From the NCBI GenBank assembly GCA_025451045.1, contig JANWLD010000003.1, positions 5,690-69,689 on the forward strand: a DNA stretch of 64,000 bases, given 5' to 3'. The translations under genes were made by a program, and so were the position numbers. Shown in pieces: positions 1 through 64,000 of the stretch. Numbering within the stretch: the first letter of the stretch is position 1; the number at the start of each line of letters is the position of its first letter. The DNA comes from Candidatus Saccharimonadales bacterium. GTDB taxonomy: Bacteria > Patescibacteriota > Saccharimonadia > Saccharimonadales > 2-12-FULL-41-12. Below the pieces are notes generated by a model. That model worked only from the letters and a program-made list of their open reading frames with translations, did no database searches and had not been told where the DNA came from.

Positions 1-190
1 TACCAAGAGCATCGTCGGGTAGCTATGTGCGGACGGGATAAGCGCTGAAAGCATATTAAGCGCGAAGCCTCCCTCAAGATTAGATTTCCCTATGAGGACA
101 CTGAAAGACCATCAGTTTGATAGGCGCAAGGTGGAAGTGCGGTAACGTATGGAGCCGAAGCGTACTAATAGTCCCATTGACTTTTTACGA
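1..190 (+). rRNA. rrl: 23S rRNA, 3'-terminal ~190 nt (gene continues beyond left edge)
   Basis: Conserved 23S 3'-domain strings GCTGAAAGCATATTAAG, GTTTGATAGGC and GTACTAATAG in the expected order. The 3' boundary is approximate. Confidence 0.85.
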
Positions 191-206
191 CCAGAACAAA
201 CGTGTC

Positions 207-247
207 GTAACTGCCTGCTTCCGGCTGAGCCGGAACACCGCAGTTAC
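207..247 (+). repeat. Conserved hairpin motif, copy A (23S-5S spacer)
   Basis: GTAACTGC-CTGC-TTCCGGC-TGA-GCCGGAA-CACC-GCAGTTAC. The core 29-mer is 27/29 identical to copy B. Confidence 0.8.
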
Positions 248-567
248 TACTGGCGCATTTCGCAGTTTTCATCTGCGGGACGCAGTCGATGTATTCCCAT
301 ACATCTCCTTTGCGGTTCCTCGATGATAAACATGCAAACTGCATCCAGTCACGTCCGTTCTGGCAAGTCCATGAAAATGGCAAAACGTGTATTTTGGCTA
401 GTTATTTGTGGTTATCATCACAACGCTAATGTTTATTAATTCAGCCTTGTTGGACTTCGTCCAAACGCCTCTAACAGAGGCGTAGAGATTAGCTTTTAGT
501 TATTAGTGTTTAGTTTTCAACTAACTACTAACTACTATTTACTAACTTCTGCGCTTCGAAAGAAGCG

Positions 568-687
568 TTTGGTCGGTGTCCACAGAGTAGGGGTCCCACC
601 TGTTACCATTCCGAACACAGAAGTTAAGCCCTACATCGGCAACAATACTTGGGTTTTAACCCTGGGAAGATAGCACGATGCCGAATT
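568..687 (+). rRNA. rrf: 5S rRNA
   Basis: Strong similarity to bacterial 5S: TTTGGT...CCCACCTGTTACCATTCCGAACACAGAAGTTAAGCCC...GGGAAGATAGCACGATGCCGAA. Length ~120 nt; ends approximate. Confidence 0.9.
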
Positions 688-695
688 TTGCGCTT

Positions 696-722
696 AAGCC
701 ACCTTATGGGTGGCTTTTCGCT
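696..722 (+). terminator. Intrinsic terminator after 5S rRNA
   Basis: Stem AGCCACC / GGTGGCT with loop TTATG, followed by TTTCGCTTT. Confidence 0.6.
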
Positions 723-724
723 TT

Positions 725-751
725 ATGAGAGGAGGGGATTCCTCCTCTCAT
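725..751. other. Perfect 11-bp-stem hairpin between the rRNA operon end and the 3' end of the GHKL gene
   Basis: ATGAGAGGAGG-GGATT-CCTCCTCTCAT. No T-run on either strand. Confidence 0.5.
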
Positions 752-807
752 CGCGCCGGGCAGTCGAATAAATCGCCTGCTCGGGCTGCTCACCTCCCAA
801 ACCTTAT

Positions 808-2238
808 TTAATTTAATAGGGTACGAAGACTATCCGAAAAAGTATCTAAAAATGTATCTATCAACTCTTCGTTTTTAGGCGAGGATATTCTAGATAAACC
901 GGCAGCAATCGAGTAGGTTAAGAAGTCAATAGAATTGGTTAAATCCTTATTGTCTGATACCTCTGCAAATACATTCTGGTAAAAAGGATGCTCTGTGTTA
1001 TAGACAATTTTTATCTTTCTACCTAAAGTTTCGTACTCAAAGATTGGTCCTAGTCTTCCCATATTTTTTTTGCTCCAAGTGGCTTCAGCATGATGCCTAT
1101 CTCGCCATTCCGTCGATTCTGAAGAATCTTCAGAAAGAGTGTCGGGCAATAACTTTGATTTGAGCTTGAATGTGTTTTCAGAACTTTCATGGTCTACAGA
1201 GTCTTCTACCTCTTTCGCCGTATCCTTGCTCGCTTGTTGCTTTATAGCAAGAAGCTGAGGTTGAACATGATGGTCGATCCAATTCTTCAGTGTCTCGTCC
1301 AGGCTTTTTATCGAGATTCCATTTTTTGTAAAGGTTACCCCCATGAGCTTATCTAGGCCAGCAGGGAAGTAAATTTCTGCCCTAAATCGGTTAAAGTTAT
1401 TGTGCCTTGTGAAAACTCCTAAGGTTTCACTACGTGCAATCTGCCTGTTATTTCGAAGTAAGTAGAAACCTTGGTTAGGAATGTTTATTCCTTTAGACAC
1501 TGATTCAGTTCTGGAGAGTCGTGGCAAAGCTACAATTTTGAGCCTTACTGGCTCTCCATTAAAGTCTTTACTTTCATCAATTAGAACCATAGTTCGATCG
1601 TCATCACGCATTAAGGGGTCTGATGATTTTACTTCAGTACTTCCAACATAAATCTTCTTTCCTGCACTAATAAACTCTCGATAAGTTTCTGCAAAATGCC
1701 GGACAAGCGTGCTTTTAAATACACTTAAGTTTTTATTTTGTAGCAAGTCAGCATTACTAATGTATATGACTGTGCCAGATCTGCTTCCTCCGACTCGTCG
1801 CAAAAAAGCATTTTTTTCTGTGTCGTTGGATTGTCTGACAACGGCAACGAAATCACCATTTCTCTTTATTTGCTCCACGTCGTGAATAGCAGTCCAAAAC
1901 TGTTCTGCTTGCTTTGTAACAACTACCAATTTTTTGCCCATAGAAATGCTTGCAGTAACAAGGCCCATACCATATTTACCCAAGTCTGATTTTTCATCTT
2001 TTTCTATTTTTGAACCCAGTCTAATCGCCTCTCTTAATGTTCCCTCATTCATCCCTTGGCCGTTATCAGAGACTGTAATTAAGTAGTCGTCGTTAGTTTT
2101 GCCTATGTCTACTCTAACCAAGCTCGCGTATGCGTCTAGTGAATTATCGACTAGATCTGCTATCGAGGAGTAGTTATCATAACCGACTTGTCGCAAGGCA
2201 TCTATTAATTTTGAAGCATTCGGTTTATTATCTTGCAT
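808..2238 (-). CDS. GHKL-superfamily ATPase, MORC-like (HATPase_c_3-type)
   Basis: 476-aa ORF. N-box DLVDNSLDA, G1 box SDNGQGM, G2 box GKYGMGL, and the transducer-like string GFYLLRNNRQIA. Visibly AT-richer than neighbouring core genes. Confidence 0.75.
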   Translation of the reverse strand: MQDNKPNASKLIDALRQVGYDNYSSIADLVDNSLDAYASLVRVDIGKTNDDYLITVSDNGQGMNEGTLREAIRLGSKIEKDEKSDLGKYGMGLVTASISMGKKLVVVTKQAEQFWTAIHDVEQIKRNGDFVAVVRQSNDTEKNAFLRRVGGSRSGTVIYISNADLLQNKNLSVFKSTLVRHFAETYREFISAGKKIYVGSTEVKSSDPLMRDDDRTMVLIDESKDFNGEPVRLKIVALPRLSRTESVSKGINIPNQGFYLLRNNRQIARSETLGVFTRHNNFNRFRAEIYFPAGLDKLMGVTFTKNGISIKSLDETLKNWIDHHVQPQLLAIKQQASKDTAKEVEDSVDHESSENTFKLKSKLLPDTLSEDSSESTEWRDRHHAEATWSKKNMGRLGPIFEYETLGRKIKIVYNTEHPFYQNVFAEVSDNKDLTNSIDFLTYSIAAGLSRISSPKNEELIDTFLDTFSDSLRTLLN

Positions 2239-2270
2239 TGTAAAAATCCTTTTCTTAAAATATTGACACT

Positions 2271-2295
2271 AAAAAAACCGCAAATCCAAATGCGG
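2271..2295 (-). terminator. Intrinsic terminator downstream of the 100-aa basic protein gene
   Basis: Minus strand reads CCGCA-TTTGGATT-TGCGG followed by T7. Confidence 0.65.
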
Positions 2296-2383
2296 CTATG
2301 AAGAATCTAATATATCCATTGTACTCCTTTCGTCCCAACGTGCTATACGCGAGGACTAATTTAAGTACTTACATTATAGCATG

Positions 2384-2686
2384 TTAGTCAAATCTCTTAT
2401 ATCGAACTGGTCCACGCTTTTGTCTGGCTGGTTTTCGTTTTCTAGGCTGTGGAGGCTTGTTAACAATCTTGTAATTTCCTAAATTAGCACTGGTTGTACC
2501 GGGCGCTGCAGTTAATATATTACCTGTTCCATGTTTTCTATAGTGTCGGGCTTGATCGCGCTTTAAGTCAGCCAATTCTTTTGGAGACAAATCAGTGTGT
2601 TTTCTCCTGCCACGAGTGAGAGGATCGCTTCTTAGCTGTCTGTTTTCCTCCTCGAATGCAGGGATGTATTTTGGATTTTTACTCAT
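2384..2686 (-). CDS. Hypothetical small basic protein (100 aa)
   Basis: Intact ORF with a K/R/P-rich C-terminus (PPQPRKRKPARQKRGPVRYKRF) and its own terminator. No family recognised. Confidence 0.5.
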   Translation of the reverse strand: MSKNPKYIPAFEEENRQLRSDPLTRGRRKHTDLSPKELADLKRDQARHYRKHGTGNILTAAPGTTSANLGNYKIVNKPPQPRKRKPARQKRGPVRYKRFD

Positions 2687-2778
2687 AGTTTAATTATAAA
2701 CTTTTAAGGCAATTCTTCGAAGAGGGCTTTGTTGCGGACGGGTTTATAATAAGAAGTACTAAGTAGGAGGGAGTTATT

Positions 2779-3207
2779 ATGAAAATGAGTCCAGTGGTGC
2801 ATTTTGAAATGGGGTACAAAGACAAGGCGCGAATGGTTAAGTTCTATCAGACCGTTTTTGGCTGGAAAACCCAGCAGATGGGGCCAGAAATGGGAGAATA
2901 TGTAGTTGCGCAGACTACCGAAACGGATACAGATGGAATGGTTCAAACAAAAGGAGCAATCAACGGAGGTTTTTATCAAAAGACCGACGATCCCGCTTCC
3001 CACCCACCGTCCATAGTTATATCGGTAGATGATATACAAGCTGCTATGAAAGAGGTCGCTAGTGCCGGTGGTACAATTGCCGGAGCCAGGGGTCCAGACG
3101 GCAAGCGAACGCTGGAGCCTCAAGATATCCCGGGTGTTGGCCTGTGGATCTCGATTATTGACCCCGAAGGCAATCGAGTAAGCATGCTCCAGCCAAAAAG
3201 CATGTAA
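2779..3207 (+). CDS. VOC/glyoxalase-family protein
   Basis: 142 aa. Typical VOC pattern (VHFEM..., FYQTVFGW..., DPEGNRVSM). SD AGGAGGGAG upstream. Confidence 0.75.
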   Translation: MKMSPVVHFEMGYKDKARMVKFYQTVFGWKTQQMGPEMGEYVVAQTTETDTDGMVQTKGAINGGFYQKTDDPASHPPSIVISVDDIQAAMKEVASAGGTIAGARGPDGKRTLEPQDIPGVGLWISIIDPEGNRVSMLQPKSM

Positions 3208-3211
3208 GGCT

Positions 3212-3574
3212 CTATTTTCTCTTTTGAAGGTTGCGTTCTACGCAGGCTTTGGTGATTTTGCGGATTAAATCCAGCGGCAGGGGCTTGCCTAGCGCCAGCC
3301 GGATAGTTCCTTTAGACGTTTCATAACCGGATAACTCCTCTGCAAACTGTTTAATCGGCGCGGAGCCGGGATAAAAGCCGATATGGGTATCATAGCCGGC
3401 AAAATGCAGCAGATTGCCATGAAAGGTGAGGGTCGGTATGCCATAGGCTATCTTTTCTTTGGCTTCGGGAACCTCTTCATTAACGGTTTTTCTGATTTCA
3501 TCCAGTTTTTTTCTAGTCTCACCGGAAAAGTCGGCCAGATATTCATCGATATCCTTATAATTTTTCATTCCCAT
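3212..3574 (-). CDS. DUF1801 (YdhG-like) domain protein
   Basis: 120 aa. IDEYL...LDEIRKTV...EKIAYGIPTLTFHGNLLHFAGYDTHIGFYP matches the YdhG-like family as I recall it. Confidence 0.7.
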   Translation of the reverse strand: MGMKNYKDIDEYLADFSGETRKKLDEIRKTVNEEVPEAKEKIAYGIPTLTFHGNLLHFAGYDTHIGFYPGSAPIKQFAEELSGYETSKGTIRLALGKPLPLDLIRKITKACVERNLQKRK

Positions 3575-3801
3575 AGATCAATTATACATAAAATTTATAG
3601 AAGCCTGTGGAAAACTTTTTATTACGGACAAAATAGTTGTACCAAATACATTATTCAATCAGTAGTGAGAATTTATCCATTTAAGGTGTTATTTTGCACT
3701 TTTTAAAGTGTTTAAGGTAAAAAATGTTGAAATATTAACAATGATTGAATACAAAAAATGACCCAAAACAGAGGGTTTTAACGTCAAAATTAGCGAATAA
3801 A

Positions 3802-3824
3802 TAAGTGTGTCTGAGACACACTTA
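3802..3824. promoter_or_regulatory. Perfect palindrome abutting the -35 of the giant-gene promoter (candidate operator)
   Basis: TAAGTGTGTC-TGA-GACACACTTA, a 10-bp arm palindrome ending 6 nt before TTGACA. Confidence 0.35.
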
Positions 3825-3830
3825 AACAGA

Positions 3831-3859
3831 TTGACAGTGTCACATTTATGGCCGATAAT
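3831..3859 (+). promoter_or_regulatory. Sigma70-type promoter for the giant gene
   Basis: TTGACA-17 nt-GATAAT. Predicted A-rich ~46-nt leader without an obvious SD. Confidence 0.5.
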
Positions 3860-3911
3860 GAACACTGTATCTACTCAAGATAAAAAACAAACCAAAAACT
3901 AAAACAACAAA

Positions 3912-6900
3912 ATGGCCGCTACAAAAATTAAAAAATGTCAGATGTGTTTAGCCTTGTTCACGGCAACAAGGAAGGATGCTAAGACTTGCTCTGCCACCTG
4001 TCGTAAGCGCTTGCACAGGACATTACAGGCCAATACTGTTCAAGAAAAAGTTGCTAAGGTCGAAAGGGTAGTCAGCGAGGAATTCCACCGCCTGGCAGGC
4101 AGTTTGCTGGGAAACCATGTGGCTTTTGAGCCGCTTTTGTTATCTGACGAGACTGGCAGTATACCGGTAGTAGAGGCGCCACCGGAGACTACCGAAAACA
4201 ACTTAGCTTCGACGGATCCTGTAGTTGCCCCTCCAACATGGGCAGAAGGAGAAGCCCACCAGCTTGCATCGGTAGCTGCGCCGGTTTCTGTAAGTCCTGC
4301 TGCACCTGCTCCGGCACCTGCGCAGCCGGCGCCTACCCAACCCTTACATCAACCGGGTAATGTTTTTACACCTGATTCTGCCGCTCCTCAGGCCAGTACT
4401 ACACCTGTAGCGGCAGAGACCACTACGAATAGTACCAATAGTGACTCTCTGGAATCAGAACAAAAAACAACTTCTAACCAGAATCTGCCAACCGATATAA
4501 CAAACCAAACTATACAGCCAACAGCCACAAACCCATCAAACGAATTAAATAATCAGTTGGGAACAGCGGCGGCCCAGCAACGCGTAGATTTATTCAGTAT
4601 GGCTTCCAGTTCCGGGCCAGTAGCCGTAACAGATAAACAGGCCGATACTTATTCGCCTTTGAATTTCATCAAAGGTATATTTGGGCTTGGAAATTCTGAA
4701 GCTAGCCGCAAACGGCGTAATTGGGCTCTTGGACTGGTTTTACCCCTGTTTCTTATCGGCATAGGCGGCTCGATATTTTTCAGTTTGCAGGAAAAAAACC
4801 ACCAGTTGGCATCAAACCAGCAACAGGCTGAACCATCCGGCCCGGCCAAACCGATTAACTTTAGCGACGGCTATAAATTGTCAACAAACGTACCTCTGGA
4901 AGCCAATCAATCAATAATCATTTCGCCGACCGCTCAGCCGAAAGACCTGCAAAAAGGGCAGATTTTCTTCGATCAGACGGCAAATGAGCTATTTTACTAT
5001 AACGGAACAGAGGTTATAGGTCTGAATCCTTCGACTATCACTATTAACGGCCAAGGCGGCGATGTCGCGCTTGGTTCGGGACTCGGTTTCTCTGGCGGTA
5101 CACTTTCTAACAGCGGCGTAACAGGCATAAACGGCACAGCGAACCAAATAAACGTAAACCATGCCACAGGCAGTGTTACCCTTAGCTTGCCTCAGAATAT
5201 TGGTACCGCTTCGACACCGACATTTGCCGGGCTTAATTTGGCTTCCGCATTGCCGGTTAGCGAGGGCGGCACTGGCGCGACAAGCTTTGCGGCAAACACA
5301 GTTCTTCTTGGCAATGGCTCGGGTGCTTTGCAATCGACCAACGTTGGCTCCACCGGTGAGTGCTTGATAATAGACAGCGGAGGAACACCAACTTTTCAGA
5401 ACTGTGCTAGTGGGGGCGGCGTTTTTGCTGGAGGTTCACAGACCCCGGGAACTTTAACCAAATTTGACACCACAACCAACCAGATAGTTGACTCTCTTGT
5501 CAGTGAATCTGGCAGTACTGTTACGGTAAACGGCGACTTGTCTATAACAGGCACGACCAGCGGTAACGGTTCCGGATTGACCGACCTGAACGCTAGCCAG
5601 TTGACTTCCGGTACCATACCTTCTGCCAGAGTAACTGGAAACTATACCGGCATCACTGGTACAGGTGCTTTAACAACCGGTTCTATAGCTTCTGGTTTTG
5701 GCACTATTTCTACCGGCAATAACATTACTACTAGTGCTACTATACAGGGCGGCGTAGTCAATGCTACCACTACTTTACAACTAGGCGGTACAAACATTAA
5801 CACCGGCGGTACTTTGTCCAATGTAGCTTATTTGGACCAGGACAATACTCTCACCGGGCATAACTTGTTCCAAAACTTCTCTAATTCCACAACAGCATTT
5901 CAAATACAGAATTCCACCGGCACTTCTAACCTGTTTGTAGCTGATACTACAAATACTCGTATAGGTATTGGTACCGCCGGTCCCGGTTATAGGCTGGATG
6001 TCCAAGGCGGAGACATTAACACCAGCGGTATGTATAGAGCCAATGGCTCGCAAATCAGCAGTGCCAACCTGAGCAATGATGCCAATCTGGCCAAAATTAA
6101 TGGCAGTAACATCTTTAGTGCGGCCAATACATTCAGTAGTACGGTAGCAATCCAGGGAGCTAACAGCCTGACACTGGGTACCGCCAGCAATGTCGGCAGT
6201 GTTATTTTCCGGGATGGTGCCAGTGCCAACACCGGCACGCTTCAACTGGAAGGTACTTTAGGCGGCAACGTTACCTACAATCTGCCGACAAGCACGGGTA
6301 CCCAAACTGTCTGTACGATAGAAACCGGCAATTGTGCCGGCTCAGGCTCCGGGGTCACTGGCTCTGGTACTATCAACAAACTGGCTAAGTTTACTGATGG
6401 CCAAGAAATTGGTGATTCTAGCATTACCGACGATGGCTCTACGGTTACTGTATCTGCCAGCCAGGTTATCCAAGGCGCCGCTGGCCTGACTATCGGTGCC
6501 AACGCTGTCAATGGCCAGTTGGTGCTTAAAAACAGCAGTAACGCTAACACCTTGACCCTTCAAAGTGGTGTTACTACCAGTAACTTGACCCTAACTTTGC
6601 CTACGGGAGACGGCTCTAACGGTTACTGTCTGAAGACTAATGGCAGCGGCATATTGGCATTTGCAAGCTGTACCGGCGGACCCGGTGGAGGCGTAACCTC
6701 AGTTAATGCTCTATCAGGTACTTTGAACTTAGAAGGGACAGCAAACCAGATTAGTGTCAGCAGCGCCGGTGATACTATAACGCTATCTTTGCCGCAAGAT
6801 ATTAATATCGGCGGTAATGCTGCCTTTAGAACGATTACCCTTACCGGCGCTGACACTGCCGACAACCTGATAGTAGCCAACGCTCTCAGCGGGGCTACTG

Positions 6901-9900
6901 GTAAGCTGTTAGACCTCAAGGTCAATAATGTAAGTAAAGTTACGATTGATGCCAGCGGTAATATTAATACCGTAGGCCAGTATCAGGTCAACGGCTTGCA
7001 AATCAGCAGTGCCAATCTGAGCAATGATGCCAATCTGGCCAAACTGGACGGAACTGGTCCCCAAACTTTCACTGGCAACAATCTCTTTAAATCTGACTCC
7101 ACAACGGCCTTCCAAGTACAAAACTCGGCCGGCACCTCCAACTTATTTGTAGCTGATACGACGAATACGCGTATAGGTATCGGTACTCCTACACCGGGTT
7201 ATACTCTAGATGCTAATGGGGATATTAACACCAGTGGTGTCTATCGGATTGGCGGTAATACTATCTGTTCGGCTTCCGGCTGTACTGCAACTTCCGGCTC
7301 AGGCAGTTATGTACAAAACGGTACTGTTATGCAGACAGCCAATTTTAATATCCAAAGCGCCGCCGCCGGCTCTGTAACAGCTGTTATTCAAGGGGCCAAC
7401 TCACAGAGCGCTGATTTGCTTCAGCTGAAGACCAGCACTCCGTTTACTGTCATGTCAGTAGGCGCTACGGGCGCTGCTCTATTTAAAAATTCCGCCGATT
7501 CCACCGCTGCTTTCCAAATCCAAAACGCCGGGGGTCAAAGTCTATTCGTGGCCAATACTACAGCCCAACAGATAGCCATAGGCCCAGCTGCCATTCCTGC
7601 TAATGGAGTTCTAACTATTGGCACAAACACCACAGCCACCAGTGGGGGTATCTACTTTGGTACGGATACGAATCTATACCGTTCAGCAGGTGCTACATTG
7701 ACAACGGATACTGCTCTAACGGTGGGAGGCACATTAGCTGTTGCCGGTGGTGTTTCCGGCGGCGGGACAGGCGCATCTGGTGGAACGGGCGGTGGAGCTT
7801 CTGGAGATGATGGTGGTGCGGGAGGTGGCGCTATTGGTACAGTCAACGGCGGAAGTAGTACAGGCATAGATACTGGCATTACTGGTGCTCAGAGTATCGA
7901 TATTTCCGGACTCTTTGCTGTATTAACCAACGTGGGAGGCTTTCCTACTACCAGTCCTGGTGCTGGTAGTCCAACCGGAAGTGGTGTAACTGCTAATATA
8001 AACCATGGTGGTAGTGCTACCGGATTTGGTTGTGGCGGCGGCGGCGCTGGCTTCTATGGAGGCAATGGCGGTAATGGATTATACGGAGGTGGTGGTGGAG
8101 GAGCGGCAGGCTTCAGTGCTACTAACATGACAGGTGGCGCAGGCGGCCAAGGAGTAGTTGTTATAAGTCCTGTCGGTGGCACTAATGTAGTTAAAACCTC
8201 TGGAAGTTCTTATACTGTACCTGCGGGTATTACAACTATCAAAGTCTGGGCTATCGGCGCGGGTGGTGGTGGTGGTGGAGCTACCGACATTGACCCAAGT
8301 TCGGGGGGCGGCGGCGGCGCTGGTGGAGTTGCCTATAGAACTTTTGTAGTTGTACCAGGCAATACCATTTCCTATAGTTTAGGAACTGGAGGAGCAGGAG
8401 GAATCGACACTAATAATGGAACGGATGGAGGCAGTACTACTTTCACCGTAGGGGCAACCACAATCACGGCGAACGGCGGCGCAGGAGGCAAATATAATAA
8501 TGCAGCTACAAATAACGGAGGCACCTTTTCTAGTGGAAATACCGGTTCGGTAGTAGTTAACGGCGGCCTTACCGTTACAGGAAATACAACACTATTCCAG
8601 AACTATACTAACTCCACAACAGCTTTCCAAGTTCAGAATACCGCGGGTACTAACATTTTCAATGTTGATACAACTAACTCAAAAATTGGTACTGCCAATA
8701 CCACTGTTGCTTCTACTGATTCAGCCGCTCTAACCATTAAGTCTGGTGATGCCAGCGGTAGCACATCAAACTCTGGTGCTGTTACGATTGATTCCGGCAC
8801 GGCCACTGGCACGGCAGGTAACATAAGTATCGGTACCGGCGCATATGCCCATAATGTCACCATAGGTAACACTACTGGTAGCTCAGCCGTGACCATCCAA
8901 GGCGGCACTGGCGCTATAAATATCGGCACCCAAGCTGTAGCCGACACTATAACTATTGGCAATAGCACCGGCGCTAGCTCGGTTGTTATAAACAACGGTA
9001 CTGGTGCCTTGAACATCGGAACAAACGCCATTGCCCATACTATTACACTGGGCAACAGCACTGGCGCTACATCTATTGTCGCCAACTGTGGCACTGGTGC
9101 CTGTAGCTTCGGTACCAATGCTATAGCCCACACTACGACGGTGGGTTCATTAACCGGTGCTGCCACCACCACGATCCAAGGCGGTACCGGCGGTGTCAAC
9201 CTTGGCACCGGCGGCATAGCTAACACCATTCAGATCGGTAACACTACTGGCGGTGTGGCCCAGACTATCAATATCGGCAATAATGGTACCGGCGGTTCCA
9301 CTAACACCGTAGTCATAGGCTCAACCATTGCAGGAGCCACAACATTGCAAAGCGCAGGAGGAGTGTCAATAACTACTCTTGGCTCTGCTGATACAGCGAC
9401 CTTCTTGTGCCGCAACAGTAGCAACATTATAGCTACCTGTACTTCTTCTGGTACATCTTTTAACCAGAGTGGCAACAGTTTCGGCGCCACAGCTACATTG
9501 GGTACCACTGACAATAACGGCCTGAACATAATAACCAACAGTGCCACCGTGGCCAGCCTGAGCAATAGCGGCGCCGCTCTCTTCAAAAACGCCTCTAACT
9601 CAACAGCCGGTTTCCAGGTACAAAACAGTTCGGGCAACGAACTTCTAACAGTCGATACTACTAACAGCAAGATTATATTGGGCAAAGCCAATACGGTGAA
9701 TGGTACCATTGACTTCAAGAGCAGCAGCTCGGCCTATACCGTTACCTTGCAAGCTGGCGCGACTGGCTCTACCAACCCTAGTTTCACGTTGCCGACAGCT
9801 GATGGCACAACCGGTCAATGTTTGCAGACCAATGGTAGCGGCGTGCTATCATTTGGCGCTTGTATTGGTGTCGGTACAACGGGGACATTACAGCAATCTT

Positions 9901-10877
9901 ATGATACCGGTGCAAGCATCACCACGTCCGATGCGCGCGATATTAGCATCACGTTGGCTAATACTGCCACTGATAGCAATTTCATAGTCAACACTGCCGC
10001 CAGCTCGACTTCTAAGTTTGCTATCCAAAGCGCTGGTACTGACGCGTTTTCCATCACCAACGTTGCCAGCGCAGAAGGTTCGGCCCTGTTCAAGAACAAA
10101 ACTGATAATACTACTGGTTTCCAAGTCCAAAATTCATCAGGCAATGCATTACTCACCGCTGATACTACTAACACACGCTTATATGTAGGCGTTGTAGCGG
10201 GCTCGACTACCGGCACGTCTCTAGTGCTAAGCAATGATACGAACGCGACCTACAGCGCAGGTACTGCCACGAACGCGCCAACCGAGGTAGACGGAGCGAT
10301 GTTCTATAGCTCTACGAACCATAGTTTCTTATGTGGTACGGCCGGATCGTGGCAGACCTGCACAGGACTGCTATATTCGAATACGTCTGCCCCGTCAGCG
10401 GTCAACACATGTACCACAGCCTGCGCAGCCTTCAACGTACCTGCTGCAATCCCGGCCAATTATTGCCAAGCAGGCCGGGTAATCCGTCTGACCGCTAGAG
10501 GCATATGGTCCAGTGCGAACGCTTCCATAGCATTTGGTATTTACTATGGAACCGATGGTACAACTAAAACGAATGATACTCTGCTGGGGGATGCGACCCA
10601 GGCGACCCTAGCCACGCTAGACGCGAACAACTGGGGCTGGTCGCTGGATACGACGATAATATGTTTTGACACGACCCATATGATGGCTGAAACGGTAGAA
10701 ACATCTCGAGTCAGCGCTACCGCCACCACTACCAACGCCACTTACACGACTAATACCTCCTCTAGTACCTCAGTTACTTCCAATTCCGCGAAGAATCTGT
10801 ATGTATTCCCGGCGTTCAGTACATCTGCAGCCGGTAATACAGCAACACTTCAGCAATTAGTGGTTACTGGCAACTAG
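3912..10877 (+). CDS. Giant single-pass membrane/surface protein (2,321 aa): N-terminal Cys4 zinc ribbon, disordered linker, TM helix, repetitive ectodomain with a glycine-rich domain
   Basis: Uninterrupted 6.97-kb ORF.
- Zinc ribbon: C9-x2-C12...C26-x3-C30 (nt 3936-4001).
- Linker: P/A/T/Q-rich.
- TM helix: WALGLVLPLFLIGIGGSIFFSL (nt 4722-4787).
- Repeats: six copies of a module containing ST(T/A)AFQ(V/I)QN...L(F/L)xxDTTN(T/S)(R/K)IGIG.
- Poly-Gly domain: nt ~7740-8530.
- C-terminus: Cys-containing Ser/Thr-rich domain. Confidence 0.85.
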   Translation: MAATKIKKCQMCLALFTATRKDAKTCSATCRKRLHRTLQANTVQEKVAKVERVVSEEFHRLAGSLLGNHVAFEPLLLSDETGSIPVVEAPPETTENNLASTDPVVAPPTWAEGEAHQLASVAAPVSVSPAAPAPAPAQPAPTQPLHQPGNVFTPDSAAPQASTTPVAAETTTNSTNSDSLESEQKTTSNQNLPTDITNQTIQPTATNPSNELNNQLGTAAAQQRVDLFSMASSSGPVAVTDKQADTYSPLNFIKGIFGLGNSEASRKRRNWALGLVLPLFLIGIGGSIFFSLQEKNHQLASNQQQAEPSGPAKPINFSDGYKLSTNVPLEANQSIIISPTAQPKDLQKGQIFFDQTANELFYYNGTEVIGLNPSTITINGQGGDVALGSGLGFSGGTLSNSGVTGINGTANQINVNHATGSVTLSLPQNIGTASTPTFAGLNLASALPVSEGGTGATSFAANTVLLGNGSGALQSTNVGSTGECLIIDSGGTPTFQNCASGGGVFAGGSQTPGTLTKFDTTTNQIVDSLVSESGSTVTVNGDLSITGTTSGNGSGLTDLNASQLTSGTIPSARVTGNYTGITGTGALTTGSIASGFGTISTGNNITTSATIQGGVVNATTTLQLGGTNINTGGTLSNVAYLDQDNTLTGHNLFQNFSNSTTAFQIQNSTGTSNLFVADTTNTRIGIGTAGPGYRLDVQGGDINTSGMYRANGSQISSANLSNDANLAKINGSNIFSAANTFSSTVAIQGANSLTLGTASNVGSVIFRDGASANTGTLQLEGTLGGNVTYNLPTSTGTQTVCTIETGNCAGSGSGVTGSGTINKLAKFTDGQEIGDSSITDDGSTVTVSASQVIQGAAGLTIGANAVNGQLVLKNSSNANTLTLQSGVTTSNLTLTLPTGDGSNGYCLKTNGSGILAFASCTGGPGGGVTSVNALSGTLNLEGTANQISVSSAGDTITLSLPQDINIGGNAAFRTITLTGADTADNLIVANALSGATGKLLDLKVNNVSKVTIDASGNINTVGQYQVNGLQISSANLSNDANLAKLDGTGPQTFTGNNLFKSDSTTAFQVQNSAGTSNLFVADTTNTRIGIGTPTPGYTLDANGDINTSGVYRIGGNTICSASGCTATSGSGSYVQNGTVMQTANFNIQSAAAGSVTAVIQGANSQSADLLQLKTSTPFTVMSVGATGAALFKNSADSTAAFQIQNAGGQSLFVANTTAQQIAIGPAAIPANGVLTIGTNTTATSGGIYFGTDTNLYRSAGATLTTDTALTVGGTLAVAGGVSGGGTGASGGTGGGASGDDGGAGGGAIGTVNGGSSTGIDTGITGAQSIDISGLFAVLTNVGGFPTTSPGAGSPTGSGVTANINHGGSATGFGCGGGGAGFYGGNGGNGLYGGGGGGAAGFSATNMTGGAGGQGVVVISPVGGTNVVKTSGSSYTVPAGITTIKVWAIGAGGGGGGATDIDPSSGGGGGAGGVAYRTFVVVPGNTISYSLGTGGAGGIDTNNGTDGGSTTFTVGATTITANGGAGGKYNNAATNNGGTFSSGNTGSVVVNGGLTVTGNTTLFQNYTNSTTAFQVQNTAGTNIFNVDTTNSKIGTANTTVASTDSAALTIKSGDASGSTSNSGAVTIDSGTATGTAGNISIGTGAYAHNVTIGNTTGSSAVTIQGGTGAINIGTQAVADTITIGNSTGASSVVINNGTGALNIGTNAIAHTITLGNSTGATSIVANCGTGACSFGTNAIAHTTTVGSLTGAATTTIQGGTGGVNLGTGGIANTIQIGNTTGGVAQTINIGNNGTGGSTNTVVIGSTIAGATTLQSAGGVSITTLGSADTATFLCRNSSNIIATCTSSGTSFNQSGNSFGATATLGTTDNNGLNIITNSATVASLSNSGAALFKNASNSTAGFQVQNSSGNELLTVDTTNSKIILGKANTVNGTIDFKSSSSAYTVTLQAGATGSTNPSFTLPTADGTTGQCLQTNGSGVLSFGACIGVGTTGTLQQSYDTGASITTSDARDISITLANTATDSNFIVNTAASSTSKFAIQSAGTDAFSITNVASAEGSALFKNKTDNTTGFQVQNSSGNALLTADTTNTRLYVGVVAGSTTGTSLVLSNDTNATYSAGTATNAPTEVDGAMFYSSTNHSFLCGTAGSWQTCTGLLYSNTSAPSAVNTCTTACAAFNVPAAIPANYCQAGRVIRLTARGIWSSANASIAFGIYYGTDGTTKTNDTLLGDATQATLATLDANNWGWSLDTTIICFDTTHMMAETVETSRVSATATTTNATYTTNTSSSTSVTSNSAKNLYVFPAFSTSAAGNTATLQQLVVTGN
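6050..6095 (+). repeat. Internal 46-nt direct repeat, copy 1 (encodes QISSANLSNDANLAK)
   Basis: 45/46 identical to nt 6998-7043. Flanking module sequence is ~80% identical by eye. Confidence 0.9.
6998..7043 (+). repeat. Internal 46-nt direct repeat, copy 2
   Basis: 45/46 identical to nt 6050-6095. Confidence 0.9.
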
Positions 10878-10888
10878 GAAAGATGGGT

Positions 10889-11467
10889 TTACTTTTGCAA
10901 GGAGTTCAAGACTTGTTTAAGCTGGTCTTGATTAATGTCATACGGCGCGGTGATTATTAACCAAGTTTTATTATTCGTGGGCAGGCTAACAACCGTTTTT
11001 AAATTTTTCTCAGTGCCGTAAGCCCCTACCTCTGCTTCGCCGAGGTTCGTGCCCATCTTATTACGCAAGGGAATATAATTGCTGTAAAAGCTTTGGATTT
11101 TGCTGTCCGAAGGCTGCTGCTGGGTAGAGAATATCAACTTCTTGCCGTCGCCATAGTTGACGGAGTAAATTATCACGCCTTTCTCCGGAGAAGTAAAAGA
11201 GCCCTTGTTAAGCGTGTAGCCGTTGGGTAATTTTTTGATATCTGGGTAATAGACAGGGAAGTTAACTGATTCGCTAAGGTTTTTAGGCACAGGGCTTTTG
11301 GTGCTGTTAGCGTAGAGCCATCCACCAGCACAGGCAATACCGGCGGCAATAACAAAGCAAATGATTGCCATTTTTAACTTACGGTTGCTTTTTTTAGATC
11401 GAAATTCGCGTCGCTCATTAGTTTCTTCTCGATCTGTACTTAAGGGGTCAGTTTTTGTTCTCTGCAT
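10889..11467 (-). CDS. Membrane-anchored hypothetical protein (DUF4367-like by feel)
   Basis: 192 aa. Basic N-terminus, one TM (MAIICFVIAAGIACAGGWLY), then a beta-rich ectodomain with LPNGYTL. Convergent with the giant gene across an 11-nt gap. Confidence 0.6.
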   Translation of the reverse strand: MQRTKTDPLSTDREETNERREFRSKKSNRKLKMAIICFVIAAGIACAGGWLYANSTKSPVPKNLSESVNFPVYYPDIKKLPNGYTLNKGSFTSPEKGVIIYSVNYGDGKKLIFSTQQQPSDSKIQSFYSNYIPLRNKMGTNLGEAEVGAYGTEKNLKTVVSLPTNNKTWLIITAPYDINQDQLKQVLNSLQK

Positions 11468-11526
11468 GACTCCAATGTTATCGTAAGCGTTTGGCCAAAA
11501 GCAAACCCGTCACTTAAACTGAAACA

Positions 11527-11555
11527 TTGACATTAGCAATATTAAATGCTACCAT
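11527..11555 (+). promoter_or_regulatory. Promoter upstream of the KGG stress-protein leader
   Basis: TTGACA-17 nt-TACCAT with TGC immediately upstream (extended -10). Confidence 0.4.
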
Positions 11556-11650
11556 AAGTACAATTCGGGAGAATTAGAGGGGTCCTAGAGGACCTTTTTT
11601 ATTCCTCTGAAATCCGGGTGGACCTATAAACTTAAGGGAGGTCACGACAG

Positions 11651-11845
11651 ATGGCTGGAACTAAAACTGGCGGCAAAGCCGCAGCAAAGACTAACAAAAC
11701 TAAGTACGGCTCTGATTTTTACGCAAAAATCGGTGCTATGGGCGGCAAAAAAGGCCGAACTGGCGGATTCTACGCAAACCGTGAATTAGCCCGACTTGCT
11801 GGCGCTAAGGGCGGGCGTATTAGCCGTCGTACTAAGAAGGGCTAA
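11651..11845 (+). CDS. KGG-repeat general stress protein (YciG/Con-10-like)
   Basis: 64 aa with repeated GGKKG / AKGG motifs. SD AGGGAGG upstream. Confidence 0.7.
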   Translation: MAGTKTGGKAAAKTNKTKYGSDFYAKIGAMGGKKGRTGGFYANRELARLAGAKGGRISRRTKKG

Positions 11846-11869
11846 ACTTCTTAGTTAAATAACGAAGGG

Positions 11870-11900
11870 CCGCTTGGGCAACCAAGCGGTTTTTCTTTTG
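11870..11900 (+). terminator. Intrinsic terminator after the KGG gene
   Basis: CCGCTTGG-GCAA-CCAAGCGG followed by TTTTTCTTTT. Confidence 0.75.
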
Positions 11901-11938
11901 TTTTGTATTAATTCTATCCGCTACAACCTATAACCTAA

Positions 11939-12394
11939 TCACCGGGAAAGCGATAAGCTTTTCCTGTATGTGCGACAAAAACGTTCGCTGGAAACTTTCC
12001 AGAGATGGCCACAGTTTATACAGCGGTAATTACCGGTAGTTGTCTCGACTCCGGCTTGGGAACAATTGGGGCAAGAACTCCTTTTATAGACCCAGTCCCT
12101 ATAGGTGTCCAGGCATTTGTCTATATGTTTCTCGTTAATCTTATGGCCATATTTCTTTGCTAGTTCTCGGGCTTTTTCCCAAGCCTCCACTTCCATGCGA
12201 AGCAAGCCTAAATCATTTGAATAATAGGTATGGTCACACAGCATATGCCCGGCCTCATGAAGTAATGACCATGCCGGATTCTTTGAATTCTCGACAAAAT
12301 ATATGGTTTTTTCTTCTGGCGACCACTGAAACCTATCTGCAGCGACGAATTTTATCTTTGAGAAGTCTTTTTGCAACTGCTTAATAATTGTCAT
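11939..12394 (-). CDS. HExxH zinc metallopeptidase-like protein with C-terminal zinc ribbon (ImmA/IrrE-like?)
   Basis: 151 aa. LLHEAGHML motif. CPNC...CINC ribbon. Start overlaps the ROK gene stop by 4 nt. Confidence 0.55.
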   Translation of the reverse strand: MTIIKQLQKDFSKIKFVAADRFQWSPEEKTIYFVENSKNPAWSLLHEAGHMLCDHTYYSNDLGLLRMEVEAWEKARELAKKYGHKINEKHIDKCLDTYRDWVYKRSSCPNCSQAGVETTTGNYRCINCGHLWKVSSERFCRTYRKSLSLSR

Positions 12395-13215
12395 TTAACT
12401 AGCCCGTGTTGTTTTAGAAGCACGAAGCAACCATAAATGACCGACTTATCACCGTATTTCGGTCCGAGAAGTGCCTTAGGCTTTCGGATTAACGGCGAAA
12501 GGTGGGAATCCAGATAATTATTGACCGAACCGGCAAATTTATCAGCGAACTGTCCCGCGCCGCCGCCAAAGATAATAACCTCTGGCTGCATTTCACTGCA
12601 ACACACAGCTACACCGTAACCGATGCGTTCTCCTATTTCTTGCCACTGGTTTTCGTCCTTTATCTCTGCAGCTTGTTTGCCGTATATCTTAGTTATGGCT
12701 TTACCGGAGGCAAAACTTTCCCATGTCTGCGATTTTCCTTCGTAAAGTAAAGGCATTTGGCCTACTTCCATATCCTGCAGAGCTTCGACTATCTTGCCGT
12801 CTTCAATTACTGCGCCCCCTATACCGGTACTAATTGTCAGATAAAGTACTTTTTTGTATTCACCAGCAACAGCTCCGGCTTCAGCTAGCCCGCCTAAGCG
12901 GGCGTCGTTTTCTATAATTACCGGTATATCACCGATAACTTTTGAAAGATCGTCTCTTATAGGTTTTTCTTTCCAGCTAATGTTACCTAAAGCATGCGCT
13001 ACCCCCGTATCTCTTGATATCAAACCCGGTACTGCTACAGAACATGCAATATTTGTGTTCGTTGATAAATCAGCAACGTTTTTTTCCAAATCACGGATAA
13101 AAACATTATAATCTTGATTTGTCGTAAATTTTTGTTCAGCAATTATCTTTCCCGCTGAATCAAAAATCGCGATAAGTGTTTTGGATCCTCCGATATCGAT
13201 ACCAAGATAGTTCAT
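12391..13215 (-). CDS. ROK-family sugar kinase (glucokinase-like)
   Basis: 274 aa. N-terminal GIDIGGSK ATPase motif. ROK-like core. Confidence 0.8.
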   Translation of the reverse strand: MNYLGIDIGGSKTLIAIFDSAGKIIAEQKFTTNQDYNVFIRDLEKNVADLSTNTNIACSVAVPGLISRDTGVAHALGNISWKEKPIRDDLSKVIGDIPVIIENDARLGGLAEAGAVAGEYKKVLYLTISTGIGGAVIEDGKIVEALQDMEVGQMPLLYEGKSQTWESFASGKAITKIYGKQAAEIKDENQWQEIGERIGYGVAVCCSEMQPEVIIFGGGAGQFADKFAGSVNNYLDSHLSPLIRKPKALLGPKYGDKSVIYGCFVLLKQHGLVK

Positions 13216-13269
13216 CTCAGGCGATAGTGTATCGTGTCGGGGGATATTTTGTAAAATTTTAAGCAGTGT

Positions 13270-13298
13270 TTGCCATCCACCTATAAAACAGATATAAT
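13270..13298 (+). promoter_or_regulatory. Sigma70-type promoter for rpsA
   Basis: TTGCCA-17 nt-TATAAT. ~115-nt leader ending in SD AAGGAGG. Confidence 0.45.
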
Positions 13299-13420
13299 GA
13301 AGTTAATCTTTCAGGGTTAAACTTAATACTTAGTCAAAGCTAGCTAACAAGGCCGCTTATAAAAGTAAGCAGTAGTAAGTTTGTCCGAAGAAATATTTTA
13401 TAAGGAGGCATGAACTAAAC

Positions 13421-14551
13421 GTGTCAAAATCAGCAACAATAACTATGGATGATTTGCTCAAGGACCAGAAAATAGCTGATCATCTTAAAACCGGCGATGT
13501 GGTAGAGGGCATTGTCGACAGTGTTAGCAAAAGGGAGGTCTGGGTAGACTTAGGTCCGCACGGACTCGGCGCAGTCATGGGCCGGGAAATCGGCCACGGC
13601 CAAAAACTGGAAAAAGGACAAACGGTAACTGTAAGTGTCGTTGACTCCGAAATGGACGAAGGCTACGCGCTTTTAAGCATGCGCCGCGCTGCCAAAGACC
13701 GGGGTTGGGACGAGCTCCAGCGTATATTTGAAAATGAAGAAATAGTCGAAATCATACCTTATGATGCTAACAGAGGCGGGCTATTGGTAGAGCTGGAAGG
13801 AATCCGAGGATTTCTGCCGGTTTCGCAACTGGCGGCCGGGCATTATCCAAGGGTTTCCGGAGCGGACAAGGACGAAATACTCCAGAAGCTGAACGCTTTG
13901 GTCAATAAAGGTATAAGATGCCGGATACTGGACGTCAGCCGTAAAGATAACAAGCTTATCTTTTCTGAAAAAGAAGCAGTTAAAAATGATATGCAAGCTT
14001 TATTCTCCAAATTGGCCGTTGGCGATACCGTAGAAGGCATAGTGACTGGCGTAATTGACTTTGGGGCATTTGTGAACGTTGATGGTATAGAAGGTCTTAT
14101 TCATATTTCGGAAATATCATGGGAGCGCGTAGAAGACCCCAAAGATTATGTAAAAGTCGGTGAAAAAGTGAAGGCCAAGATAATCGCTATTGATAAAGAC
14201 CGCCTGAGCTTAAGCCTGAAACAGATGCAGAAAGACCCATGGTTGGATGAGGTCAGCAAGTTCTCCGAAGGCTCAACAGTTGAGGGCAAGATTACCCGCA
14301 TAACTCCTTTTGGCGCTTTTGTACAACTGAGCCCTTCGGTAGAAGCATTAGTGCATGTTTCGGAAATGGGCAGCGATGATTCGGCCGATCCGGAGAAACT
14401 TTTTAGACTGAATGAGAATAAACAATTCAAAATGATAGATATTGACACCGAAGCGCGTAAGATAGCCTTGAGCCTGAAGGATTCGAAACCGAAAGATAGT
14501 AAACCCAAGGCAGAAAAAGCTAAACCCAAGGCTAGTAAATCTAGTAAATAA
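13421..14551 (+). CDS. rpsA: 30S ribosomal protein S1 (four S1 domains)
   Basis: 376 aa with repeated S1 OB-fold motifs (GDVVEGIV..., GFLPVSQL, GDTVEGIVTGV..FGAFV, GSTVEGKITRITPFGAFV). GTG start 12 nt after the SD. Confidence 0.85.
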   Translation: MSKSATITMDDLLKDQKIADHLKTGDVVEGIVDSVSKREVWVDLGPHGLGAVMGREIGHGQKLEKGQTVTVSVVDSEMDEGYALLSMRRAAKDRGWDELQRIFENEEIVEIIPYDANRGGLLVELEGIRGFLPVSQLAAGHYPRVSGADKDEILQKLNALVNKGIRCRILDVSRKDNKLIFSEKEAVKNDMQALFSKLAVGDTVEGIVTGVIDFGAFVNVDGIEGLIHISEISWERVEDPKDYVKVGEKVKAKIIAIDKDRLSLSLKQMQKDPWLDEVSKFSEGSTVEGKITRITPFGAFVQLSPSVEALVHVSEMGSDDSADPEKLFRLNENKQFKMIDIDTEARKIALSLKDSKPKDSKPKAEKAKPKASKSSK

Positions 14552-14598
14552 TAACCGGTTGTTTAAAAATGTAATTTAAAAGCAAGGAGGAACGACGA

Positions 14599-16356
14599 AT
14601 GACGCGAACAGTCCAAATCGAAGACGGCCTGACAGTCGGTACCCTTGCTGAAAAACTGGATATCCCAGTTTCTAAACTGATTGCTGAGCTAATGAAGAAC
14701 GGCGTGCTAGCTACCGTCAATGAACGGATTGATTTTGACACCGCGGTTATCATAACTTCTGAAATTGACCCAGAAATTACCTTGGAACAAAAACAGGAAG
14801 AAGCCGAAATTCCACGCAAAAAAGCCAAAGCCACTACCGAGGGCGAAAGCCGCCCGCCGGTAGTGGCGGTGATGGGGCATGTCGACCACGGCAAGACTTC
14901 GCTCCTGGACGCCATATGCGGCACCAGTATGGCGAATAAGGAGGCCGGCGGCATAACTCAGCATATCTCGGCTTATCAGGCCAAACACGGCGACAGAGTG
15001 ATTACTTTTCTTGATACGCCGGGCCACGAGGCTTTTGCGGCTATTCGGGAGCATGGCGCCCACCTTACCGACTTGGTAGTGATTGTAGTCGCGGCGGATG
15101 ACGGCATAAAACCGCAGACGCTGGAAGCTATCCGCTTCGCCCAAAAAGCCGGAGTCAAAATACTGGTAGCAGTAAACAAGATTGACAAAGAAGGCGCTGA
15201 CTCTAATAAGGTTAAACAGCAATTGGCAGAACAAAAACTGATGGTAGAAGAATGGGGCGGTGATACCGTTGTCGTCGAGGTGTCGGCCAAAGCGGGCACC
15301 GGAATCGAAAAACTATTAGAGATGATTCTTTTGATATCGGATGTAGAAGAGTTGAAAGCTGAAACCGCTACACCCGCAGAAGGACTAATAATCGAAGCAC
15401 ATATGGAGCAGGGCAGAGGGCCGGTAGGTGTGGCTCTGGTGGAGCAAGGGACTCTTCAAAAAGGCGATTTTGTAGTATCAGGTACAACATATGCCAAAGT
15501 ACGCAATCTGGAAACCACTACCGGAACCACGCTGGACAAAGCCGGACCGTCGACACCCGTAACACTGACAGGCTTTAAGGAATTGCCGCGTTTCGGCGAT
15601 GAGTTCAAAGTGGTAAATGATGAAAAAGCCGCCCGCAGACTGGTTGAAGCAAATGCCCGCGTATCATCTGGTGATGATAAGAATGCTATGACCGGTGGCG
15701 AGCTGATACGGATTATTGATAAGAAAAATCAGGTTTCCGAGCTAAATGTGATTGTAAAAGCTGATGTTCAGGGCTCGCTAAAATCCGTTGTCGATGGCCT
15801 GCGTTCGCTTAATACTGAAGAGGTGGCTGTCCGGATAGTCGGCTTTGGCATTGGCAATATTACGGAAAAAGATGAGCATATGGCCCATACCAGTAGCGCT
15901 ATTATCTATGGATTTAATGTTGAGACACCTACAAATGTAAGACAGCTTTCTAACAGAGATAAAGTATCGATTAGACTATTCAAAGTAATATATGAACTTA
16001 TAGATGACGCCAAGGAAGAAATGGTCAAACTATTGGCTCCTGAAGTGATACGAACGGACTTGGGCCGATTACTGGTAAAAGGCATTTTCAAAATTACCAA
16101 GACAGAAGTAATCTGCGGCGGTGAAGCAACAAAAGGCAAGCTTGTGGTTCCCGCTTATGCTACGGTATACAGAGATGATGAAATTATCGCAGAACAAGTC
16201 GAAATTGTTAGCCTCAAACACGGTCCGCAGGAGACCAAGGAAGTGAATACTGGTGAAATGTGCGGCGTAAGCTTCAAATCCGAATCACGAGTTGACTTGA
16301 AAGAAGGCGATAAGCTGGAATTCTTTACCCTAGAAACTAAGCAAAGAACACTTTAA
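14599..16356 (+). CDS. infB: Translation initiation factor IF-2 (short form)
   Basis: GHVDHGKT, DTPGHEAF and NKID GTPase motifs. SD AAGGAGG. Confidence 0.95.
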   Translation: MTRTVQIEDGLTVGTLAEKLDIPVSKLIAELMKNGVLATVNERIDFDTAVIITSEIDPEITLEQKQEEAEIPRKKAKATTEGESRPPVVAVMGHVDHGKTSLLDAICGTSMANKEAGGITQHISAYQAKHGDRVITFLDTPGHEAFAAIREHGAHLTDLVVIVVAADDGIKPQTLEAIRFAQKAGVKILVAVNKIDKEGADSNKVKQQLAEQKLMVEEWGGDTVVVEVSAKAGTGIEKLLEMILLISDVEELKAETATPAEGLIIEAHMEQGRGPVGVALVEQGTLQKGDFVVSGTTYAKVRNLETTTGTTLDKAGPSTPVTLTGFKELPRFGDEFKVVNDEKAARRLVEANARVSSGDDKNAMTGGELIRIIDKKNQVSELNVIVKADVQGSLKSVVDGLRSLNTEEVAVRIVGFGIGNITEKDEHMAHTSSAIIYGFNVETPTNVRQLSNRDKVSIRLFKVIYELIDDAKEEMVKLLAPEVIRTDLGRLLVKGIFKITKTEVICGGEATKGKLVVPAYATVYRDDEIIAEQVEIVSLKHGPQETKEVNTGEMCGVSFKSESRVDLKEGDKLEFFTLETKQRTL

Positions 16357-16372
16357 TTTAAGAGTAGAAAAT

Positions 16373-18163
16373 ATGGCAAATCCTAATCAAGGCCCCTGGA
16401 TGGGCGAAATGGGAGATGACGACGAAGACGACGACTTGCTGGGCGAGGGCGGGAAGGCTGAAGACGAATCCTGGTTCTTGCCACCGGCCGAAGAGGCACC
16501 GGACTTTTTCTCTTCTGAAGCCGCCGATGACTTATTCGGGAGCGAAGAAGATCCCGAGGATAAAGATAGTCCGGAAGGCGGTATTTTCAGTAACTTAGGT
16601 GAGACGGAAGATGATGAGGGCGAAGAAGGGGAAGACCAGCAAACCGAATCACCGGAAGAGACGCCCCAAGAAGAACCCTCAGCCCAGGAAGACGTCGTTG
16701 AAGAAGCTGACGATGAGACGCTGAACATTCCGCATGAGGAGGAGGACGAAGCGCCAGACACCGACGAGCCAGATTCGAGAGAATTAGCTCAGGCAGAGAG
16801 CGAAGAGCCAACTGAAGTGACCGAAACAGGAGAAAATTCCGAGGAGAGTGCCTCTGAAGAGCCATCTGTACAAAGTGAACAAGCTTCGCAGGACACACCG
16901 GAAGAGGAGCCGGCTATCATAGAAAATGAACCTGAACCCGAATCGGAGGTCGAGACTGAGCCTCAGGAGGCAGAAATTGCTGAAAGTACCGAAGAGAAAC
17001 CAGAAGAACCTGAATCCTCGGAGAATATTGAAACTGAACCTGAAGAGCCGGAATCTGAGGCCGAACAAAATGAGGATTTAACAGAGCAAAGTGAACAAAA
17101 CCCGGATGAGTCGGAACTCACAGAAACTGAGGAAGAAGTTCCTTTGGAAGACCAATTGCAGGAAATCGAGGAAATCGTCGAAGAAGCTCCCATCGAAGAA
17201 GAACCGTCCGAAATCGAGGAAATAGAGCAGGCAGAAGCAGAAGAAATGCCTGAAGAGGAAGAAGAGCCTGAAAACGCTCAGGAACAAGAAGATGATATAG
17301 ACGAGGACATGGAAAAAGAAAAAGCCGCCCGCGAAGAGGAACTTGAGCGAATCCGGCATAAACTCGACAGCGAATTCCAAAAGGACGAAACCCGCCGCAA
17401 TACTGCCGCGCAGCAGGCAGAACGGGGCAAGAGCATAGAAGACTATATGATTGATATTGATACCCTGAACATGGGGATGCTGGTGCATTATCTAAGTAAA
17501 CGCCGCGACAAGAAGCTGGGCAGAGAAATTGAAGATACCAAAAAATCATTGGAACAACTACGCGGTGAGGTTGAAGACGGAGAAACCCCGACTCAGCTGG
17601 CAGAACAGGGCCAGTCTGAGGATGAAGAAACTGACGTTGAAATGCAAGCCGAGGCTTTGAATGAAAACGAAACAACCGCTTCAGCGCTTGAAAAAGGCGT
17701 TGAAACAGAAGAAGAGACGGCTAATATTGAGGCAACGGCAATGGAGCAGTCTCGACAAAATCAAGAATTCAGCAATGCTGAGGCAGGAAACACTAATCCC
17801 CAGACAGAAGAAATCCATGTCGAAACTTTGACCCGCCAGAATGAAGTTGACCAGCATCTTTCGGAAGAAGAATCATTTGAACGGCGCCAGGAAACAACCA
17901 GCCAGCCGAAAGACCAAGCCCTTCAAGGGGTATCGCCAGAGCATGTTTCGGGTTCGGCCGTGCCTATATCCGATATAATCAATGTCAGAGAGCAGACGCC
18001 TAACAACGACAGCCAGGCTGGCGGTTTGTCCAATACGGCTGAAACGAAAGAAAATGCCAATCAGGAAATACCGGCGGAAAAATATAGAAAGTCTGTCCGC
18101 GTCGGTGTAGCGGCCGGCTTGACCATAACGGGAGCACTACTTTTATATCTGTTATTCTTCTAA
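16373..18163 (+). CDS. Polyacidic (Glu/Asp-rich) tail-anchored membrane protein, unknown function
   Basis: 596 aa, mostly E/D/P/S/T low complexity. Short helical core (KEKAAREEELERIRHKL...LVHYLSKRRDKKLGREIE). Single C-terminal TM VGVAAGLTITGALLLYLLFF at the very end. Confidence 0.7.
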   Translation: MANPNQGPWMGEMGDDDEDDDLLGEGGKAEDESWFLPPAEEAPDFFSSEAADDLFGSEEDPEDKDSPEGGIFSNLGETEDDEGEEGEDQQTESPEETPQEEPSAQEDVVEEADDETLNIPHEEEDEAPDTDEPDSRELAQAESEEPTEVTETGENSEESASEEPSVQSEQASQDTPEEEPAIIENEPEPESEVETEPQEAEIAESTEEKPEEPESSENIETEPEEPESEAEQNEDLTEQSEQNPDESELTETEEEVPLEDQLQEIEEIVEEAPIEEEPSEIEEIEQAEAEEMPEEEEEPENAQEQEDDIDEDMEKEKAAREEELERIRHKLDSEFQKDETRRNTAAQQAERGKSIEDYMIDIDTLNMGMLVHYLSKRRDKKLGREIEDTKKSLEQLRGEVEDGETPTQLAEQGQSEDEETDVEMQAEALNENETTASALEKGVETEEETANIEATAMEQSRQNQEFSNAEAGNTNPQTEEIHVETLTRQNEVDQHLSEEESFERRQETTSQPKDQALQGVSPEHVSGSAVPISDIINVREQTPNNDSQAGGLSNTAETKENANQEIPAEKYRKSVRVGVAAGLTITGALLLYLLFF

Positions 18164-18202
18164 AGAGGATAATTTGTTAAAATAAAGTAAACAAGGAATA
18201 AA

Positions 18203-18565
18203 ATGTTTAAACTCGACAATAATTTTCTAAAAGAACTTGGCCTCGACACTCTGCCTAATCAGGAAAAGAACCGGATGCTATCGCATATCTATGAAACACT
18301 CGAAATGCGTGTCGGCGTAAGATTGGCCAGCGGGATGAGCGATGCCCAGCTGGATGAATTTGAAGGCTATATCAACAAAAATGACGAAGCCGGCGCGCTG
18401 AAATGGCTGGAGACCAATTTCCCAAATTACAAGGATGTCGTGGCCGAAGAGTTGAACAAACTTAAATCAGAAATTAAAGCTTCAGCGCCGCAGATTTTAG
18501 CCGAAGCTTCCAATAACCCGATACAGCCGCCATCTCCTGGCGGCCCAACTCAACCTGCAGCTTAG
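18203..18565 (+). CDS. Hypothetical protein (120 aa)
   Basis: Intact ORF with helical composition. No motif I can name with confidence. Confidence 0.55.
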   Translation: MFKLDNNFLKELGLDTLPNQEKNRMLSHIYETLEMRVGVRLASGMSDAQLDEFEGYINKNDEAGALKWLETNFPNYKDVVAEELNKLKSEIKASAPQILAEASNNPIQPPSPGGPTQPAA

Positions 18566-19443
18566 TTTGTAAGCCGGGATTTGTAGCCGGTCAGAAATTC
18601 AGCAACCGACATATCTTTTTTGCCAGCCGGCTTTAATCTTTTTATCGACAAAGCTTTTTCACCGGTGAAAACAATCAGCGACTTATCAGCTACTCGATAA
18701 TCACCGGCCGCGCCTTTGCCATCAGCAACATCAGCCGCGGTTATGATGCAGGGTATACCATTCAAATCAGCAGTGCTTTTCGGCCAGCCGGTGTAGGCCC
18801 GGATTTCCCGTTCAATCTGATCAGCTGGTTTTTTCCAGTCAATCAACCCATCTGATTTTTTTATAATACGGGTATAGCTGGCCCCCTTATCGGATTGAGG
18901 GGTTAACTTTATCTGTTTTGAAGAGAATATATCAACTAGGCATTTTATTAATAATTCATTGCCTAACTCCAGCAAAGAATCGGCCAGCTGCTGTTTTGTT
19001 TCATCACCGATAAGAGTGACGCTTTGCTGTGCCAACACCGGACCTTTGTCCATTTCCTCGCTGATTTGCATTATTGAAACACCGGTCTGCTTGCTACCGC
19101 TTAGTATGGTGTCTTCTATCGGCGCCGGCCCGCGGCCCTTAGGCAGTATTGAAGGGTGAATATTGATAATTCCATGTGGAAAAATATCAATGATACTTTT
19201 TGGAATAATTAAACCGTAAGCTACCAAAATGCCAATATCCGGCTTAAGCTGTTTTAACTCCTCGCTTATTTCTTTTAAGTCAACTGATGTAGACAAGGGA
19301 ATGTTGTTTTGGTTAAAGTCGGTTTGGTGTTTGGTATATATCTTCGCTACTCGATAGCCATTATTTAGTAACGTTTCAATAGTTTTGCCGCCGCTGCTTA
19401 CACCGGTAGCCAGCTTTTCATTACCGAAAAAAATTACTGCCAT
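18562..19443 (-). CDS. fmt: Methionyl-tRNA formyltransferase
   Basis: NIHPSILPKGRGPAPI formyltransferase motif. Downstream of def in the classic def-fmt order. Confidence 0.9.
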   Translation of the reverse strand: MAVIFFGNEKLATGVSSGGKTIETLLNNGYRVAKIYTKHQTDFNQNNIPLSTSVDLKEISEELKQLKPDIGILVAYGLIIPKSIIDIFPHGIINIHPSILPKGRGPAPIEDTILSGSKQTGVSIMQISEEMDKGPVLAQQSVTLIGDETKQQLADSLLELGNELLIKCLVDIFSSKQIKLTPQSDKGASYTRIIKKSDGLIDWKKPADQIEREIRAYTGWPKSTADLNGIPCIITAADVADGKGAAGDYRVADKSLIVFTGEKALSIKRLKPAGKKDMSVAEFLTGYKSRLTN

Positions 19444-20009
19444 AACTGCTTATTATTCTTGATTTGCTTTTCCCAATTCAGGGGTTCGAGCGATCCGTCG
19501 TCTTTTAATTTGAAAAAAGCGTCCGCCTTATCCTTGATGTGGTCAATAAAGACAATGCCCTTGGTATGGTCTATCTCATGTTGAAGCACACGAGCTAAAA
19601 ACCCCTCGGCCGTCAAACGGACTTCTTTGCCGTTTGAGTCCAGAGCTTTTACTTTGACTTTTTCATAGCGTGGAACTCGACCATAGATGTTTTTGATGCT
19701 CAAACAGCCTTCAAAATCATCAACTAGCTCGCCATAAGCTTTGGTAACCTGCGGGTTGACGTACACCTGGAAGGTCCTGTCGTTTTTATCTTCAAAGTTA
19801 TTGCGAATGATTACGACTCGCAGGTGTTTATTAATCTGTACAGCCGCCAACGCGACTCCCATTTCATGTGCCCGGCTGTCTTCCCATGACAAAGTCGCCT
19901 CTTGCATATCCTGAACAAGTTTTTTAATTTCACTGGTGATAAGGCCGACACGGCGCGAAGACCGGCGCAAAGCTTTGTCAGGCAAAGTTATAATGTCAGA
20001 TTTGTTCAT
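19434..20009 (-). CDS. def: Peptide deformylase
   Basis: Motifs GVALAAVQ, EGCLS and HEIDH. Start trimmed to Met74 of the tracked ORF (MNKSDIITLPD...), because the longer ORF overlaps priA. Confidence 0.9.
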   Translation of the reverse strand: MNKSDIITLPDKALRRSSRRVGLITSEIKKLVQDMQEATLSWEDSRAHEMGVALAAVQINKHLRVVIIRNNFEDKNDRTFQVYVNPQVTKAYGELVDDFEGCLSIKNIYGRVPRYEKVKVKALDSNGKEVRLTAEGFLARVLQHEIDHTKGIVFIDHIKDKADAFFKLKDDGSLEPLNWEKQIKNNKQLWQ

Positions 20010-20037
20010 TGGAATCAGTATAAAGCAACCAAGTACT

Positions 20038-21987
20038 TTATAGGAAGTTATTGGGATCAATATCGGACTTGAAAGTACTGGGAATAGAGCGGGCGATATC
20101 CACCAATCGGGAACGGTTTTTTGCTTTGACAAGTATCTGCCAATGCCATTTTGATGTCTTTTTTTCAACGAAACTAGGCGAAGGCCCGAGGATTTGAAAG
20201 TTTTTAGAATCAAGAGCCAGTTTTTCAATCAAGTTTTCCAGCGAACGTTCAGCGGCTGTCCGCGAACTGCGGGAACTTTCTATTTTAAGCGCCGAATAAA
20301 ATGGAGGGAAACCATATTTTTGACGCTGGACTACCTCTGAGCGGTAAAAATCTTCCCAGCTGTCATTAACGGCCGAACGTATAAATTCACTCTCAGGGTT
20401 AAAAGTCTGAACTACAAAAATTCCTTTTCGGTGGCCGCGGTTGATGCGGCCTGATAGTTGTTTTATCAGCTGGTACGTCCTTTCAGCTGAGCTAAAATCA
20501 GGAAAATCAAGACTACTGTCCGCGAGCAGCATGCTGACTAGCGATAACCTTGGCAAATCGTGTCCCTTAGTGACCACCTGTGTTCCGACGATTATGTCAA
20601 CATTATTAACGGCTTCTTCGTAGCGGTTCTCCAGCTTTTCAGATTTCTTGTTGTCACGGTCAAACCTAGCAATCCGAGCTTTAGGGAAAAGGCTGGAAAG
20701 ACTAGCGGCAATCGCTTTGGTACCGGGACTGCTGAAAAATATCTTGATAGAACCGCAAATCGGACATTTAGCCGGCGCTTTCTTACTGTAACCGCAGGTA
20801 TGGCAGCGTATCAGATGCTGGTCTCCGTGATAGACCATCGGCAGGTCGCAATTTTTGCATACTTCCCGGTGGCCGCAATCCTGACAGGAAATTGAGCGGG
20901 CCGAGCCGCGCTTGTTGATAAAAAGCATAACCTGCTCTCCTTTGCTCAAAGTTTCAGAGATCTGCTTTATCAAAGTTCGGCTAATAAGTGGATGGCCGCT
21001 ATTTTCATCCGGATTAAGCAGGTTTACAATAATTGCGGAATTTTCGGGTGCTTCGGAAGTTATGGCCGAACGGCTCAGACGAATAATTGGTACGTTTTTT
21101 TGTTCAGCCAGGTAATAGTCGATTACCGGAGGCGTGGCCGAACCGAATATAAGTTTTGCGCCTGAAAACTTAGCCAGCATACTGGCCGTTCGATTAGCAT
21201 GATAAAACGGCCGGGACTCTTGCTTATAAGCCGGTTCATGGAACTCATCCACCACTATTAAACCGAGGTCGCCGAGTGGTAAAAATAGGCTAGAACGCGG
21301 CCCGACGATAATAAACGGCTTTTTAGAGAAGAACAGTTTATAAAATAGGTTGGATTTTTGCTTGGGGGTTAAAGCGGAATGGTTGATTAAGACCCTATCA
21401 CCAAAGACTTGCTTAAAACTCTCGGCGATAGGGGCTGTCAGGGAAATCTCCGGCGTAAGTACCAATACGGACTGGTTCTTTGCCAGATTATCCTTTGCCA
21501 ATTCAATATAAAGTCGGGTTTTGCCACTGCCGGTTATCCCATGAACGATGAAACTGCCTTGGCCGGCAGCAAAACTTTTGTTTATCAAAGCGTATGCATG
21601 AGCTTGTTCTGTTGTAAGCTGAGGCAGACTTTTAAAGTCGCCTCGCACAGTTAATTTAGAAGCTTCAATGGCTACCAGAGGCTTTGTCAGCGGAGAAGGG
21701 GCGAACAGCTGGGCTATTGAGCCAAGCGGCGCAGGGTAAAAAACGGACATCTGTTGCAGAAGCTGGATCTGATGTTCCGGAATCACCAGCCCACTTAAAA
21801 CTTCTTCGATTTCAGCCGCCACAAAAGCCGGTTTACTAACTTGTCTGACAACAATTCCTTGGCACGATAGACCCCTTAGTTTTATGCGTACTATCTGCCC
21901 AATCTTAAGCTTAGCCGGATGAGCATAAGTCAAAGCTTCCTTGCCATGGAAACTGCCTGTAGCCGGTATAACTTCGAAATAATTCAT
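20038..21987 (-). CDS. priA: Primosomal protein N' (replication restart helicase PriA)
   Basis: Walker A GITGSGKT, VVDEFHE box, Cys-rich zinc insert CQDCGH..CKNCD..CHTCG..CPICG. Confidence 0.9.
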   Translation of the reverse strand: MNYFEVIPATGSFHGKEALTYAHPAKLKIGQIVRIKLRGLSCQGIVVRQVSKPAFVAAEIEEVLSGLVIPEHQIQLLQQMSVFYPAPLGSIAQLFAPSPLTKPLVAIEASKLTVRGDFKSLPQLTTEQAHAYALINKSFAAGQGSFIVHGITGSGKTRLYIELAKDNLAKNQSVLVLTPEISLTAPIAESFKQVFGDRVLINHSALTPKQKSNLFYKLFFSKKPFIIVGPRSSLFLPLGDLGLIVVDEFHEPAYKQESRPFYHANRTASMLAKFSGAKLIFGSATPPVIDYYLAEQKNVPIIRLSRSAITSEAPENSAIIVNLLNPDENSGHPLISRTLIKQISETLSKGEQVMLFINKRGSARSISCQDCGHREVCKNCDLPMVYHGDQHLIRCHTCGYSKKAPAKCPICGSIKIFFSSPGTKAIAASLSSLFPKARIARFDRDNKKSEKLENRYEEAVNNVDIIVGTQVVTKGHDLPRLSLVSMLLADSSLDFPDFSSAERTYQLIKQLSGRINRGHRKGIFVVQTFNPESEFIRSAVNDSWEDFYRSEVVQRQKYGFPPFYSALKIESSRSSRTAAERSLENLIEKLALDSKNFQILGPSPSFVEKKTSKWHWQILVKAKNRSRLVDIARSIPSTFKSDIDPNNFL

Positions 21988-22105
21988 AAGTCCTCTCGAT
22001 TTATATTACAGGATATTAAAATTTGATGATTTGGAGTTAGGCGTGTAATATTAATACATCGTACGTTGTCGCAATGACATCGCAAACGGAGAATAAGAAA
22101 GTAAA

Positions 22106-22393
22106 ATGTTAGACGTATTTGTTACATCACGCGTAAGGCGAAAAATAATAGTAGTGTATGCAAAGTATCCTGACTTCAAGACTCATGTCCGGGGCCTGGC
22201 TAAGCTTATCAAAGAAGATGCCGGTAATATACAGCGTGAGCTTAAGCGCCTGGAAAAAGTCGGTTTTCTGACTTCTGAAAAACAGGCCAATACCAAAGTT
22301 TACGCGACCAACAAACATTTTGCTATTTTTAAGGAACTTCAAAGTATAGTACTCAAATCCCAAAGAGCAGCCGCTCAAAAAAAGCAGCAGTAA
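22106..22393 (+). CDS. Small winged-helix transcriptional regulator
   Basis: 95 aa. GLAKLIKEDAGNIQRELKRLEKVGFL resembles ArsR/MarR-type wHTH. Confidence 0.55.
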   Translation: MLDVFVTSRVRRKIIVVYAKYPDFKTHVRGLAKLIKEDAGNIQRELKRLEKVGFLTSEKQANTKVYATNKHFAIFKELQSIVLKSQRAAAQKKQQ

Positions 22394-22442
22394 GTACAAC
22401 TGATACTTATCCTTGAGTTTTAACCGTGACTAGTGTAGTATT

Positions 22443-22658
22443 ATGCCGATGATACAGGTAACCCGCAAAGACTCAAAGGAGTCGACAGAAAATGTATTGC
22501 GCCGATTTAACCGCAAGGTCCAACAGTCAGGCTTAATAGCTGTAGTAAGACAAGGCCAGCACTTCGAGAAGCCGATGAGCAAACGGGAGAGACGCCGCCG
22601 GGCAATAATCCGCACAGAACGAAAATCACAAAAAATTAAGCGGATGAAACTGTCTTAA
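22443..22658 (+). CDS. rpsU: 30S ribosomal protein S21
   Basis: 71 aa. ...ENVLRRFNRKVQQSGL...RQGQHFEKPMSKRERRRRA, a typical S21. Confidence 0.9.
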   Translation: MPMIQVTRKDSKESTENVLRRFNRKVQQSGLIAVVRQGQHFEKPMSKRERRRRAIIRTERKSQKIKRMKLS

Positions 22659-22692
22659 ACGACAGAATAGACCGTAATATATTCACACGACA

Positions 22693-23148
22693 ATGGGCAA
22701 ATTAAGTGAAAAGTTAGATGCGGACTTGAAACAGGCCATGCTCTCTGGCGATAAGGTATTGGTTTCGACGCTGCGCGGTATAAAAAGCTCATTACAGTAC
22801 GCTCAGGTTGAAAAAGGCGTCGGAGAAAATCTTTCCGATGATGAAGCGCTTAAAGTTCTGCAGAAGGAATCCAAGAAGCGGGCCGATGCCGCAGAGCTCT
22901 ATCTTAAGGGAGGCGACTCCGAACGCGCAGACAACGAAAAAAACGAAAAGAAAGTTATTGACGCCTATCTGCCGGCGATGATGACCGAGGAAGAAACTGC
23001 CAAATTGGTTGATGAGGCTATCGCTGGCGGTATAGAACCCCAGCCGCAGAATATGGGCCGGATAATCTCTGAAGTCATAAAAAAAGCTGGCGGGCTAGCC
23101 GACGGCGGTACTGTGGCCCGGCTGGTAAAAGAAAGACTCAACCCGTGA
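22693..23148 (+). CDS. GatB/YqeY domain protein
   Basis: 151 aa. L..DLKQAMLSGDK..VSTLRGIKS, the YqeY pattern. Confidence 0.8.
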   Translation: MGKLSEKLDADLKQAMLSGDKVLVSTLRGIKSSLQYAQVEKGVGENLSDDEALKVLQKESKKRADAAELYLKGGDSERADNEKNEKKVIDAYLPAMMTEEETAKLVDEAIAGGIEPQPQNMGRIISEVIKKAGGLADGGTVARLVKERLNP

Positions 23149-23678
23149 TACTGATAATGGGGCTAGCCGGTTCCGGCAAAGGTACTCAGGGCAAGCTGCT
23201 AGCGGACAAACTAGATTACGAATACCTGTCTACAGGCGAGTTTCTGCGTACTTATACGACCGAGGAAATGCGCCGACAAATGGATGCCGGACATCTGATA
23301 AACGACGAGGAAATGATAGAAATAATCCAGAACTTTCTTAATAAATCATCCTCTAAAGACCACTGTATATTAGACGGTTTCCCCCGCAGCAAAACACAGG
23401 CAGACTGGCTGATAGCCCAGCATGCATCCGGGGTTATCAATATAGAAGCCCTAATTTACCTAAATGTGCCTAAGGAAGAACTGGTCAAAAGACTGCTCTC
23501 CCGCGGCCGACCGGACGACAATGAGCTGGCTATCAGAAAGCGCTTCGAAGAATATTCTAATTCCACTTCCCCTATAATCGATGATTACAAGGCCAGGGGG
23601 ATAAAGGTGATTGAAGTCGACGGACAAGGCTTGGTAGAAGACATTCAAGCCAAAATATTAAACTCAGTAGGCAGATAA
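23145..23678 (+). CDS. adk: Adenylate kinase (short form)
   Basis: P-loop GLAGSGKGTQ. LSTGEFLR. DGFPRSKTQADWL. GTG start overlapping the upstream stop. Confidence 0.85.
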   Translation: MILIMGLAGSGKGTQGKLLADKLDYEYLSTGEFLRTYTTEEMRRQMDAGHLINDEEMIEIIQNFLNKSSSKDHCILDGFPRSKTQADWLIAQHASGVINIEALIYLNVPKEELVKRLLSRGRPDDNELAIRKRFEEYSNSTSPIIDDYKARGIKVIEVDGQGLVEDIQAKILNSVGR

Positions 23679-23698
23679 CGGCCTAAAAAAGAATTATT

Positions 23699-24451
23699 TT
23701 GTATACCAAAGTAAAGACCGACGCTGAAATAAAGTCTATGAAGAGAGCCGGTCGGATATGCTCGGAAATCCTTAGCTTACTTAAAAACACGGTTAAGGCG
23801 GACATGAGCACTAAAGCTTTAGCCGATTTAGCCGCTAAGGAGATAAAAGCCCGCGGCGCCAAACCGGCATTCTTAGGCTATAAAGATTTCCCCGATGTAA
23901 TCTGTATATCAGTAAATGAGGAGGTAGTTCATGGTATACCAGGCAAGAGGCTTGTTCAGGCCGGGGATATAGTAAGCTTTGACCTAGGCATAGCTTACGA
24001 AGGAATGATAGTCGACAGCGCCCTGTCTGTAATAGTTGACTTAAAGGATAAAAACAAACTCAGATTACTCAATGCCACGGAGCAATCGCTGTACAAAGGC
24101 ATAGACAGACTCCGCGACGGTTGCCGGGTTGGCGACATCGGCAATGCCGTAGAAAAAGTCCTTAGAAAGAGCAATTTGGGCATTATCCGGGATTTGGTCG
24201 GCCACGGCGTTGGCCATAAAGTACACGAAGATCCGAATATACCTAACTATGGCGTTTCCGGTACCGGGCCAAGCCTGCGCGCCGGCATGACGGTAGCCAT
24301 AGAACCAATGGCCACTCTTGGCAGTGAACAAGTTTATATTGACAGCGACGGCTGGACAGTCAAGACAGCCGACGGTTCAGCATCAGCCCACTTTGAACAG
24401 ACCGTTCTTATAACTGATAACGGCTATGAAATCCTAACCCCTTTTAATTGA
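23699..24451 (+). CDS. map: Methionine aminopeptidase, type I
   Basis: MetAP pita-bread motifs (VSFDLG, GHGVGHKVHE, AIEPM, HFEQTV). TTG start inferred from the conserved N-terminus. Confidence 0.85.
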   Translation: MYTKVKTDAEIKSMKRAGRICSEILSLLKNTVKADMSTKALADLAAKEIKARGAKPAFLGYKDFPDVICISVNEEVVHGIPGKRLVQAGDIVSFDLGIAYEGMIVDSALSVIVDLKDKNKLRLLNATEQSLYKGIDRLRDGCRVGDIGNAVEKVLRKSNLGIIRDLVGHGVGHKVHEDPNIPNYGVSGTGPSLRAGMTVAIEPMATLGSEQVYIDSDGWTVKTADGSASAHFEQTVLITDNGYEILTPFN

Positions 24452-24473
24452 GCGGTTATTCTCTAAACTAAGC

Positions 24474-24503
24474 TTGCCCGCCGAACATTCTAAAGGTTAT
24501 ACT
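24474..24503 (+). promoter_or_regulatory. Promoter placing the TSS at the ftsA start codon
   Basis: TTGCCC-18 nt-TATACT. The last -10 base is 8 nt before the ATG at 24511. Confidence 0.45.
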
Positions 24504-24510
24504 GACAGTC

Positions 24511-25752
24511 ATGCGAGAATCCGCTTCTCAGTATTTTGTCGGTCTTGATATTGGCACCAGCGCTGTACGCTGTGTTATCGGCAGCTATGATGCCGCTAGC
24601 GATGAACCGGCCGTATCCGTAGTTGGTTATGGCTCCAGTCCGAATTCCGGCTTCAGGAAAGGAGCCATCGCCCACCTTGATGACGTAGTCAGTGCCATTC
24701 ATGAAGCCGTCGTTGAAGCTGAGCGCATATCCGGCATCCATGTCGAGAATGCCACAGTTAATATTAACGGCGCACATGTTAGCAGCATTGATTCAAGAGG
24801 CGTAATAGCCATCAGTACTGCCAGTAAACAAATAAGCAACGATGATAAATTACGGGTTCAGGAAGCCGCAACCATCGTACAATTGCCTTCGAACCGGGAA
24901 ATCATTCAGGTTTTTCCTAAAAACTATCAAGTAGATGGCCATGACAGTATTAAAAATCCGGTTGGTATGCAAGGAGTACGTCTGGAGGTTGAAACCCACA
25001 TTATTACCGCCGCTACCCCAAATTTGAGAAGTTTGGATTTAGCTCTGCAAAAATCTAACATCTATCCGAACAATCATACTGCCTCCGGCTTGGCCGCGGC
25101 CGAAATAGTCCTCAGCCGCAAACAGCGGGAAGCGGGCAGCGCGGTGGTTGACATCGGAGCTTCAACTACCAATGTAGCTGTTATAGAAGACGGTGAAATC
25201 CAGCATGTCGCCGTCATCCCACTGGGCGGCATCAATATTACCAACGATCTAGCTATCGGACTCAAAGTGGATCTGGAAATAGCCGAAAAAGTCAAAATCC
25301 AGCACGCGGCATTGGCCGATACCGGCAAGGGTGGCCGTTTAAGCGTCGAACATGATAAACGAAATTTTGTATTCGAAGCTGAAGATATACAGATGATAAT
25401 CGAAGCGCGCGTTGAGGAAATACTTGATTTTGTGGATAAAGAGCTTAAAAAGATACACCGCTCACAAAAACTCCCTGGCGGAATTACGCTGGTTGGCGGC
25501 ACCTCCAAAATTTCCGGCATCGCCGAATTTGCCAAAGAGTACTTGGGGCTGTCCGCAAAAATTGGCGAAATGGGCAATATTGCCGGGATAGCTGATGATA
25601 TAAAAGACTCACGATTTATCGTCGCGGTGGGGCTTATGCATCTGGATATGATATTTGCCGGACAGTCGTTCAACACTAGTCTGGGCGGTTCGCGGGCAGC
25701 CGAAGGAGTAGGTTCATTACTCAAAGACTTTTGGTTCAAAATCAAGCCGTAG
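24511..25752 (+). CDS. ftsA: Cell division protein FtsA
   Basis: Actin-fold motifs (GLDIGTS, VVDIGASTT). Immediately upstream of ftsZ. Confidence 0.9.
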   Translation: MRESASQYFVGLDIGTSAVRCVIGSYDAASDEPAVSVVGYGSSPNSGFRKGAIAHLDDVVSAIHEAVVEAERISGIHVENATVNINGAHVSSIDSRGVIAISTASKQISNDDKLRVQEAATIVQLPSNREIIQVFPKNYQVDGHDSIKNPVGMQGVRLEVETHIITAATPNLRSLDLALQKSNIYPNNHTASGLAAAEIVLSRKQREAGSAVVDIGASTTNVAVIEDGEIQHVAVIPLGGINITNDLAIGLKVDLEIAEKVKIQHAALADTGKGGRLSVEHDKRNFVFEAEDIQMIIEARVEEILDFVDKELKKIHRSQKLPGGITLVGGTSKISGIAEFAKEYLGLSAKIGEMGNIAGIADDIKDSRFIVAVGLMHLDMIFAGQSFNTSLGGSRAAEGVGSLLKDFWFKIKP

Positions 25753-25770
25753 TCATTTAGTTGTTCTTTT

Positions 25771-25779
25771 TGCTAAAAT
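25771..25779 (+). promoter_or_regulatory. Extended -10 element upstream of ftsZ
   Basis: TGCTAAAAT, the identical 9-mer to that at 41771-41779. Followed by a leader with SD AAGGAGAG. Confidence 0.35.
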
Positions 25780-25864
25780 GTATTTACTATTCGTTTGAAC
25801 CGCAAGCGACCCTAGGTTATACTTTGTTAAGTATTAGGGATGAGAAAAAGGAGAGTTAGTTAAT

Positions 25865-27187
25865 ATGCCGCAGGTTTCACCGTCAATCGAGACATTTGCA
25901 AGAATAAAAGTTGTCGGAGTGGGCGGCGCTGGTGGGGCGGCTATCAACCGCATGGTTGAAGCTGGGGTAGAGGGCGTGGAGTTCGTCGTTATAAATACCG
26001 ATGCCCAGGCCTTGCATCATTCCAAAGCCCAGACCAAAATCCACATCGGAAATGATACGACCAGAGGTCTTGGCGCCGGAGCTGACCCGTTGGTAGGCCA
26101 GAAGGCCGCTGAAGAATCAATAGAGGATATTAAAAAAGCATTAGACGGAGCCGATATGGTATTTATTACCATTGGCGCCGGCGGCGGAACCGGTAGCGGC
26201 GCCGGCCATATAGTATCCAAAATTGCCAAAGAACAGGGTTCACTGGTAGTCGGTTTTGCTACCAAACCGTTTGCTTTTGAAGGCGACAAGCGCTCCAAAA
26301 ACGCCGAAGTGGCCATTGATAATATGAGCAAATCCGTTGATACCCTGATAACTATCCCCAATGACAGATTACTGCAAACCATTGACCGTTCCACCCCTAT
26401 TTTAGAAGCTTTCAAAGTAGCCGATGACGTCCTGCGCCAAGGAGTGCAAGGCATATCCGATCTAATAACTGTGCATGGACTTATTAATCTTGACTTTGCT
26501 GACGTAAAAACGGTGATGAGTGATGCCGGTTCGGCTCTGATGGGCATCGGTAGGGCCAGTGGTGACAATCGAGCTGTCGAAGCCGCTCAACAGGCCGTTG
26601 ATTCGCCTTTGCTTGAGGTGTCAATTGATGGTGCTAGGGGCGTCCTATTTAATGTTATCGGCGGCGATGACATGTCAATGCACGAAATTAACACGGTAGC
26701 CGAAACTATCACTGCTTCGGCGGATAAAGACGCTAACATTATCTTTGGTGCTACCATCAATCCTGAACTGGAGGGCGAACTGATAGTAACCGTAGTAGCG
26801 ACTGGTTTTGAAGACTCTTACTTCTCCAAGAAAACTTCGGCTCGTTTGCGTACCTTGATTACCGAATCAGCCACCGAGGAAGAAAACGAGGAGAAAAAAT
26901 CCAAGAAACAAAAAGCCGATGACATACCCGGAGATATCGATATGGAACTGACTGACAAACAGGCCGTTGAAGAGCATGCCGATTTCCATGCCGAGGAAAC
27001 CGAGGGTACTAATATTTGGAAGAATGAAAATTCAGAAAATGACAATGATAGTAAAAAAGACAACGATAACCAATTTGTCAGTGAATCTTTTGACAACGAA
27101 GAACTCGAAAAGCCCTCTTTTCTACGCCGTTTTACTAAGCGCAAAAAAGCTGATGAAAAGGAATCTGACGATTCTGACAACGTGTAA
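25865..27187 (+). CDS. ftsZ: Cell division protein FtsZ with long acidic C-terminal extension
   Basis: Tubulin signature [11 protein letters not shown] and NTDAQAL. ~110-aa E/D/K-rich tail. Confidence 0.95.
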
Positions 27188-27192
27188 TTAAT

Positions 27193-27261
27193 ACACCATA
27201 TTTTCTATTGCAAAACACCATCTACAGCGTTATGATTCATAACATACACGCTATATGTAGT
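27193..27261 (+). promoter_or_regulatory. Candidate NrdR boxes upstream of nrdR-nrdJ
   Basis: ACACCATATTTTCTAT (27193-27208) and ACACGCTATATGTAGT (27246-27261) each match about 11/16 of the remembered NrdR-box consensus acaCwAtATaTwGtgt. They lie 53 bp apart. Confidence 0.3.
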
Positions 27262-27346
27262 TAAAAAGTATAGTGATCGTACATTTAAATTGAACAGATT
27301 TATTCTTCAATCGAATCAATCTTAAACCATAGGAAGGTATGCATAT

Positions 27347-27823
27347 ATGAATTGTAGTCGCTGTCATGCATCCGACACCAAGGTGATTGAATCTCGTGAT
27401 GTAGCCGGCGGAAAGTCCATAAGAAGAAGGCGCATGTGCTCTGAATGTACGCACCGCTTTACTACCTATGAACGCATTGAACGGCCGCAGCTCATTGTCG
27501 TCAAGAACAATGACGTCAGAGAAATATTTAATCGCAACAAACTGCTTGCCGGCCTTTATCGGGCCTGTGAAAAGACATCGGTTACCAGCCTGCAGCTGGA
27601 ACAGTTAGTATCGGATGTTGAGACCCAACTTTATGAATGCAGTGATCCGGAAGTTTCCACTTCAAAAATTGGCGAGCTGGTCATGGAACAGCTGTCGAAT
27701 CTTAATGAAGTAGCATATGTACGTTTCGCAAGCGTATACAGGAGGTTCAAGGACATCGCAAGCTTCGAAAAAGAGCTATCGGATATTCGAAAGAAAAAAA
27801 CAGGGTCAGTCAAGGCTCATTAA
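27347..27823 (+). CDS. nrdR: Transcriptional repressor NrdR
   Basis: N-terminal zinc ribbon CSRC...CSEC followed by an ATP-cone. Confidence 0.9.
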   Translation: MNCSRCHASDTKVIESRDVAGGKSIRRRRMCSECTHRFTTYERIERPQLIVVKNNDVREIFNRNKLLAGLYRACEKTSVTSLQLEQLVSDVETQLYECSDPEVSTSKIGELVMEQLSNLNEVAYVRFASVYRRFKDIASFEKELSDIRKKKTGSVKAH

Positions 27824-27964
27824 TCTTGATAAGTTCCCCCTAGGCTTCAAAGCTTGAAGCTTACGGAGAGCTTGTTTTCGCCAGTAATTAGAGGTGTTGC
27901 GGGCGAAGGCCGACTCTAAATAAAAATCAATAATAAAAATTAACAAATAAGACGAGGTAAAATT

Positions 27965-30760
27965 ATGAAAACAACCAGCTTAAACGTGGGTAGGCTTTTT
28001 ACTAAACCCAAAACGAAGGCCTACGACCAGCTCAAATGGTCAAAAAAGGACTCTATTATCGTTAACCCGATGACGGACACTCCTGTATTTGAACAAAAGA
28101 ACGTCGAATTCCCGGACAATTGGTCGCTAAACGCGATTAATATCGTCGCGCAAAAATATTTTACCGGTACGCCCGGTACCAAAAGCCGCGAAAGTTCGAT
28201 GAAGCAACTGATTGACAGGGTCGTTGATACGATTACCCGGCATGGCATACAAGAAGATTACTTTGACAGCGAAGCCGAAGCCGAGGATTTTAAAGAGGAA
28301 CTGAAATATATTTTGGCCACCCAGCGGGCGGCATTCAACTCGCCGGTTTGGTTCAATATCGGCGCGCCGGAACGAGCCCAACAGGCCAGCGCCTGCTTTA
28401 TCCTGGGAGTTGAAGACACTATGCCGTCGATTCTTAACTGGTACCGTGAAGAAGGTATGATCTTTAAAGGCGGTTCCGGTTCGGGAATCAACCTGAGCGG
28501 TATCCGTTCTTCGGTTGAATCGCTGGGTAAAAGCGCCGGAACGGCTTCAGGGCCGCTGAGTTTCATGCGCGGCGCGGACTCATCAGCCGGCGCTATAAAA
28601 AGCGGTGGAAAGACCCGCAGGGCCGCCAAGATGGTGATTTTAAACGCGGACCACCCCGACGTTGAGGAATTCATCTGGTGCAAGGCTATCGAAGAACGCA
28701 AAGCCAGAGTTTTGGAACAGAATGGTTTTGATATGAGCCTGGACGGCAAGGACTCTTTCTCGGTCCAGTACCAAAATGCCAATAATTCGGTCCGGGTTAC
28801 CGACGAATTCATGCAAGCCGTAATCGAAGACAAGGAATGGGACTTAAAAGCGGTCACCACCGGAAAGAGAGTCAAGACGGTTAAAGCCAAGGAACTATTC
28901 AGGGAATTCGCCAAGGCGGCGTGGGAGTGCGCCGACCCGGGAATGCAGTACGACACCACTATCAACTATTGGCATACTACACCGGTTGCCGGCAGAATAA
29001 ACGGCTCCAACCCTTGTAGTGAATACATGCATCTGGATAATTCGGCCTGTAATCTGGCTTCAATCAACCTGCTCAAATACCTTAGGGAAAACGGTACATT
29101 CGATGTTAAGTCGTTCAAACATACCGTAGAGTTAGTATTCAGCGCGCAGGAAATCCTGGTCGGTTACTCATCCTACCCAACAGAGAGTATCACCAAGAAC
29201 GCCAAAGCTTACCGCGAACTAGGACTAGGCTATGCCAACCTTGGGGCACTTTTGATGGCTCAAGGTTTGCCTTATGATTCCGACGAAGGACGAGCACAAG
29301 CCGCTGCTATAACCGCGTTGATGACAGGGCACGCTTATGCCACTAGTGCCAAACTGGCTCGCAAAGTCGGTCCGTTCACCGGTTTTCACAAGGATCAAAA
29401 AGGTATGCTCAAAGTGTTAAATCAGCACAAAGATGCCGTAAAGGATATAGATGCCAGCCTGGTCTCAGAAGAACTTTTAAGCGCGGCCACCAACTCTTGG
29501 GATGAAGCTGTAGAGCTGGCAGAACTATACGGAGTACGCAATTCCCAGGCTAGCGTACTGGCGCCTACCGGGACTATCGGCCTGATGATGGACTGTGATA
29601 CTACCGGAATCGAACCGGATTTGGGCTTGGTTAAGCTCAAGAAATTGGTCGGCGGCGGGACCATGAGTATCGTAAACAGAACGGTTCCCCGAGCACTAAA
29701 AGTACTCGGATATTCTGCAACCGAAGTCGATGATGTAATTGAGTATATTGATGTAGAAAAGACTATAACAGGCGCTCCTCACCTCAAGAAAGAACATCAA
29801 GCCGTCTTTTCCTGCTCCATGGGAGACAATGCCATACATTACTCAGGCCATGTAAAAATGATGTCGGCGGTACAACCATTTATTTCCGGCGCGATAAGCA
29901 AAACCGTAAATATGCCGGAAGATGTGAGTATTGAAGATGTCGAACAGCTTCATATTGACGCCTGGAAACTGGGGCTCAAAGCCGTGGCGATTTACCGGGA
30001 TAACTGTAAAGTAGCCCAACCGCTGGCCATGGCAAAGAAAGAGGGACAGGAAGAAAAAACCGGACAACCGGTAGTTTCAATAGCATCTGATCAGCAGTTA
30101 GTGGTTAAAGGTCCTATCCGAAGAGAAATGCCAAAGACTCGGACAGCTACGACTTTTGAGTTCAACGTTGCCGGCAGCAAGGGCTTTATCACCGTAGGAG
30201 AATTTGAAGACGGTACTCCAGGTGAAATCTTTGTAAAAATAGCCAAGCAAGGTTCTACTTTGTCCGGAGTGATGGAATCACTGGCTATATCCGTAAGTTA
30301 CGGCCTACAATACGGCGTGCCTCTGAAGAGCTATGTCCATGCGTTAACCAATATGACTTTCGCGCCGGCCGGACTTACCGACGATTCTGAAATCAAGACC
30401 GCGACTTCGCTCGTAGATTACATCTTTAAACGGTTGGCCCATACTTACTTGTCGTTTGATGACAAGCTTGAACTGGGACTGGCATCAATAGATGACATGC
30501 CTGAAACGCAAACCAGCTTGCTTGAAGAAAGTAAATCTAGCGTACCGGAAGTCAAAGGACCTGTGTTGCTGAAGGAAGACCCGGTAATTAAAGAACAAAT
30601 TAAGCCTGCTGAAACTCCAGCGCAAGAGGACAACACGCCTAAAAAATCCGTCAAGAAAGATGACACCGCCCCTATGTGCTATAACTGCGGTAATCAGACG
30701 CAGCGTTCGGGTTCGTGCTATGTCTGTACATCCTGCGGCTCCACAACTGGCTGCTCCTAG
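27965..30760 (+). CDS. nrdJ: Ribonucleotide reductase, class II (adenosylcobalamin-dependent)
   Basis: 931 aa. Active-site loop GSNPCSEY...SACNLASINL. C-terminal Cys tail CYNCG...CYVCTSCGSTTGC. Confidence 0.9.
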   Translation: MKTTSLNVGRLFTKPKTKAYDQLKWSKKDSIIVNPMTDTPVFEQKNVEFPDNWSLNAINIVAQKYFTGTPGTKSRESSMKQLIDRVVDTITRHGIQEDYFDSEAEAEDFKEELKYILATQRAAFNSPVWFNIGAPERAQQASACFILGVEDTMPSILNWYREEGMIFKGGSGSGINLSGIRSSVESLGKSAGTASGPLSFMRGADSSAGAIKSGGKTRRAAKMVILNADHPDVEEFIWCKAIEERKARVLEQNGFDMSLDGKDSFSVQYQNANNSVRVTDEFMQAVIEDKEWDLKAVTTGKRVKTVKAKELFREFAKAAWECADPGMQYDTTINYWHTTPVAGRINGSNPCSEYMHLDNSACNLASINLLKYLRENGTFDVKSFKHTVELVFSAQEILVGYSSYPTESITKNAKAYRELGLGYANLGALLMAQGLPYDSDEGRAQAAAITALMTGHAYATSAKLARKVGPFTGFHKDQKGMLKVLNQHKDAVKDIDASLVSEELLSAATNSWDEAVELAELYGVRNSQASVLAPTGTIGLMMDCDTTGIEPDLGLVKLKKLVGGGTMSIVNRTVPRALKVLGYSATEVDDVIEYIDVEKTITGAPHLKKEHQAVFSCSMGDNAIHYSGHVKMMSAVQPFISGAISKTVNMPEDVSIEDVEQLHIDAWKLGLKAVAIYRDNCKVAQPLAMAKKEGQEEKTGQPVVSIASDQQLVVKGPIRREMPKTRTATTFEFNVAGSKGFITVGEFEDGTPGEIFVKIAKQGSTLSGVMESLAISVSYGLQYGVPLKSYVHALTNMTFAPAGLTDDSEIKTATSLVDYIFKRLAHTYLSFDDKLELGLASIDDMPETQTSLLEESKSSVPEVKGPVLLKEDPVIKEQIKPAETPAQEDNTPKKSVKKDDTAPMCYNCGNQTQRSGSCYVCTSCGSTTGCS

Positions 30761-30773
30761 AGCAATCCGCCGC

Positions 30774-30810
30774 GCCGGCCTGCTTCCGGCAGAGCCGGAA
30801 CTCCGCCGGC
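30774..30810 (+). repeat. Conserved hairpin motif, copy B (14 nt after the nrdJ stop)
   Basis: GCCGGC-CTGC-TTCCGGC-AGA-GCCGGAA-CTCC-GCCGGC. Same inner stem and internal loop as copy A, with a different but still complementary outer stem. Confidence 0.8.
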
Positions 30811-31080
30811 ACTCTCGATGCTGAGCGTTGTTATGAACTCCAATGCTCCTTCATCGTATTAATTATACGATTCAGTGCGCGTTTCGCTCATGCCTAGCTC
30901 AAGCACCGAGCGGCCTTACTCTAGGTGTAATTCTATAAGGCTGCTCTTCCCTAAGACAAAAACTGTGTCGTACATTTGTCTGTATAACCCTAGGTTGTTT
31001 TTCCTTGTGCTTCATACTTCATACGCAATACCTCATACGACTGCTTGACCCTGTAACCTAGAAGCTATAACCTAAGTACT

Positions 31081-31350
31081 ATGAAGGTGGTTATTCTTTA
31101 TCGGCCAGATTCCGAAGGAGCTAGAATTGTCGAAGATTTCGCGCACGAGTTTGCCCGGCGCTACGAAGACAGAAAACTGGAATTGGTAAGCGTCGATACA
31201 CGTGACGGCTCAGCTACCGCTACCCTATATGATGTTATGAAATGCCCGGCAGTGTTAGCTCTAACCGACGATGGCCAGGTTTTGCACGAATGGCAGGGCG
31301 ATTCAATGCCGCTTCTAAATGAAGTCTCATACTACGCTACCACCGGTTAA
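31081..31350 (+). CDS. Hypothetical small protein (89 aa)
   Basis: Intact ORF upstream of ileS. No catalytic motif recognised. Confidence 0.5.
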   Translation: MKVVILYRPDSEGARIVEDFAHEFARRYEDRKLELVSVDTRDGSATATLYDVMKCPAVLALTDDGQVLHEWQGDSMPLLNEVSYYATTG

Positions 31351-31351
31351 G

Positions 31352-31360
31352 TGCTATAAT
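31352..31360 (+). promoter_or_regulatory. Extended -10 element immediately upstream of the ileS start
   Basis: TGCTATAAT. The last base is 9 nt before the GTG at 31369. Confidence 0.4.
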
Positions 31361-31368
31361 TTAGCGAA

Positions 31369-34290
31369 GTGAAATACAGGTCCGGCACCAGACGAAAAGC
31401 CATAGACTACGAAAGATCTTGGGTCAAAAAATGGAAAAAAGCCAAAGTCTTTGAGCAGTCGGTTTCAATGCGCCCAAAGGAAAATTCCTTTGTTTTTTAT
31501 GACGGCCCGCCGTTTATAACGGGGGTACCGCACCATGGTACGCTGCTGACTAGTATAGTCAAAGACGCCGTGCCTAGATATCAAACCATGAAAGGCAAGC
31601 GGGTAGAACGTGTCTGGGGCTGGGATTGCCACGGCCTGCCAGCCGAGGTTTTCACCGAAGAAAAACTTGGTATCAAAGACAAACGTGATATCGGCACCAA
31701 AGTCAGCTTGGAAGAATATATAACCACTTGCAGGGCCAACATGGTCCAGACCGGCAGTCTATGGGAAGATACTATCGACCGCGTTGGCCGCTGGGTGGAT
31801 TTTGAGGGTGCCTATAAAACCATGGACAAAGATTACATGGAATCGGTGTGGTGGGCTTTTAAACAGCTGTATGAAAAGGGCAAAATTTACGAAGGCGAAA
31901 AAGTTCTGCTGTATTGTACCCGTGATGCCACGCCCATCAGCAAGGCCGAAGTCGCCATGGATAACTCTTATCAGGATGTTACCGATCCGAGCGTTTACGC
32001 CAAATTCAAACTGAAAGATTCCGATTCATATCTTTTAGCCTGGACGACAACTCCTTGGACCCTGCCTAGTAACAGCGCCATCGCCATCAACAAAGATATA
32101 ACTTACGCTGAGGTCGAATTGGACGGCCAAAGATACATCTTAGCTGAAAAACTGCTGGACAAGGCCCTGACTGATGAAAAACACCAGAAACTTGACTATG
32201 AGGTTATCAAGACTTTCAAAGGCAAAGAACTCGTCGGCAAAGCCTATGAGCCGTTATTTGATACTTACACAGATATCGGCAAGGATGCCTTCAAAGTTTG
32301 GCATGCCGACTTCGTCCACGCCGAAGAAGGTACTGGTATTGCCCACGAGTCACCAGCTTACGGAGAGGAAGACTATCAGCTTAGTAAAGAAAACAATTTT
32401 CCATGGGTGATAAGTACCGATGAAAACGGTTTTTATACAGGCGGACTATATAAAGGCAAGAATATCTGGGAAGTCAACAAAGAGATAGCCAAAACGCTTT
32501 TGAGCGAAGGCAAGGCGCTTAAAATCGATTACATAACCCATAGTTATCCGCATTGCCACCGTTGTGGCACGAGGCTGATGTATAGGGCCCATCCAAGCTG
32601 GTTCATGGATATTGATGGCCAACGCAGTGAAATGTTAGAAAAAAATGGTGGGATAAACTGGTTTCCAAAGCACATTAAGCACGGCCGGTTTGCCAAGACC
32701 GTCGAGACAGCACCGGATTGGAACCTCAGCCGCGACCGTTTCTGGGCGACAGCCATGCCGGTTTGGAAAGGCAAAGACAGTGCCGGCAAGGAACATATCA
32801 AAGTAATCGGCAGCTATGAGGAGCTACAGCAGTTATCAGGCAAGACGCTGGAAGATTACCACCGGCCTTGGGTAGATGATATAACCTTTGAAATCGACGG
32901 CGTAAAATACCGGCGGATTGAAAAAGTATTAGACTGCTGGTTTGAGTCCGGCTCGATGCCGTTCGCCCAATACCATTACCCCTTTGAGAACGTTAAGAAA
33001 TTCGAAGAGAATTTTCCCTGTGATTTCATCGTCGAGTATGTTCCGCAGGTACGGGCTTGGTTTTATTACATGCACGCCGTATCAGTCGGACTGTTTGGCG
33101 ACGAAGCGTTTAAAAATGTTATAGTCCATGGCACCATCGCTGGCAATGATGGCCGCAAGATGAGTAAAAGTTATGGCAATTACACCGATCCATCGGAGCT
33201 GATGGATAAGTATTCGGCCGACGCCCTACGGTTTTTATTCCTGAGCTCGCCGCTTTTAAACGGCGAGGATTTCTCACTGTTGGACAAAGATGTCGCTGAT
33301 GTGGCGCGCAAACTGGGCATGATATGGAATATGTACGACTTCTTTACTTTGTACGCGGAGGTTGACAAGTGGGAATGGAATCCGCCGGTAAGCGGCCCAG
33401 CCCAGCTAGCCGACCCTACGCCGGAGCTATCCAACCTGCTCGATATTTGGATTATTTCCCGGCTTCATCAGCTTACCCGCCAGATTGACGAACATATGGG
33501 CAAATACGACATCCCAAATGCTTTAAAACCGGTTCTGGGCTTTATCGATGACGCGTCAAATTGGTATGTACGGCGGTCGCGCAAGCGCTTTTGGAAAAGC
33601 GAGGATGATGACGACAAAGCTGATGCTTACCAGACGCTACATTACATCCTGACCCAGCTAAGCATTATATTGGCGCCGTTCACGCCGTTTTTGGCCGAGG
33701 AGCTATATACCAAGCTGACGGGCGGGGAATCGGTCCATCTGCTGGACTGGCCAAAGGTCGGGCATGTCAACGAGCTGGTAATCGAAGCCATGGATTTCAC
33801 CAAACAGGTGGTCAATGAAGGGCTGTCTCTCAGGGCGCAAGCCGGAATAAAGGTTCGCCAACCGTTGGCCAAGGTGAGCATCAGTGGAGCGAAAGACATC
33901 TTTGTAAAGAGTGAAAACGAGCTTTACCGCATGATTATCTGCGAGGAATTGAACATTAAAGACATAGACTGGTCAACTAAAGGCGAATGGTCGGTTAGCT
34001 TGGATACCAAGATAACTCCGGCATTAAAGAAAGAAGGCGTTGCCAGGGAGATAATCAGGTATGTTCAAAATGCCCGCAAAGAAGCTGGCCTGAACGTTGA
34101 TGACCGGATAATCTTATCGCTTGCCACCGGTGACTCAGGCATTGAAAAAGCCATAAAAGACCACGAAAAGACCATCATGCATGAAACTTTGGCCGTTAAG
34201 CTTATTGCTAAGGAACAAAAACTCTTTTCCAAAGAAGTTGAGATAGAAGGCAGTAAACTGAACGTATCCTTGGATAGATACAAAGCTTAA
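31369..34290 (+). CDS. ileS: Isoleucyl-tRNA synthetase (type 2-like)
   Basis: YDGPPFITGVPHHGTLL (HIGH region), KMSKS, 973 aa. The GTG start is needed to retain the conserved N-terminal helix (ERSWVKKWKKAKVFEQS). Confidence 0.9.
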   Translation: MKYRSGTRRKAIDYERSWVKKWKKAKVFEQSVSMRPKENSFVFYDGPPFITGVPHHGTLLTSIVKDAVPRYQTMKGKRVERVWGWDCHGLPAEVFTEEKLGIKDKRDIGTKVSLEEYITTCRANMVQTGSLWEDTIDRVGRWVDFEGAYKTMDKDYMESVWWAFKQLYEKGKIYEGEKVLLYCTRDATPISKAEVAMDNSYQDVTDPSVYAKFKLKDSDSYLLAWTTTPWTLPSNSAIAINKDITYAEVELDGQRYILAEKLLDKALTDEKHQKLDYEVIKTFKGKELVGKAYEPLFDTYTDIGKDAFKVWHADFVHAEEGTGIAHESPAYGEEDYQLSKENNFPWVISTDENGFYTGGLYKGKNIWEVNKEIAKTLLSEGKALKIDYITHSYPHCHRCGTRLMYRAHPSWFMDIDGQRSEMLEKNGGINWFPKHIKHGRFAKTVETAPDWNLSRDRFWATAMPVWKGKDSAGKEHIKVIGSYEELQQLSGKTLEDYHRPWVDDITFEIDGVKYRRIEKVLDCWFESGSMPFAQYHYPFENVKKFEENFPCDFIVEYVPQVRAWFYYMHAVSVGLFGDEAFKNVIVHGTIAGNDGRKMSKSYGNYTDPSELMDKYSADALRFLFLSSPLLNGEDFSLLDKDVADVARKLGMIWNMYDFFTLYAEVDKWEWNPPVSGPAQLADPTPELSNLLDIWIISRLHQLTRQIDEHMGKYDIPNALKPVLGFIDDASNWYVRRSRKRFWKSEDDDDKADAYQTLHYILTQLSIILAPFTPFLAEELYTKLTGGESVHLLDWPKVGHVNELVIEAMDFTKQVVNEGLSLRAQAGIKVRQPLAKVSISGAKDIFVKSENELYRMIICEELNIKDIDWSTKGEWSVSLDTKITPALKKEGVAREIIRYVQNARKEAGLNVDDRIILSLATGDSGIEKAIKDHEKTIMHETLAVKLIAKEQKLFSKEVEIEGSKLNVSLDRYKA

Positions 34291-34358
34291 CTTTACAGAT
34301 ATGGCGTTCTCTGTTAGAATTTCTTGAACTACTTATAAAAATTAAGCTTAGGTATCAC

Positions 34359-34667
34359 ATGAAAAAAGCGGTTATTATATCAGGCGGAAAGCAGTATTTG
34401 GTCAAAAAAGACGACCAGATAGACGTTGAGTTGCTTAATACCGACAAAAAGACCATCACTTTTGAACCCCTGTTAGTTTACGATGAAAAAGACGTGAAAG
34501 TCGGTAAGCCTACGGTAGAAGGCGCCAAAGTTACCGCTGAAATCATCAATGTCGAGAAACAAGCCGACAAAGTCACCTCAATTCGTTATAAAGCCAAGAA
34601 GCGGGTCAGAAAAGTCCGCGGCCATCGCCAAAAACACGCTACGATAAAGATCAGCTCAATTTCTTAA
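34359..34667 (+). CDS. rplU: 50S ribosomal protein L21
   Basis: MKKAVIISGGKQYLVKKDD..., a typical L21. Confidence 0.9.
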   Translation: MKKAVIISGGKQYLVKKDDQIDVELLNTDKKTITFEPLLVYDEKDVKVGKPTVEGAKVTAEIINVEKQADKVTSIRYKAKKRVRKVRGHRQKHATIKISSIS

Positions 34668-34778
34668 GCCGTATAGTATTAGTATTATCCGGCTAGCCAT
34701 ATAATACAAGAAGATTCAACACGTTTTACCAAAGCTGTCGGACATGTTAGTGTAGGGTTTGTAGTAGCGAGGGTCAGC

Positions 34779-35552
34779 TTGAAACAAAAAAAGACGATTG
34801 CGGTATTAAACCAAAAGGGCGGAGTGGGCAAGACCACGACCTCTATAAATTTGGCAGCTTATCTGGCTAAAGAGAAAAGGCGGGTACTGGTAGTAGATGC
34901 CGATCCGCAGGGCAATGCCACGAGCGGCCTTGGTATCATCAGCGGCCGTCTCAAAGCCAGCTTGGCGGATGTTTTAACTGGGGCGGATGGCTCGAAAAGC
35001 GTTATTATCAAGACGAAAATAAAAGACCTCGATTTATTGCCGTGTGATAACCGTCTGGCCAGTTCCGAAGTAGACCTGGCCGGTATGCAGAACCGGGAGT
35101 CGGCGTTAAAAAATGTATTGAGTGATGCAACAGCCTATGACTACGTGTTAATTGACTGCCCGCCGTCACTGGGCCTGCTTACCATTAACGCCTTGGTGGC
35201 TGCCGAGCTGGTGCTAATACCGGTTCAGGCGGAATATTACGCGCTGGAAGGTTTGAGCCAACTCCTGCAAGTGATGCAACAGGTTAGAAAAGGGCTTAAT
35301 TCGGATTTGGAGCTGCTCGGGGTAGTGATGACAATGTTTGACAAGCGGACAAGCCTGGCCACCCAGGTATATAATGAAGTAAAGCGGCATTTCTCGGACA
35401 AGCTGTTTGATGTCGTTATACCGCGCAACGTGCGGCTGGCCGAAGCGCCCAGCTTTGGCAAGCCGATATCGGAACATGACAAATGGAGTAAAGGCGCGCG
35501 GGCCTATAAGGCGTTAGCCAAGGAGATAATCACCCGTTGTGAGCAAGAATAA
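34779..35552 (+). CDS. parA: Chromosome partitioning ATPase ParA/Soj
   Basis: Deviant Walker A NQKGGVGKTT. TTG start. Confidence 0.85.
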   Translation: MKQKKTIAVLNQKGGVGKTTTSINLAAYLAKEKRRVLVVDADPQGNATSGLGIISGRLKASLADVLTGADGSKSVIIKTKIKDLDLLPCDNRLASSEVDLAGMQNRESALKNVLSDATAYDYVLIDCPPSLGLLTINALVAAELVLIPVQAEYYALEGLSQLLQVMQQVRKGLNSDLELLGVVMTMFDKRTSLATQVYNEVKRHFSDKLFDVVIPRNVRLAEAPSFGKPISEHDKWSKGARAYKALAKEIITRCEQE

Positions 35553-36402
35553 AGGCTTAGGCAAGGATTTCGGCAGCCTGTTGCCGGATGATTTTGACCG
35601 ATCGCTACTACTCGATAAAAAAGACCGGCTGTACAAAGTAGCAATGACCGAGATAAAAGCCAATCCGAACCAACCGCGGAAACACTTTGATAAAGTAGCG
35701 CTTGATGAGCTGGCGGCCTCGATAAAGACCTACGGTTTATTGCAGCCGATAGTCCTGTCGCCTGAGGGGGACGGATATGTAATCATCGCCGGGGAACGGC
35801 GCTTCCGGGCGGCGAAATTAGTTGGCCTGCAGGAGATAAACGCTCTGGTTCGCTCCAGCGAGGAGTTGGAACGAATAGAAATCGGACTGGTTGAAAACGT
35901 CCAGCGAGAGGACTTATCACCTTTAGAACAAGCAATTTCTATCGTACGGCTACGCGAGCAGTTCAACATGGAATACAAAGACATCGCCAAGCGACTGGGC
36001 AAGGGATTGTCGACGATTACCAATATTGTCAGACTGTTGCAACTACCGGAAAAAGCCAGAAAAGCCCTGGAAACCAAGCAGATAAGCGAAGGCCATGCCC
36101 GCACCATCCTGTCGCTCAAAGACAGTCCGAGCCTGCAAGAAGAACTTTTGGACGGAATCATCAAAAAAGGCTGGTCGGTCCGGGCGGCCGAGCGGTTTGC
36201 CGCCGACGCCAAACAGCGCGAAGGCGTAGGTACGCCGACCAAACTGGTCGTTTCCAGCCAATATCTGGAAAAATCCAAAGATTTGGCCAAAAAACTGTCG
36301 GCTCAGGTCAATATCAAGCCGCTTCGCTATGGCGGGCGGATAGAAATTGGCTATAAATCGGAAAAAGAACTGGCTAAAATCCTAGACGATCTGATGAAAT
36401 AA
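35539..36402 (+). CDS. parB: Chromosome partitioning protein ParB/Spo0J
   Basis: ParB box IIAGERRFRAAK, an HTH region, and a GTG start overlapping parA. Confidence 0.85.
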   Translation: MSKNKGLGKDFGSLLPDDFDRSLLLDKKDRLYKVAMTEIKANPNQPRKHFDKVALDELAASIKTYGLLQPIVLSPEGDGYVIIAGERRFRAAKLVGLQEINALVRSSEELERIEIGLVENVQREDLSPLEQAISIVRLREQFNMEYKDIAKRLGKGLSTITNIVRLLQLPEKARKALETKQISEGHARTILSLKDSPSLQEELLDGIIKKGWSVRAAERFAADAKQREGVGTPTKLVVSSQYLEKSKDLAKKLSAQVNIKPLRYGGRIEIGYKSEKELAKILDDLMK

Positions 36403-36531
36403 CCCCAACCGGCTCATCTCCCAAGGTGAGCGTTTCGCGCGCGACGTAAGTAATTCTATCGCGTGCTGCACTTGGCCCTCACGGACTCACTTGGTAGACA
36501 ACCCGGTTGAGGTTTAAACCAGAAAGTTCCT

Positions 36532-36606
36532 CGGGTGGCTCTTTTGGAAGGCTTCCGCGGATGAATATCGTGGAAATCCGTGGAATACCAAAAGAGCCAG
36601 GACCCG
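36532..36606 (+). repeat. 75-nt structured palindromic element, copy 1 (candidate ncRNA or REP/MITE-like)
   Basis: CGGGT/ACCCG plus GGCTCTTTTGG/CCAAAAGAGCC outer stems, a 10-bp inner stem TTCCGCGGAT/ATCCGTGGAA, and a 13-nt loop GAATATCGTGGAA. Near-identical to the reverse complement of 44834-44908. Confidence 0.8.
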
Positions 36607-36631
36607 GGGAAGAAGCCTAAAGCCGGTTAGG

Positions 36632-37270
36632 CTAGAACTTCTTAACGGAACTGAACGGGAATATCCGGACTGACAAGGTGCCGACGATATCTTTGGAATC
36701 AATCGGCCCGAAAACCCGCGAGTCGAGCGAATTGGCGCGATTATCACCCATAACGAAGACTTCGCCGGGCTTGACGATATAATCGGTTTCGCCCTTGGTA
36801 AGGTTGACGGTAGCTGATTCGGGCCCGAGTTTATCGGGGTAAAAACCGTCGGGGTTTTCAGCATTATAAATGGTGGTGATGCCGTCTTTTACAACCACCC
36901 GGTCGCCCGGCAGGCCAATGACCCGCTTGATAAGCTGTTTGTTCTTGATTTCGAAATCAACCTGGCCTTCATAGTTGAAAACTACTATTGAATAACGCTT
37001 CGGGATATAGTCATGGCGGATTATCTTTGACCAAGTCTTGCCGGCTTTGACCACTATTAAACGGTCTTTATTATGCAGCGTCTGTTCCATACTTGGCCCG
37101 TCTACTTCATAAGATTGAAAGACGAAAACAGTCAAAAGAATAGCGATTATCGGAGCCAGAATTACTATTGAAAGCGTTGAAAACAGCTCTTTTTTGCCGC
37201 TGTGTTTCTTGCTCTCCGGTTGATGCTCTTCCGGTTCGGGCTTGTCCGTAGCTACGTTTATGCTATCCAT
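36632..37270 (-). CDS. lepB: Signal peptidase I
   Basis: S26 motifs DGPSME and VMGDNRANSLDSR. N-terminal TM. Confidence 0.9.
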   Translation of the reverse strand: MDSINVATDKPEPEEHQPESKKHSGKKELFSTLSIVILAPIIAILLTVFVFQSYEVDGPSMEQTLHNKDRLIVVKAGKTWSKIIRHDYIPKRYSIVVFNYEGQVDFEIKNKQLIKRVIGLPGDRVVVKDGITTIYNAENPDGFYPDKLGPESATVNLTKGETDYIVKPGEVFVMGDNRANSLDSRVFGPIDSKDIVGTLSVRIFPFSSVKKF

Positions 37271-37374
37271 GCAAGCAGTAGCTTATCATAATTTGATATA
37301 AACTTTTGCGTACTACCCCTATGGTCTTGGCATGAAGGGCGTATAAACGATATACTGATTGCTTGTAACCGTAC

Positions 37375-39024
37375 ATGATTGATAAGCAAAATAAAGACCA
37401 CAACCAATCGCGCAGACCTCTTTCGATAGATGGATTTAAGCCAGCTGGCCGAACTAAAAGCACCGGTAGCATAGGCTTTTCGCAAGGGGCTAATAAAAGC
37501 GATAAAAGCCGCCTGCTTGATGATTTTAAACGGAGCGAAGGCTTCGCTTCAGGAACCTTGAGCGGTTCTTCCTCGATAGGCGTACCGCGGCGGCCGCAAT
37601 ACGGATCATCGGAAAACGCCAAACGCCATTATCTGCGCTTTTGGAAGAATAAACGGGGTACAAAGCTTGATAGTTTTGAGAAAAAAACCTGGCGCAAAAA
37701 GCGGCTAAAAATAGCGGCGATAATCTTTTTTATATTGTTCGCCATCTTCGCGTTTTTGGTAGCCAAGGGCTACATTAACCTACACAAGGTATTTTCCGGC
37801 GGCGGCGGCGCGGCGGCATTGGATGAGAATGTAGATCCGTCCAAACTAAGAATCGAAGGCGATGGCCGGGTGAACATCTTGGTAATGGGCAGGGGCGGAT
37901 TGGGCCATGATGGAGCTGATTTGACCGATACGATGATTCTGGTCAGTATCGACCCAGTCGCCAAAGAAGCTGGCCTGGTAAGCATACCGAGGGATCTGTA
38001 TGTGACAGTACCGGGGCAGGGGTCGATGAAGATAAACAGCGTCTTTTATACCGGCAAGGCGATGGTATTGAATCGGACTGCTAAGCGCAACGAGCAAGTC
38101 ACTAAAGAAGCCGAACAATCAGGCTTCAATCTGGTAGATAAAACGGTCGAAGACGTACTGGGCGTACCAGTGCACTACCATGCGATGGTTGATTTCTCCG
38201 GATTTAAAAAGGCGATTGACACGGTAGGCGGTGTGGATATAAACGTGCCGGCCGCCGTTTATGAAAATATGAGGATTGACGGCAAACCCTACACTCTCAA
38301 TGTGAAACCGGGCCGCAAACACTTCGGCGGCTTTGAAGCATTGGCTTATTCCCGTTCACGCCATACTTCCAAGCGCGGTGATTTTGACCGGGCGGAACGC
38401 CAGAGATTAATGATAGTAGCGCTTAAGGAAAAAATCCTCAGTCTGGGCACATTCGCCAATCCGGCAAAACTTTCTTCGCTGATAGACCAGTTCGGCAGCC
38501 ATGTGCAAACTAATTTCTCTACTCAGGACGTTAGCAAGCTTTATGCTCTGGGCAAACAGATTGACAGTTCGAAAGTGAAATCAATAGGACTGGCCGATCC
38601 GCCTAATAATTACGTGACGACAGCTAATATCGGCGGCCTGTCAGTTGTGATACCGACAGCCGGAGTCGGCAATTACAAGGATATCCACTATTACATTAGA
38701 AATACGCTTCGCGATAGTTTTCTCAAGATGGAGAATGCCAAAGTCCTGGTACTGAATGGCACGAACCGTCCGGGACTGGGCAATGATAAAGTTTATGAGC
38801 TGAAATCCTTCGGATATAAAGTACTTAAGGCGGCTAACGCGCCAACCAGGAATTATTCCAAAACCGTAATCGTGGATATGGGCCACGGCGACAAGAAATA
38901 CACGCGTCATTATCTGGAAAACCGGTTTAAAGTACTCTCTACCCGTAACTTGCCTGATGCGGCCATTCAGCCCGCTGAGGCGGATTTTGTTATAATACTT
39001 GGCAATGATATCTCTTCAGGGTGA
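37375..39024 (+). CDS. LytR-CpsA-Psr (LCP) family protein
   Basis: N-terminal TM. LCP core (NILVMG...DTMILVSIDP..., SRSRH...GDFDRAERQR). C-terminal LytR_C-like domain. Confidence 0.8.
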   Translation: MIDKQNKDHNQSRRPLSIDGFKPAGRTKSTGSIGFSQGANKSDKSRLLDDFKRSEGFASGTLSGSSSIGVPRRPQYGSSENAKRHYLRFWKNKRGTKLDSFEKKTWRKKRLKIAAIIFFILFAIFAFLVAKGYINLHKVFSGGGGAAALDENVDPSKLRIEGDGRVNILVMGRGGLGHDGADLTDTMILVSIDPVAKEAGLVSIPRDLYVTVPGQGSMKINSVFYTGKAMVLNRTAKRNEQVTKEAEQSGFNLVDKTVEDVLGVPVHYHAMVDFSGFKKAIDTVGGVDINVPAAVYENMRIDGKPYTLNVKPGRKHFGGFEALAYSRSRHTSKRGDFDRAERQRLMIVALKEKILSLGTFANPAKLSSLIDQFGSHVQTNFSTQDVSKLYALGKQIDSSKVKSIGLADPPNNYVTTANIGGLSVVIPTAGVGNYKDIHYYIRNTLRDSFLKMENAKVLVLNGTNRPGLGNDKVYELKSFGYKVLKAANAPTRNYSKTVIVDMGHGDKKYTRHYLENRFKVLSTRNLPDAAIQPAEADFVIILGNDISSG

Positions 39025-39042
39025 ACAAGGCCAAAGGCCGTC

Positions 39043-39795
39043 ATGGTAAAATTTCTGGTTGATAAAATCCGGCCGGGCAGGGGCTTTGCCCATACTTTTC
39101 ATCTGAGCTTCATTGCTCTTCTGCCGCCGCTGGTTTGGGGTTTGGTGAGGCTTGATTTGACGGGCTTGGCTGTCGCATTGCTACTGCTAAGCAAATGGCG
39201 GATGTTCTCCGTACACCCCCGGCATTGGATAAATCATATCCGCACCAACGCCGTCGACATCATCGTTGGACTGAGCATTTTAGAATTTATAATCCAAAGC
39301 GACAGCGGCCTTTTGCAGGGGCTGTGGGTGTTGGTTTTCGAGGCTTGGCTGCTGTTTATAAAACCCGGCTCGAGCAACCTTTTAGTGACTATTCAGGCTT
39401 TAGCATCCCAAACAATGGGGCTGACTGCTCTTTTTCTGGCCTTTGAAAGGGGCAGTATGGCGTTTTATATCTTGGCAGTCTGGATAATATGCTACTTTTC
39501 CGCTCGGCACTTCCTTGGAATCTTTGAAGAACGGCATGGCAGTCTGATATCTTCCATCTGGGCATTTTTAGCCGCCTGTCTGATGTGGGTACTTAGCCAT
39601 TGGTTGTTATTTTTTGGTCCGATAGCCCAACCGGCGATACTTTTGAGCATAATTGGCACAGGGTTGGCCGGGCTTTACTATCTAGACCAAAGCGATCGGT
39701 TGGCTAGCGGCGTCAAAAAACAGATACTTTTGGCAATGTTTGCGCTTATCTTCATCATCATAATCTTTTCTGACTGGGGCGACAAAGCCGTCTGA
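39043..39795 (+). CDS. Polytopic membrane protein, unknown function
   Basis: 250 aa with about 7 hydrophobic segments. No motif recognised. Confidence 0.6.
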   Translation: MVKFLVDKIRPGRGFAHTFHLSFIALLPPLVWGLVRLDLTGLAVALLLLSKWRMFSVHPRHWINHIRTNAVDIIVGLSILEFIIQSDSGLLQGLWVLVFEAWLLFIKPGSSNLLVTIQALASQTMGLTALFLAFERGSMAFYILAVWIICYFSARHFLGIFEERHGSLISSIWAFLAACLMWVLSHWLLFFGPIAQPAILLSIIGTGLAGLYYLDQSDRLASGVKKQILLAMFALIFIIIIFSDWGDKAV

Positions 39796-39846
39796 CAAAA
39801 AGTATGACGTATAAAGTATGAAGTATGATGCGGTCGAAATACCGCG

Positions 39847-40656
39847 CTATGATTTCTTGAAAAGCTGCACCAAGATATCAGTCTTTTCCAATTTATAATT
39901 AGCTGAACTCGCCAATTTGAGCATAGCGCTGTGTTGGTTTTCTAGCGATTCGGTCAATATAAATCGTGGTTTTTTAGGCAAGCCTTTGATTTGTTTCCAA
40001 AATTCCCGGTAATGATTCAGCCCGTCCTTGCCGGAAAACAGAGCAGTTTTTGGCTCAAAATTTATCTCTTCGGACGTGATTAAATTGTCGGGCACATAAG
40101 GCAAATTAGCCGTAATTAGGTTATAGGTGCTAGGTGCTAGGGTATAGATTGGCTCGAGCAGGCTTCCAGTTAGGAATTTGATGTCAGTTTTGTGAGTTTG
40201 GGCGTTCTTTTGGGCAATTTTTAGGGCTTTTTCATCAATATCGACAGCTGTAACTTCGGCTTGAGACAACTCTAACTTAGCTGTAATGGCTAAACATCCG
40301 GAGCCGGTGCCTACATCCACGATAGTTTTTGGTTTGATTTCTTTTAACAACTCAATAAAGCTTTCTGATTCAGGGCGAGGAATCATTACGTCCGGCGTAA
40401 CTTCAAAAAATCGGCCATAGAACCAGGCTTTGCCGCGGATATAAGCCAAAGGTTCGCGCTTGATCCGTCTTTTTATCTGAGAGTCTAATATTTTTATTTG
40501 CTTGTTTGACAGTTCAAATTCCGGATGAGCATTTACCCAAGAACGGTCTTTTTCCAGCAAATCTTCGATTAATACTAAACCATCCCGCCGCGGTGAATCA
40601 ACGCCGGCATCCGCCAGCTTTTTCATCGATGGAACCAACCACTCAAGAATCGTCAT
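39847..40656 (-). CDS. prmC: Release-factor glutamine methyltransferase PrmC/HemK
   Basis: SAM motif VDVGTGSG. Catalytic tetrapeptide is NLPY in place of NPPY. Overlaps prfA. Confidence 0.85.
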
Positions 40657-41710
40657 TCTGTAGTAAGTTCAATTCTTCTTTTTGGAGGTTTTCTATTAAG
40701 TCGTCGATGTCGCCGTCCATGGCGCCGGGTATGTTGCTGCGCGAATAGCCGATGCGGTGGTCGGTTATCCGGTCCTGAGGGAAGTTATAAGTGCGGATTT
40801 TTTCGCTTCTATCGCCGGAACCGATTAATTTCTTACGGGCATCGGACAGTTCTTTTTGCTCTTCTTCCATCTTTTGAGCAAGCAAACGGGCTCGCAGGAC
40901 ACTCATCGCTTTTTCCTTGTTTTTAATCTGGGATTTTTCGTCTTGGTTGGTTACTACTATTTCGGTCGGTACGTGGGTTATCCTTACGGCTGAGTCAGTG
41001 GTGTTGACGCTCTGGCCGCCGTGCCCGCCGGAACGGAAAACATCTATGCGAAGGTCTGCAGGGTTTATCTCTATATCCGATTCCTCGGCTTCAGGTAGTA
41101 CCGCTACCGTTGCGGTGCTGGTGTGGACTCGGCCTTGTGATTCGGTGGCCGGAATTCTTTGTACGCGGTGGACACCACCCTCAAATTTGAGATTTTTATA
41201 AGCATCTTTCCCGTTGATGGCGACCGTAACTTCTTTGAACCCGCCGACTTCATTGGCGCTTTCACTGATGTGTTCGGTGATGTAACCATGATTTTCGGCC
41301 CAGCGGACGTACATTCTGTAAAGTTCTCCGGCAAAGATACTGGATTCATCACCGCCGGCAGCCGCGCGGATTTCGATTATCACATTGCGTTCGTCTCTCG
41401 GGTCTTTGGGTATAAGCGATTCACTCAGTAGTTTATCGATATCTTCTTTTTTCTGTTTTAGATCCTCAAGTTCACTTTTTGCCAGTTCTGCCAGGTCGGT
41501 GTCACCGGAATCGGCCATGGATTTTGCTTCAGTCAGCTCTTTTTCAATAGAATGTTTTTCGTCAAATAGAGCAATTACTTTGGCCAACTCACCTTGGCGC
41601 CTAGCAAGAGCAGGGTAGTCGCTCCGTCCAAAAACATCAGGATGTTGCAACTCTTGTTCGACAACGGCAAATTCTTCGCGTAATTTTTTCTCCTGATTCT
41701 GCATGACCAT
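40643..41710 (-). CDS. prfA: Peptide chain release factor 1
   Basis: PAT tripeptide, GGQ motif (GGHGGQSVN). The second ATG at 41704 may be the real start, because a TATACT box sits at 41716-41711. Confidence 0.9.
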
Positions 41711-41770
41711 AGTATATGGTATGAGCTGTTAAGTATGAAGCCGTTGATTAATAAATAGTTAAGATTCAGA

Positions 41771-41779
41771 TGCTAAAAT
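41771..41779 (+). promoter_or_regulatory. Extended -10 element abutting the 41787 start codon
   Basis: TGCTAAAAT. The last base is 8 nt before the ATG. Confidence 0.4.
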
Positions 41780-41786
41780 AAATACT

Positions 41787-42059
41787 ATGAATAGTGATGT
41801 TATTGCCGATTTGAAACAATTTATTACGGCGACTGTTTTTCAAGGCACTACTGATATCCGTGATGAGATTAGGCGGCTGGATCTAAAGATTGACGATCTT
41901 TCTGACTCTGTGCACGAAGATATCAAAAATCTTGATGGAAAAATTGATGATCTGTCAGAGTCGGTTGCGGAAGCAATAAGTACATCAAATGAGGCTACGG
42001 ATTCAAAATTTAAAAATCACGAACATAGAATAACCAAGCTGGAGAAAAAAGCGGTTTAG
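41787..42059 (+). CDS. Hypothetical coiled-coil protein (90 aa)
   Basis: Internal repeat [12 protein letters not shown] / [12 protein letters not shown]. Acidic and helical. Confidence 0.5.
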
Positions 42060-42382
42060 CCGAGTTTTTGCGGAGCTTCTTTGTTTTTTTCGCTCTTAGG
42101 TTTCTTAGCTTTTGTAGCTGATTTTTCGCGGGCGTCTTGGGCAGCTTTAGTGCGCTTTTTGAATTTATCAACCCGGCCTTCGATGTCCACAAGCTTTTCC
42201 TGACCGGTAAAGAACGGGTGTGAAGCGCTGGAAATGTGAATTTTTACCAAAGGATATTCAACGCCGTCGAGTTTGATAGTTTCCTCGCTGGCGGCGGTCG
42301 AGCGCGTCAAAAAGTTAGTTCCATTGGAAATATCTTGGAATACCACTGGCCTGTAGTTGTCGGCGTGAATATCCTTTTTCAT
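42056..42382 (-). CDS. rpmE: 50S ribosomal protein L31, Cys-less (type B-like)
   Basis: [17 protein letters not shown]...[11 protein letters not shown]. The start is taken at the conserved MKK (42382), because the TTGACC-17-TATAAT promoter overlaps the longer ORF. Confidence 0.85.
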
Positions 42383-42391
42383 AGAAACTGT

Positions 42392-42420
42392 ATTATACAC
42401 ATCTGTTAGCCAGAGGTCAA
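42392..42420 (-). promoter_or_regulatory. Near-consensus sigma70 promoter for rpmE (leaderless-type)
   Basis: Minus strand TTGACC-17 nt-TATAAT. The last -10 base is 10 nt before the ATG. Confidence 0.55.
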
Positions 42421-42530
42421 CTATCTAGTTTCACCGCTACTTCGTAGCTTCCGCGACCTACTTTTTTCCTCCAGCCGCAAAAAGTAGGCAAAAAAGGCCG
42501 CCCCAGGACAGAAAAAGCTTACTCGGCCTA

Positions 42531-42565
42531 GATACCAGGTTGGTTCGTGAAGCAAAAAACTCCCT
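42531..42565. repeat. Left arm of a perfect 35-bp inverted repeat
   Basis: GATACCAGGTTGGTTCGTGAAGCAAAAAACTCCCT. Its exact reverse complement is at 42833-42867. Confidence 0.95.
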
Positions 42566-42762
42566 CCGGTCGGTCCTGTTAGTTACTTCCAAAGAGTAAC
42601 AGGACTAGCTTTTGCTGAAACCATTCGCTCATACCTGATTAGCCGAATCAGTTTTCCCTAAGGGGGAGCATGCCCTTAGGGCATGCTTTAAGAACCCAAA
42701 TAACCTCAAGCGAGGTTATTTTCTGCTTGTTCCCAGCATTTGCAAAACCGATTGGCGGCAAT

Positions 42763-42790
42763 CAGGTTGGTTCGAGTCATTGAAGCAAAA
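42763..42790. repeat. Degenerate third copy of the repeat arm (same orientation as the left arm)
   Basis: CAGGTTGGTTCG-AGTCAT-TGAAGCAAAA. It equals the left-arm core with a 6-nt insertion. Confidence 0.8.
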
Positions 42791-42832
42791 CTAACCCAGC
42801 CCTTCCTTAAAATCATAGGGCTGGGCGACCAA

Positions 42833-42867
42833 AGGGAGTTTTTTGCTTCACGAACCAACCTGGTATC
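42833..42867. repeat. Right arm of the perfect 35-bp inverted repeat
   Basis: AGGGAGTTTTTTGCTTCACGAACCAACCTGGTATC. Confidence 0.95.
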
Positions 42868-43090
42868 TGCCGGCAGTAGTGTTTGGCAACCTGCTGTCGC
42901 TTTTTTGCCCCTCGTTTTTGGCGATTCAAAAATGAGGGAATTTGCTTCTTGGTTACAAGAAGATGTGGACATTGGTCAACAGATGTAGTAAGCTGACTAG
43001 ACATAAATTAAGCAGGTTAAGAGGTTTTTCCTCCGATTGAAGCATCGCTTGAAGCTCAATACGGCACTCTGACCGAAGAGGAAGGAAAAT

Positions 43091-43804
43091 ATGACGAACG
43101 TAGATATTAAGAAATTGCTTGAAGCTGGCACGCATTTCGGGCACAAGACCAGCCGCTGGCATCCGAAGATGTCGCCGTACATCCATAGCAAAAAGAACGG
43201 CAGCCATATAATCGATTTGACGATGACGGTCGAGAAGTTGGACGAGGCTCTATATTTTATTGAAAAAACCGCCGCCGCGGGCAAACAAGTGTTGCTAGTC
43301 GGAACCAAGCGCCAAGCCAAGGGCATCATCAAAAAAGCCGCCGAGGATACAGGCATGCCTTATGTCTACGAACGCTGGATTGGCGGTATGCTAACGAATT
43401 CTAACACGATGAATAATCGAGTTAAGCACCTGAAAGATCTTGAACAAAAAATGGATTCCGGCGCGCTGGAAGCAAAGTACAACAAGCTGGAAGTCCAAAG
43501 ATATCAGGAAGAAATAGACGGTATGAATTTCTTATACGGCGGAATCAAATTCATGGCTAACCGGCCGGGCGCTGTTTTTATAACCGATGTGATTAATGAT
43601 TCCAATGCTGTCCGCGAAGCCCAGAAACTAGGAATTCCGATAGTCGCGATAGTTGATACCAACGCCGACCCAAGCGGTATAAATTACCCAATCCCAGCTA
43701 ATGACGACGCTATCAAATCGATACAGCTGATTACCGAATACGTAGTTCAAGCCATCAACGCCGGCAAAACCAAAGTTAAAAAAACGGAAAAGACCGGGGA
43801 GTAG
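43091..43804 (+). CDS. rpsB: 30S ribosomal protein S2
   Basis: LLEAGTHFGHKTSRWHPKM..., a typical S2. Confidence 0.95.
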   Translation: MTNVDIKKLLEAGTHFGHKTSRWHPKMSPYIHSKKNGSHIIDLTMTVEKLDEALYFIEKTAAAGKQVLLVGTKRQAKGIIKKAAEDTGMPYVYERWIGGMLTNSNTMNNRVKHLKDLEQKMDSGALEAKYNKLEVQRYQEEIDGMNFLYGGIKFMANRPGAVFITDVINDSNAVREAQKLGIPIVAIVDTNADPSGINYPIPANDDAIKSIQLITEYVVQAINAGKTKVKKTEKTGE

Positions 43805-43807
43805 TAA

Positions 43808-44263
43808 GTGGACATCAAGCAGATAAAAAGACTTCGTGAACTGACTGGCGTAGGCATAACCGACGCCAAAAAGGCACTGGAAGAAGCCAAGGGTGATTTT
43901 GACAAAGCGCTTGAGCAAATGCGCAAGAAAGGGCTGACCAAAGCTGAAAAGCGTGGTGAGCGCGAAGCCCGCGCCGGCATAGTCGGGACTTATAACCACG
44001 ACGGACGCATTGGCGTAGTAGTCGAAGTCAATTGCGAAACTGATTTCGTCGCTAGGAACGAGATTTTCACTGATTTGGTAAAGGATATTTCTATGCATAT
44101 AGCCGCCAGCGAGCCAGACAATGTGGCTGAATTACTGAAACAGCCTTACGTAAAAAATCCGGACCAGACCGTAGATCTTTATATTAAGGAAAATATCGCC
44201 AAACTGGGCGAAAATATCGTAGTTAAGCGTTTCAGCCGAATCGCGCTCGGCGAATTAGGATAA
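43808..44263 (+). CDS. tsf: Elongation factor Ts (short, 151 aa)
   Basis: N-terminal UBA-like IKRLRELTGVGITDAKKALEE. GTG start. Confidence 0.85.
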   Translation: MDIKQIKRLRELTGVGITDAKKALEEAKGDFDKALEQMRKKGLTKAEKRGEREARAGIVGTYNHDGRIGVVVEVNCETDFVARNEIFTDLVKDISMHIAASEPDNVAELLKQPYVKNPDQTVDLYIKENIAKLGENIVVKRFSRIALGELG

Positions 44264-44267
44264 GTTT

Positions 44268-44828
44268 ATGGAAAACCAAGCTACCTCTAAACTGAACGCG
44301 GGCATAGACAAAGCCGTAACTTATTTTGAGGACGAGCTGAAGAAAATGCGCACTGGCCGCGCCCATCCCGGCATGTTGGACGGAATAAAGGCCGAAGCTT
44401 ACGGGCAGGAAATGCCGCTTATCCAACTGGCGACTATAAGCGCGCCGGAACCGCAGTTGCTACAAATAACGCCATTTGACCCGAGCAACTTGCAAGCCAT
44501 AACAGCAGCTATACGAGATAACCAGGCGCTGGGGATGAACCCGATGGATGACGGGCATGTCGTAAGAGTACCGATTCCGCCGCTGACTGAGGAAAGACGC
44601 CGCCAAATTGCCAAACAGCTGGGCGAAAAAGTTGAAGACTGCATGATAAGCATGCGTGGCGCGCGTCATGAAGCGATGAAAGACCTGGAACAAGCCAAAA
44701 AAGATAAAGATATCAGCGAAGATGAGTTTAAGCGCACAATAAAGCAAATTGACGAGATAATGGCCAAAACGAAGGCTGACGTCGATGCCAAGGCTAAAGC
44801 CAAAGAAAAAGACATTATGTCTGTTTAG
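44268..44828 (+). CDS. frr: Ribosome recycling factor
   Basis: 186 aa, typical RRF (RTGRAHPGMLDGIKAEAYG..., VRVPIPPLTEERR). Confidence 0.9.
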   Translation: MENQATSKLNAGIDKAVTYFEDELKKMRTGRAHPGMLDGIKAEAYGQEMPLIQLATISAPEPQLLQITPFDPSNLQAITAAIRDNQALGMNPMDDGHVVRVPIPPLTEERRRQIAKQLGEKVEDCMISMRGARHEAMKDLEQAKKDKDISEDEFKRTIKQIDEIMAKTKADVDAKAKAKEKDIMSV

Positions 44829-44833
44829 TTTTT

Positions 44834-44908
44834 CGGGTCCTGACTCTTTTGGTATTCCATAAACTTCCACGATATTTGTTTATGGAAGCCTTCCAAAAGA
44901 GCCACCCG
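44834..44908 (-). repeat. 75-nt structured palindromic element, copy 2 (inverted relative to copy 1)
   Basis: Reverse complement matches 36532-36606, except that the inner-stem pairs are replaced (TTCCATAAAC/GTTTATGGAA). Begins 6 nt after the frr stop. Confidence 0.8.
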
Positions 44909-44943
44909 AAAATTCTTGGAGTCACTGAGGTATAATTTAGAGC

Positions 44944-46065
44944 ATGTCAGTGTTCTTGCTTATCCTAAGCTTATTATTATTTGTTGGCTTGGTTGTAGCC
45001 CATGAATGGGGTCATTTCGTCGTGGCTAGACGCGGTGGGGTAGAAGTCGAGGAATTCGGCATAGGCTTTCCGCCAAAAGCATGGGCCAAAAAAATCAAGA
45101 CTAAAAAAAGCCAGTTTCTGCTAAGCGTAAACCTATTGCCGCTAGGCGGTTTCGTGCGGCTCAAAGGAGAGCATGATTCAGACACCCGACCAGCCAGTTT
45201 CGGCGCCGCGCCGCTCGGTACCAAAGTCAAAATTATGCTGGCCGGAGTAGCAGTCAATCTGCTTATAGCCTATCTGATGTTAGTAGTATTGGCGGCAACC
45301 GCTATGCCGAAGATTATCGACAATCAATACACTGTAGCCAGCGATACTAAGGTTATCCAGCATGTCCAAAACGAAGATGTAGTTTTAACAGATAGCGTAG
45401 TATCCGGTTCTCCGGCCGAGAAAGCCGGGATAAAGCCGGGCGACAGAATACTTCAGCTGGATGGGCAAACTATATCATCACCTGAACAGATACCGCCGGT
45501 TACAGAACACAACGCAGGCAAGACCATAACCGTGAAGGTAGACAGAAATGGCAAAGAAGCTGTTTATCGGGTCACGCTGAACCAGCAAAACACAGGCGAC
45601 GGTTATCTTGGTATTTCCAGCAGTTCAGGACGTAGCGGCATAGAACTGCAGCGCTCAACCTGGTCTTCGCCGATAGTCGCGGCAGGACTTTTAAAACAAT
45701 TTTCCGAACTGACTTTTAAGGGCCTTGGTACGGCACTCTCAAGCTTAAGCAGGGGAGATACCAAGACAGCCAGCGAGCAGGTATCCGGCCCGGTTGGCAT
45801 ATTTTATATTTTGCGCGAAGGCGGCAAGCTGGGACTTAGTTTTATCCTGATGATAATTGCTATTATCTCGCTGACTTTGGCGCTAATAAACATATTGCCG
45901 ATTCCGGCTTTGGACGGTGGCCGGCTGTTTGTAACGCTACTGTTTCGGGCCATGAAAAAACCGCTTACCAAACGCCGGGAAGATTTTATTCATGGTTCCG
46001 GATTTGCGTTTTTGATGCTGTTATTTATTTTGGTGACCTTTGTAGATATAAAGCGGTTTTTCTAA
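44944..46065 (+). CDS. rseP: RIP metalloprotease RseP (site-2 protease, M50)
   Basis: HEWGHFVVAR, a PDZ segment (GSPAEKAGIKPGDRIL), and C-terminal TM with NILPIPALDGG. Confidence 0.9.
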   Translation: MSVFLLILSLLLFVGLVVAHEWGHFVVARRGGVEVEEFGIGFPPKAWAKKIKTKKSQFLLSVNLLPLGGFVRLKGEHDSDTRPASFGAAPLGTKVKIMLAGVAVNLLIAYLMLVVLAATAMPKIIDNQYTVASDTKVIQHVQNEDVVLTDSVVSGSPAEKAGIKPGDRILQLDGQTISSPEQIPPVTEHNAGKTITVKVDRNGKEAVYRVTLNQQNTGDGYLGISSSSGRSGIELQRSTWSSPIVAAGLLKQFSELTFKGLGTALSSLSRGDTKTASEQVSGPVGIFYILREGGKLGLSFILMIIAIISLTLALINILPIPALDGGRLFVTLLFRAMKKPLTKRREDFIHGSGFAFLMLLFILVTFVDIKRFF

Positions 46066-46872
46066 ATGAAACAAGATGATATCAACAACCATGGCCGCAA
46101 AATCTTAAAGAACCTGCAGAAAAATGACAAGCCAAAAAAAACCGGTTGGGGTCCGGTTTCAGCCATTTTAGTTACACTCGGAATTTATTTCGGCGCACAA
46201 CTGCTAGCGGCTTACATAATTATCCAATATCTGTTTTTAACTGGTAAAACTCGTAGCAACATACCTACGACTATCGATGATTCAGTAATTTTGCAGTTCA
46301 TTTTCATTGCTGTAGCTGAAGTCGTATCTTTGCTTTTGCTGTGGTGGTTTTTGCGCCGCAGAAAGGTTTCATGGCAGGCAATAGGGTTAAAAAGGCCAAC
46401 TGGCAAAAATCTAATCTATGCGCTGCCGGGGTACGTAATCTATTTTGCAATTATTCTTGCGACCCTTGCGCTCTTGCAGAATTTTGTTCCGGATATTGAC
46501 GTAAACCAGAACCAACAAGTCGGCTTTGAGACCGCCCATGGCGGGTTGTTAGTCTTGGTGTTTATCGCCTTGGTGATTTTGCCGGCCTTGGTTGAAGAAA
46601 TTATGATACGTGGTTTTTTGTATGGCGGCCTGAGAAAAAAACTGCCGGTAATAACTTCTGCTATCTTAGCCAGCACGATATTTGGATTGGCACATTTACA
46701 GCTGGGCAGTGGTGACAGCCCGGTCTGGGTGGCTGCCGTTGATACCTTTATTTTATCGATGGTACTTATCTGGCTGCGGGAAAAAACCGGCAATATCTGG
46801 GCCGGAGTGGTAGTTCATATGGCAAAAAATTCACTGGCTTTTCTAACCTTATTTGTCTTCAAAGGCCTTTAG
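46066..46872 (+). CDS. CPBP-family intramembrane glutamic endopeptidase (CAAX protease-like)
   Basis: EEIMIRGFLY and FGLAHL motifs. Polytopic. Confidence 0.8.
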   Translation: MKQDDINNHGRKILKNLQKNDKPKKTGWGPVSAILVTLGIYFGAQLLAAYIIIQYLFLTGKTRSNIPTTIDDSVILQFIFIAVAEVVSLLLLWWFLRRRKVSWQAIGLKRPTGKNLIYALPGYVIYFAIILATLALLQNFVPDIDVNQNQQVGFETAHGGLLVLVFIALVILPALVEEIMIRGFLYGGLRKKLPVITSAILASTIFGLAHLQLGSGDSPVWVAAVDTFILSMVLIWLREKTGNIWAGVVVHMAKNSLAFLTLFVFKGL

Positions 46873-47016
46873 GCTTTACAAACTACTGCCTATGTATTAG
46901 AGTAATTAGCCTGATGATAACCATTAGTAAATCTAGTTTTATATTACCGCCAGCCCCGGAACGACACCGGAGGCTAAGTTAGAATCTAAATAAATTTAAA
47001 AAGAATCACACGCAAG

Positions 47017-47046
47017 CGGCCTCCGGGCCGTTTTTTATTTTTTGCG
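47017..47046 (+). terminator. Intrinsic terminator ~145 nt downstream of the CPBP gene
   Basis: CGGCC-TCCG-GGCCG followed by TTTTTTATTTTTT. Confidence 0.6.
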
Positions 47047-47066
47047 GTGATTTTGGAGATTAAATT

Positions 47067-47528
47067 ATGGAAAACAGAACAGAGCGAGTAGAGGTCATAG
47101 TAGGAAAAGATGAATATTGGCACGATAAAATGACAGGTCGTGAAACAGATGAATTGACCCTTGGAGAAACCATAGAGCTTCATGGCGATGATTTGGCAGA
47201 GAAAGTAGCACTGGGCCAAATATCTGTAAAACACCTTAGACAAGCAGTGAGATTGTTAAATAGACTTGATGGGAAAGTAAGTAAACTTTTGGAGCCTTAT
47301 GGTGATGATGCCTTGGCGCTTGATTTGGAGGAAAGACTAGAAGCCGAATATAGATGGTTTGCGCACCATGTGTGTAAACATGCCCTAGACCAAGTCAAGA
47401 GCCAGTCCTCAAGAATAAGATTAAGAAATAAAATTAATAGGCCTAAATACGACCCAATGCCTGGCATGGGGCGTTTGGAGGGTCACGACTTTCAGGCTTT
47501 GAGAGAAGAGGCCGAACAGGTAGAATGA
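47067..47528 (+). CDS. Hypothetical protein (153 aa), AT-richer orphan
   Basis: Intact ORF with SD-like GGAG. No motif recognised. Confidence 0.5.
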   Translation: MENRTERVEVIVGKDEYWHDKMTGRETDELTLGETIELHGDDLAEKVALGQISVKHLRQAVRLLNRLDGKVSKLLEPYGDDALALDLEERLEAEYRWFAHHVCKHALDQVKSQSSRIRLRNKINRPKYDPMPGMGRLEGHDFQALREEAEQVE

Positions 47529-47541
47529 ATAAAGGATTAAA

Positions 47542-48792
47542 ATGAAATACTCCCAGCTTTTTACTAAAACAATAAAAAATGTTCCAGCCGACGAAACGGC
47601 TCGTAATGCGCAACTCCTCATCCAAGCCGGCTATATATATAAAGATATGGCCGGTGTTTATGCCTTTTTGCCGCTAGGGCTTAAAGTTCTTGAAAACATA
47701 AAACAGATAGTCCGTGAAGAGATGAATTCCATAGGCGGGCAGGAATTGCTAATGACCAGCCTCCAAAACAAGACAACTTGGGGAAAAACTGACCGCTGGA
47801 ATAGTAAAAATGTAGACGTATGGTTTAAAACCGAACTTCAGAACGGGACGGAATTAGGCTTGGCTTGGTCGCATGAAGAACAAATAACAACAATGATGAA
47901 TCAATATCTGAAAAGTCACCGAGATCTGCCGGCTTACGTGTATCAATTTCAGAACAAATTACGAAATGAGTTAAGGGCCAAAAGCGGCATTATGCGCTGC
48001 CGTGAATTTTTAATGAAAGACCTTTACTCTTACTCGCGGGATGAAAAACAACACCAAGAATTTTATGACAAAGTCAGTGAATCATATCAACGGATTTTCA
48101 AAAGGGTTGGATTAGGCGACTCTACCTACTTTACCTTTGCTTCCGGCGGCGCGTTTACGCAATTCAGTCATGAATTTCAGACGTTATGCGAGGCGGGCGA
48201 GGACACGATTTATGTCGACAAGAAAAAGAAGCTGGCTATTAATAAAGAAGTTTTATCTGACGAAGTATTGAAGCAATTAGGAGTCAATAAAGCGGATTTG
48301 GAAGAATATAAAGCGGCCGAAGTCGGTAATATTTTTAGTTTTGGCACTGCCAAAAGCGAACAAATTGGATTATTTTTCACTGATGCGGAAGGTAGTCAAA
48401 AACCTGTTGTGCTAGGCTCGTACGGAATCGGCATAACTCGGCTGATGGGAGTTCTCGTTGAGAAATTTGCTGATGAACACGGAATAATCTGGCCGGACAA
48501 TATAGCACCGTTTAAGGTTTATCTGGCAAGTGTCGGAGTTGATAAAAAGGTCTTGGAAGCGGCCGAGAAATTATATGAAGAACTGCAAAAAGCCGGAGTA
48601 GAAGTGTTATTTGATGATAGGGACATCCGGCCCGGCGAGAAATTTGCCGATGCGGATTTGATAGGTTTGCCTTGCAGGCTAGTGGTTAGCGAGAAATCAC
48701 TTGCCGGCGGCGGGGTAGAGTTCAAGAAAAGAACTTCGGACAATACGGAAATCATCAGTTTAGACAAAGCTATAAAACGACTTGCCGAATAA
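47542..48792 (+). CDS. proS: Prolyl-tRNA synthetase, compact form without INS editing domain
   Basis: Bacterial-type N-terminus (MKYSQLFTKT...AGYI....GVYAFLPLG). Only 416 aa. Confidence 0.85.
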   Translation: MKYSQLFTKTIKNVPADETARNAQLLIQAGYIYKDMAGVYAFLPLGLKVLENIKQIVREEMNSIGGQELLMTSLQNKTTWGKTDRWNSKNVDVWFKTELQNGTELGLAWSHEEQITTMMNQYLKSHRDLPAYVYQFQNKLRNELRAKSGIMRCREFLMKDLYSYSRDEKQHQEFYDKVSESYQRIFKRVGLGDSTYFTFASGGAFTQFSHEFQTLCEAGEDTIYVDKKKKLAINKEVLSDEVLKQLGVNKADLEEYKAAEVGNIFSFGTAKSEQIGLFFTDAEGSQKPVVLGSYGIGITRLMGVLVEKFADEHGIIWPDNIAPFKVYLASVGVDKKVLEAAEKLYEELQKAGVEVLFDDRDIRPGEKFADADLIGLPCRLVVSEKSLAGGGVEFKKRTSDNTEIISLDKAIKRLAE

Positions 48793-48857
48793 ATTCAAAT
48801 CGGTATAATCAATGTATCATTTCCTTGTATTTGTATGTTCAAGGGGAGGAGGAATAA

Positions 48858-49319
48858 ATGAAGAAACAGTTTCATATGACCAAATCAGGTATTGCTGAAC
48901 TGCAAACCGAACTAGATAGCCTGACAGCCCGCCGCGGTGAGATTGCCGATGCTATCAAAACGGCCCGCGAACAAGGTGATTTAAGTGAAAATGCCGAATA
49001 TCATTCTGCTAAGGATGACCAAGAGCGTACTGAAGCCCGGATTTCCGAGCTGGAACACATTTTAGCTAACACTGAAGTTATCAATAAGCCGCGCAGCGGT
49101 AAAAAAGTACAATTAGGCAGCACGGTAAAGCTCAAAAGCAAAGGTGGCAAAGAAAAGACTTTCCAGGTCGTCGGTACGGTTGAAGCTGACCCGCTGGAAG
49201 GCAAAATTTCCGACGAATCGCCAATCGGCCAGGCGTTAATCGGCCAAGAAGTCGGTAATTCAGTCGAAATAGTAACCCCGGCCGACACTACAACCTACAA
49301 AGTCGCCAGCATTAACTAA
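48858..49319 (+). CDS. greA: Transcription elongation factor GreA
   Basis: Typical GreA coiled coil plus C-terminal domain. SD GGAGGAGG. Confidence 0.9.
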   Translation: MKKQFHMTKSGIAELQTELDSLTARRGEIADAIKTAREQGDLSENAEYHSAKDDQERTEARISELEHILANTEVINKPRSGKKVQLGSTVKLKSKGGKEKTFQVVGTVEADPLEGKISDESPIGQALIGQEVGNSVEIVTPADTTTYKVASIN

Positions 49320-49343
49320 CTCCGGTATAATTGGATAGAAGTT

Positions 49344-50870
49344 ATGCAGTGGTTGGATAAAATTGTTAATGAGTTGATTACCCGTTATCCAGAGGGTGAA
49401 ATTTTAATTGAGTCCGGCGGTTCGCCTTCTGGCGAATATCACCTTGGGCATATGCGCGAACTGGTTATCTGTGATGCGATTCTTTTAGAGTTAAGAAACC
49501 GTGGGCGCAAAGCCAAACACATATATTTTGTAGATGATCTGGACGCGCTTAGAAAAATTCCGGTAAATATTCCAGCCGAATATGAAAAATACCTAGGCCA
49601 GCCGCTCTCAGATATACCGTCGCCGGAAGGAGACAAATCTTACGCTGATTATTTTATTGAAGGCCTTAAAGCCGGCTGTGTGTCTCTGGGCGTGGAAGTT
49701 GACTTTGTCTACGCGCACGAGAAATACAGGTCTGGTTTTTTCACAGAAGCGATTGAAAAGAGCCTAGAGAATATAGAACAAATAAAAAATATTCTGGAGA
49801 GCGTATCAAACAGGAAGCTAGGAAATGAGTGGTCGCCGATTCAGGTTAACGAAGGCGGTTATCTGAAGAAACGGCGATATTTAAGCATTGATGAGTCTGC
49901 GAAGATTTTGAAATACGAAGATAAAGAGGCCAAAGAGCAATCAATCCCTTACGACTCAGGCGATATAAAGCTGGATTGGCGGATTGATTGGCCTGCCCGA
50001 TGGTGGTTGCTTGGTGTTGCGGTCGAACCATTCGGCCGCGACCATGCTTCCTCAGGAGGCTCTTATGACACCGGCGAACAAATTATTAAGGAAATCTTTG
50101 GGGCTAAAGCGCCATTGGCTGTTAAATATGACTTTATCAACCTGTTTGGCGATACTAAAAAAATGAGCGCCAGCAAAGGTACCGGACTTTCGGCAAGCGA
50201 AGCAGCCGGGATTATTCCGTCGGAAGCCATGCGCTATTTTATTTTGAACGCTCCGCCGAATAAACTACTTCATTTTGACCCGATAGGCGGACTGACACGC
50301 TTAATCGATGAATTTGCTGAACTTTTGGCCAAACCCAACAAAGACGAAAGGGAAGAAAGGCTTCTAGAGCTTTGCACGAATGGCGTGGAGTCGGTTGTCA
50401 GCAATGTTCCGTTTTCTCATCTGGTAGACAGTTACCAGTCAGCTTTAAAAGATCCTGAAAAAACACTTCAAACCATTGCTAGGACCGAGCACGCCGTCAA
50501 CGTAAAAGCTCAACGGGAAACTATCTTAAAAGAACTGAAATTTATTGATAAATGGCTAAGCAGCTGGGCGCCGGAAGAAGTTAAATTTAATATTTTGGAT
50601 GAGGTTGATGGGTCAAAATTCAGCCCGGCTGAAAAAAACTACCTTAAATTACTGGCGGAAAAGATAGAATCCGGCCCGGCTGAGCCGGACGCCGAGTGGT
50701 TTCATAAAACCATATATGAATTCAAGGATAAGACTGAGCTTGAACCCAAAAAGCTTTTTCAGACCTTATACAAAGTTCTTATTGGCAAAGATTCCGGTCC
50801 GCGCGCCGGTTGGTTTCTCTCTACGCTGCCGCGGGATTGGCTGATTAAACGTTTGAAATTAGAATCCTAA
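49344..50870 (+). CDS. lysK: Lysyl-tRNA synthetase, class I
   Basis: SGEYHLGHMRE (HIGH-type) and KMSASKG (KMSKS-type) in a ~500-aa protein. Confidence 0.85.
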   Translation: MQWLDKIVNELITRYPEGEILIESGGSPSGEYHLGHMRELVICDAILLELRNRGRKAKHIYFVDDLDALRKIPVNIPAEYEKYLGQPLSDIPSPEGDKSYADYFIEGLKAGCVSLGVEVDFVYAHEKYRSGFFTEAIEKSLENIEQIKNILESVSNRKLGNEWSPIQVNEGGYLKKRRYLSIDESAKILKYEDKEAKEQSIPYDSGDIKLDWRIDWPARWWLLGVAVEPFGRDHASSGGSYDTGEQIIKEIFGAKAPLAVKYDFINLFGDTKKMSASKGTGLSASEAAGIIPSEAMRYFILNAPPNKLLHFDPIGGLTRLIDEFAELLAKPNKDEREERLLELCTNGVESVVSNVPFSHLVDSYQSALKDPEKTLQTIARTEHAVNVKAQRETILKELKFIDKWLSSWAPEEVKFNILDEVDGSKFSPAEKNYLKLLAEKIESGPAEPDAEWFHKTIYEFKDKTELEPKKLFQTLYKVLIGKDSGPRAGWFLSTLPRDWLIKRLKLES

Positions 50871-51397
50871 GATAAAAGCGATTCGAATTTCTTGCGGAAT
50901 TTCTCAAGTTTTGGATTGATGATGACTTGGCAATAGCCTACATTTGGATTGTTTTTATAAAAGTCCTGATGAAAATCCTCGGCCGGCCAAAATTTTTGAA
51001 GTTTGCTGATTTTTGTAACAATCGGATCTTTCCAAAGGGTTGGCGCAAAATTTTTGGTGATGTCTTCGGCAACCTTTCTTTGCTCTTTATCGTGGTAAAA
51101 GATTTCCGAGCGGTATTCGGTTCCAACGTCGTAACCTTGACGGTTCAAAGTTGTCGGGTCGTGGACATAGTAAAAGACTTCAAGCAACTGACGATAGGAA
51201 ATTATTTCAGAATCAAAAGTTATCTGAATCGCTTCAACGTGGCCGTTGTCACTATATGCAACTTTGTCGTACGTGGGATTGTCCACAGTACCGCCGGTGT
51301 AGCCGGAAACGACTTTTTTGACGCCTTTTATTTCCTGGTAAATAGCTTCGGTGCACCAGAAACAGCCTCCCGCCAATGTAGCTTGCGACTCATGCAC
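50867..51397 (-). CDS. msrA: Peptide-methionine (S)-S-oxide reductase MsrA
   Basis: Active-site GGCFWC. Confidence 0.9.
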   Translation of the reverse strand: MHESQATLAGGCFWCTEAIYQEIKGVKKVVSGYTGGTVDNPTYDKVAYSDNGHVEAIQITFDSEIISYRQLLEVFYYVHDPTTLNRQGYDVGTEYRSEIFYHDKEQRKVAEDITKNFAPTLWKDPIVTKISKLQKFWPAEDFHQDFYKNNPNVGYCQVIINPKLEKFRKKFESLLS

Positions 51398-51502
51398 CGC
51401 ACCAATCTCCCGCCAAAATAGCTTTTTGCATATAAACAGTTTATCACCGCTGAATTGTGATATAGTATTTTTAAGAAGTTATAAAAAGGGGAGAAATCAA
51501 AT

Positions 51503-52363
51503 ATGGCAAAAACTGCCAGAAAACCATCAACTAAAAAAACAAAAGCAAAAAGCGCTGCAAAGCAACCGGCTGTCGCCGCCGCGGCCGCTAAACCCAAGGC
51601 AAACAAGGCGCTGACGCTTGAAAAACTTTATAAATTTAATCTGTTCGCTGCTGCCTCTAACCTGATTTTCGCGGTCGTCAGTGTGATATTTGTTTCCAGC
51701 CAAACAGTTGATTTTACTTGGGCTTATGCGACACAAGACACGCTGGCCGGCTCGACGCTTGGTCCGGCTTACCGGACATTTATGACAGTCGAAATACGTT
51801 ACTTGTTGGCAGCGGTATTTATCCTGTCTGCAATATTTTCATTGTTACTGGCTACGAAATTGCGCAAAAACTATGAGGCCAGCGTAAAGAACGCTGCGTC
51901 TGGCTGGCGCTGGCTGTTTTCGGGGATAACACTTGCCCTGACCTTAGAAATAGCAACCTTGCTGGCCGGTATTGGAGATATGATGACCCTAAAGCTGGTC
52001 GCTGGCCTTATATTGACAACTTCGCTTTTGGCTTTCATGAGCGAGCTGGCCAACAAAGGTACAAAAAAACAATACAGAGCCTTTGCCATCAGTGTTTTTA
52101 CCGGTGTAATCGCCTGGTTCCCGTTAGCTGGAAGCCTGCTGGGAACAACATTATATGGCATCAGCAATTTTGAGTGGTATGTTTATACCTTCGCAGTTGC
52201 CGTATTAGCCGGCTTTATCGGTATTGGCTGGAGCCAATATAAACACGCTCGTGACGGTGTTTCGGCCAAAGGCTATCTGCAACTGGAAGGCAGATACGTA
52301 TCAATCGATTTTCTTATCAAGCTCGCTGCTTTCTTAATCATTATCTCAGCCCTGCATAAATAA
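51503..52363 (+). CDS. Heliorhodopsin-family 7-TM protein (divergent)
   Basis: Seven hydrophobic helices. By-eye alignment to remembered heliorhodopsin 48C12 across TM1, TM3-TM4 and TM7 (YLQLEGRYVSIDFLIKLAAFL vs YLRGERAYIVLSLVAKSALAW). Lys273 falls at the Schiff-base position. Confidence 0.6.
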   Translation: MAKTARKPSTKKTKAKSAAKQPAVAAAAAKPKANKALTLEKLYKFNLFAAASNLIFAVVSVIFVSSQTVDFTWAYATQDTLAGSTLGPAYRTFMTVEIRYLLAAVFILSAIFSLLLATKLRKNYEASVKNAASGWRWLFSGITLALTLEIATLLAGIGDMMTLKLVAGLILTTSLLAFMSELANKGTKKQYRAFAISVFTGVIAWFPLAGSLLGTTLYGISNFEWYVYTFAVAVLAGFIGIGWSQYKHARDGVSAKGYLQLEGRYVSIDFLIKLAAFLIIISALHK

Positions 52364-52369
52364 AGTCCG

Positions 52370-53056
52370 ATGCGTTTGCACAGGTTTTACGTTGTACCTG
52401 ATACTAAGCTTGAAAAAGATTTTTGGCTTCATGACCAGCAGTTGCTCTGGCAGTGGAACAAAGTATTGCGGTTTCGCCCGGGACAAGAGGTTATATTGTT
52501 TGCCGGCCAGAAAACGGAAAGATTGTACAAGCTGGCGGAAATATCCAAAACCGAAGCCCGCTTGGCGCTAGTGACCGAAATAAAGCTCAAATTACCACAA
52601 CGCCACGTGTATTTATTTTGGAGCCTGCTAAAGCGCGAGAACAATGAATACATAATTCAAAAATGCACTGAGCTGGGCGTATCAAATTTCGTACCGATAC
52701 TTAGCGAACGGACAATTAAAAAAGATTTTAACCCGGAGCGCGCTAAAAGAATTGCAATTGAGGCCAGCGAGCAATGCGGTCGGGGCAGTGTGCCTGTTGT
52801 CAGGGAACCTCTGCATCTGGAAAAAGCTTTAGAACAATATAAGGAAAAACTTGAACTCTATGTTTGCCAGCAGGGCGGTAACCCGATTCCATCGATTGAG
52901 GGCAAAAGTGCCGGGCTTTTAATCGGTCCGGAAGGCGGCTGGAGCGAGTCCGAGCAAAAAATGTTTTCATCATCCGGTTTGACCAGTTTGGGTTTGGGTG
53001 ATTTTACGCTTCGTGCCGAAACCGCCGCGATTGTTGCTAGTTCAAAACTCTTGTAA
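52370..53056 (+). CDS. rsmE: 16S rRNA (uracil1498-N3)-methyltransferase RsmE
   Basis: MRLHRFYV N-terminus. C-terminal SPOUT motif LLIGPEGGWSESE. Confidence 0.85.
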   Translation: MRLHRFYVVPDTKLEKDFWLHDQQLLWQWNKVLRFRPGQEVILFAGQKTERLYKLAEISKTEARLALVTEIKLKLPQRHVYLFWSLLKRENNEYIIQKCTELGVSNFVPILSERTIKKDFNPERAKRIAIEASEQCGRGSVPVVREPLHLEKALEQYKEKLELYVCQQGGNPIPSIEGKSAGLLIGPEGGWSESEQKMFSSSGLTSLGLGDFTLRAETAAIVASSKLL

Positions 53057-53065
53057 GCTAGAGGA

Positions 53066-53791
53066 ATGACTTTTGGAGTAATCGGCTATGGTTCGTTCGG
53101 TAAATTGATGTCGCATGTGTTGTCCGGCTATGGAGAGGTAATTGTTCATAGTCCATCCGGCAAGAAAGATGAGGCGGCCAATATATCTTTCACTTCCTTA
53201 GAGGAGGCAGCAAAGGCAGAGATGGTAATCTTAGCTGTAAATTTGGATGTTTTGGACCAAACCAGCAAAAAACTGGCTGGCTTGGTCAATAAAAATACCA
53301 TAATAGTTGATGTCTGCTCGGTGAAATCAAAGCCTATTAAGATATTGCAGAAAAACTTCGGTGAAAACGCTAAGATTCTGGCAACGCACCCGCTTTTTGG
53401 CCCGCAGACAGTGAAAGACGGTTCGGTGTCCGGCAAAAACATCGTAGTTTGCCCGCCGGATTTCGAAGGCAAAAACCGAATAATCGATTTTTTGAAAGAC
53501 CGGCTGAAGCTCAACGTGATTGAGATGTCGGCCGAAGAACATGACCATGAAATGGCCTGGGTACACGCATTGACTTTCTTTGTCGGTCGGGGGCTGATGA
53601 AACTCGATCCGCCAAAGAGCAAGCTCTCTACCGGTTATTACCAAAAACTGCTGGATTTAGTTGAGCTGGAGTCGACTCACAGTATAGAATTATTCAATAC
53701 GGTACAGCGGGGTAATCCGTTTGCCGCCGACATAAGACGTGAGTTTATGAATAAACTCGAAAAGATAGATAGTGAAGTAGGAAAAGATTAG
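53066..53791 (+). CDS. tyrA: Prephenate/arogenate dehydrogenase
   Basis: Rossmann GVIGYGSFG. ATHPLFGP motif. Confidence 0.75.
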   Translation: MTFGVIGYGSFGKLMSHVLSGYGEVIVHSPSGKKDEAANISFTSLEEAAKAEMVILAVNLDVLDQTSKKLAGLVNKNTIIVDVCSVKSKPIKILQKNFGENAKILATHPLFGPQTVKDGSVSGKNIVVCPPDFEGKNRIIDFLKDRLKLNVIEMSAEEHDHEMAWVHALTFFVGRGLMKLDPPKSKLSTGYYQKLLDLVELESTHSIELFNTVQRGNPFAADIRREFMNKLEKIDSEVGKD

Positions 53792-53793
53792 AT

Positions 53794-54864
53794 ATGGAAG
53801 AGATCGATAATATTAGAAAAAATATTGACGAGATAGATGATGAGATTTTGACGTTGCTTAATAAACGGGTTGAGTGGGCTTTGAAAATAAAAAAGACAAG
53901 CCTTGGCAAAACGCCTATCAGACCGGAACGCGAAGCCAACATCGTACGCGACAAGACCGAAAAAAATCAAGGCCCGTTACCTAATACGGCAGTCAGGGAA
54001 ATTTTCACTCAGATTATAGCTTCGTTCCGCGATGACCTGCAGCTTGATAAGCCGGTAACGGTCAGTTATTTGGGGCCGGCTGGAACTTACAGCGAGGAAG
54101 CGGCGGGCAAACTCTTTGGTAGTACCATAGAACTTCATCCGGAGGAAACGATTAGTGAAGTCGTGCGTGCAGTTGAGAACGGCTCGGTTAATCTAGCCGT
54201 AGTAGCGATTGAAAATTCCAGCGAGGGTGCAGTCAGGGAGACACATCGTTTGCTTCAGTCTACTGACGCTAAGATTGTCGCCGAAATAAGCCTGCCTATT
54301 GTTCATTGCCTGCTTTCAAATGCAGCCGGTTTAGAAGATATAAAGCTCGTGTATGCGCATCCGCAAGCGCTTGGCCAGTGCCGGAACTGGTTGGCGACTC
54401 ATTTGCCAAAAGCAAAGCAAATACCGTGTGCCAGCAATTCGGCGGCGGCGGAACTAGCCGCAGAAAAGGAAAATTCAGCCGCTGTGGCCAGCCAAAAAGC
54501 CAGCGAAATTTACCAGCTTAAAATCATAGAAAAAGGCATAAACGACCAGCCGGGCAACGAAACCCGATTCATAGCTCTGGGCAATTTACAAACCCGGCCG
54601 ACCGGCCATGACAAGACTTCGATATTAGTGGTAGCCAATGACAAGCCGGGAGCACTTCATGAACTGCTGGGAATTTTGGCGGATGCCGGCATTACGATGA
54701 CCCGTCTGGAATCGCAGCCTTACAGAAAAGGCCAGTATGCTTTTTATATAGATTTTGTCGGCCATATCAAAGACGCGCCAGTAGCCGAAGCCATAAGCCG
54801 GATAGATAAGTCTGCGCGCATCTGCCAGGTCCTAGGGTCTTACCCAATGGAAATTGAGGGATAA
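53794..54864 (+). CDS. pheA: Bifunctional chorismate mutase / prephenate dehydratase (P-protein)
   Basis: N-terminal CM_2 helix (IRKNIDEIDDEILTLLNKR), PDT core, and C-terminal ACT (TSILVVANDKPGALHELL). Confidence 0.85.
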   Translation: MEEIDNIRKNIDEIDDEILTLLNKRVEWALKIKKTSLGKTPIRPEREANIVRDKTEKNQGPLPNTAVREIFTQIIASFRDDLQLDKPVTVSYLGPAGTYSEEAAGKLFGSTIELHPEETISEVVRAVENGSVNLAVVAIENSSEGAVRETHRLLQSTDAKIVAEISLPIVHCLLSNAAGLEDIKLVYAHPQALGQCRNWLATHLPKAKQIPCASNSAAAELAAEKENSAAVASQKASEIYQLKIIEKGINDQPGNETRFIALGNLQTRPTGHDKTSILVVANDKPGALHELLGILADAGITMTRLESQPYRKGQYAFYIDFVGHIKDAPVAEAISRIDKSARICQVLGSYPMEIEG

Positions 54865-55766
54865 TGCCGGCTTTCAAACCTTATCCTTACGCTTACTTCC
54901 AGAAAAAAGTTGTGCCTATTGAAAATGCGCAAATTTCAATTATGACCAACGGGCTTCATTATGGCGTCGGGATTTACGGCGGTTTTAAAGCCTATGAGAC
55001 CAACGACGGCGTCAAAATTTTCCGGCTTGACGATCACTTGCAACGGATGAAAAACAGCGTCGGGATACTTAATTTCCCATTTGAATTCGATGTGGAAGAA
55101 ACCAAGAAAACTGTGCTAGAGCTTGCCGCGAAAAATAAGCTAACAAGCGTATCTTATATAAGACCGCTGATATACCGCTCGGACATAGTACTGTCGCCTG
55201 ATATTGCAGGAGAGTATGATTTAGCAATATACATGATGCATATGCCGGACTATTTTGATTCTGCCAAAGGCCTGGATGTGTGCGTATCCAGCTGGCAGCG
55301 CAATAGCGATAACGCTATTCCGCCGCGGACGAAAGCTACCGGCGGATACATCAATTCGGCCTTAGCCATCAATGATGCTCATGCAGCCGGTTATGATTCG
55401 GCAATCATGCTTGATTCGCGCGGAAACGTCAGCGAGGGCGCTGTAATGAACATATTTTTGGTCAAGAAAGGCAAATTGATAACGCCTTCTAGCGATAGCG
55501 ATATCTTAGAAGGCATAACCCGAAAGACAATAATCGAACTAGCCAAAGAAATGGGCATAGAGCTTGAGGAGAGGATTGTAGACAGAAGCGAGCTCTATAC
55601 GGCTGAAGAAGTGTTCTTTACCGGCACGGCAGCGAATGTTACCTGGTGTAAATCCATAGACAAAACCGAAATTGGCAAAACAATCGGCCCAGTTACCAAA
55701 AAACTGGCAACCGCCTTTGACAATTTAGTTGAAACCCACCCACAGTATTTTACGAAAGTAAGCTAG
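54864..55766 (+). CDS. ilvE: Class IV aminotransferase (branched-chain amino-acid aminotransferase-like)
   Basis: 300 aa. Fold-type IV pattern (...EGAVMNIF..., ILEGITR). ATG overlaps the pheA stop. Confidence 0.8.
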   Translation: MPAFKPYPYAYFQKKVVPIENAQISIMTNGLHYGVGIYGGFKAYETNDGVKIFRLDDHLQRMKNSVGILNFPFEFDVEETKKTVLELAAKNKLTSVSYIRPLIYRSDIVLSPDIAGEYDLAIYMMHMPDYFDSAKGLDVCVSSWQRNSDNAIPPRTKATGGYINSALAINDAHAAGYDSAIMLDSRGNVSEGAVMNIFLVKKGKLITPSSDSDILEGITRKTIIELAKEMGIELEERIVDRSELYTAEEVFFTGTAANVTWCKSIDKTEIGKTIGPVTKKLATAFDNLVETHPQYFTKVS

Positions 55767-56173
55767 AGGTGAGGATCGCCTAGGGCCGAACCTTCGCCTC
55801 GTTTGGCAGCCTCCATAGCTTCCTCTATGGTAGTTTCTCCTCTTTCTATAGGACCTAGCTTAACGGTCGATTCTGTGATAGCCTCTGCTTCATGGCCCTC
55901 AGCCTCCAGAGCCTCTTTTACTTTGTGCACTTGTTCGTCCTCTCTTAACCTTTTTGTTTTTTCCTCGTTATATATATTTGCGCCTATGACAGTACGGCCT
56001 TCACTCCCTTCATACGATAGCGTATAAGTTCCAAGGTCATCGGCTATTTTTTCAGCTTTTTCTTTGTCTAGAGTTGGATGAACCATAATTTCGCTCCATC
56101 TGGACGGGCCATAAGATTCGCCTAGTGCTACTTTGTGTTTTGTCATTTCAGTTTCTTTTGTTTTTGAACTCAT
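55763..56173 (-). CDS. Hypothetical acidic protein (136 aa from the preferred start)
   Basis: ORF track gives 148 aa (start 56209). However, a TTGACA-17-TAACGT promoter occupies 56209-56181, so the ATG at 56173 (MSSKTKE...) is preferred. Confidence 0.5.
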   Translation of the reverse strand: MSSKTKETEMTKHKVALGESYGPSRWSEIMVHPTLDKEKAEKIADDLGTYTLSYEGSEGRTVIGANIYNEEKTKRLREDEQVHKVKEALEAEGHEAEAITESTVKLGPIERGETTIEEAMEAAKRGEGSALGDPHL

Positions 56174-56180
56174 AACCATT

Positions 56181-56209
56181 ACGTTAGCATAAACGGTTAA
56201 AATTGTCAA
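56181..56209 (-). promoter_or_regulatory. Promoter for the 55763-56173 gene
   Basis: Minus strand TTGACA-17 nt-TAACGT. The last -10 base is 8 nt before the ATG at 56173. Confidence 0.45.
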
Positions 56210-56231
56210 GGCTAGGCTATACTGTTAAGTA

Positions 56232-57005
56232 ATGGCTTATTCCAGCAGAGGTGTCCCATACAAACCGGGACAAAAAGAAATATACAAACTATCGCGCTCT
56301 AAAATAGAGCTGTTCATGCAGTGCCCGCGTTGTTTTTGGCTGGATGTGCGCCAGAAAATTCGCCGGCCTTCCGGTCCGCCGTTCAATATCAACAAAGCTA
56401 TCGACGAACTGTTCAAAAAAGAGTTCGATCATTTCCGTCAGCAAAAAAAACCGCATCCGCTGATGAGCAAGAACAAGATCCAGGCCATTCCTTTTATGCA
56501 CGAGCATCTGGACAAGTGGCGGCATAACTTTACCGGTGTTTCTACAGACCATAAACCAACTAGCCTTCATATTTACGGCGCGGTTGATGATGTGTGGGTA
56601 AATAAAAAAGAAGAATTGATAGTCGTGGACTACAAAGCGACGTCGAAAAACGCGGAAATTACTCTGGATGCTGATTGGCAGATTAGCTATAAACGCCAGA
56701 TGGAAATATACCAATGGTTGCTTCGCCAAAATGGTTTCAAGGTCCAGGACAGAGGATATTTTGTCTATACTAATGCGCGGATGGATCTGGACGGATTTGA
56801 TGATAAGTTGGAATTTAAGACCAAAGTCATTGAATACGAAGGCAATACCGATTGGGTGGAGCCGGTCATTTTAAAAATGAAAGAATGCATAGACGGCAAT
56901 ATGCCGGAAGTCGGCACGGCGGCCATGGGCGGCCCCTGTGATTTTTGCACCTATGCCAAATCCCGAACCGAATTGACGCTAAAACATTTGGATAAAAAGG
57001 TATAA
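56232..57005 (+). CDS. PD-(D/E)XK nuclease, Cas4/RecB-like with Cys cluster
   Basis: N-terminal CPRC. GAVDDV...VVDYK (D...DxK). QMEIYQW (QxxxY). C-terminal C...CDFC. Confidence 0.7.
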   Translation: MAYSSRGVPYKPGQKEIYKLSRSKIELFMQCPRCFWLDVRQKIRRPSGPPFNINKAIDELFKKEFDHFRQQKKPHPLMSKNKIQAIPFMHEHLDKWRHNFTGVSTDHKPTSLHIYGAVDDVWVNKKEELIVVDYKATSKNAEITLDADWQISYKRQMEIYQWLLRQNGFKVQDRGYFVYTNARMDLDGFDDKLEFKTKVIEYEGNTDWVEPVILKMKECIDGNMPEVGTAAMGGPCDFCTYAKSRTELTLKHLDKKV

Positions 57006-57013
57006 TAAATCCG

Positions 57014-58309
57014 ATGTTAAATATCCAATTCATCCGGGAAAACCCAAAGCTAGTCGAGGAAAAATCGACTCAAAAAAATATCAAAGTCGACATTGGTAAA
57101 CTGCTTAAAACGGATGAATCCCGTCGTAAGTTATTACAAGAAATAGAAAAACTACGAGCTGATCGCAACGAACTAACTGCTCAGAGCAAAGGCCAAAAGC
57201 CAAGCGACGTGTTAATTAAAAAAGGCAAAGACCTTCGCGAACAAATAGAAAAACTGGAATCGGAGCTTAAAAAAACTGAAGTAGCTTTTAAGCAACTTCT
57301 TGAAAGCGTACCAAACATCCCGCTAGATGATGTGCCGGTCGGTAAATCTGAAGCCGAAAATAAAGTCATGGCAACCGTAGGTAAAAAACCCGAATTTGAT
57401 TTTAAGCCTAAAACCCATGTTGAAATCGGGGTCACGAAAGGCTGGATAGACAAAGAGAGAGCGGCTAAGGTTGCCGGCTCGCGCTTTGTTTATATAAAAG
57501 GCGATCTGGCCAAACTAGAATTTGCGCTGATGCAGTTTGGCGTTGACTGCCTGACAGATGAAAATTTCATAAAAGGCGTGGTAGAAGAAAACAAGCTGAA
57601 AGCAAGCACCAAGCCGTTTTCATTCGTCTTGCCGCCTGCACTGGCTAAGACCGAAGTTTATGAAGCTACTGCCCGGCTAGATAAAGAAGAAACGACCTAT
57701 AAACTGGCCGATGATGAACTATGGCTTAACGCTAGCGCCGAACATACGCTGGTGGCGATGCATTTGGATGAAACTTTTGACGCGAAAGAACTGCCCGCGC
57801 GCTACCTTGGCTACACCACGGCTTTTCGTCGCGAGGCAGGGTCTTATGGCAAGGACATAGAAGGTATTATCCGGCTGCATCAATTTAACAAATTGGAAAT
57901 GGAGAGCTTTACCACCAGTGATGATGGACTGAATGAGCATATTTTGCTAACAATGCTCCAGCGAAAGTTGATGGAAGAGCTGGAAATCCCATATCAGCTG
58001 ATTCAAAAATGCACGGCCGATATCGGCGGGCCGAATGCCAGCGGCTGGGATATCAACGCTTGGATGGCCGGACAGGATAGATACGTGGAAACACATACCG
58101 CGGATTATGTGACCGATTATCAGGCCCGTAGACTGAAGACCAAGTATAAAACAGATGATGGAAAGACTGAATTTGTCCATACTAATGACGCAACAGCCTT
58201 TGCCCAGCGTCCATTAATAGCAATTATCGAGAATAACCAGACTAAGGATGGCGATGTGGTTATTCCTAAAGCACTCCAAAAATATATGGGCGGCCAAGAA
58301 ACCATATGA
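57014..58309 (+). CDS. serS: Seryl-tRNA synthetase
   Basis: N-terminal coiled-coil arm. Class II core (FRREAGSYGKD, RLHQFNKLEM). Confidence 0.9.
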   Translation: MLNIQFIRENPKLVEEKSTQKNIKVDIGKLLKTDESRRKLLQEIEKLRADRNELTAQSKGQKPSDVLIKKGKDLREQIEKLESELKKTEVAFKQLLESVPNIPLDDVPVGKSEAENKVMATVGKKPEFDFKPKTHVEIGVTKGWIDKERAAKVAGSRFVYIKGDLAKLEFALMQFGVDCLTDENFIKGVVEENKLKASTKPFSFVLPPALAKTEVYEATARLDKEETTYKLADDELWLNASAEHTLVAMHLDETFDAKELPARYLGYTTAFRREAGSYGKDIEGIIRLHQFNKLEMESFTTSDDGLNEHILLTMLQRKLMEELEIPYQLIQKCTADIGGPNASGWDINAWMAGQDRYVETHTADYVTDYQARRLKTKYKTDDGKTEFVHTNDATAFAQRPLIAIIENNQTKDGDVVIPKALQKYMGGQETI

Positions 58310-58671
58310 TAAAAAATATCCAGATTGCCGGTCTCCATACTAAATTGACAGTAGAAGAAGAGAAATATGTAACGAAAAAAATCGGCCCGATGGACAGATA
58401 TATTCCTAAAAAAGCCCGGCAAAGCGTCCATACGGAGGTCAAATTAAAAAAAGAAAAATCTAAAGACAAAGCAAAATTTACTTGTGAAATAATTATGCAT
58501 CTGCCACACGGTTCAATAACCGTGCATGAAAAAGCGACTACCATGTTCGCAGCGATTGATTTGGCAGAGGACAAATTGAAAATCCAAATAATAAAGTACA
58601 AAGAAAAACACGCCGGTCCGCGAATACACCGCAAACTTATAGCTAAGTTCGCCCGAAATAAAAAAAGATAA
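58306..58671 (+). CDS. hpf: Ribosome hibernation promoting factor (short HPF/RaiA)
   Basis: S30AE/sigma54-modulation pattern (...MFAAIDLAEDKLKIQIIKYKEK). ATGA overlap with serS. Confidence 0.8.
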   Translation: MIKNIQIAGLHTKLTVEEEKYVTKKIGPMDRYIPKKARQSVHTEVKLKKEKSKDKAKFTCEIIMHLPHGSITVHEKATTMFAAIDLAEDKLKIQIIKYKEKHAGPRIHRKLIAKFARNKKR

Positions 58672-58744
58672 AACCTTAGTCACAACCAGTAGTTTTGCGG
58701 TACAATATATTATCGTAACTTTTGGGAGAAAATCAGTTTAATTT

Positions 58745-61345
58745 ATGAAAAAAGTTTTAAAACGCGTACTCGGTGACCCGCAGGCCAGAACAGTTAAAAA
58801 GCTTACCAAACGCGTCAGCGAAATTAATAGGCTAGAAGATAAATACAAAAAATTATCTGATGCCAAGCTTAAATCCCAAACCGATATTTTAAAGAAACGC
58901 CTGGAAAAAGAATCGCTGGATAATATCCTGCCAGATGCTTTCGCGGTTGTGCGGGAAACAGCTCGCCGGACATTGGGCCAACGTCACTTCGATGTCCAGC
59001 TTATCGGCGGCATGGGGCTGCATATGGGCGCGGTTACCGAAATGAAAACCGGTGAAGGGAAGACGCTGGTTGCCACCGCTCCGGTCTATCTAAATGCTTT
59101 GACGGGCAAAGGCGTCCATGTAGTCACAGTCAATGATTATCTGGCTCAGCGCGATGCCGGCTGGATGGGGCAGGTTTATCACAGGCTCGGCCTTTCTACC
59201 GGTGTTATTATTGCCGAACAGTCATTTATCTTTGACCCGAAATATAACAATAAAGACCACGAAGACGAGCGCATAAAGCAGCTAAAACCATGCACTCGGC
59301 AGGAGGCTTACGGCGCCGATATAACTTATGGGACCAACAATGAATTCGGCTTTGACTATCTGCGCGACAATATGGTTCGCGAAGTCGACCAGTTGCGCCA
59401 GCGCGACCTGCACTTTGCTATCGTTGACGAAGTTGACTCGATTCTTATCGACGAGGCCCGAACGCCGCTTATCATCTCCGCGCCCTCAACTGCCAGCAGT
59501 ACTTCATACCAGCAATTTGCCAAAGTTATTCGCTCGCTTGAACGCGATAAGCATTATGAAGTCGATGAAAAACTTAAACAGGTAGCATTGAACGATGAAG
59601 GAATAGACAAAATTGAAAAAACTTTGGGGGTCAACAATCTTTACGGGACGGCCAATATCCGGACAATTTACCATTTGGATAAAGCCCTGCGGGCCCAGGC
59701 GCTCTTCAAGCGGGACAAAGATTACGTTGTAACCAAGGAGGGTGAAATCGTAATTGTTGACGAGTTCACCGGCCGGTTACTCCCCGGTCGGCGCTATAAC
59801 GAGGGTTTGCACCAGGCAATTGAAGCTAAAGAAAACGTCGAGATTCAGGAAGAATCCCAAACGTTGGCGACCATCAGTTTCCAGAATTATTTCCGGTTAT
59901 ATGACAAACTTTCCGGCATGACCGGTACGGCACTTACTGAAGCCGAAGAATTCCATATGATATACAAGCTCGAAACTCTGGAAATCCCACCAAACAGGAA
60001 GCTTGTCAGACTTGATAGGCCGGACAGGATTTATAAGACTGAAGCGGCCAAGTTTCAAGCGATAATCAAAGAAGTCGGAGAGCTGAACAAAAAAGGCCAG
60101 CCGGTACTTATTGGTACGGTCTCGGTGGAAAAAAACGAGATACTATCCAATCTGCTGAAAAAAGCCAAGATTCCACATCAAGTATTAAATGCCAAAAATA
60201 ATGAGCGCGAAGCGGCAATTATTGCCAAAGCCGGAAGTAAAGGCGCCATTACGCTGGCGACCAACATCGCCGGACGCGGTACGGACATCGTGCTGGATGA
60301 ACAAGCCAAAAAGGCTGGCGGACTGTTTGTCTTGGGTAGTGAGCGGCACGAAGCCCGGCGTATTGATAACCAGTTACGTGGCCGTTCAGGCCGGCAGGGT
60401 GATCCTGGCGAGACCCAGTTCTTTGTATCGTGCGAAGACGATTTGATGCGGATTTTCGGCGGGGAAAAAATCTTGCGTGTCATGGACCGACTTAAAGTTG
60501 ATGACGAAACACCGATAGAAAATCGGATTATCAGCAAAAGCCTGGAAGGGGCGCAAAAGAAGGTTGAAGGGTTTAACTTCGATACGCGCAAAAACGTGGT
60601 CAAATATGATGACGTGATGAATCGCCATCGCAAAGCTACTTATATAATGCGCGATGAGATTCTACGGCAGGCCGATATTAGCAAACGGGTTAGGGAGTTT
60701 ATTGATTCTGAAGCCAAAGATATGGCAGCTTCGGGACTGAGTATGGGCGAAAAATTTGAAGATTTCCTAAAAGAAGTTTTTCCTTTTGAAGAAGATGTAC
60801 TGGATAAGCTGTTCGATAATCCGCCAGAAAAGTTTGAACTGGCCCTTAAAAAGCAAGTTGATAAAAGCTATACGGAGCAGGAAAAAAGATTCACAGCCGA
60901 AGTATTACGCAAGATAGAGCGCGATGTTTATTTGCAGATTTTAGATAATTTTTGGATGCAACACCTGGAAAATATGGAACATTTGCGCGAAGGCATACAT
61001 TGGGTCGGTGTTGGCCAGAAAGACCCGCTGGTCGAATACCGCCGCCAGGCCCAGCATATCTTTGAGCAGATGCAAATAGATTTGCGCCATGATGTAGTCC
61101 GCGCCTTATTCCATGCCCGTCCGGTGGATGTTAGCGACCAGCCAATTGAAACAGAGCTGACCCGCGCGGCTAGAAGTTCCGTTGATAATGCCGATAAAGT
61201 TGTAGAAACCGAAGAATTCAAAGAAACCGATTTTGTCAGCGCGTCGGCGGATGAAAAAGAAGTCAAAAAAGCTCATAACAAGCGCAAAAAGGCTCGGAAA
61301 GCGGAACGCCAGCGCAGGAAGAAAGGAAAAAAGAAGAAAAAATAG
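58745..61345 (+). CDS. secA: Preprotein translocase ATPase SecA
   Basis: MKTGEGKT, VDEVDSILIDEARTPLIIS, 866 aa. Lys/Arg-rich C-terminal tail. Confidence 0.95.
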   Translation: MKKVLKRVLGDPQARTVKKLTKRVSEINRLEDKYKKLSDAKLKSQTDILKKRLEKESLDNILPDAFAVVRETARRTLGQRHFDVQLIGGMGLHMGAVTEMKTGEGKTLVATAPVYLNALTGKGVHVVTVNDYLAQRDAGWMGQVYHRLGLSTGVIIAEQSFIFDPKYNNKDHEDERIKQLKPCTRQEAYGADITYGTNNEFGFDYLRDNMVREVDQLRQRDLHFAIVDEVDSILIDEARTPLIISAPSTASSTSYQQFAKVIRSLERDKHYEVDEKLKQVALNDEGIDKIEKTLGVNNLYGTANIRTIYHLDKALRAQALFKRDKDYVVTKEGEIVIVDEFTGRLLPGRRYNEGLHQAIEAKENVEIQEESQTLATISFQNYFRLYDKLSGMTGTALTEAEEFHMIYKLETLEIPPNRKLVRLDRPDRIYKTEAAKFQAIIKEVGELNKKGQPVLIGTVSVEKNEILSNLLKKAKIPHQVLNAKNNEREAAIIAKAGSKGAITLATNIAGRGTDIVLDEQAKKAGGLFVLGSERHEARRIDNQLRGRSGRQGDPGETQFFVSCEDDLMRIFGGEKILRVMDRLKVDDETPIENRIISKSLEGAQKKVEGFNFDTRKNVVKYDDVMNRHRKATYIMRDEILRQADISKRVREFIDSEAKDMAASGLSMGEKFEDFLKEVFPFEEDVLDKLFDNPPEKFELALKKQVDKSYTEQEKRFTAEVLRKIERDVYLQILDNFWMQHLENMEHLREGIHWVGVGQKDPLVEYRRQAQHIFEQMQIDLRHDVVRALFHARPVDVSDQPIETELTRAARSSVDNADKVVETEEFKETDFVSASADEKEVKKAHNKRKKARKAERQRRKKGKKKKK

Positions 61346-61369
61346 GGCGGGCGTCTTTAAAAACCAATA

Positions 61370-62653
61370 ATGAAGCACAGCGTAAGTGAAGTAAAACTAA
61401 GCAACGGTTCAAAGGGGCTGTTAATTCATGTGCCCGATGCGACTGTTATGTCGTTTTATATCAGCTTCCGGGCTGGCGATTATCTGGCGCCGCAGGACAA
61501 ATGGGAGGCGCCACACCTGATGGAGCATCTTATTTTGGACGCCAATGAGGACTTTCCGCGCGGCCGCGATTTTCAGGCCGAGTTTGAACGTAACGGCGCA
61601 TATTCCAACGCCAGCACAAGTACCCATAACATTACCTATGAAGCTGAATGCGCGGATTTCGAGTGGCAACGGATACTCAAATGCATGGTGTTATCGGTTA
61701 CCAAACCGCTGTTTTTAAAAGATGAGTTCCATGCCGAGGTCGGTAACGTCCGCGAGGAACTGGTCTCGCGTTCGAACAGCCATTTCCAGCAGTTGTCATT
61801 AGCGCTCCGCAGTGCTTACGGCCTGACCGCGGCGACCTACCAGAAGCGGCTAGAGATGGTTGATAATGTTACCTTGGAAGACATCATAGAGCATTACAAA
61901 AATACGCATTATGCCAGCAATATGCGTTTCGTCATTGCCGGCAAGATGAACCCAACCCGCCGCGCCCAAATCAAAGCTATTTTGGGCGGTGCGGAATTGC
62001 CCAAAGGCCGCGGTCGAAAGAAACTGCCGCATGAAAAACCGAAAGGACTTAAAACACCGCTTTATATTCCTAACGACACGGTAGAAAATATATACTTTTA
62101 CTTTGATACGTTCATGAAGCGGCGGATGAATGACAAGGAACTGCATGCTGTCAGCTTGGTTAATTCAATGCTGACTGAAACCCTGCATTCGCGCATACTT
62201 GGAGCCGCCCGCGAGAAGGGACTGGTCTATAGTATGAGCTCGAATATCGCTTATGACATTGACTATACCAATTGGTGGTTTGGCGCGCAGGTCCAGCCAA
62301 AGAACGCCAGAGGCTTGTTCGATATTATAATTTCAGAACTGCAAAAGATACACGATGGCAAAATAAGCCCGGAAGATTTAAAGGCCGCCAAACAATACCG
62401 ATTGGGACGGTTCCAACGCAGCGCACAGACTGTTTCAGGCATAGCGGCCGGCTATATGTGGCGTTATTTTTTCGAAGATATCGTCGATGATTACCTGAGT
62501 ACGCCTAAACATATCAAAGCTGTCACCAAACGCCAGATTGTAGATAGCACGCGGGAGTTGTTTGCTGAAAAAAATTGGGGACTGGGCGTGTTAGGCCGCA
62601 ATGACCGCCGTCCGGCCAATCGCCTAGCCGAACAGCTAAGCATCCTTTGGTAG
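61370..62653 (+). CDS. M16-family (pitrilysin/insulinase-like) zinc peptidase
   Basis: Inverted zinc motif HLMEH (HxxEH). 427 aa. Confidence 0.75.
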   Translation: MKHSVSEVKLSNGSKGLLIHVPDATVMSFYISFRAGDYLAPQDKWEAPHLMEHLILDANEDFPRGRDFQAEFERNGAYSNASTSTHNITYEAECADFEWQRILKCMVLSVTKPLFLKDEFHAEVGNVREELVSRSNSHFQQLSLALRSAYGLTAATYQKRLEMVDNVTLEDIIEHYKNTHYASNMRFVIAGKMNPTRRAQIKAILGGAELPKGRGRKKLPHEKPKGLKTPLYIPNDTVENIYFYFDTFMKRRMNDKELHAVSLVNSMLTETLHSRILGAAREKGLVYSMSSNIAYDIDYTNWWFGAQVQPKNARGLFDIIISELQKIHDGKISPEDLKAAKQYRLGRFQRSAQTVSGIAAGYMWRYFFEDIVDDYLSTPKHIKAVTKRQIVDSTRELFAEKNWGLGVLGRNDRRPANRLAEQLSILW

Positions 62654-62654
62654 T

Positions 62655-63998
62655 TTAGGAAGTACTAAGGAAGAGACTATTTTCCAATTCGCCGTTTTCT
62701 ACCCTTTCCATTAGAGGGCCGGCAGTGATTTTGTATAGACTAGCATTTTGATTTTTTTGTTTAAAAAGCCCATATTGTCTGACAAGTTTCCGAGCCCGAT
62801 CGTATTTACGAAATTCTTTGGAGAATCCGAAAAGGTACGCTTGTTTGTTATAAGCAGACATCTGTCTTAAGGACATAATAAAATCAACAGCTTTTAGTTG
62901 ATGTTCATCATCTAACTCAGTAGCAATCGGGGCGTTTATCAGGGCAAGTCCAGCCCACGCGGATTTTTCCATAAGAGTGGACATAAGATGCATAAAATTA
63001 ACTTTTACAAATTCGTCTTTGGTATCAAAGAACATGTGTGTGATTTTATGGACGGTATCAATGAAGACCTTTGGATCTGTTTCGGCCAATTTTTTGAAGG
63101 AGGCATAGATAATATGTACACCTAATGAATGGGCTCGATTATCCGGGCTAGCGGGCTTTTCCTCAATTAATAGTTCAGGCTCTTTAGACGGGTCATCATA
63201 CCCAAACTTTGCCTTGTATTCTTCAGATAGAGAAGTAAATATTGGCAACCAGTCAAGCACGCCTTTTTCAAGTTCATCGGCATCTGCATAAGCTAGCTCC
63301 ATATACTCTCTGGCAAAGATACGATTAAATTCCACATAAAGGCCGTCTAGAAGCTTCAAATCACTATTTTTCAGATAATCAGAAACTTTTGCTTCCTCAT
63401 TAACTTCTTTAACTAATAGCTCAGGATCATAAATCAGCGTTGAAAGATATTCTTTTAGTATAGGTCCGAGTTCCTTTTTCTCACGCGACATGATTTTTCC
63501 GCCAGGAGTAACGATGGTTTCAATTAGTTCATTGTGTTCAAAAAATCTTTGTGTAATCTCAGGCGGTTCTTCACCGCACCACAGGGCTAATTCCTCAATC
63601 TCTGATTGTCTCTTGGCCTGATGATTTTTTTGTGCTTCCAATTTTTCCTGTTTAATTTCTTCTCGCTTCTTTTCGGTCTGATTATTCTTTGAACGGGGCG
63701 GGATAGATACTTCTGCCTGGGGCAGAGAATCGACTGGCTCCGATTCGGGCTCGGGCCTGACATGTTTTAGGGCTTTTAAGGTAGACATGTGTATGTCTTC
63801 ATCATCAACATGCTTCCTAATCCATTTTAACCCTTTGATAACAAGTCCGTGGTCAAGCACGATAAAGTCAATTCCGTCTACCGGTTCGCGCTCTTCCAGA
63901 ACACGCATATATCTTAGAGCATGAACGATTCCGTCCTGGCGGCCATTGGCATTTTTACTGCTCGCATCTGCAACTACTGAAAATTCTATAGTGTCCAA
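62655..63998 (-). CDS. Hypothetical protein (447 aa or more; reading frame is open to the window edge)
   Basis: Long AT-rich ORF. N-terminal globular part, a K/E-rich linker and a helical C-terminal domain. No motif recognised. The first tracked codon is TTG and the frame reaches the edge, so the 5' end may be missing. Confidence 0.55.
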   Translation of the reverse strand: MDTIEFSVVADASSKNANGRQDGIVHALRYMRVLEEREPVDGIDFIVLDHGLVIKGLKWIRKHVDDEDIHMSTLKALKHVRPEPESEPVDSLPQAEVSIPPRSKNNQTEKKREEIKQEKLEAQKNHQAKRQSEIEELALWCGEEPPEITQRFFEHNELIETIVTPGGKIMSREKKELGPILKEYLSTLIYDPELLVKEVNEEAKVSDYLKNSDLKLLDGLYVEFNRIFAREYMELAYADADELEKGVLDWLPIFTSLSEEYKAKFGYDDPSKEPELLIEEKPASPDNRAHSLGVHIIYASFKKLAETDPKVFIDTVHKITHMFFDTKDEFVKVNFMHLMSTLMEKSAWAGLALINAPIATELDDEHQLKAVDFIMSLRQMSAYNKQAYLFGFSKEFRKYDRARKLVRQYGLFKQKNQNASLYKITAGPLMERVENGELENSLFLSTS

Positions 63999-64000
63999 TG

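Follow-up and report, generated by a model that had tools for sequence, protein, structure and literature searches.

A 75-nt palindromic hairpin at three intergenic loci of Candidatus Saccharimonadales, a probable small insertion element of the MITE/REP kind

Introduction

Prokaryotic MITEs, among them QMITE2 of Coxiella, Correia/NEMIS and RUP, are small, non-coding sequences whose terminal inverted repeats form a very stable stem-loop; they occupy intergenic or 3′-UTR positions, are present or absent at orthologous sites, and cluster with other repeat families (PMC10969869). BOX, RUP and SPRITE elements cluster and insert into or next to one another (PMC10969869). REP/BIME sequences and the REP-like remnants of MITEs are extragenic palindromes with a shared consensus and no target-site duplication, are 3′-terminal or intercistronic in transcription units, and occur in clusters with other hairpin modules; the REPs of E. 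coli measure 14-40 nt (PMC12306157). Intrinsic terminators and terminator-like repeats of the SPRITE type place a stable hairpin directly past a stop codon. The genomes of Patescibacteria are very small, streamlined and generally repeat-poor, and no description of intergenic hairpin repeats in Saccharibacteria was found in the literature.

The hairpin described here, element A, was detected in a 64-kb stretch of Saccharimonadales DNA (the window) and is compared below with these systems. It resembles the MITEs in all of the features listed, the REP/BIME sequences in all but size, and the terminator-like repeats in having a stable hairpin directly past a stop codon. It differs from the MITEs in that neither a parent insertion sequence nor a transposase was found in the window, and no consistent target-site duplication or direct repeat adjoins the ends of its copies (a point short of decisive, given that old duplications may decay). 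Nor is it AT-rich (45-55% GC), and at 75 bp it stands at the small end of the MITE size range. With three known copies, two of them in the window, it is apparently far less numerous than classical REPs or MITEs. Compared with REPs, element A is longer and has a 13-nt loop and two internal loops, and no transposase or Y1/RAYT-type gene was seen among the window ORFs scanned with Pfam. REPs also carry a conserved 5′ GTAG-type tetranucleotide, which element A appears to lack. Unlike SPRITE-type repeats and intrinsic terminators, it has no 3′ U-tract on either strand. Assignment as a classical MITE was rejected for want of a target duplication, and assignment as a classical REP on grounds of size.

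Results

Structure and covariation of element A

The sequence-only reading had described a 75-nt hairpin occurring twice in the window, in opposite orientations, and both copies were recovered at the stated positions with the same fold, copy 1 on the plus strand between parB and lepB and copy 2 on the minus strand between frr and rseP (Table 1). A 20-mer (GGCTCTTTTGGAAGGCTTCC) and a 25-mer (GGAATACCAAAAGAGYCAGGACCCG) of the element each had two exact occurrences in the window and none in 100 shuffles. Copies 1 and 2 were identical at 64 of 75 positions (85%; alignment A1), the mismatched columns being 26, 27, 28, 29, 31, 32, 45, 47, 48, 49 and 66. Folding analyses predicted a shared 26-bp interrupted hairpin with a 13-nt apical loop, composed of the core helices 1-5/71-75, 6-16/57-67 and 22-31/45-54, with energies of -38.7 kcal/mol for copy 1 and -31.4 kcal/mol for copy 2 (z about -6). 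Terminal inverted repeats were present at the extreme ends (CGGGT/ACCCG) and were followed by GGCTCTTTTGG/CCAAAAGAGCC; in the two window copies and the third copy described below, these sequences were invariant save for column 66. At all three loci the 75-bp element was intergenic, in a short gap separating housekeeping genes, and contained stop codons in the frames read, i.e. it is non-coding.

Table 1. Positions of element A, neighbouring hairpins and flanking genes (window coordinates unless another sequence is named).
Feature	Position	Strand	Remarks
parB, upstream of copy 1	35539..36402	+	PF02195, PF17762
parB/lepB spacer, 229 nt	36403..36631		lineage-specific inserted DNA throughout; order: element B, element A, hairpin C
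Element B, second hairpin family, about 105 nt	36406..36510	+	homologues L005 3244-3349 and L007 632-741 (frr-rseP spacers)
Element A copy 1 (75-nt core hairpin)	36532..36606	+	covariance model R1, 106 bits
Hairpin C	36610..36644		insert GAAGAAGCCTAA pairs with last lepB codons and stop codon; read from sequence and spacer fold
lepB (signal peptidase I)	36632..37270	-	PF10502 in syntenic genes; stop codon 25 nt from copy 1
frr (ribosome recycling factor), upstream of copy 2	44268..44828	+	PF01765
Element A copy 2 (same core)	44834..44908	-	AT-rich inner stem AUAAAC/GUUUAU; R1, 102 bits
rseP-like M50 protease, downstream of copy 2	44944..46065	+	PF02163
Element A third copy, Candidatus Saccharimonadales MAG, murJ-lepA spacer	L002:7398-7472	minus	exact 20-mer scan

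Pairing in the inner stem was preserved as originally claimed. Pair counting gave four two-sided changes between copies 1 and 2 (27/49, 28/48, 29/47 and 31/45) and two single-sided changes, from G.U to A-U at 26/50 and from G-C to G.U at 7/66. Across the alignment of element A, 98.7% of cells were paired, versus 30-55% when the partners were slid. The helix continued 4-5 bp beyond the core into non-homologous flanks that were mutually complementary and not direct repeats (TTCCT/GGGAA for copy 1, TTTT/AAAA for copy 2, and CC/GG as the third such pair); including its flanks, the helix of copy 1 spans 36528-36610, about 83 nt.

All 11 differences between the window copies were transitions, in most of which copy 2 had gone from GC to AT; the extra flank pairs mirrored that pattern. 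Because the four double changes all occurred in copy 2, on a single branch, they are not independent events. The claim that six consecutive inner-stem positions had been replaced was correct in that the stem differs, but the A30-U46 pair and base U50 were unchanged, so that the replaced stretch comprises five and four positions and not six and six. The accompanying proposal that the inner stem is a specificity module was not borne out, since every difference was a transition and the third copy, L002, was intermediate at position 26 (A26 is common to L002 and copy 2), which points to stepwise G.U-mediated or template-switch compensation and not to a cassette swap. Template switching can yield multi-base compensatory changes in one event (PMC8794818). 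The changes clustered next to the loop and towards the outer end and spared the middle of the hairpin, a pattern that suggests two kinds of constraint: on the mid-hairpin a constraint of sequence, probably because it serves as a surface for recognition, and on the rest only one of pairing.

Distribution of element A

When 185,579 genomes, one per prokaryotic species, were scanned for an exact 20-mer, a single true match was obtained among these representatives, the L002 copy. It was identical to copy 1 at 70 of 75 positions (93%) and differed from it by G26A, which gives a Watson-Crick A26-U50 pair, by A34G and U40G in the apical loop, by U55A in the internal loop, and by C66A. L002 consequently carries G7xA66, a mismatch in both senses, and column 66 was variable across the three copies (C, U and A). 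With three changes among the 23 unpaired positions, the loops of element A are not invariant; the earlier statement that loops and outer stems are nearly identical was upheld between the window copies but not in L002, with its apical- and internal-loop changes.

Covariance-model scanning, which the sequence-only reading had proposed, was performed with model R1, built from the copies of element A. It found no other copy in about 280 kb comprising the window and the loci of relatives (about 215 kb from relatives), and the only additional copy was the one obtained by the 20-mer scan. A looser two-arm pattern produced nothing real in the metagenome collection, and there was no element match in viral contigs scanned with three patterns or in phage and plasmid collections. 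Scan matches in L001 (Algoriphagus) and L003 (metagenome) lacked the hairpin and were rejected as chance. Searches of the window against Rfam 15 placed only LSU and 5S rRNA above the gathering threshold, and the top permissive match to element A was mir-1284 (17.9 bits versus a threshold of 80, E = 0.96); the motif, unrecognised from the outset, thus matched no family at gathering or permissive thresholds. A tRNA/tmRNA scan found none. The relatives were annotated as Candidatus Saccharimonadales, in agreement with the initial guess of a patescibacterial host.

Copy 1 was nearer to L002 than to copy 2 of its own genome, indicating that subfamilies persist across genomes. The syntenic coding DNA of relatives was about 67-79% identical to that of the window. 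Set against this, the 93% identity between copies implies that the family is strongly constrained or has recently spread, and that it has at least two subtypes.

Genomic context and empty sites

Convergent parB and lepB flank copy 1 with their stop codons. Copy 2 follows the frr stop codon by 5 nt and is 22 nt ahead of a TATAAT hexamer (44931-44936) that is itself 7 nt before the rseP ATG; GTCACTGMGGTATAAT at the rseP locus is common to the window and L005. The L002 copy lies 29 nt past the murJ stop codon and 14 nt ahead of TGTTATAAT, which is 9 nt before the lepA start codon.

Orthologous loci were taken from relatives with 80-87% protein identity, and element A was missing from the orthologous sites at all three loci. 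The parB/lepB junction measured 4, 3, 1 and 0 nt in L008-L011 (80-84% ParB identity) versus 229 nt in the window. Against 115 nt in the window, the frr/rseP spacer of L006 (41 nt) and that of L004 (82 nt) were free of the element, and in L005 and L007 the spacer carried element B in place of element A. The murJ/lepA spacer, 141 nt in L002, had a length of 60 nt in both L012 and L013 and of 25 nt in L014, and the L002 spacer and promoter sequence around the 75-nt insert could still be aligned to that of relatives. Homology among the three copies ended sharply at the 75-nt core (alignment A4). These sharp borders show that element A is an insertion, and the empty sites in relatives that it arrived separately at three sites and is not an ancestral RNA gene. 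A functional link among lepB, rseP and lepA as envelope/secretion genes was left as coincidence because copy 1 lies downstream, not upstream, of lepB.

No more than 7-9 nt separated the TATAAT hexamers from the ATG of rseP or lepA (window 44931-44946; L002:7495-7512; the L012, L014, L005 and L006 spacers), and in the lepA spacers TGT preceded TATAAT (TGTTATAAT), a motif conserved across relatives. Such near-ATG hexamers suggest leaderless or nearly leaderless mRNAs and promoters not dependent on a -35 element.

The gene content of the window consisted of housekeeping genes only. A 2321-aa ORF at 3912-10877 had no Pfam match and contained internal DNA repeats of about 90-120 nt (5880-6095 versus 6955-7212, 77-81% identical). 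The ORF at 51503-52363 aligned by tblastx to L004:7936-8775 and L005:9343-10233, which belong to the heliorhodopsin family (PF18761) in those relatives.

Other hairpins in the window and its relatives

The conserved core of element B consisted of TGARCGTT, an 8-10-bp inner hairpin and the unpaired TGCACTTSGCCCTCACGGAYTCA, in that order. The conserved unpaired core measured 23 nt. The outer stems of element B were locus-specific and covarying, with 13 pairs changed on both sides among the three copies. Covariance model R2 for element B detected only these three copies in 173 kb, and element B had no Rfam match. Every copy shared the strand of the upstream gene and directly followed its stop codon; element B may be a better functional-RNA candidate than element A. 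At copy 1 the two elements adjoin, which is the same clustering as that of BOX, RUP and SPRITE (PMC10969869).

On the other side of copy 1, GAAGAAGCCTAA was an inverted near-copy of the last lepB codons, forming with them a hairpin that spans the lepB stop codon. To judge from its sequence, hairpin C looks like a template-switch product. CCGGTT(G)AGG flanked the element A segment on both sides (36504-36513 and 36622-36631), a repeat so short that it could be chance.

Two copies of a third hairpin family were present at 204-250 and 30763-30815, with the common core GCCTGCTTCCGGC-NGA-GCCGGAAC and different outer stems (GTAACTGC/GCAGTTAC versus GCCGGC/GCCGGC). One is located in the 23S-5S rRNA spacer and the other just past the stop codon of a 931-aa ORF ending at 30760. 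The 353-nt frr-rseP spacer of L007, the closest relative, contained element B followed by another long hairpin of about 150 nt (L007:768-915). Like element A, the latter begins with GGGTGGCTC, but its local alignment to element A scored 18, when shuffled sequences averaged 16 and reached 25; being no better than shuffles, it was taken as unrelated.

Strand polarity and terminator features

It had been argued that the imperfect pairs, G.U in one sense and A.C in the other, indicate an RNA of defined polarity. L002 removed this argument, with A26-U50 in place of the wobble and G7xA66 mismatched in either sense. In the proposed sense, the wobble-type pairs comprised three G.U and no A.C, including the flank pair of copy 1 (chance p about 0.125). 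Orientation relative to the nearest upstream stop codon was the same in three of three copies and was opposite to the proposed sense (p = 0.25). Weakly, then, the two polarity signals point opposite ways. The predicted folding energies of the two strands were 1-3 kcal/mol apart, whether computed for RNA or for DNA, and at two of the three loci (copy 2 and L002) the proposed sense runs antisense to each of the two flanking genes.

An intrinsic terminator was rejected because there was no U-tract on either strand at any copy. Read on either strand, copy 2 has a T-run before the hairpin and an A-run after it. A terminator-like scan of the window listed neither copy of element A and recovered canonical terminators, one of them at 47014-47043. 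A switch in which UUCC would pair instead with GGAA of the loop was also rejected, as L002 does not keep that pairing (alignment), and the sequences of the bulges do not seem to fit the K-turn or sarcin-ricin motifs.

Discussion

Element A is probably a small non-coding palindromic insertion element, the representative of a new low-copy family of the MITE/REP kind in a narrow Saccharimonadales group. The sequence-only reading had favored a structured RNA over a mere palindrome and had named a REP/MITE identity as the finding that would speak against it; with its empty sites the behavior of element A is REP/MITE-like, although no described family matched. A discrete 75-bp unit has landed independently in the parB/lepB, frr/rseP and murJ/lepA spacers, each time in a harmless place between a stop codon and the -10 of the next gene or a convergent stop. 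Copying would be performed by a putative enzyme supplied in trans that recognizes the invariant mid-hairpin, and the candidate recognition part comprises CGGGT/ACCCG, GGCTCTTTTGG/CCAAAAGAGCC, the internal loop AAGGC/WA, the bulged AGG and, at the foot of the inner stem, UUCC/GGAA. The four pairs beside the apical loop and the outermost pairs would be required only to pair and would drift via transitions, with pairing repaired by selection through G.U (G.T) intermediates or by one-step replication template switching between the arms. The best-supported conclusion is a lineage-restricted insertion element of this kind whose fold is maintained by selection or templated repair. After insertion the element would most probably be co-transcribed with the upstream gene and, like REPs, fold into a hairpin of great stability, 3′ or intercistronic in position. 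A replication-linked strand orientation like that of IS200/IS605 was rejected: GC skew was positive throughout about 12-64 kb, placing both window copies on one replichore, and their opposite orientations there run against a replication-strand explanation.

Against a mobile origin, the clustering of four compensatory pairs in an otherwise identical sequence could reflect functional constraint on an RNA. We judge it highly improbable, however, that element A is an independently transcribed, trans-acting structured small RNA, read as plus at locus 1 and minus at locus 2, whose inner stem would serve as an interchangeable specificity module. Such an RNA would fit the restriction of the four double compensatory pairs to the inner stem, the near-invariance of the 13-nt loop and outer stems between the window copies, and the wobbles G26.U50 in copy 1, G7.U66 in copy 2 and U.G in the copy 1 flank. 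It is hard to reconcile with L002, where changes at 3 of 23 unpaired positions and G7xA66 mean that the loops vary and the polarity signal is lost, or with a position antisense to both neighbors at copy 2 and L002. A search upstream of the two window copies revealed no sigma-70-like promoter, orthologous sites occur without the element, and a 6-nt stem segment is too short for a guide; the transition-only differences and the intermediate L002 imply gradual or templated drift in place of module exchange. Nor does element A behave as a conserved ncRNA gene, being absent at three of three orthologous loci with all four two-sided changes on the copy 2 branch. A minority chance is left to a cis-acting hairpin of the upstream mRNA, a 3′-UTR or intercistronic stabilizer or processing site in the sense opposite to that first proposed and kept by selection however it arrived, an explanation that partly overlaps with insertion of a mobile element. 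The element lies 5-29 nt past a stop codon at all three loci (frr, murJ and lepB) and does not vary in its orientation with respect to that gene, its pairing is maintained, and folding of the gene-sense strand yields -30 to -35 kcal/mol; REP elements, too, are classed as 3′-terminal or intergenic within operons (PMC12306157). The agreement of three orientations nevertheless has only p = 0.25, the imperfect pairs become A.C or U.C mismatches and not wobbles in this sense, and the three corresponding sites of relatives lack the element. A U-tract is, moreover, absent, and the order of T-run and A-run at copy 2 is wrong for a terminator in both directions.

A role at the level of DNA, just upstream of promoters and with TGGAA at 10-bp and 26-bp spacing, either as an inverted repeat bound by a regulator or nucleoid protein or as a cruciform, would be consistent with the position of the CGGGTGGCTC end of the element, which at copy 2 and L002 lies 14-22 bp upstream of the near-ATG TATAAT of rseP and lepA, with the threefold occurrence of TGGAA on one strand, and with GGAAGGCTTCC, itself palindromic. 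We regard this as highly improbable: copy 1, between convergent stops, has no promoter to serve, the promoters of relatives function without the element, and a regulator site needs neither 26 bp of intramolecular complementarity nor compensatory changes. There is likewise only a very slight chance that elements A and B together represent an undescribed class of mobile structured-RNA modules of defined polarity in Saccharimonadales, whose conserved loops and bulges would be the binding surface for a factor of host or parasite and whose freely covarying helices would tune or address that interaction. Were this true, the inner-stem change of copy 2 would be functional diversification and not drift.

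By themselves, compensatory changes between two copies of a palindromic repeat are no proof of an RNA gene. If element A is the mobile element that we consider probable, palindromic insertions between stop codon and promoter would mean that streamlined genomes still host non-autonomous mobile DNA. Such elements would be markers for recent genome change and a natural experiment for telling selection from template switching as the process that keeps hairpin arms paired.

Follow-up and report, generated by a model that had tools for sequence, protein, structure and literature searches.

Can a heliorhodopsin (HeR) lack the acidic counterion of helix 3, and is such a protein still a retinal pigment? 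This question is raised by an ORF found in the genome of a soil Saccharimonadales (CPR) bacterium, within a 64-kb window (the whole stretch of DNA analyzed, to which all coordinates refer). The models of HeR photochemistry rest on Glu107 (numbering of the HeR 48C12) and on a water cavity, lined by histidines, that accepts the proton. In the initial annotation, prepared by eye from the sequence, the encoded protein was described as keeping the Schiff-base lysine of helix 7 and seemingly lacking Glu107, and thus as having either a rewired chromophore pocket or no retinal at all.

Identification of the HeR gene

The ORF begins with an ATG codon and its product matched the Pfam family PF18761 with 64.4 bits, i.e., well above the gathering score of 26.7 (E-value 1.3e-17), over residues 42–268 and profile positions 1–225 of 242. 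A profile constructed from 40 sequences of the clade to which the protein belongs matched TaHeR (E-value 2.3e-27) and 48C12 (E-value 3.8e-21). No match to PF01036 (type-1 microbial rhodopsins) was obtained in Pfam, even at E-values up to 10, and neither Pfam nor the phmmer search of PDB linked the protein to schizorhodopsins (SzRs). The ORF therefore encodes a genuine heliorhodopsin-family membrane protein, which is confirmed by the Pfam, clade-profile and structural matches, and the 48C12 segments used for the initial assignment agree with the PDB sequence. The score for the HeR equivalog NF038020 of NCBIfam (69.7 bits) was below the cut-off of 100, which fits the name "hypothetical protein" borne by the NCBI-sourced relatives. 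The proteins of this clade would probably escape surveys based on NF038020 or the S-x-x-x-K motif.

Table 1. Coordinates of the HeR gene, of selected elements of its product and of the neighboring features within the window.
Feature	Position	Strand	Basis
msrA (peptide methionine sulfoxide reductase A; GCFWC active-site motif)	50867..51397	-	ORF, translation
Extended -10 promoter-like element TGATATAGT (TGnTATAGT)	51458..51466	+	Invariant columns across five aligned intergenic regions
Ribosome-binding site GGGGAG, 9 nt ahead of ATG	51488..51493	+	GGAG invariant in the five-region alignment
Heliorhodopsin-family ORF, 286 aa, 7 TM helices, predicted N-in/C-out	51503..52363	+	PF18761, AF2 model, Foldseek
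Disordered Lys/Ala/Thr-rich N-terminal tail, predicted cytoplasmic (aa 1-38)	51503..51616	+	Sequence; pLDDT <50 at residues 1-34
AB-loop beta hairpin, predicted extracellular side, HeR hallmark (aa 68-97)	51704..51793	+	DSSP strands 68-78 and 86-97, AF2 model
Arg136-Trp137 (48C12 Arg104-Trp105), helix-3 anchor	51908..51913	+	Invariant in alignment A1
Phe139 (TTT), counterion site (48C12 Glu107/TaHeR Glu108)	51917..51919	+	phmmer, MAFFT, clade profile
Glu149, conserved helix-3 acid, extracellular half (48C12 Val117)	51947..51949	+	Invariant in alignment A2
Lys164, helix 4 (48C12 Leu132), possible partner of Glu149	51992..51994	+	Putative pairing
Glu262 (48C12 Glu230; Schiff-base cavity, Arg104 partner)	52286..52288	+	Invariant in A1; clade-profile alignment
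Asp269 (GAT), position Lys-4 (48C12 Ser237), putative relocated counterion	52307..52309	+	Three alignments
Lys273 (AAG), Schiff-base lysine position (48C12 Lys241/TaHeR Lys238)	52319..52321	+	Three alignments
rsmE-like 16S rRNA methyltransferase gene, starting 6 nt past the HeR stop codon	52370..53056	+	ORF; PF04452 in syntenic loci

Predicted structure and membrane topology

The AF2 model of the protein (pLDDT 86.3, pTM 0.80) showed seven helices superposable on the solved HeRs and the long AB hairpin; seven hydrophobic segments had been recognized in the initial annotation. The best match indicated by Foldseek was TaHeR (6is6), with a target-normalized TM-score of 0.90 and an rmsd of 2.2 Å over 249 columns. 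The TM-scores for the solved HeRs were in the range of 0.84–0.90, at pairwise identities of only 17–21%, whereas those for type-1 rhodopsins reached only 0.5–0.7; the best structural matches were all HeRs and no SzR was present among the top 50.

An inverted topology, with the N-terminus in the cytoplasm, is supported as a prediction by the charge distribution and by the HeR fold. The basic tail pointed out in the initial annotation comprises 11 Lys/Arg and no Asp/Glu, and tails of like composition were found across the clade. When the helix limits of the AF2 model were applied, approximately 21–26 Lys/Arg residues were counted inside (the N-tail and the BC, DE, and FG loops) versus 2–4 outside (the AB, CD, and EF loops and the C-terminus).

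Residues of the Schiff-base region

The residue register was established with phmmer (against PDB), with the 40-sequence clade profile, and with a MAFFT alignment of 188 relatives, the latter anchored on the invariant RW of helix 3 (across every group of relatives W is found in 100% and R in 78–97%), and it was the same in all three. The phmmer alignment pairs RWLFSG with the TaHeR segment RWFEYS and DFLIK with SLVAK. The position of Lys273 at the Schiff-base lysine of helix 7 and of Phe139 at the Glu107 site, as originally proposed, is upheld by the three alignments and by the codons, and the profile alignments placed neither Glu nor Asp at the counterion position. Within the clade this site is occupied by F, L, Y, A, V, or S, and an acid was never seen there. 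The three alignments also concur in placing Asp269 four residues before Lys273, where it replaces the Ser of the S-x-x-x-K motif; amongst the clade representatives this site holds D (93%) or E (7%).

The loss of both cavity histidines was confirmed as well (Asn53 and Ser113 for His23 and His80 of 48C12, according to phmmer and the clade profile). It is not, however, a trait of this protein alone, since the pair is missing also from most of the CPR relatives retaining the helix-3 acid, and it characterizes the whole CPR HeR radiation, as does the helix-3 Glu of the outer half.

This Glu149 is the sole helix-3 acid of the protein and lies ten residues from Phe139. It was considered as a substitute helix-3 counterion and rejected, because of this distance and because Glu is equally common at its site in both counterion types (51–60%). 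At the site of Lys164, K is found in 82–100% of the relatives retaining the Schiff-base lysine and in 55% of those that lost it. Both charged residues are located in the half which is fully hydrophobic in 48C12, and together with the R-x-x-F...D-x-x-x-K pattern, equal to that of SzR4 (PMC8040798), they could create a proton path. The protein would then be a light-driven or light-gated proton transporter, comparable to V2HeR3 or to the inward-pumping SzRs, and proton-transporting HeRs do exist (PMC9448325). Such a function seems quite unlikely, as Glu149 occupies position Phe139+10 and E81 of SzR position F70+11, so they are not homologous, and as relatives with the helix-3 acid carry Glu149 and Lys164 just as often, which leaves both unlinked to the swap. 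Moreover, no sequence match to SzRs or type-1 rhodopsins was found and most of the characterized HeRs move no ions.

The low identity to the solved HeRs might also indicate that the counterion site was misplaced by the alignments or that the gene is a decaying relic without function. This is highly improbable, considering that three methods concur and are anchored on the Arg-Trp pair located two residues upstream, that the only helix-3 acid is so distant, and that approximately 75 clusters of the clade are intact, with conserved length, promoter, and ribosome-binding site.

Distribution of the two acids among the relatives

The survey of homologs revealed that the F139/D269-type pattern is not a one-off, as these approximately 75 clusters, formed at 90% identity, all share it; their proteins come from CPR bacteria and for the most part from Saccharimonadales. 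Judging by the source names, the lineage is confined to Saccharimonadales and other CPR bacteria, although this range rests on few names, because the scan of the genome collection with an alignment of 18 closer sequences gave only three Saccharimonadales soil MAGs.

Amongst the relatives retaining the lysine in the alignment of 188 sequences, 65 carry the helix-3 acid alone, 60 carry the Lys-4 acid alone (27 among the representatives at 50% identity), 9 have neither and only 2 have both. The exclusion of one acid by the other was pronounced (Fisher p = 4e-26 overall and 2e-15 on the representatives, both uncorrected for phylogeny). The negative charge normally present on helix 3 thus appears, from the aligned sequences, to have moved to helix 7 in a HeR lineage. 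In the main clade the swap is linked with other changes, i.e., Ser133 and the shift of Pro204 to Pro207, while P0120, P0051, P0071, and P0077 combine the swap with Pro204, and the double-acid forms P0099 and P0100 are intermediate-like. The swapped state therefore recurs on different sequence backgrounds and may have arisen independently, judging from a neighbor-joining tree without support values. The possibility that the clade is an ancestral intermediate between SzRs and HeRs was rejected, as it is nested in the CPR HeRs, shows derived linked changes and has the double-acid intermediates nearby.

It should be stressed that this either/or pattern alone cannot separate a Schiff base from an ion pair of an apoprotein, because a buried lysine needs one countercharge. 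A HeR-fold protein free of retinal, with Lys273 and Asp269 forming a buried ion pair and with a light-independent role in the membrane, e.g., as a scaffold or regulator of a partner such as MsrA, would agree with the Lys-to-Arg variants, which are unable to bind retinal but keep the Asp (in 6 of 6 cases) and look otherwise intact. The absence of both cavity histidines and the loss of the Schiff-base lysine in 48 of the 188 relatives point in the same direction; the latter is common in the CPR radiation, and therefore retinal-independent roles clearly exist among the relatives. The relatives with names originate from a catalogue of soil MAGs, and in soil light is limited.

For this clade, however, the comparative data favor the rewired pocket over the retinal-free alternative, both of which were offered in the initial annotation, because the acids are nearly exclusive, about 67 of the 76 clusters of the clade (~88%, versus ~62% in the neighboring HeR clades) retain the lysine at the site of Lys273, and Asp and Lys are lost together: the Asp is also missing in all five of the other Lys losses, and the Lys in 21 of the 31 sequences with neither acid. 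With all six Lys-to-Arg variants retaining it, the Asp is coupled to the positive charge at position 273. Furthermore, the pocket-wall residues Trp137, Trp205, Phe238, and Gln245 are retained, whereas Gln245, Ser109, Lys164, and Glu149 are less conserved where the lysine was lost, and the canonical relatives sharing the cavity residues are proven retinal pigments. A retinal-free protein is, in our opinion, rather doubtful.

Genomic neighborhood and retinal supply

The HeR gene is separated by 105 bp from the divergently transcribed msrA, exactly as initially reported, and the hint at a light/oxidative-stress link drawn from this arrangement was considerably strengthened by the synteny read from the homologs. 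In 9 of 9 loci (the window and eight others, with PF01625 beside the HeR gene), down to 34% identity, msrA directly adjoins the HeR gene; insertions vary on either flank of the pair, but none separates both genes. This adjacency may partly mirror conserved gene order rather than function, because the region is a part of the broadly colinear Saccharimonadia backbone (lysS ... serS-hpf-secA). Downstream, the HeR gene is probably co-transcribed with the rsmE-like gene and heads a row of housekeeping genes (rsmE, tyrA, pheA, and ilvE-like), a setting that would also suit a protein without retinal.

The comparison of five intergenic regions (loci down to 45% protein identity) revealed the promoter-like element and the ribosome-binding site listed in Table 1. 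A generic scan of the intergenic region for two sigma-70 hexamers gave nothing beyond the shuffled expectation and did not report the extended -10 element.

A scan of the 20 largest ORFs that had no other assignment in the window, itself only a fraction of the genome, revealed no retinal or carotenoid gene and no other rhodopsin, in line with the first inspection of the sequence; it covered ORFs of at least 200 aa, apart from the two large ones at 27965–30760 and 31369–34290. This result could be read in favor of a retinal-free protein, yet the missing synthesis is no obstacle, because the type-1 rhodopsins of Saccharibacteria work with external, scavenged retinal (PMC9296517).

Comparison with known rhodopsins

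TaHeR (6IS6) and 48C12 (6SU3) share with the analyzed protein PF18761, the fold, the predicted N-in topology, the AB hairpin, and the helix-7 lysine. Equivalents were found for Asn16, Ser76, Tyr92, Arg104, Trp105, Glu149, Trp173, Phe206, Gln213, Tyr226, Glu230, and Tyr233 of 48C12. Besides the exchanges of the counterion, of Ser237 and of the histidines, Asn101 and Tyr108 of 48C12 are replaced by Ser133 and Ser140, and Pro172 of helix E by Ala204, with a proline one turn on, at Pro207. About half of the 48C12 pocket differs (Tyr108, Ser112, Met115, Asn138, Met141, Ile142, and Phe72), and, in comparison with these two HeRs, the analyzed protein has the additional outer-half charges Glu149 and Lys164 and the 38-residue basic N-tail. 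In 48C12 the Schiff base makes direct hydrogen bonds to both Glu107 and Ser237, which were termed highly conserved across HeRs (PMC7049168); by analogy, an Asp at the Ser237 site would be within reach of the Schiff base.

The D-x-x-x-K spacing, likened initially to that of type-1 rhodopsins (D212/K216 of bacteriorhodopsin), is real, but its nearest mechanistic analog is found in SzRs, and type-1 pigments, unlike this protein, normally also retain the helix-3 Asp (D85). In SzR4, F70 is located at the D85 site and D184 is the single counterion, accompanied by R67 and K188 (PMC8040798), and this arrangement, shared by the schizorhodopsins SzR4 and AntR, corresponds to F139, D269, R136, and K273. 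Nevertheless, SzRs show no detectable sequence kinship with the protein, have the opposite (N-out) topology, and lack the HeR-type AB hairpin, and their cytoplasmic Glu81 has no exact equivalent here, Glu149 being one residue off. Convergence within a HeR lineage is the best interpretation of this resemblance.

In a survey of CPR genomes that revealed 98 inverted-topology rhodopsins, 80 of them in Saccharimonadia, a link of HeRs to oxidative-stress protection was proposed (Chiriac et al. 2022, PMC9166423). The common helix-7 motifs given there for HeRs of the same host group are SLVAK, SLIAK, and SFVAK; no D-x-x-x-K motif turned up in the supplementary text, and neither the loss of the helix-3 acid nor the msrA pairing is mentioned. 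No earlier description of the counterion swap or of this pairing was found in the searchable literature (i.e., outside subscription journals).

Proposed mechanism and its significance

Taken as a whole, it is somewhat probable that the protein is a retinal pigment built on the HeR scaffold, with its sole counterion moved to helix 7 in an SzR-like arrangement. The only charge-balancing carboxylate would have passed from helix 3 (the Glu107/Phe139 site) to helix 7 (the Ser237/Asp269 site), one turn before the lysine. All-trans retinal, presumably scavenged from other organisms as in the case of the Saccharibacteria type-1 rhodopsins, would form a protonated Schiff base with Lys273, with Asp269 as its direct and sole counterion and probable proton acceptor, as was solved for SzR4. 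The rest of the cytoplasmic cavity (Asn46, Tyr124, Arg136, Trp137, Glu181, Tyr258, Glu262, and Tyr265) is retained. Like other HeRs, the protein may be expected to act as a slow-cycling light sensor on a cytoplasmic partner and not as a pump. As such a partner, gene order points best to MsrA, by which light could be coupled to the repair of photo-oxidized methionine. The more detailed scenario, in which the Saccharimonadales HeR with its SzR-like helix-7 counterion and MsrA create a two-gene module, retinal is scavenged from the host, and light, the source of photo-oxidative damage, directly activates MsrA or recruits it to the membrane, is unlikely in this complete form.

A diversified natural clade devoid of the helix-3 acid and the histidines, but with the lysine retained and an Asp gained at the Ser237 site, is a ready-made test of which HeR elements are essential. 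It would also provide a HeR counterpart, and a natural example within this family, of the displaced counterions of animal opsins, and would connect HeRs by convergence with the schizorhodopsin arrangement. Through the strict msrA pairing, a family of mostly obscure function gains a concrete partner that can be tested, in agreement with the earlier proposal of a role of HeRs in the protection against light-induced oxidative stress; the MsrA module, if true, would define what HeRs do physiologically in CPR bacteria.

Family membership, fold and topology

The heliorhodopsin (HeR) assignment made in the initial annotation proved real. The protein matched the Pfam Heliorhodopsin family (PF18761) with 64.4 bits (E 1.3e-17; gathering score 26.7), and none of the type-1 rhodopsin families matched it in the Pfam scan up to E 10. 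Its score with the NCBIfam HeR equivalog model (69.7 bits) was under the cut-off of 100, which is consistent with the name 'hypothetical protein' given to the NCBI-sourced relatives. A phmmer search of PDB sequences returned heliorhodopsins only (TaHeR, E 6.5e-11; 48C12, E 5e-4), and with a profile built from its 40 nearest homologues the same two proteins reached E 2.3e-27 and 3.8e-21, respectively. The AlphaFold2 model built from the 40-homologue alignment (mean pLDDT 86.3, pTM 0.80) has seven helices and a beta hairpin (residues 68-78 and 86-97) corresponding to the HeR-specific AB loop. In the Foldseek comparison with PDB, the top ten matches were heliorhodopsin chains, the best being TaHeR 6IS6 (E 4e-12, target-normalised TM 0.90, rmsd 2.2 A), and type-1 rhodopsins reached TM of just 0.5-0.7.

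Counted by the model helix limits, approximately 21-26 Lys/Arg residues fall in the N-terminal tail and the BC, DE, and FG loops versus 2-4 on the other side, from which the inverted HeR topology is predicted. The tail is basic, as previously noted (11 Lys/Arg and no acidic residues among the first 38). A disordered, acid-free N-terminus of 30-50 residues, rich in Lys/Ala/Thr/Ser (MAxTAKK...), is common to most CPR (the bacterial radiation of the host) HeRs, whereas 48C12 and TaHeR lack it; binding of a partner, nucleic acid or lipid would be possible roles.

Features of the HeR locus and other ORFs in the window
Feature	Position	Strand	Remarks
HeR ORF	51503-52363	+	ATG start, 286 aa
N-terminal tail	51503-51616
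Phe139 codon	51917-51919		TTT
Glu149 codon	51947-51949		outer half of helix 3
Lys164 codon	51992-51994		helix 4
Ala204-Pro207	52112-52123		helix E
Asp269 codon	52307-52309		GAT
Lys273 codon	52319-52321		AAG
Ribosome binding site	9 nt upstream of HeR ATG		GGGGAG, read from sequence; invariant in five orthologous spacers
Extended -10 element	51458-51466		TGnTATAGT; invariant in five orthologous msrA-HeR spacers (spacer alignment)
msrA	50867-51397	-	GCFWC active-site motif
Lysyl-tRNA synthetase, class I	49344-50870	+	PF01921
rsmE-like gene	starts 6 nt past HeR stop codon
ORF, 2321 aa	3912-10877	+	without Pfam match (E limit 0.001)
ORF, 596 aa	16373-18163	+	no Pfam match
ORF, 250 aa	39043-39795	+	no Pfam match
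ORF, 447 aa	62655-63998	-	no Pfam match

Residues of the Schiff-base region

Three alignments (pairwise phmmer, the clade profile against PDB, and MAFFT of 188 CPR relatives with TaHeR) gave an identical register, anchored by an invariant Arg-Trp two residues ahead of the counterion site. In all three, Glu107 of 48C12 corresponds to Phe139 and Ser237 to Asp269, four residues before the retained Schiff-base lysine (Lys241, here Lys273), exactly as had been proposed by eye; direct reading of the codons agreed, and the replacement of both 48C12 histidines (His23 by Asn53, His80 by Ser113) was borne out as well. Further changes include Asn101 to Ser133, Tyr108 to Ser140, and Pro172 to Ala204 (with proline at 207 instead), and the pocket residues Phe72, Ser112, Met115, Asn138, Met141, and Ile142 of 48C12 are altered. 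Asn16, Ser76, Tyr92, Arg104, Trp105, Glu149, Trp173, Phe206, Gln213, Tyr226, Glu230, and Tyr233 (48C12 numbering) are retained.

The sole helix-3 acid is Glu149 (query numbering), ten residues past the counterion site. It may plausibly form a buried salt bridge with Lys164, in an outer half that is wholly hydrophobic in 48C12. Both residues are widespread in the CPR HeR radiation (Glu 51-60%, Lys 82-100%; 23% and 55% where the Schiff-base lysine is lost).

A clade with a relocated acid

A word-indexed search yielded 40 clusters (34-67% identity to the query), all with PF18761; an exhaustive search of 50%-identity representatives gave 467 relatives, and a second profile search 25 further ones. 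Their source names are sparse (mostly Candidatus Saccharimonadales, one 'Parcubacteria', and one mis-annotated 'MFS permease'), and the SMAG soil catalogue is the source of three GTDB representatives, all of them Saccharimonadales bins. On a neighbour-joining tree constructed with the three focal columns left out, about 59 sequences (about 76 clusters once later matches were added) form a large clade that is non-acidic at 139 and carries Asp/Glu at 269. The swapped acid belongs to a clade and is not an oddity of one protein. Linked changes are Ser133 and the shift of proline from 204 to 207: Pro207 occurs in 69 of 77 swapped-type sequences and Pro204 in 57 of 91 helix-3-acid ones, a tight association with the relocated acid. 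This is the helix-E proline behind the HeR-specific pi-bulge (Pro172 of 48C12), and it is displaced by one turn.

Among lysine-keeping relatives, 65 sequences have the helix-3 acid alone, 60 the acid four residues before the lysine alone (27 among 50% representatives), 2 have both, and 9 neither (Fisher's exact test, 4e-26 overall and 2e-15 on representatives, shared ancestry being ignored). Where neither site is acidic, the lysine is also gone in 21 of 31 sequences. The double-acid P0099 and P0100 neighbour swapped sequences on the tree, as expected of intermediates, and four clusters (P0120, P0051, P0071, and P0077) combine the swapped state with Pro204, the proline position usual among helix-3-acid sequences. 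This indicates that the swap was not a single event. Because support values are lacking for the tree, the number of origins is tentative.

Direct hydrogen bonds link the Schiff base of 48C12 to both Glu107 and Ser237 in its 1.5-A structure (PMC7049168), and a carboxylate at the Ser237 site would therefore be placed to act as counterion. Asp269 has probably taken over this role from the lost helix-3 acid.

Retinal pigment or retinal-free protein

Within the swapped lineage, Asp is retained in all six Lys-to-Arg variants (P0030, P0032, P0077, P0190, P0197, and P0205) and absent from all five sequences with another residue at 273 (P0026 Q/M, P0193 H/G, P0196 N/S, P0206 S/N, and P0207 A/H), which ties Asp269 to a positive charge at 273. 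The alternative is a retinal-free protein of HeR fold, in which a buried unmodified lysine would also need a countercharge. That alternative also gains from the frequency of Lys-to-Arg and lysine-less relatives, the soil origin of the named ones, and a pocket half of which is unlike 48C12; nevertheless, we regard it as rather unlikely, as the lysine is retained in about 88% of the swapped clade versus about 62% in neighbouring CPR HeR clades, and Gln245, Ser109, Lys164, and Glu149 are less conserved among lysine-loss sequences. On balance, we lean towards the query being a retinal pigment. In total, 17 of the 188 CPR relatives carry Arg in place of the Schiff-base lysine (the above six and 11 others); many of them retain the neighbouring acid, and they suggest retinal-free derivatives with Arg mimicking the protonated Schiff base.

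The initial annotation saw no blh/crt gene in the window, and none turned up among the large ORFs that were scanned. This is uninformative, because such genes are likewise missing from Saccharibacteria whose type-1 pumps are proven, and in these bacteria the opsins take no more than 30 s to bind retinal that is added (PMC9296517).

Comparison with schizorhodopsins

In the schizorhodopsin SzR4, Phe70 occupies the site of bacteriorhodopsin Asp85, Asp184 is the single counterion of the Schiff base at Lys188, Arg67 lies three residues before Phe70, and the D184N mutation bleaches the pigment, its counterion arrangement being established by a solved structure and mutational tests (PMC8040798). The query shares this arrangement, with Phe139, Asp269, Arg136, and Lys273 as the counterparts of Phe70, Asp184, Arg67, and Lys188. 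Neither sequence nor fold comparisons (Pfam, phmmer and Foldseek against PDB) gave evidence of schizorhodopsin membership, and the membrane topology of SzR4 is opposite to that predicted here. We read the likeness as convergence inside a HeR lineage.

Pairing with msrA

The divergent arrangement of msrA and the HeR gene across 105 bp was confirmed; the -10 element in this spacer was not picked up by a generic two-hexamer promoter scan. An MsrA (PF01625) gene adjoins the HeR gene in the window and in eight more loci, given as P0012 (twice), P0037, P0027, P0040, P0038, P0209, P0058, and P0189, with identity to the query down to 34%. In distant loci msrA is co-directional, 16-134 nt upstream, and in the subclade of the window it is inverted, still adjacent. 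P0040 and P0209, which keep the helix-3 acid, have the pairing too, so it predates the swap. These genomes share their gene order over the wider region (proS-greA-lysS ... serS-hpf-secA), and less can therefore be inferred from the msrA adjacency. The pair is, however, the most stable element of this region: in the loci examined, insertions flank it on either side (FMN reductase with NTP_transf_9, DNA glycosylase, or unknown ORFs between lysS and msrA; tRNA U5 methyltransferase between the HeR gene and rsmE) and never fall within it.

Upstream of msrA, most relatives share the class I lysyl-tRNA synthetase of the window. The P0189 locus has a class II-type synthetase (PF00152 and OB fold, 506 aa) in the same syntenic position; one LysRS class may have replaced the other there.

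Relation to published heliorhodopsins

Ser237, Glu107, Ser111, and Ser76 were presented by Kovalev et al. as a Schiff-base pattern conserved across HeRs, and no subfamily without Glu107 was described there (PMC7049168). The survey of CPR HeRs by Chiriac et al. reported S-x-x-x-K motifs, and D-x-x-x-K motifs were not found in the available part of its supplementary text; a general link of HeRs to oxidative stress was proposed in the same work (PMC9166423). A helix-7 counterion is unmentioned in the searchable HeR literature of 2024-2026, subscription journals aside, and no paper in the searchable literature combines 'heliorhodopsin' with 'methionine sulfoxide reductase'. This genuine member of the heliorhodopsin family has a conserved partner gene for MsrA, and its counterion would have moved to give an arrangement like that of schizorhodopsins; a heliorhodopsin of this kind is worth expression and measurement.
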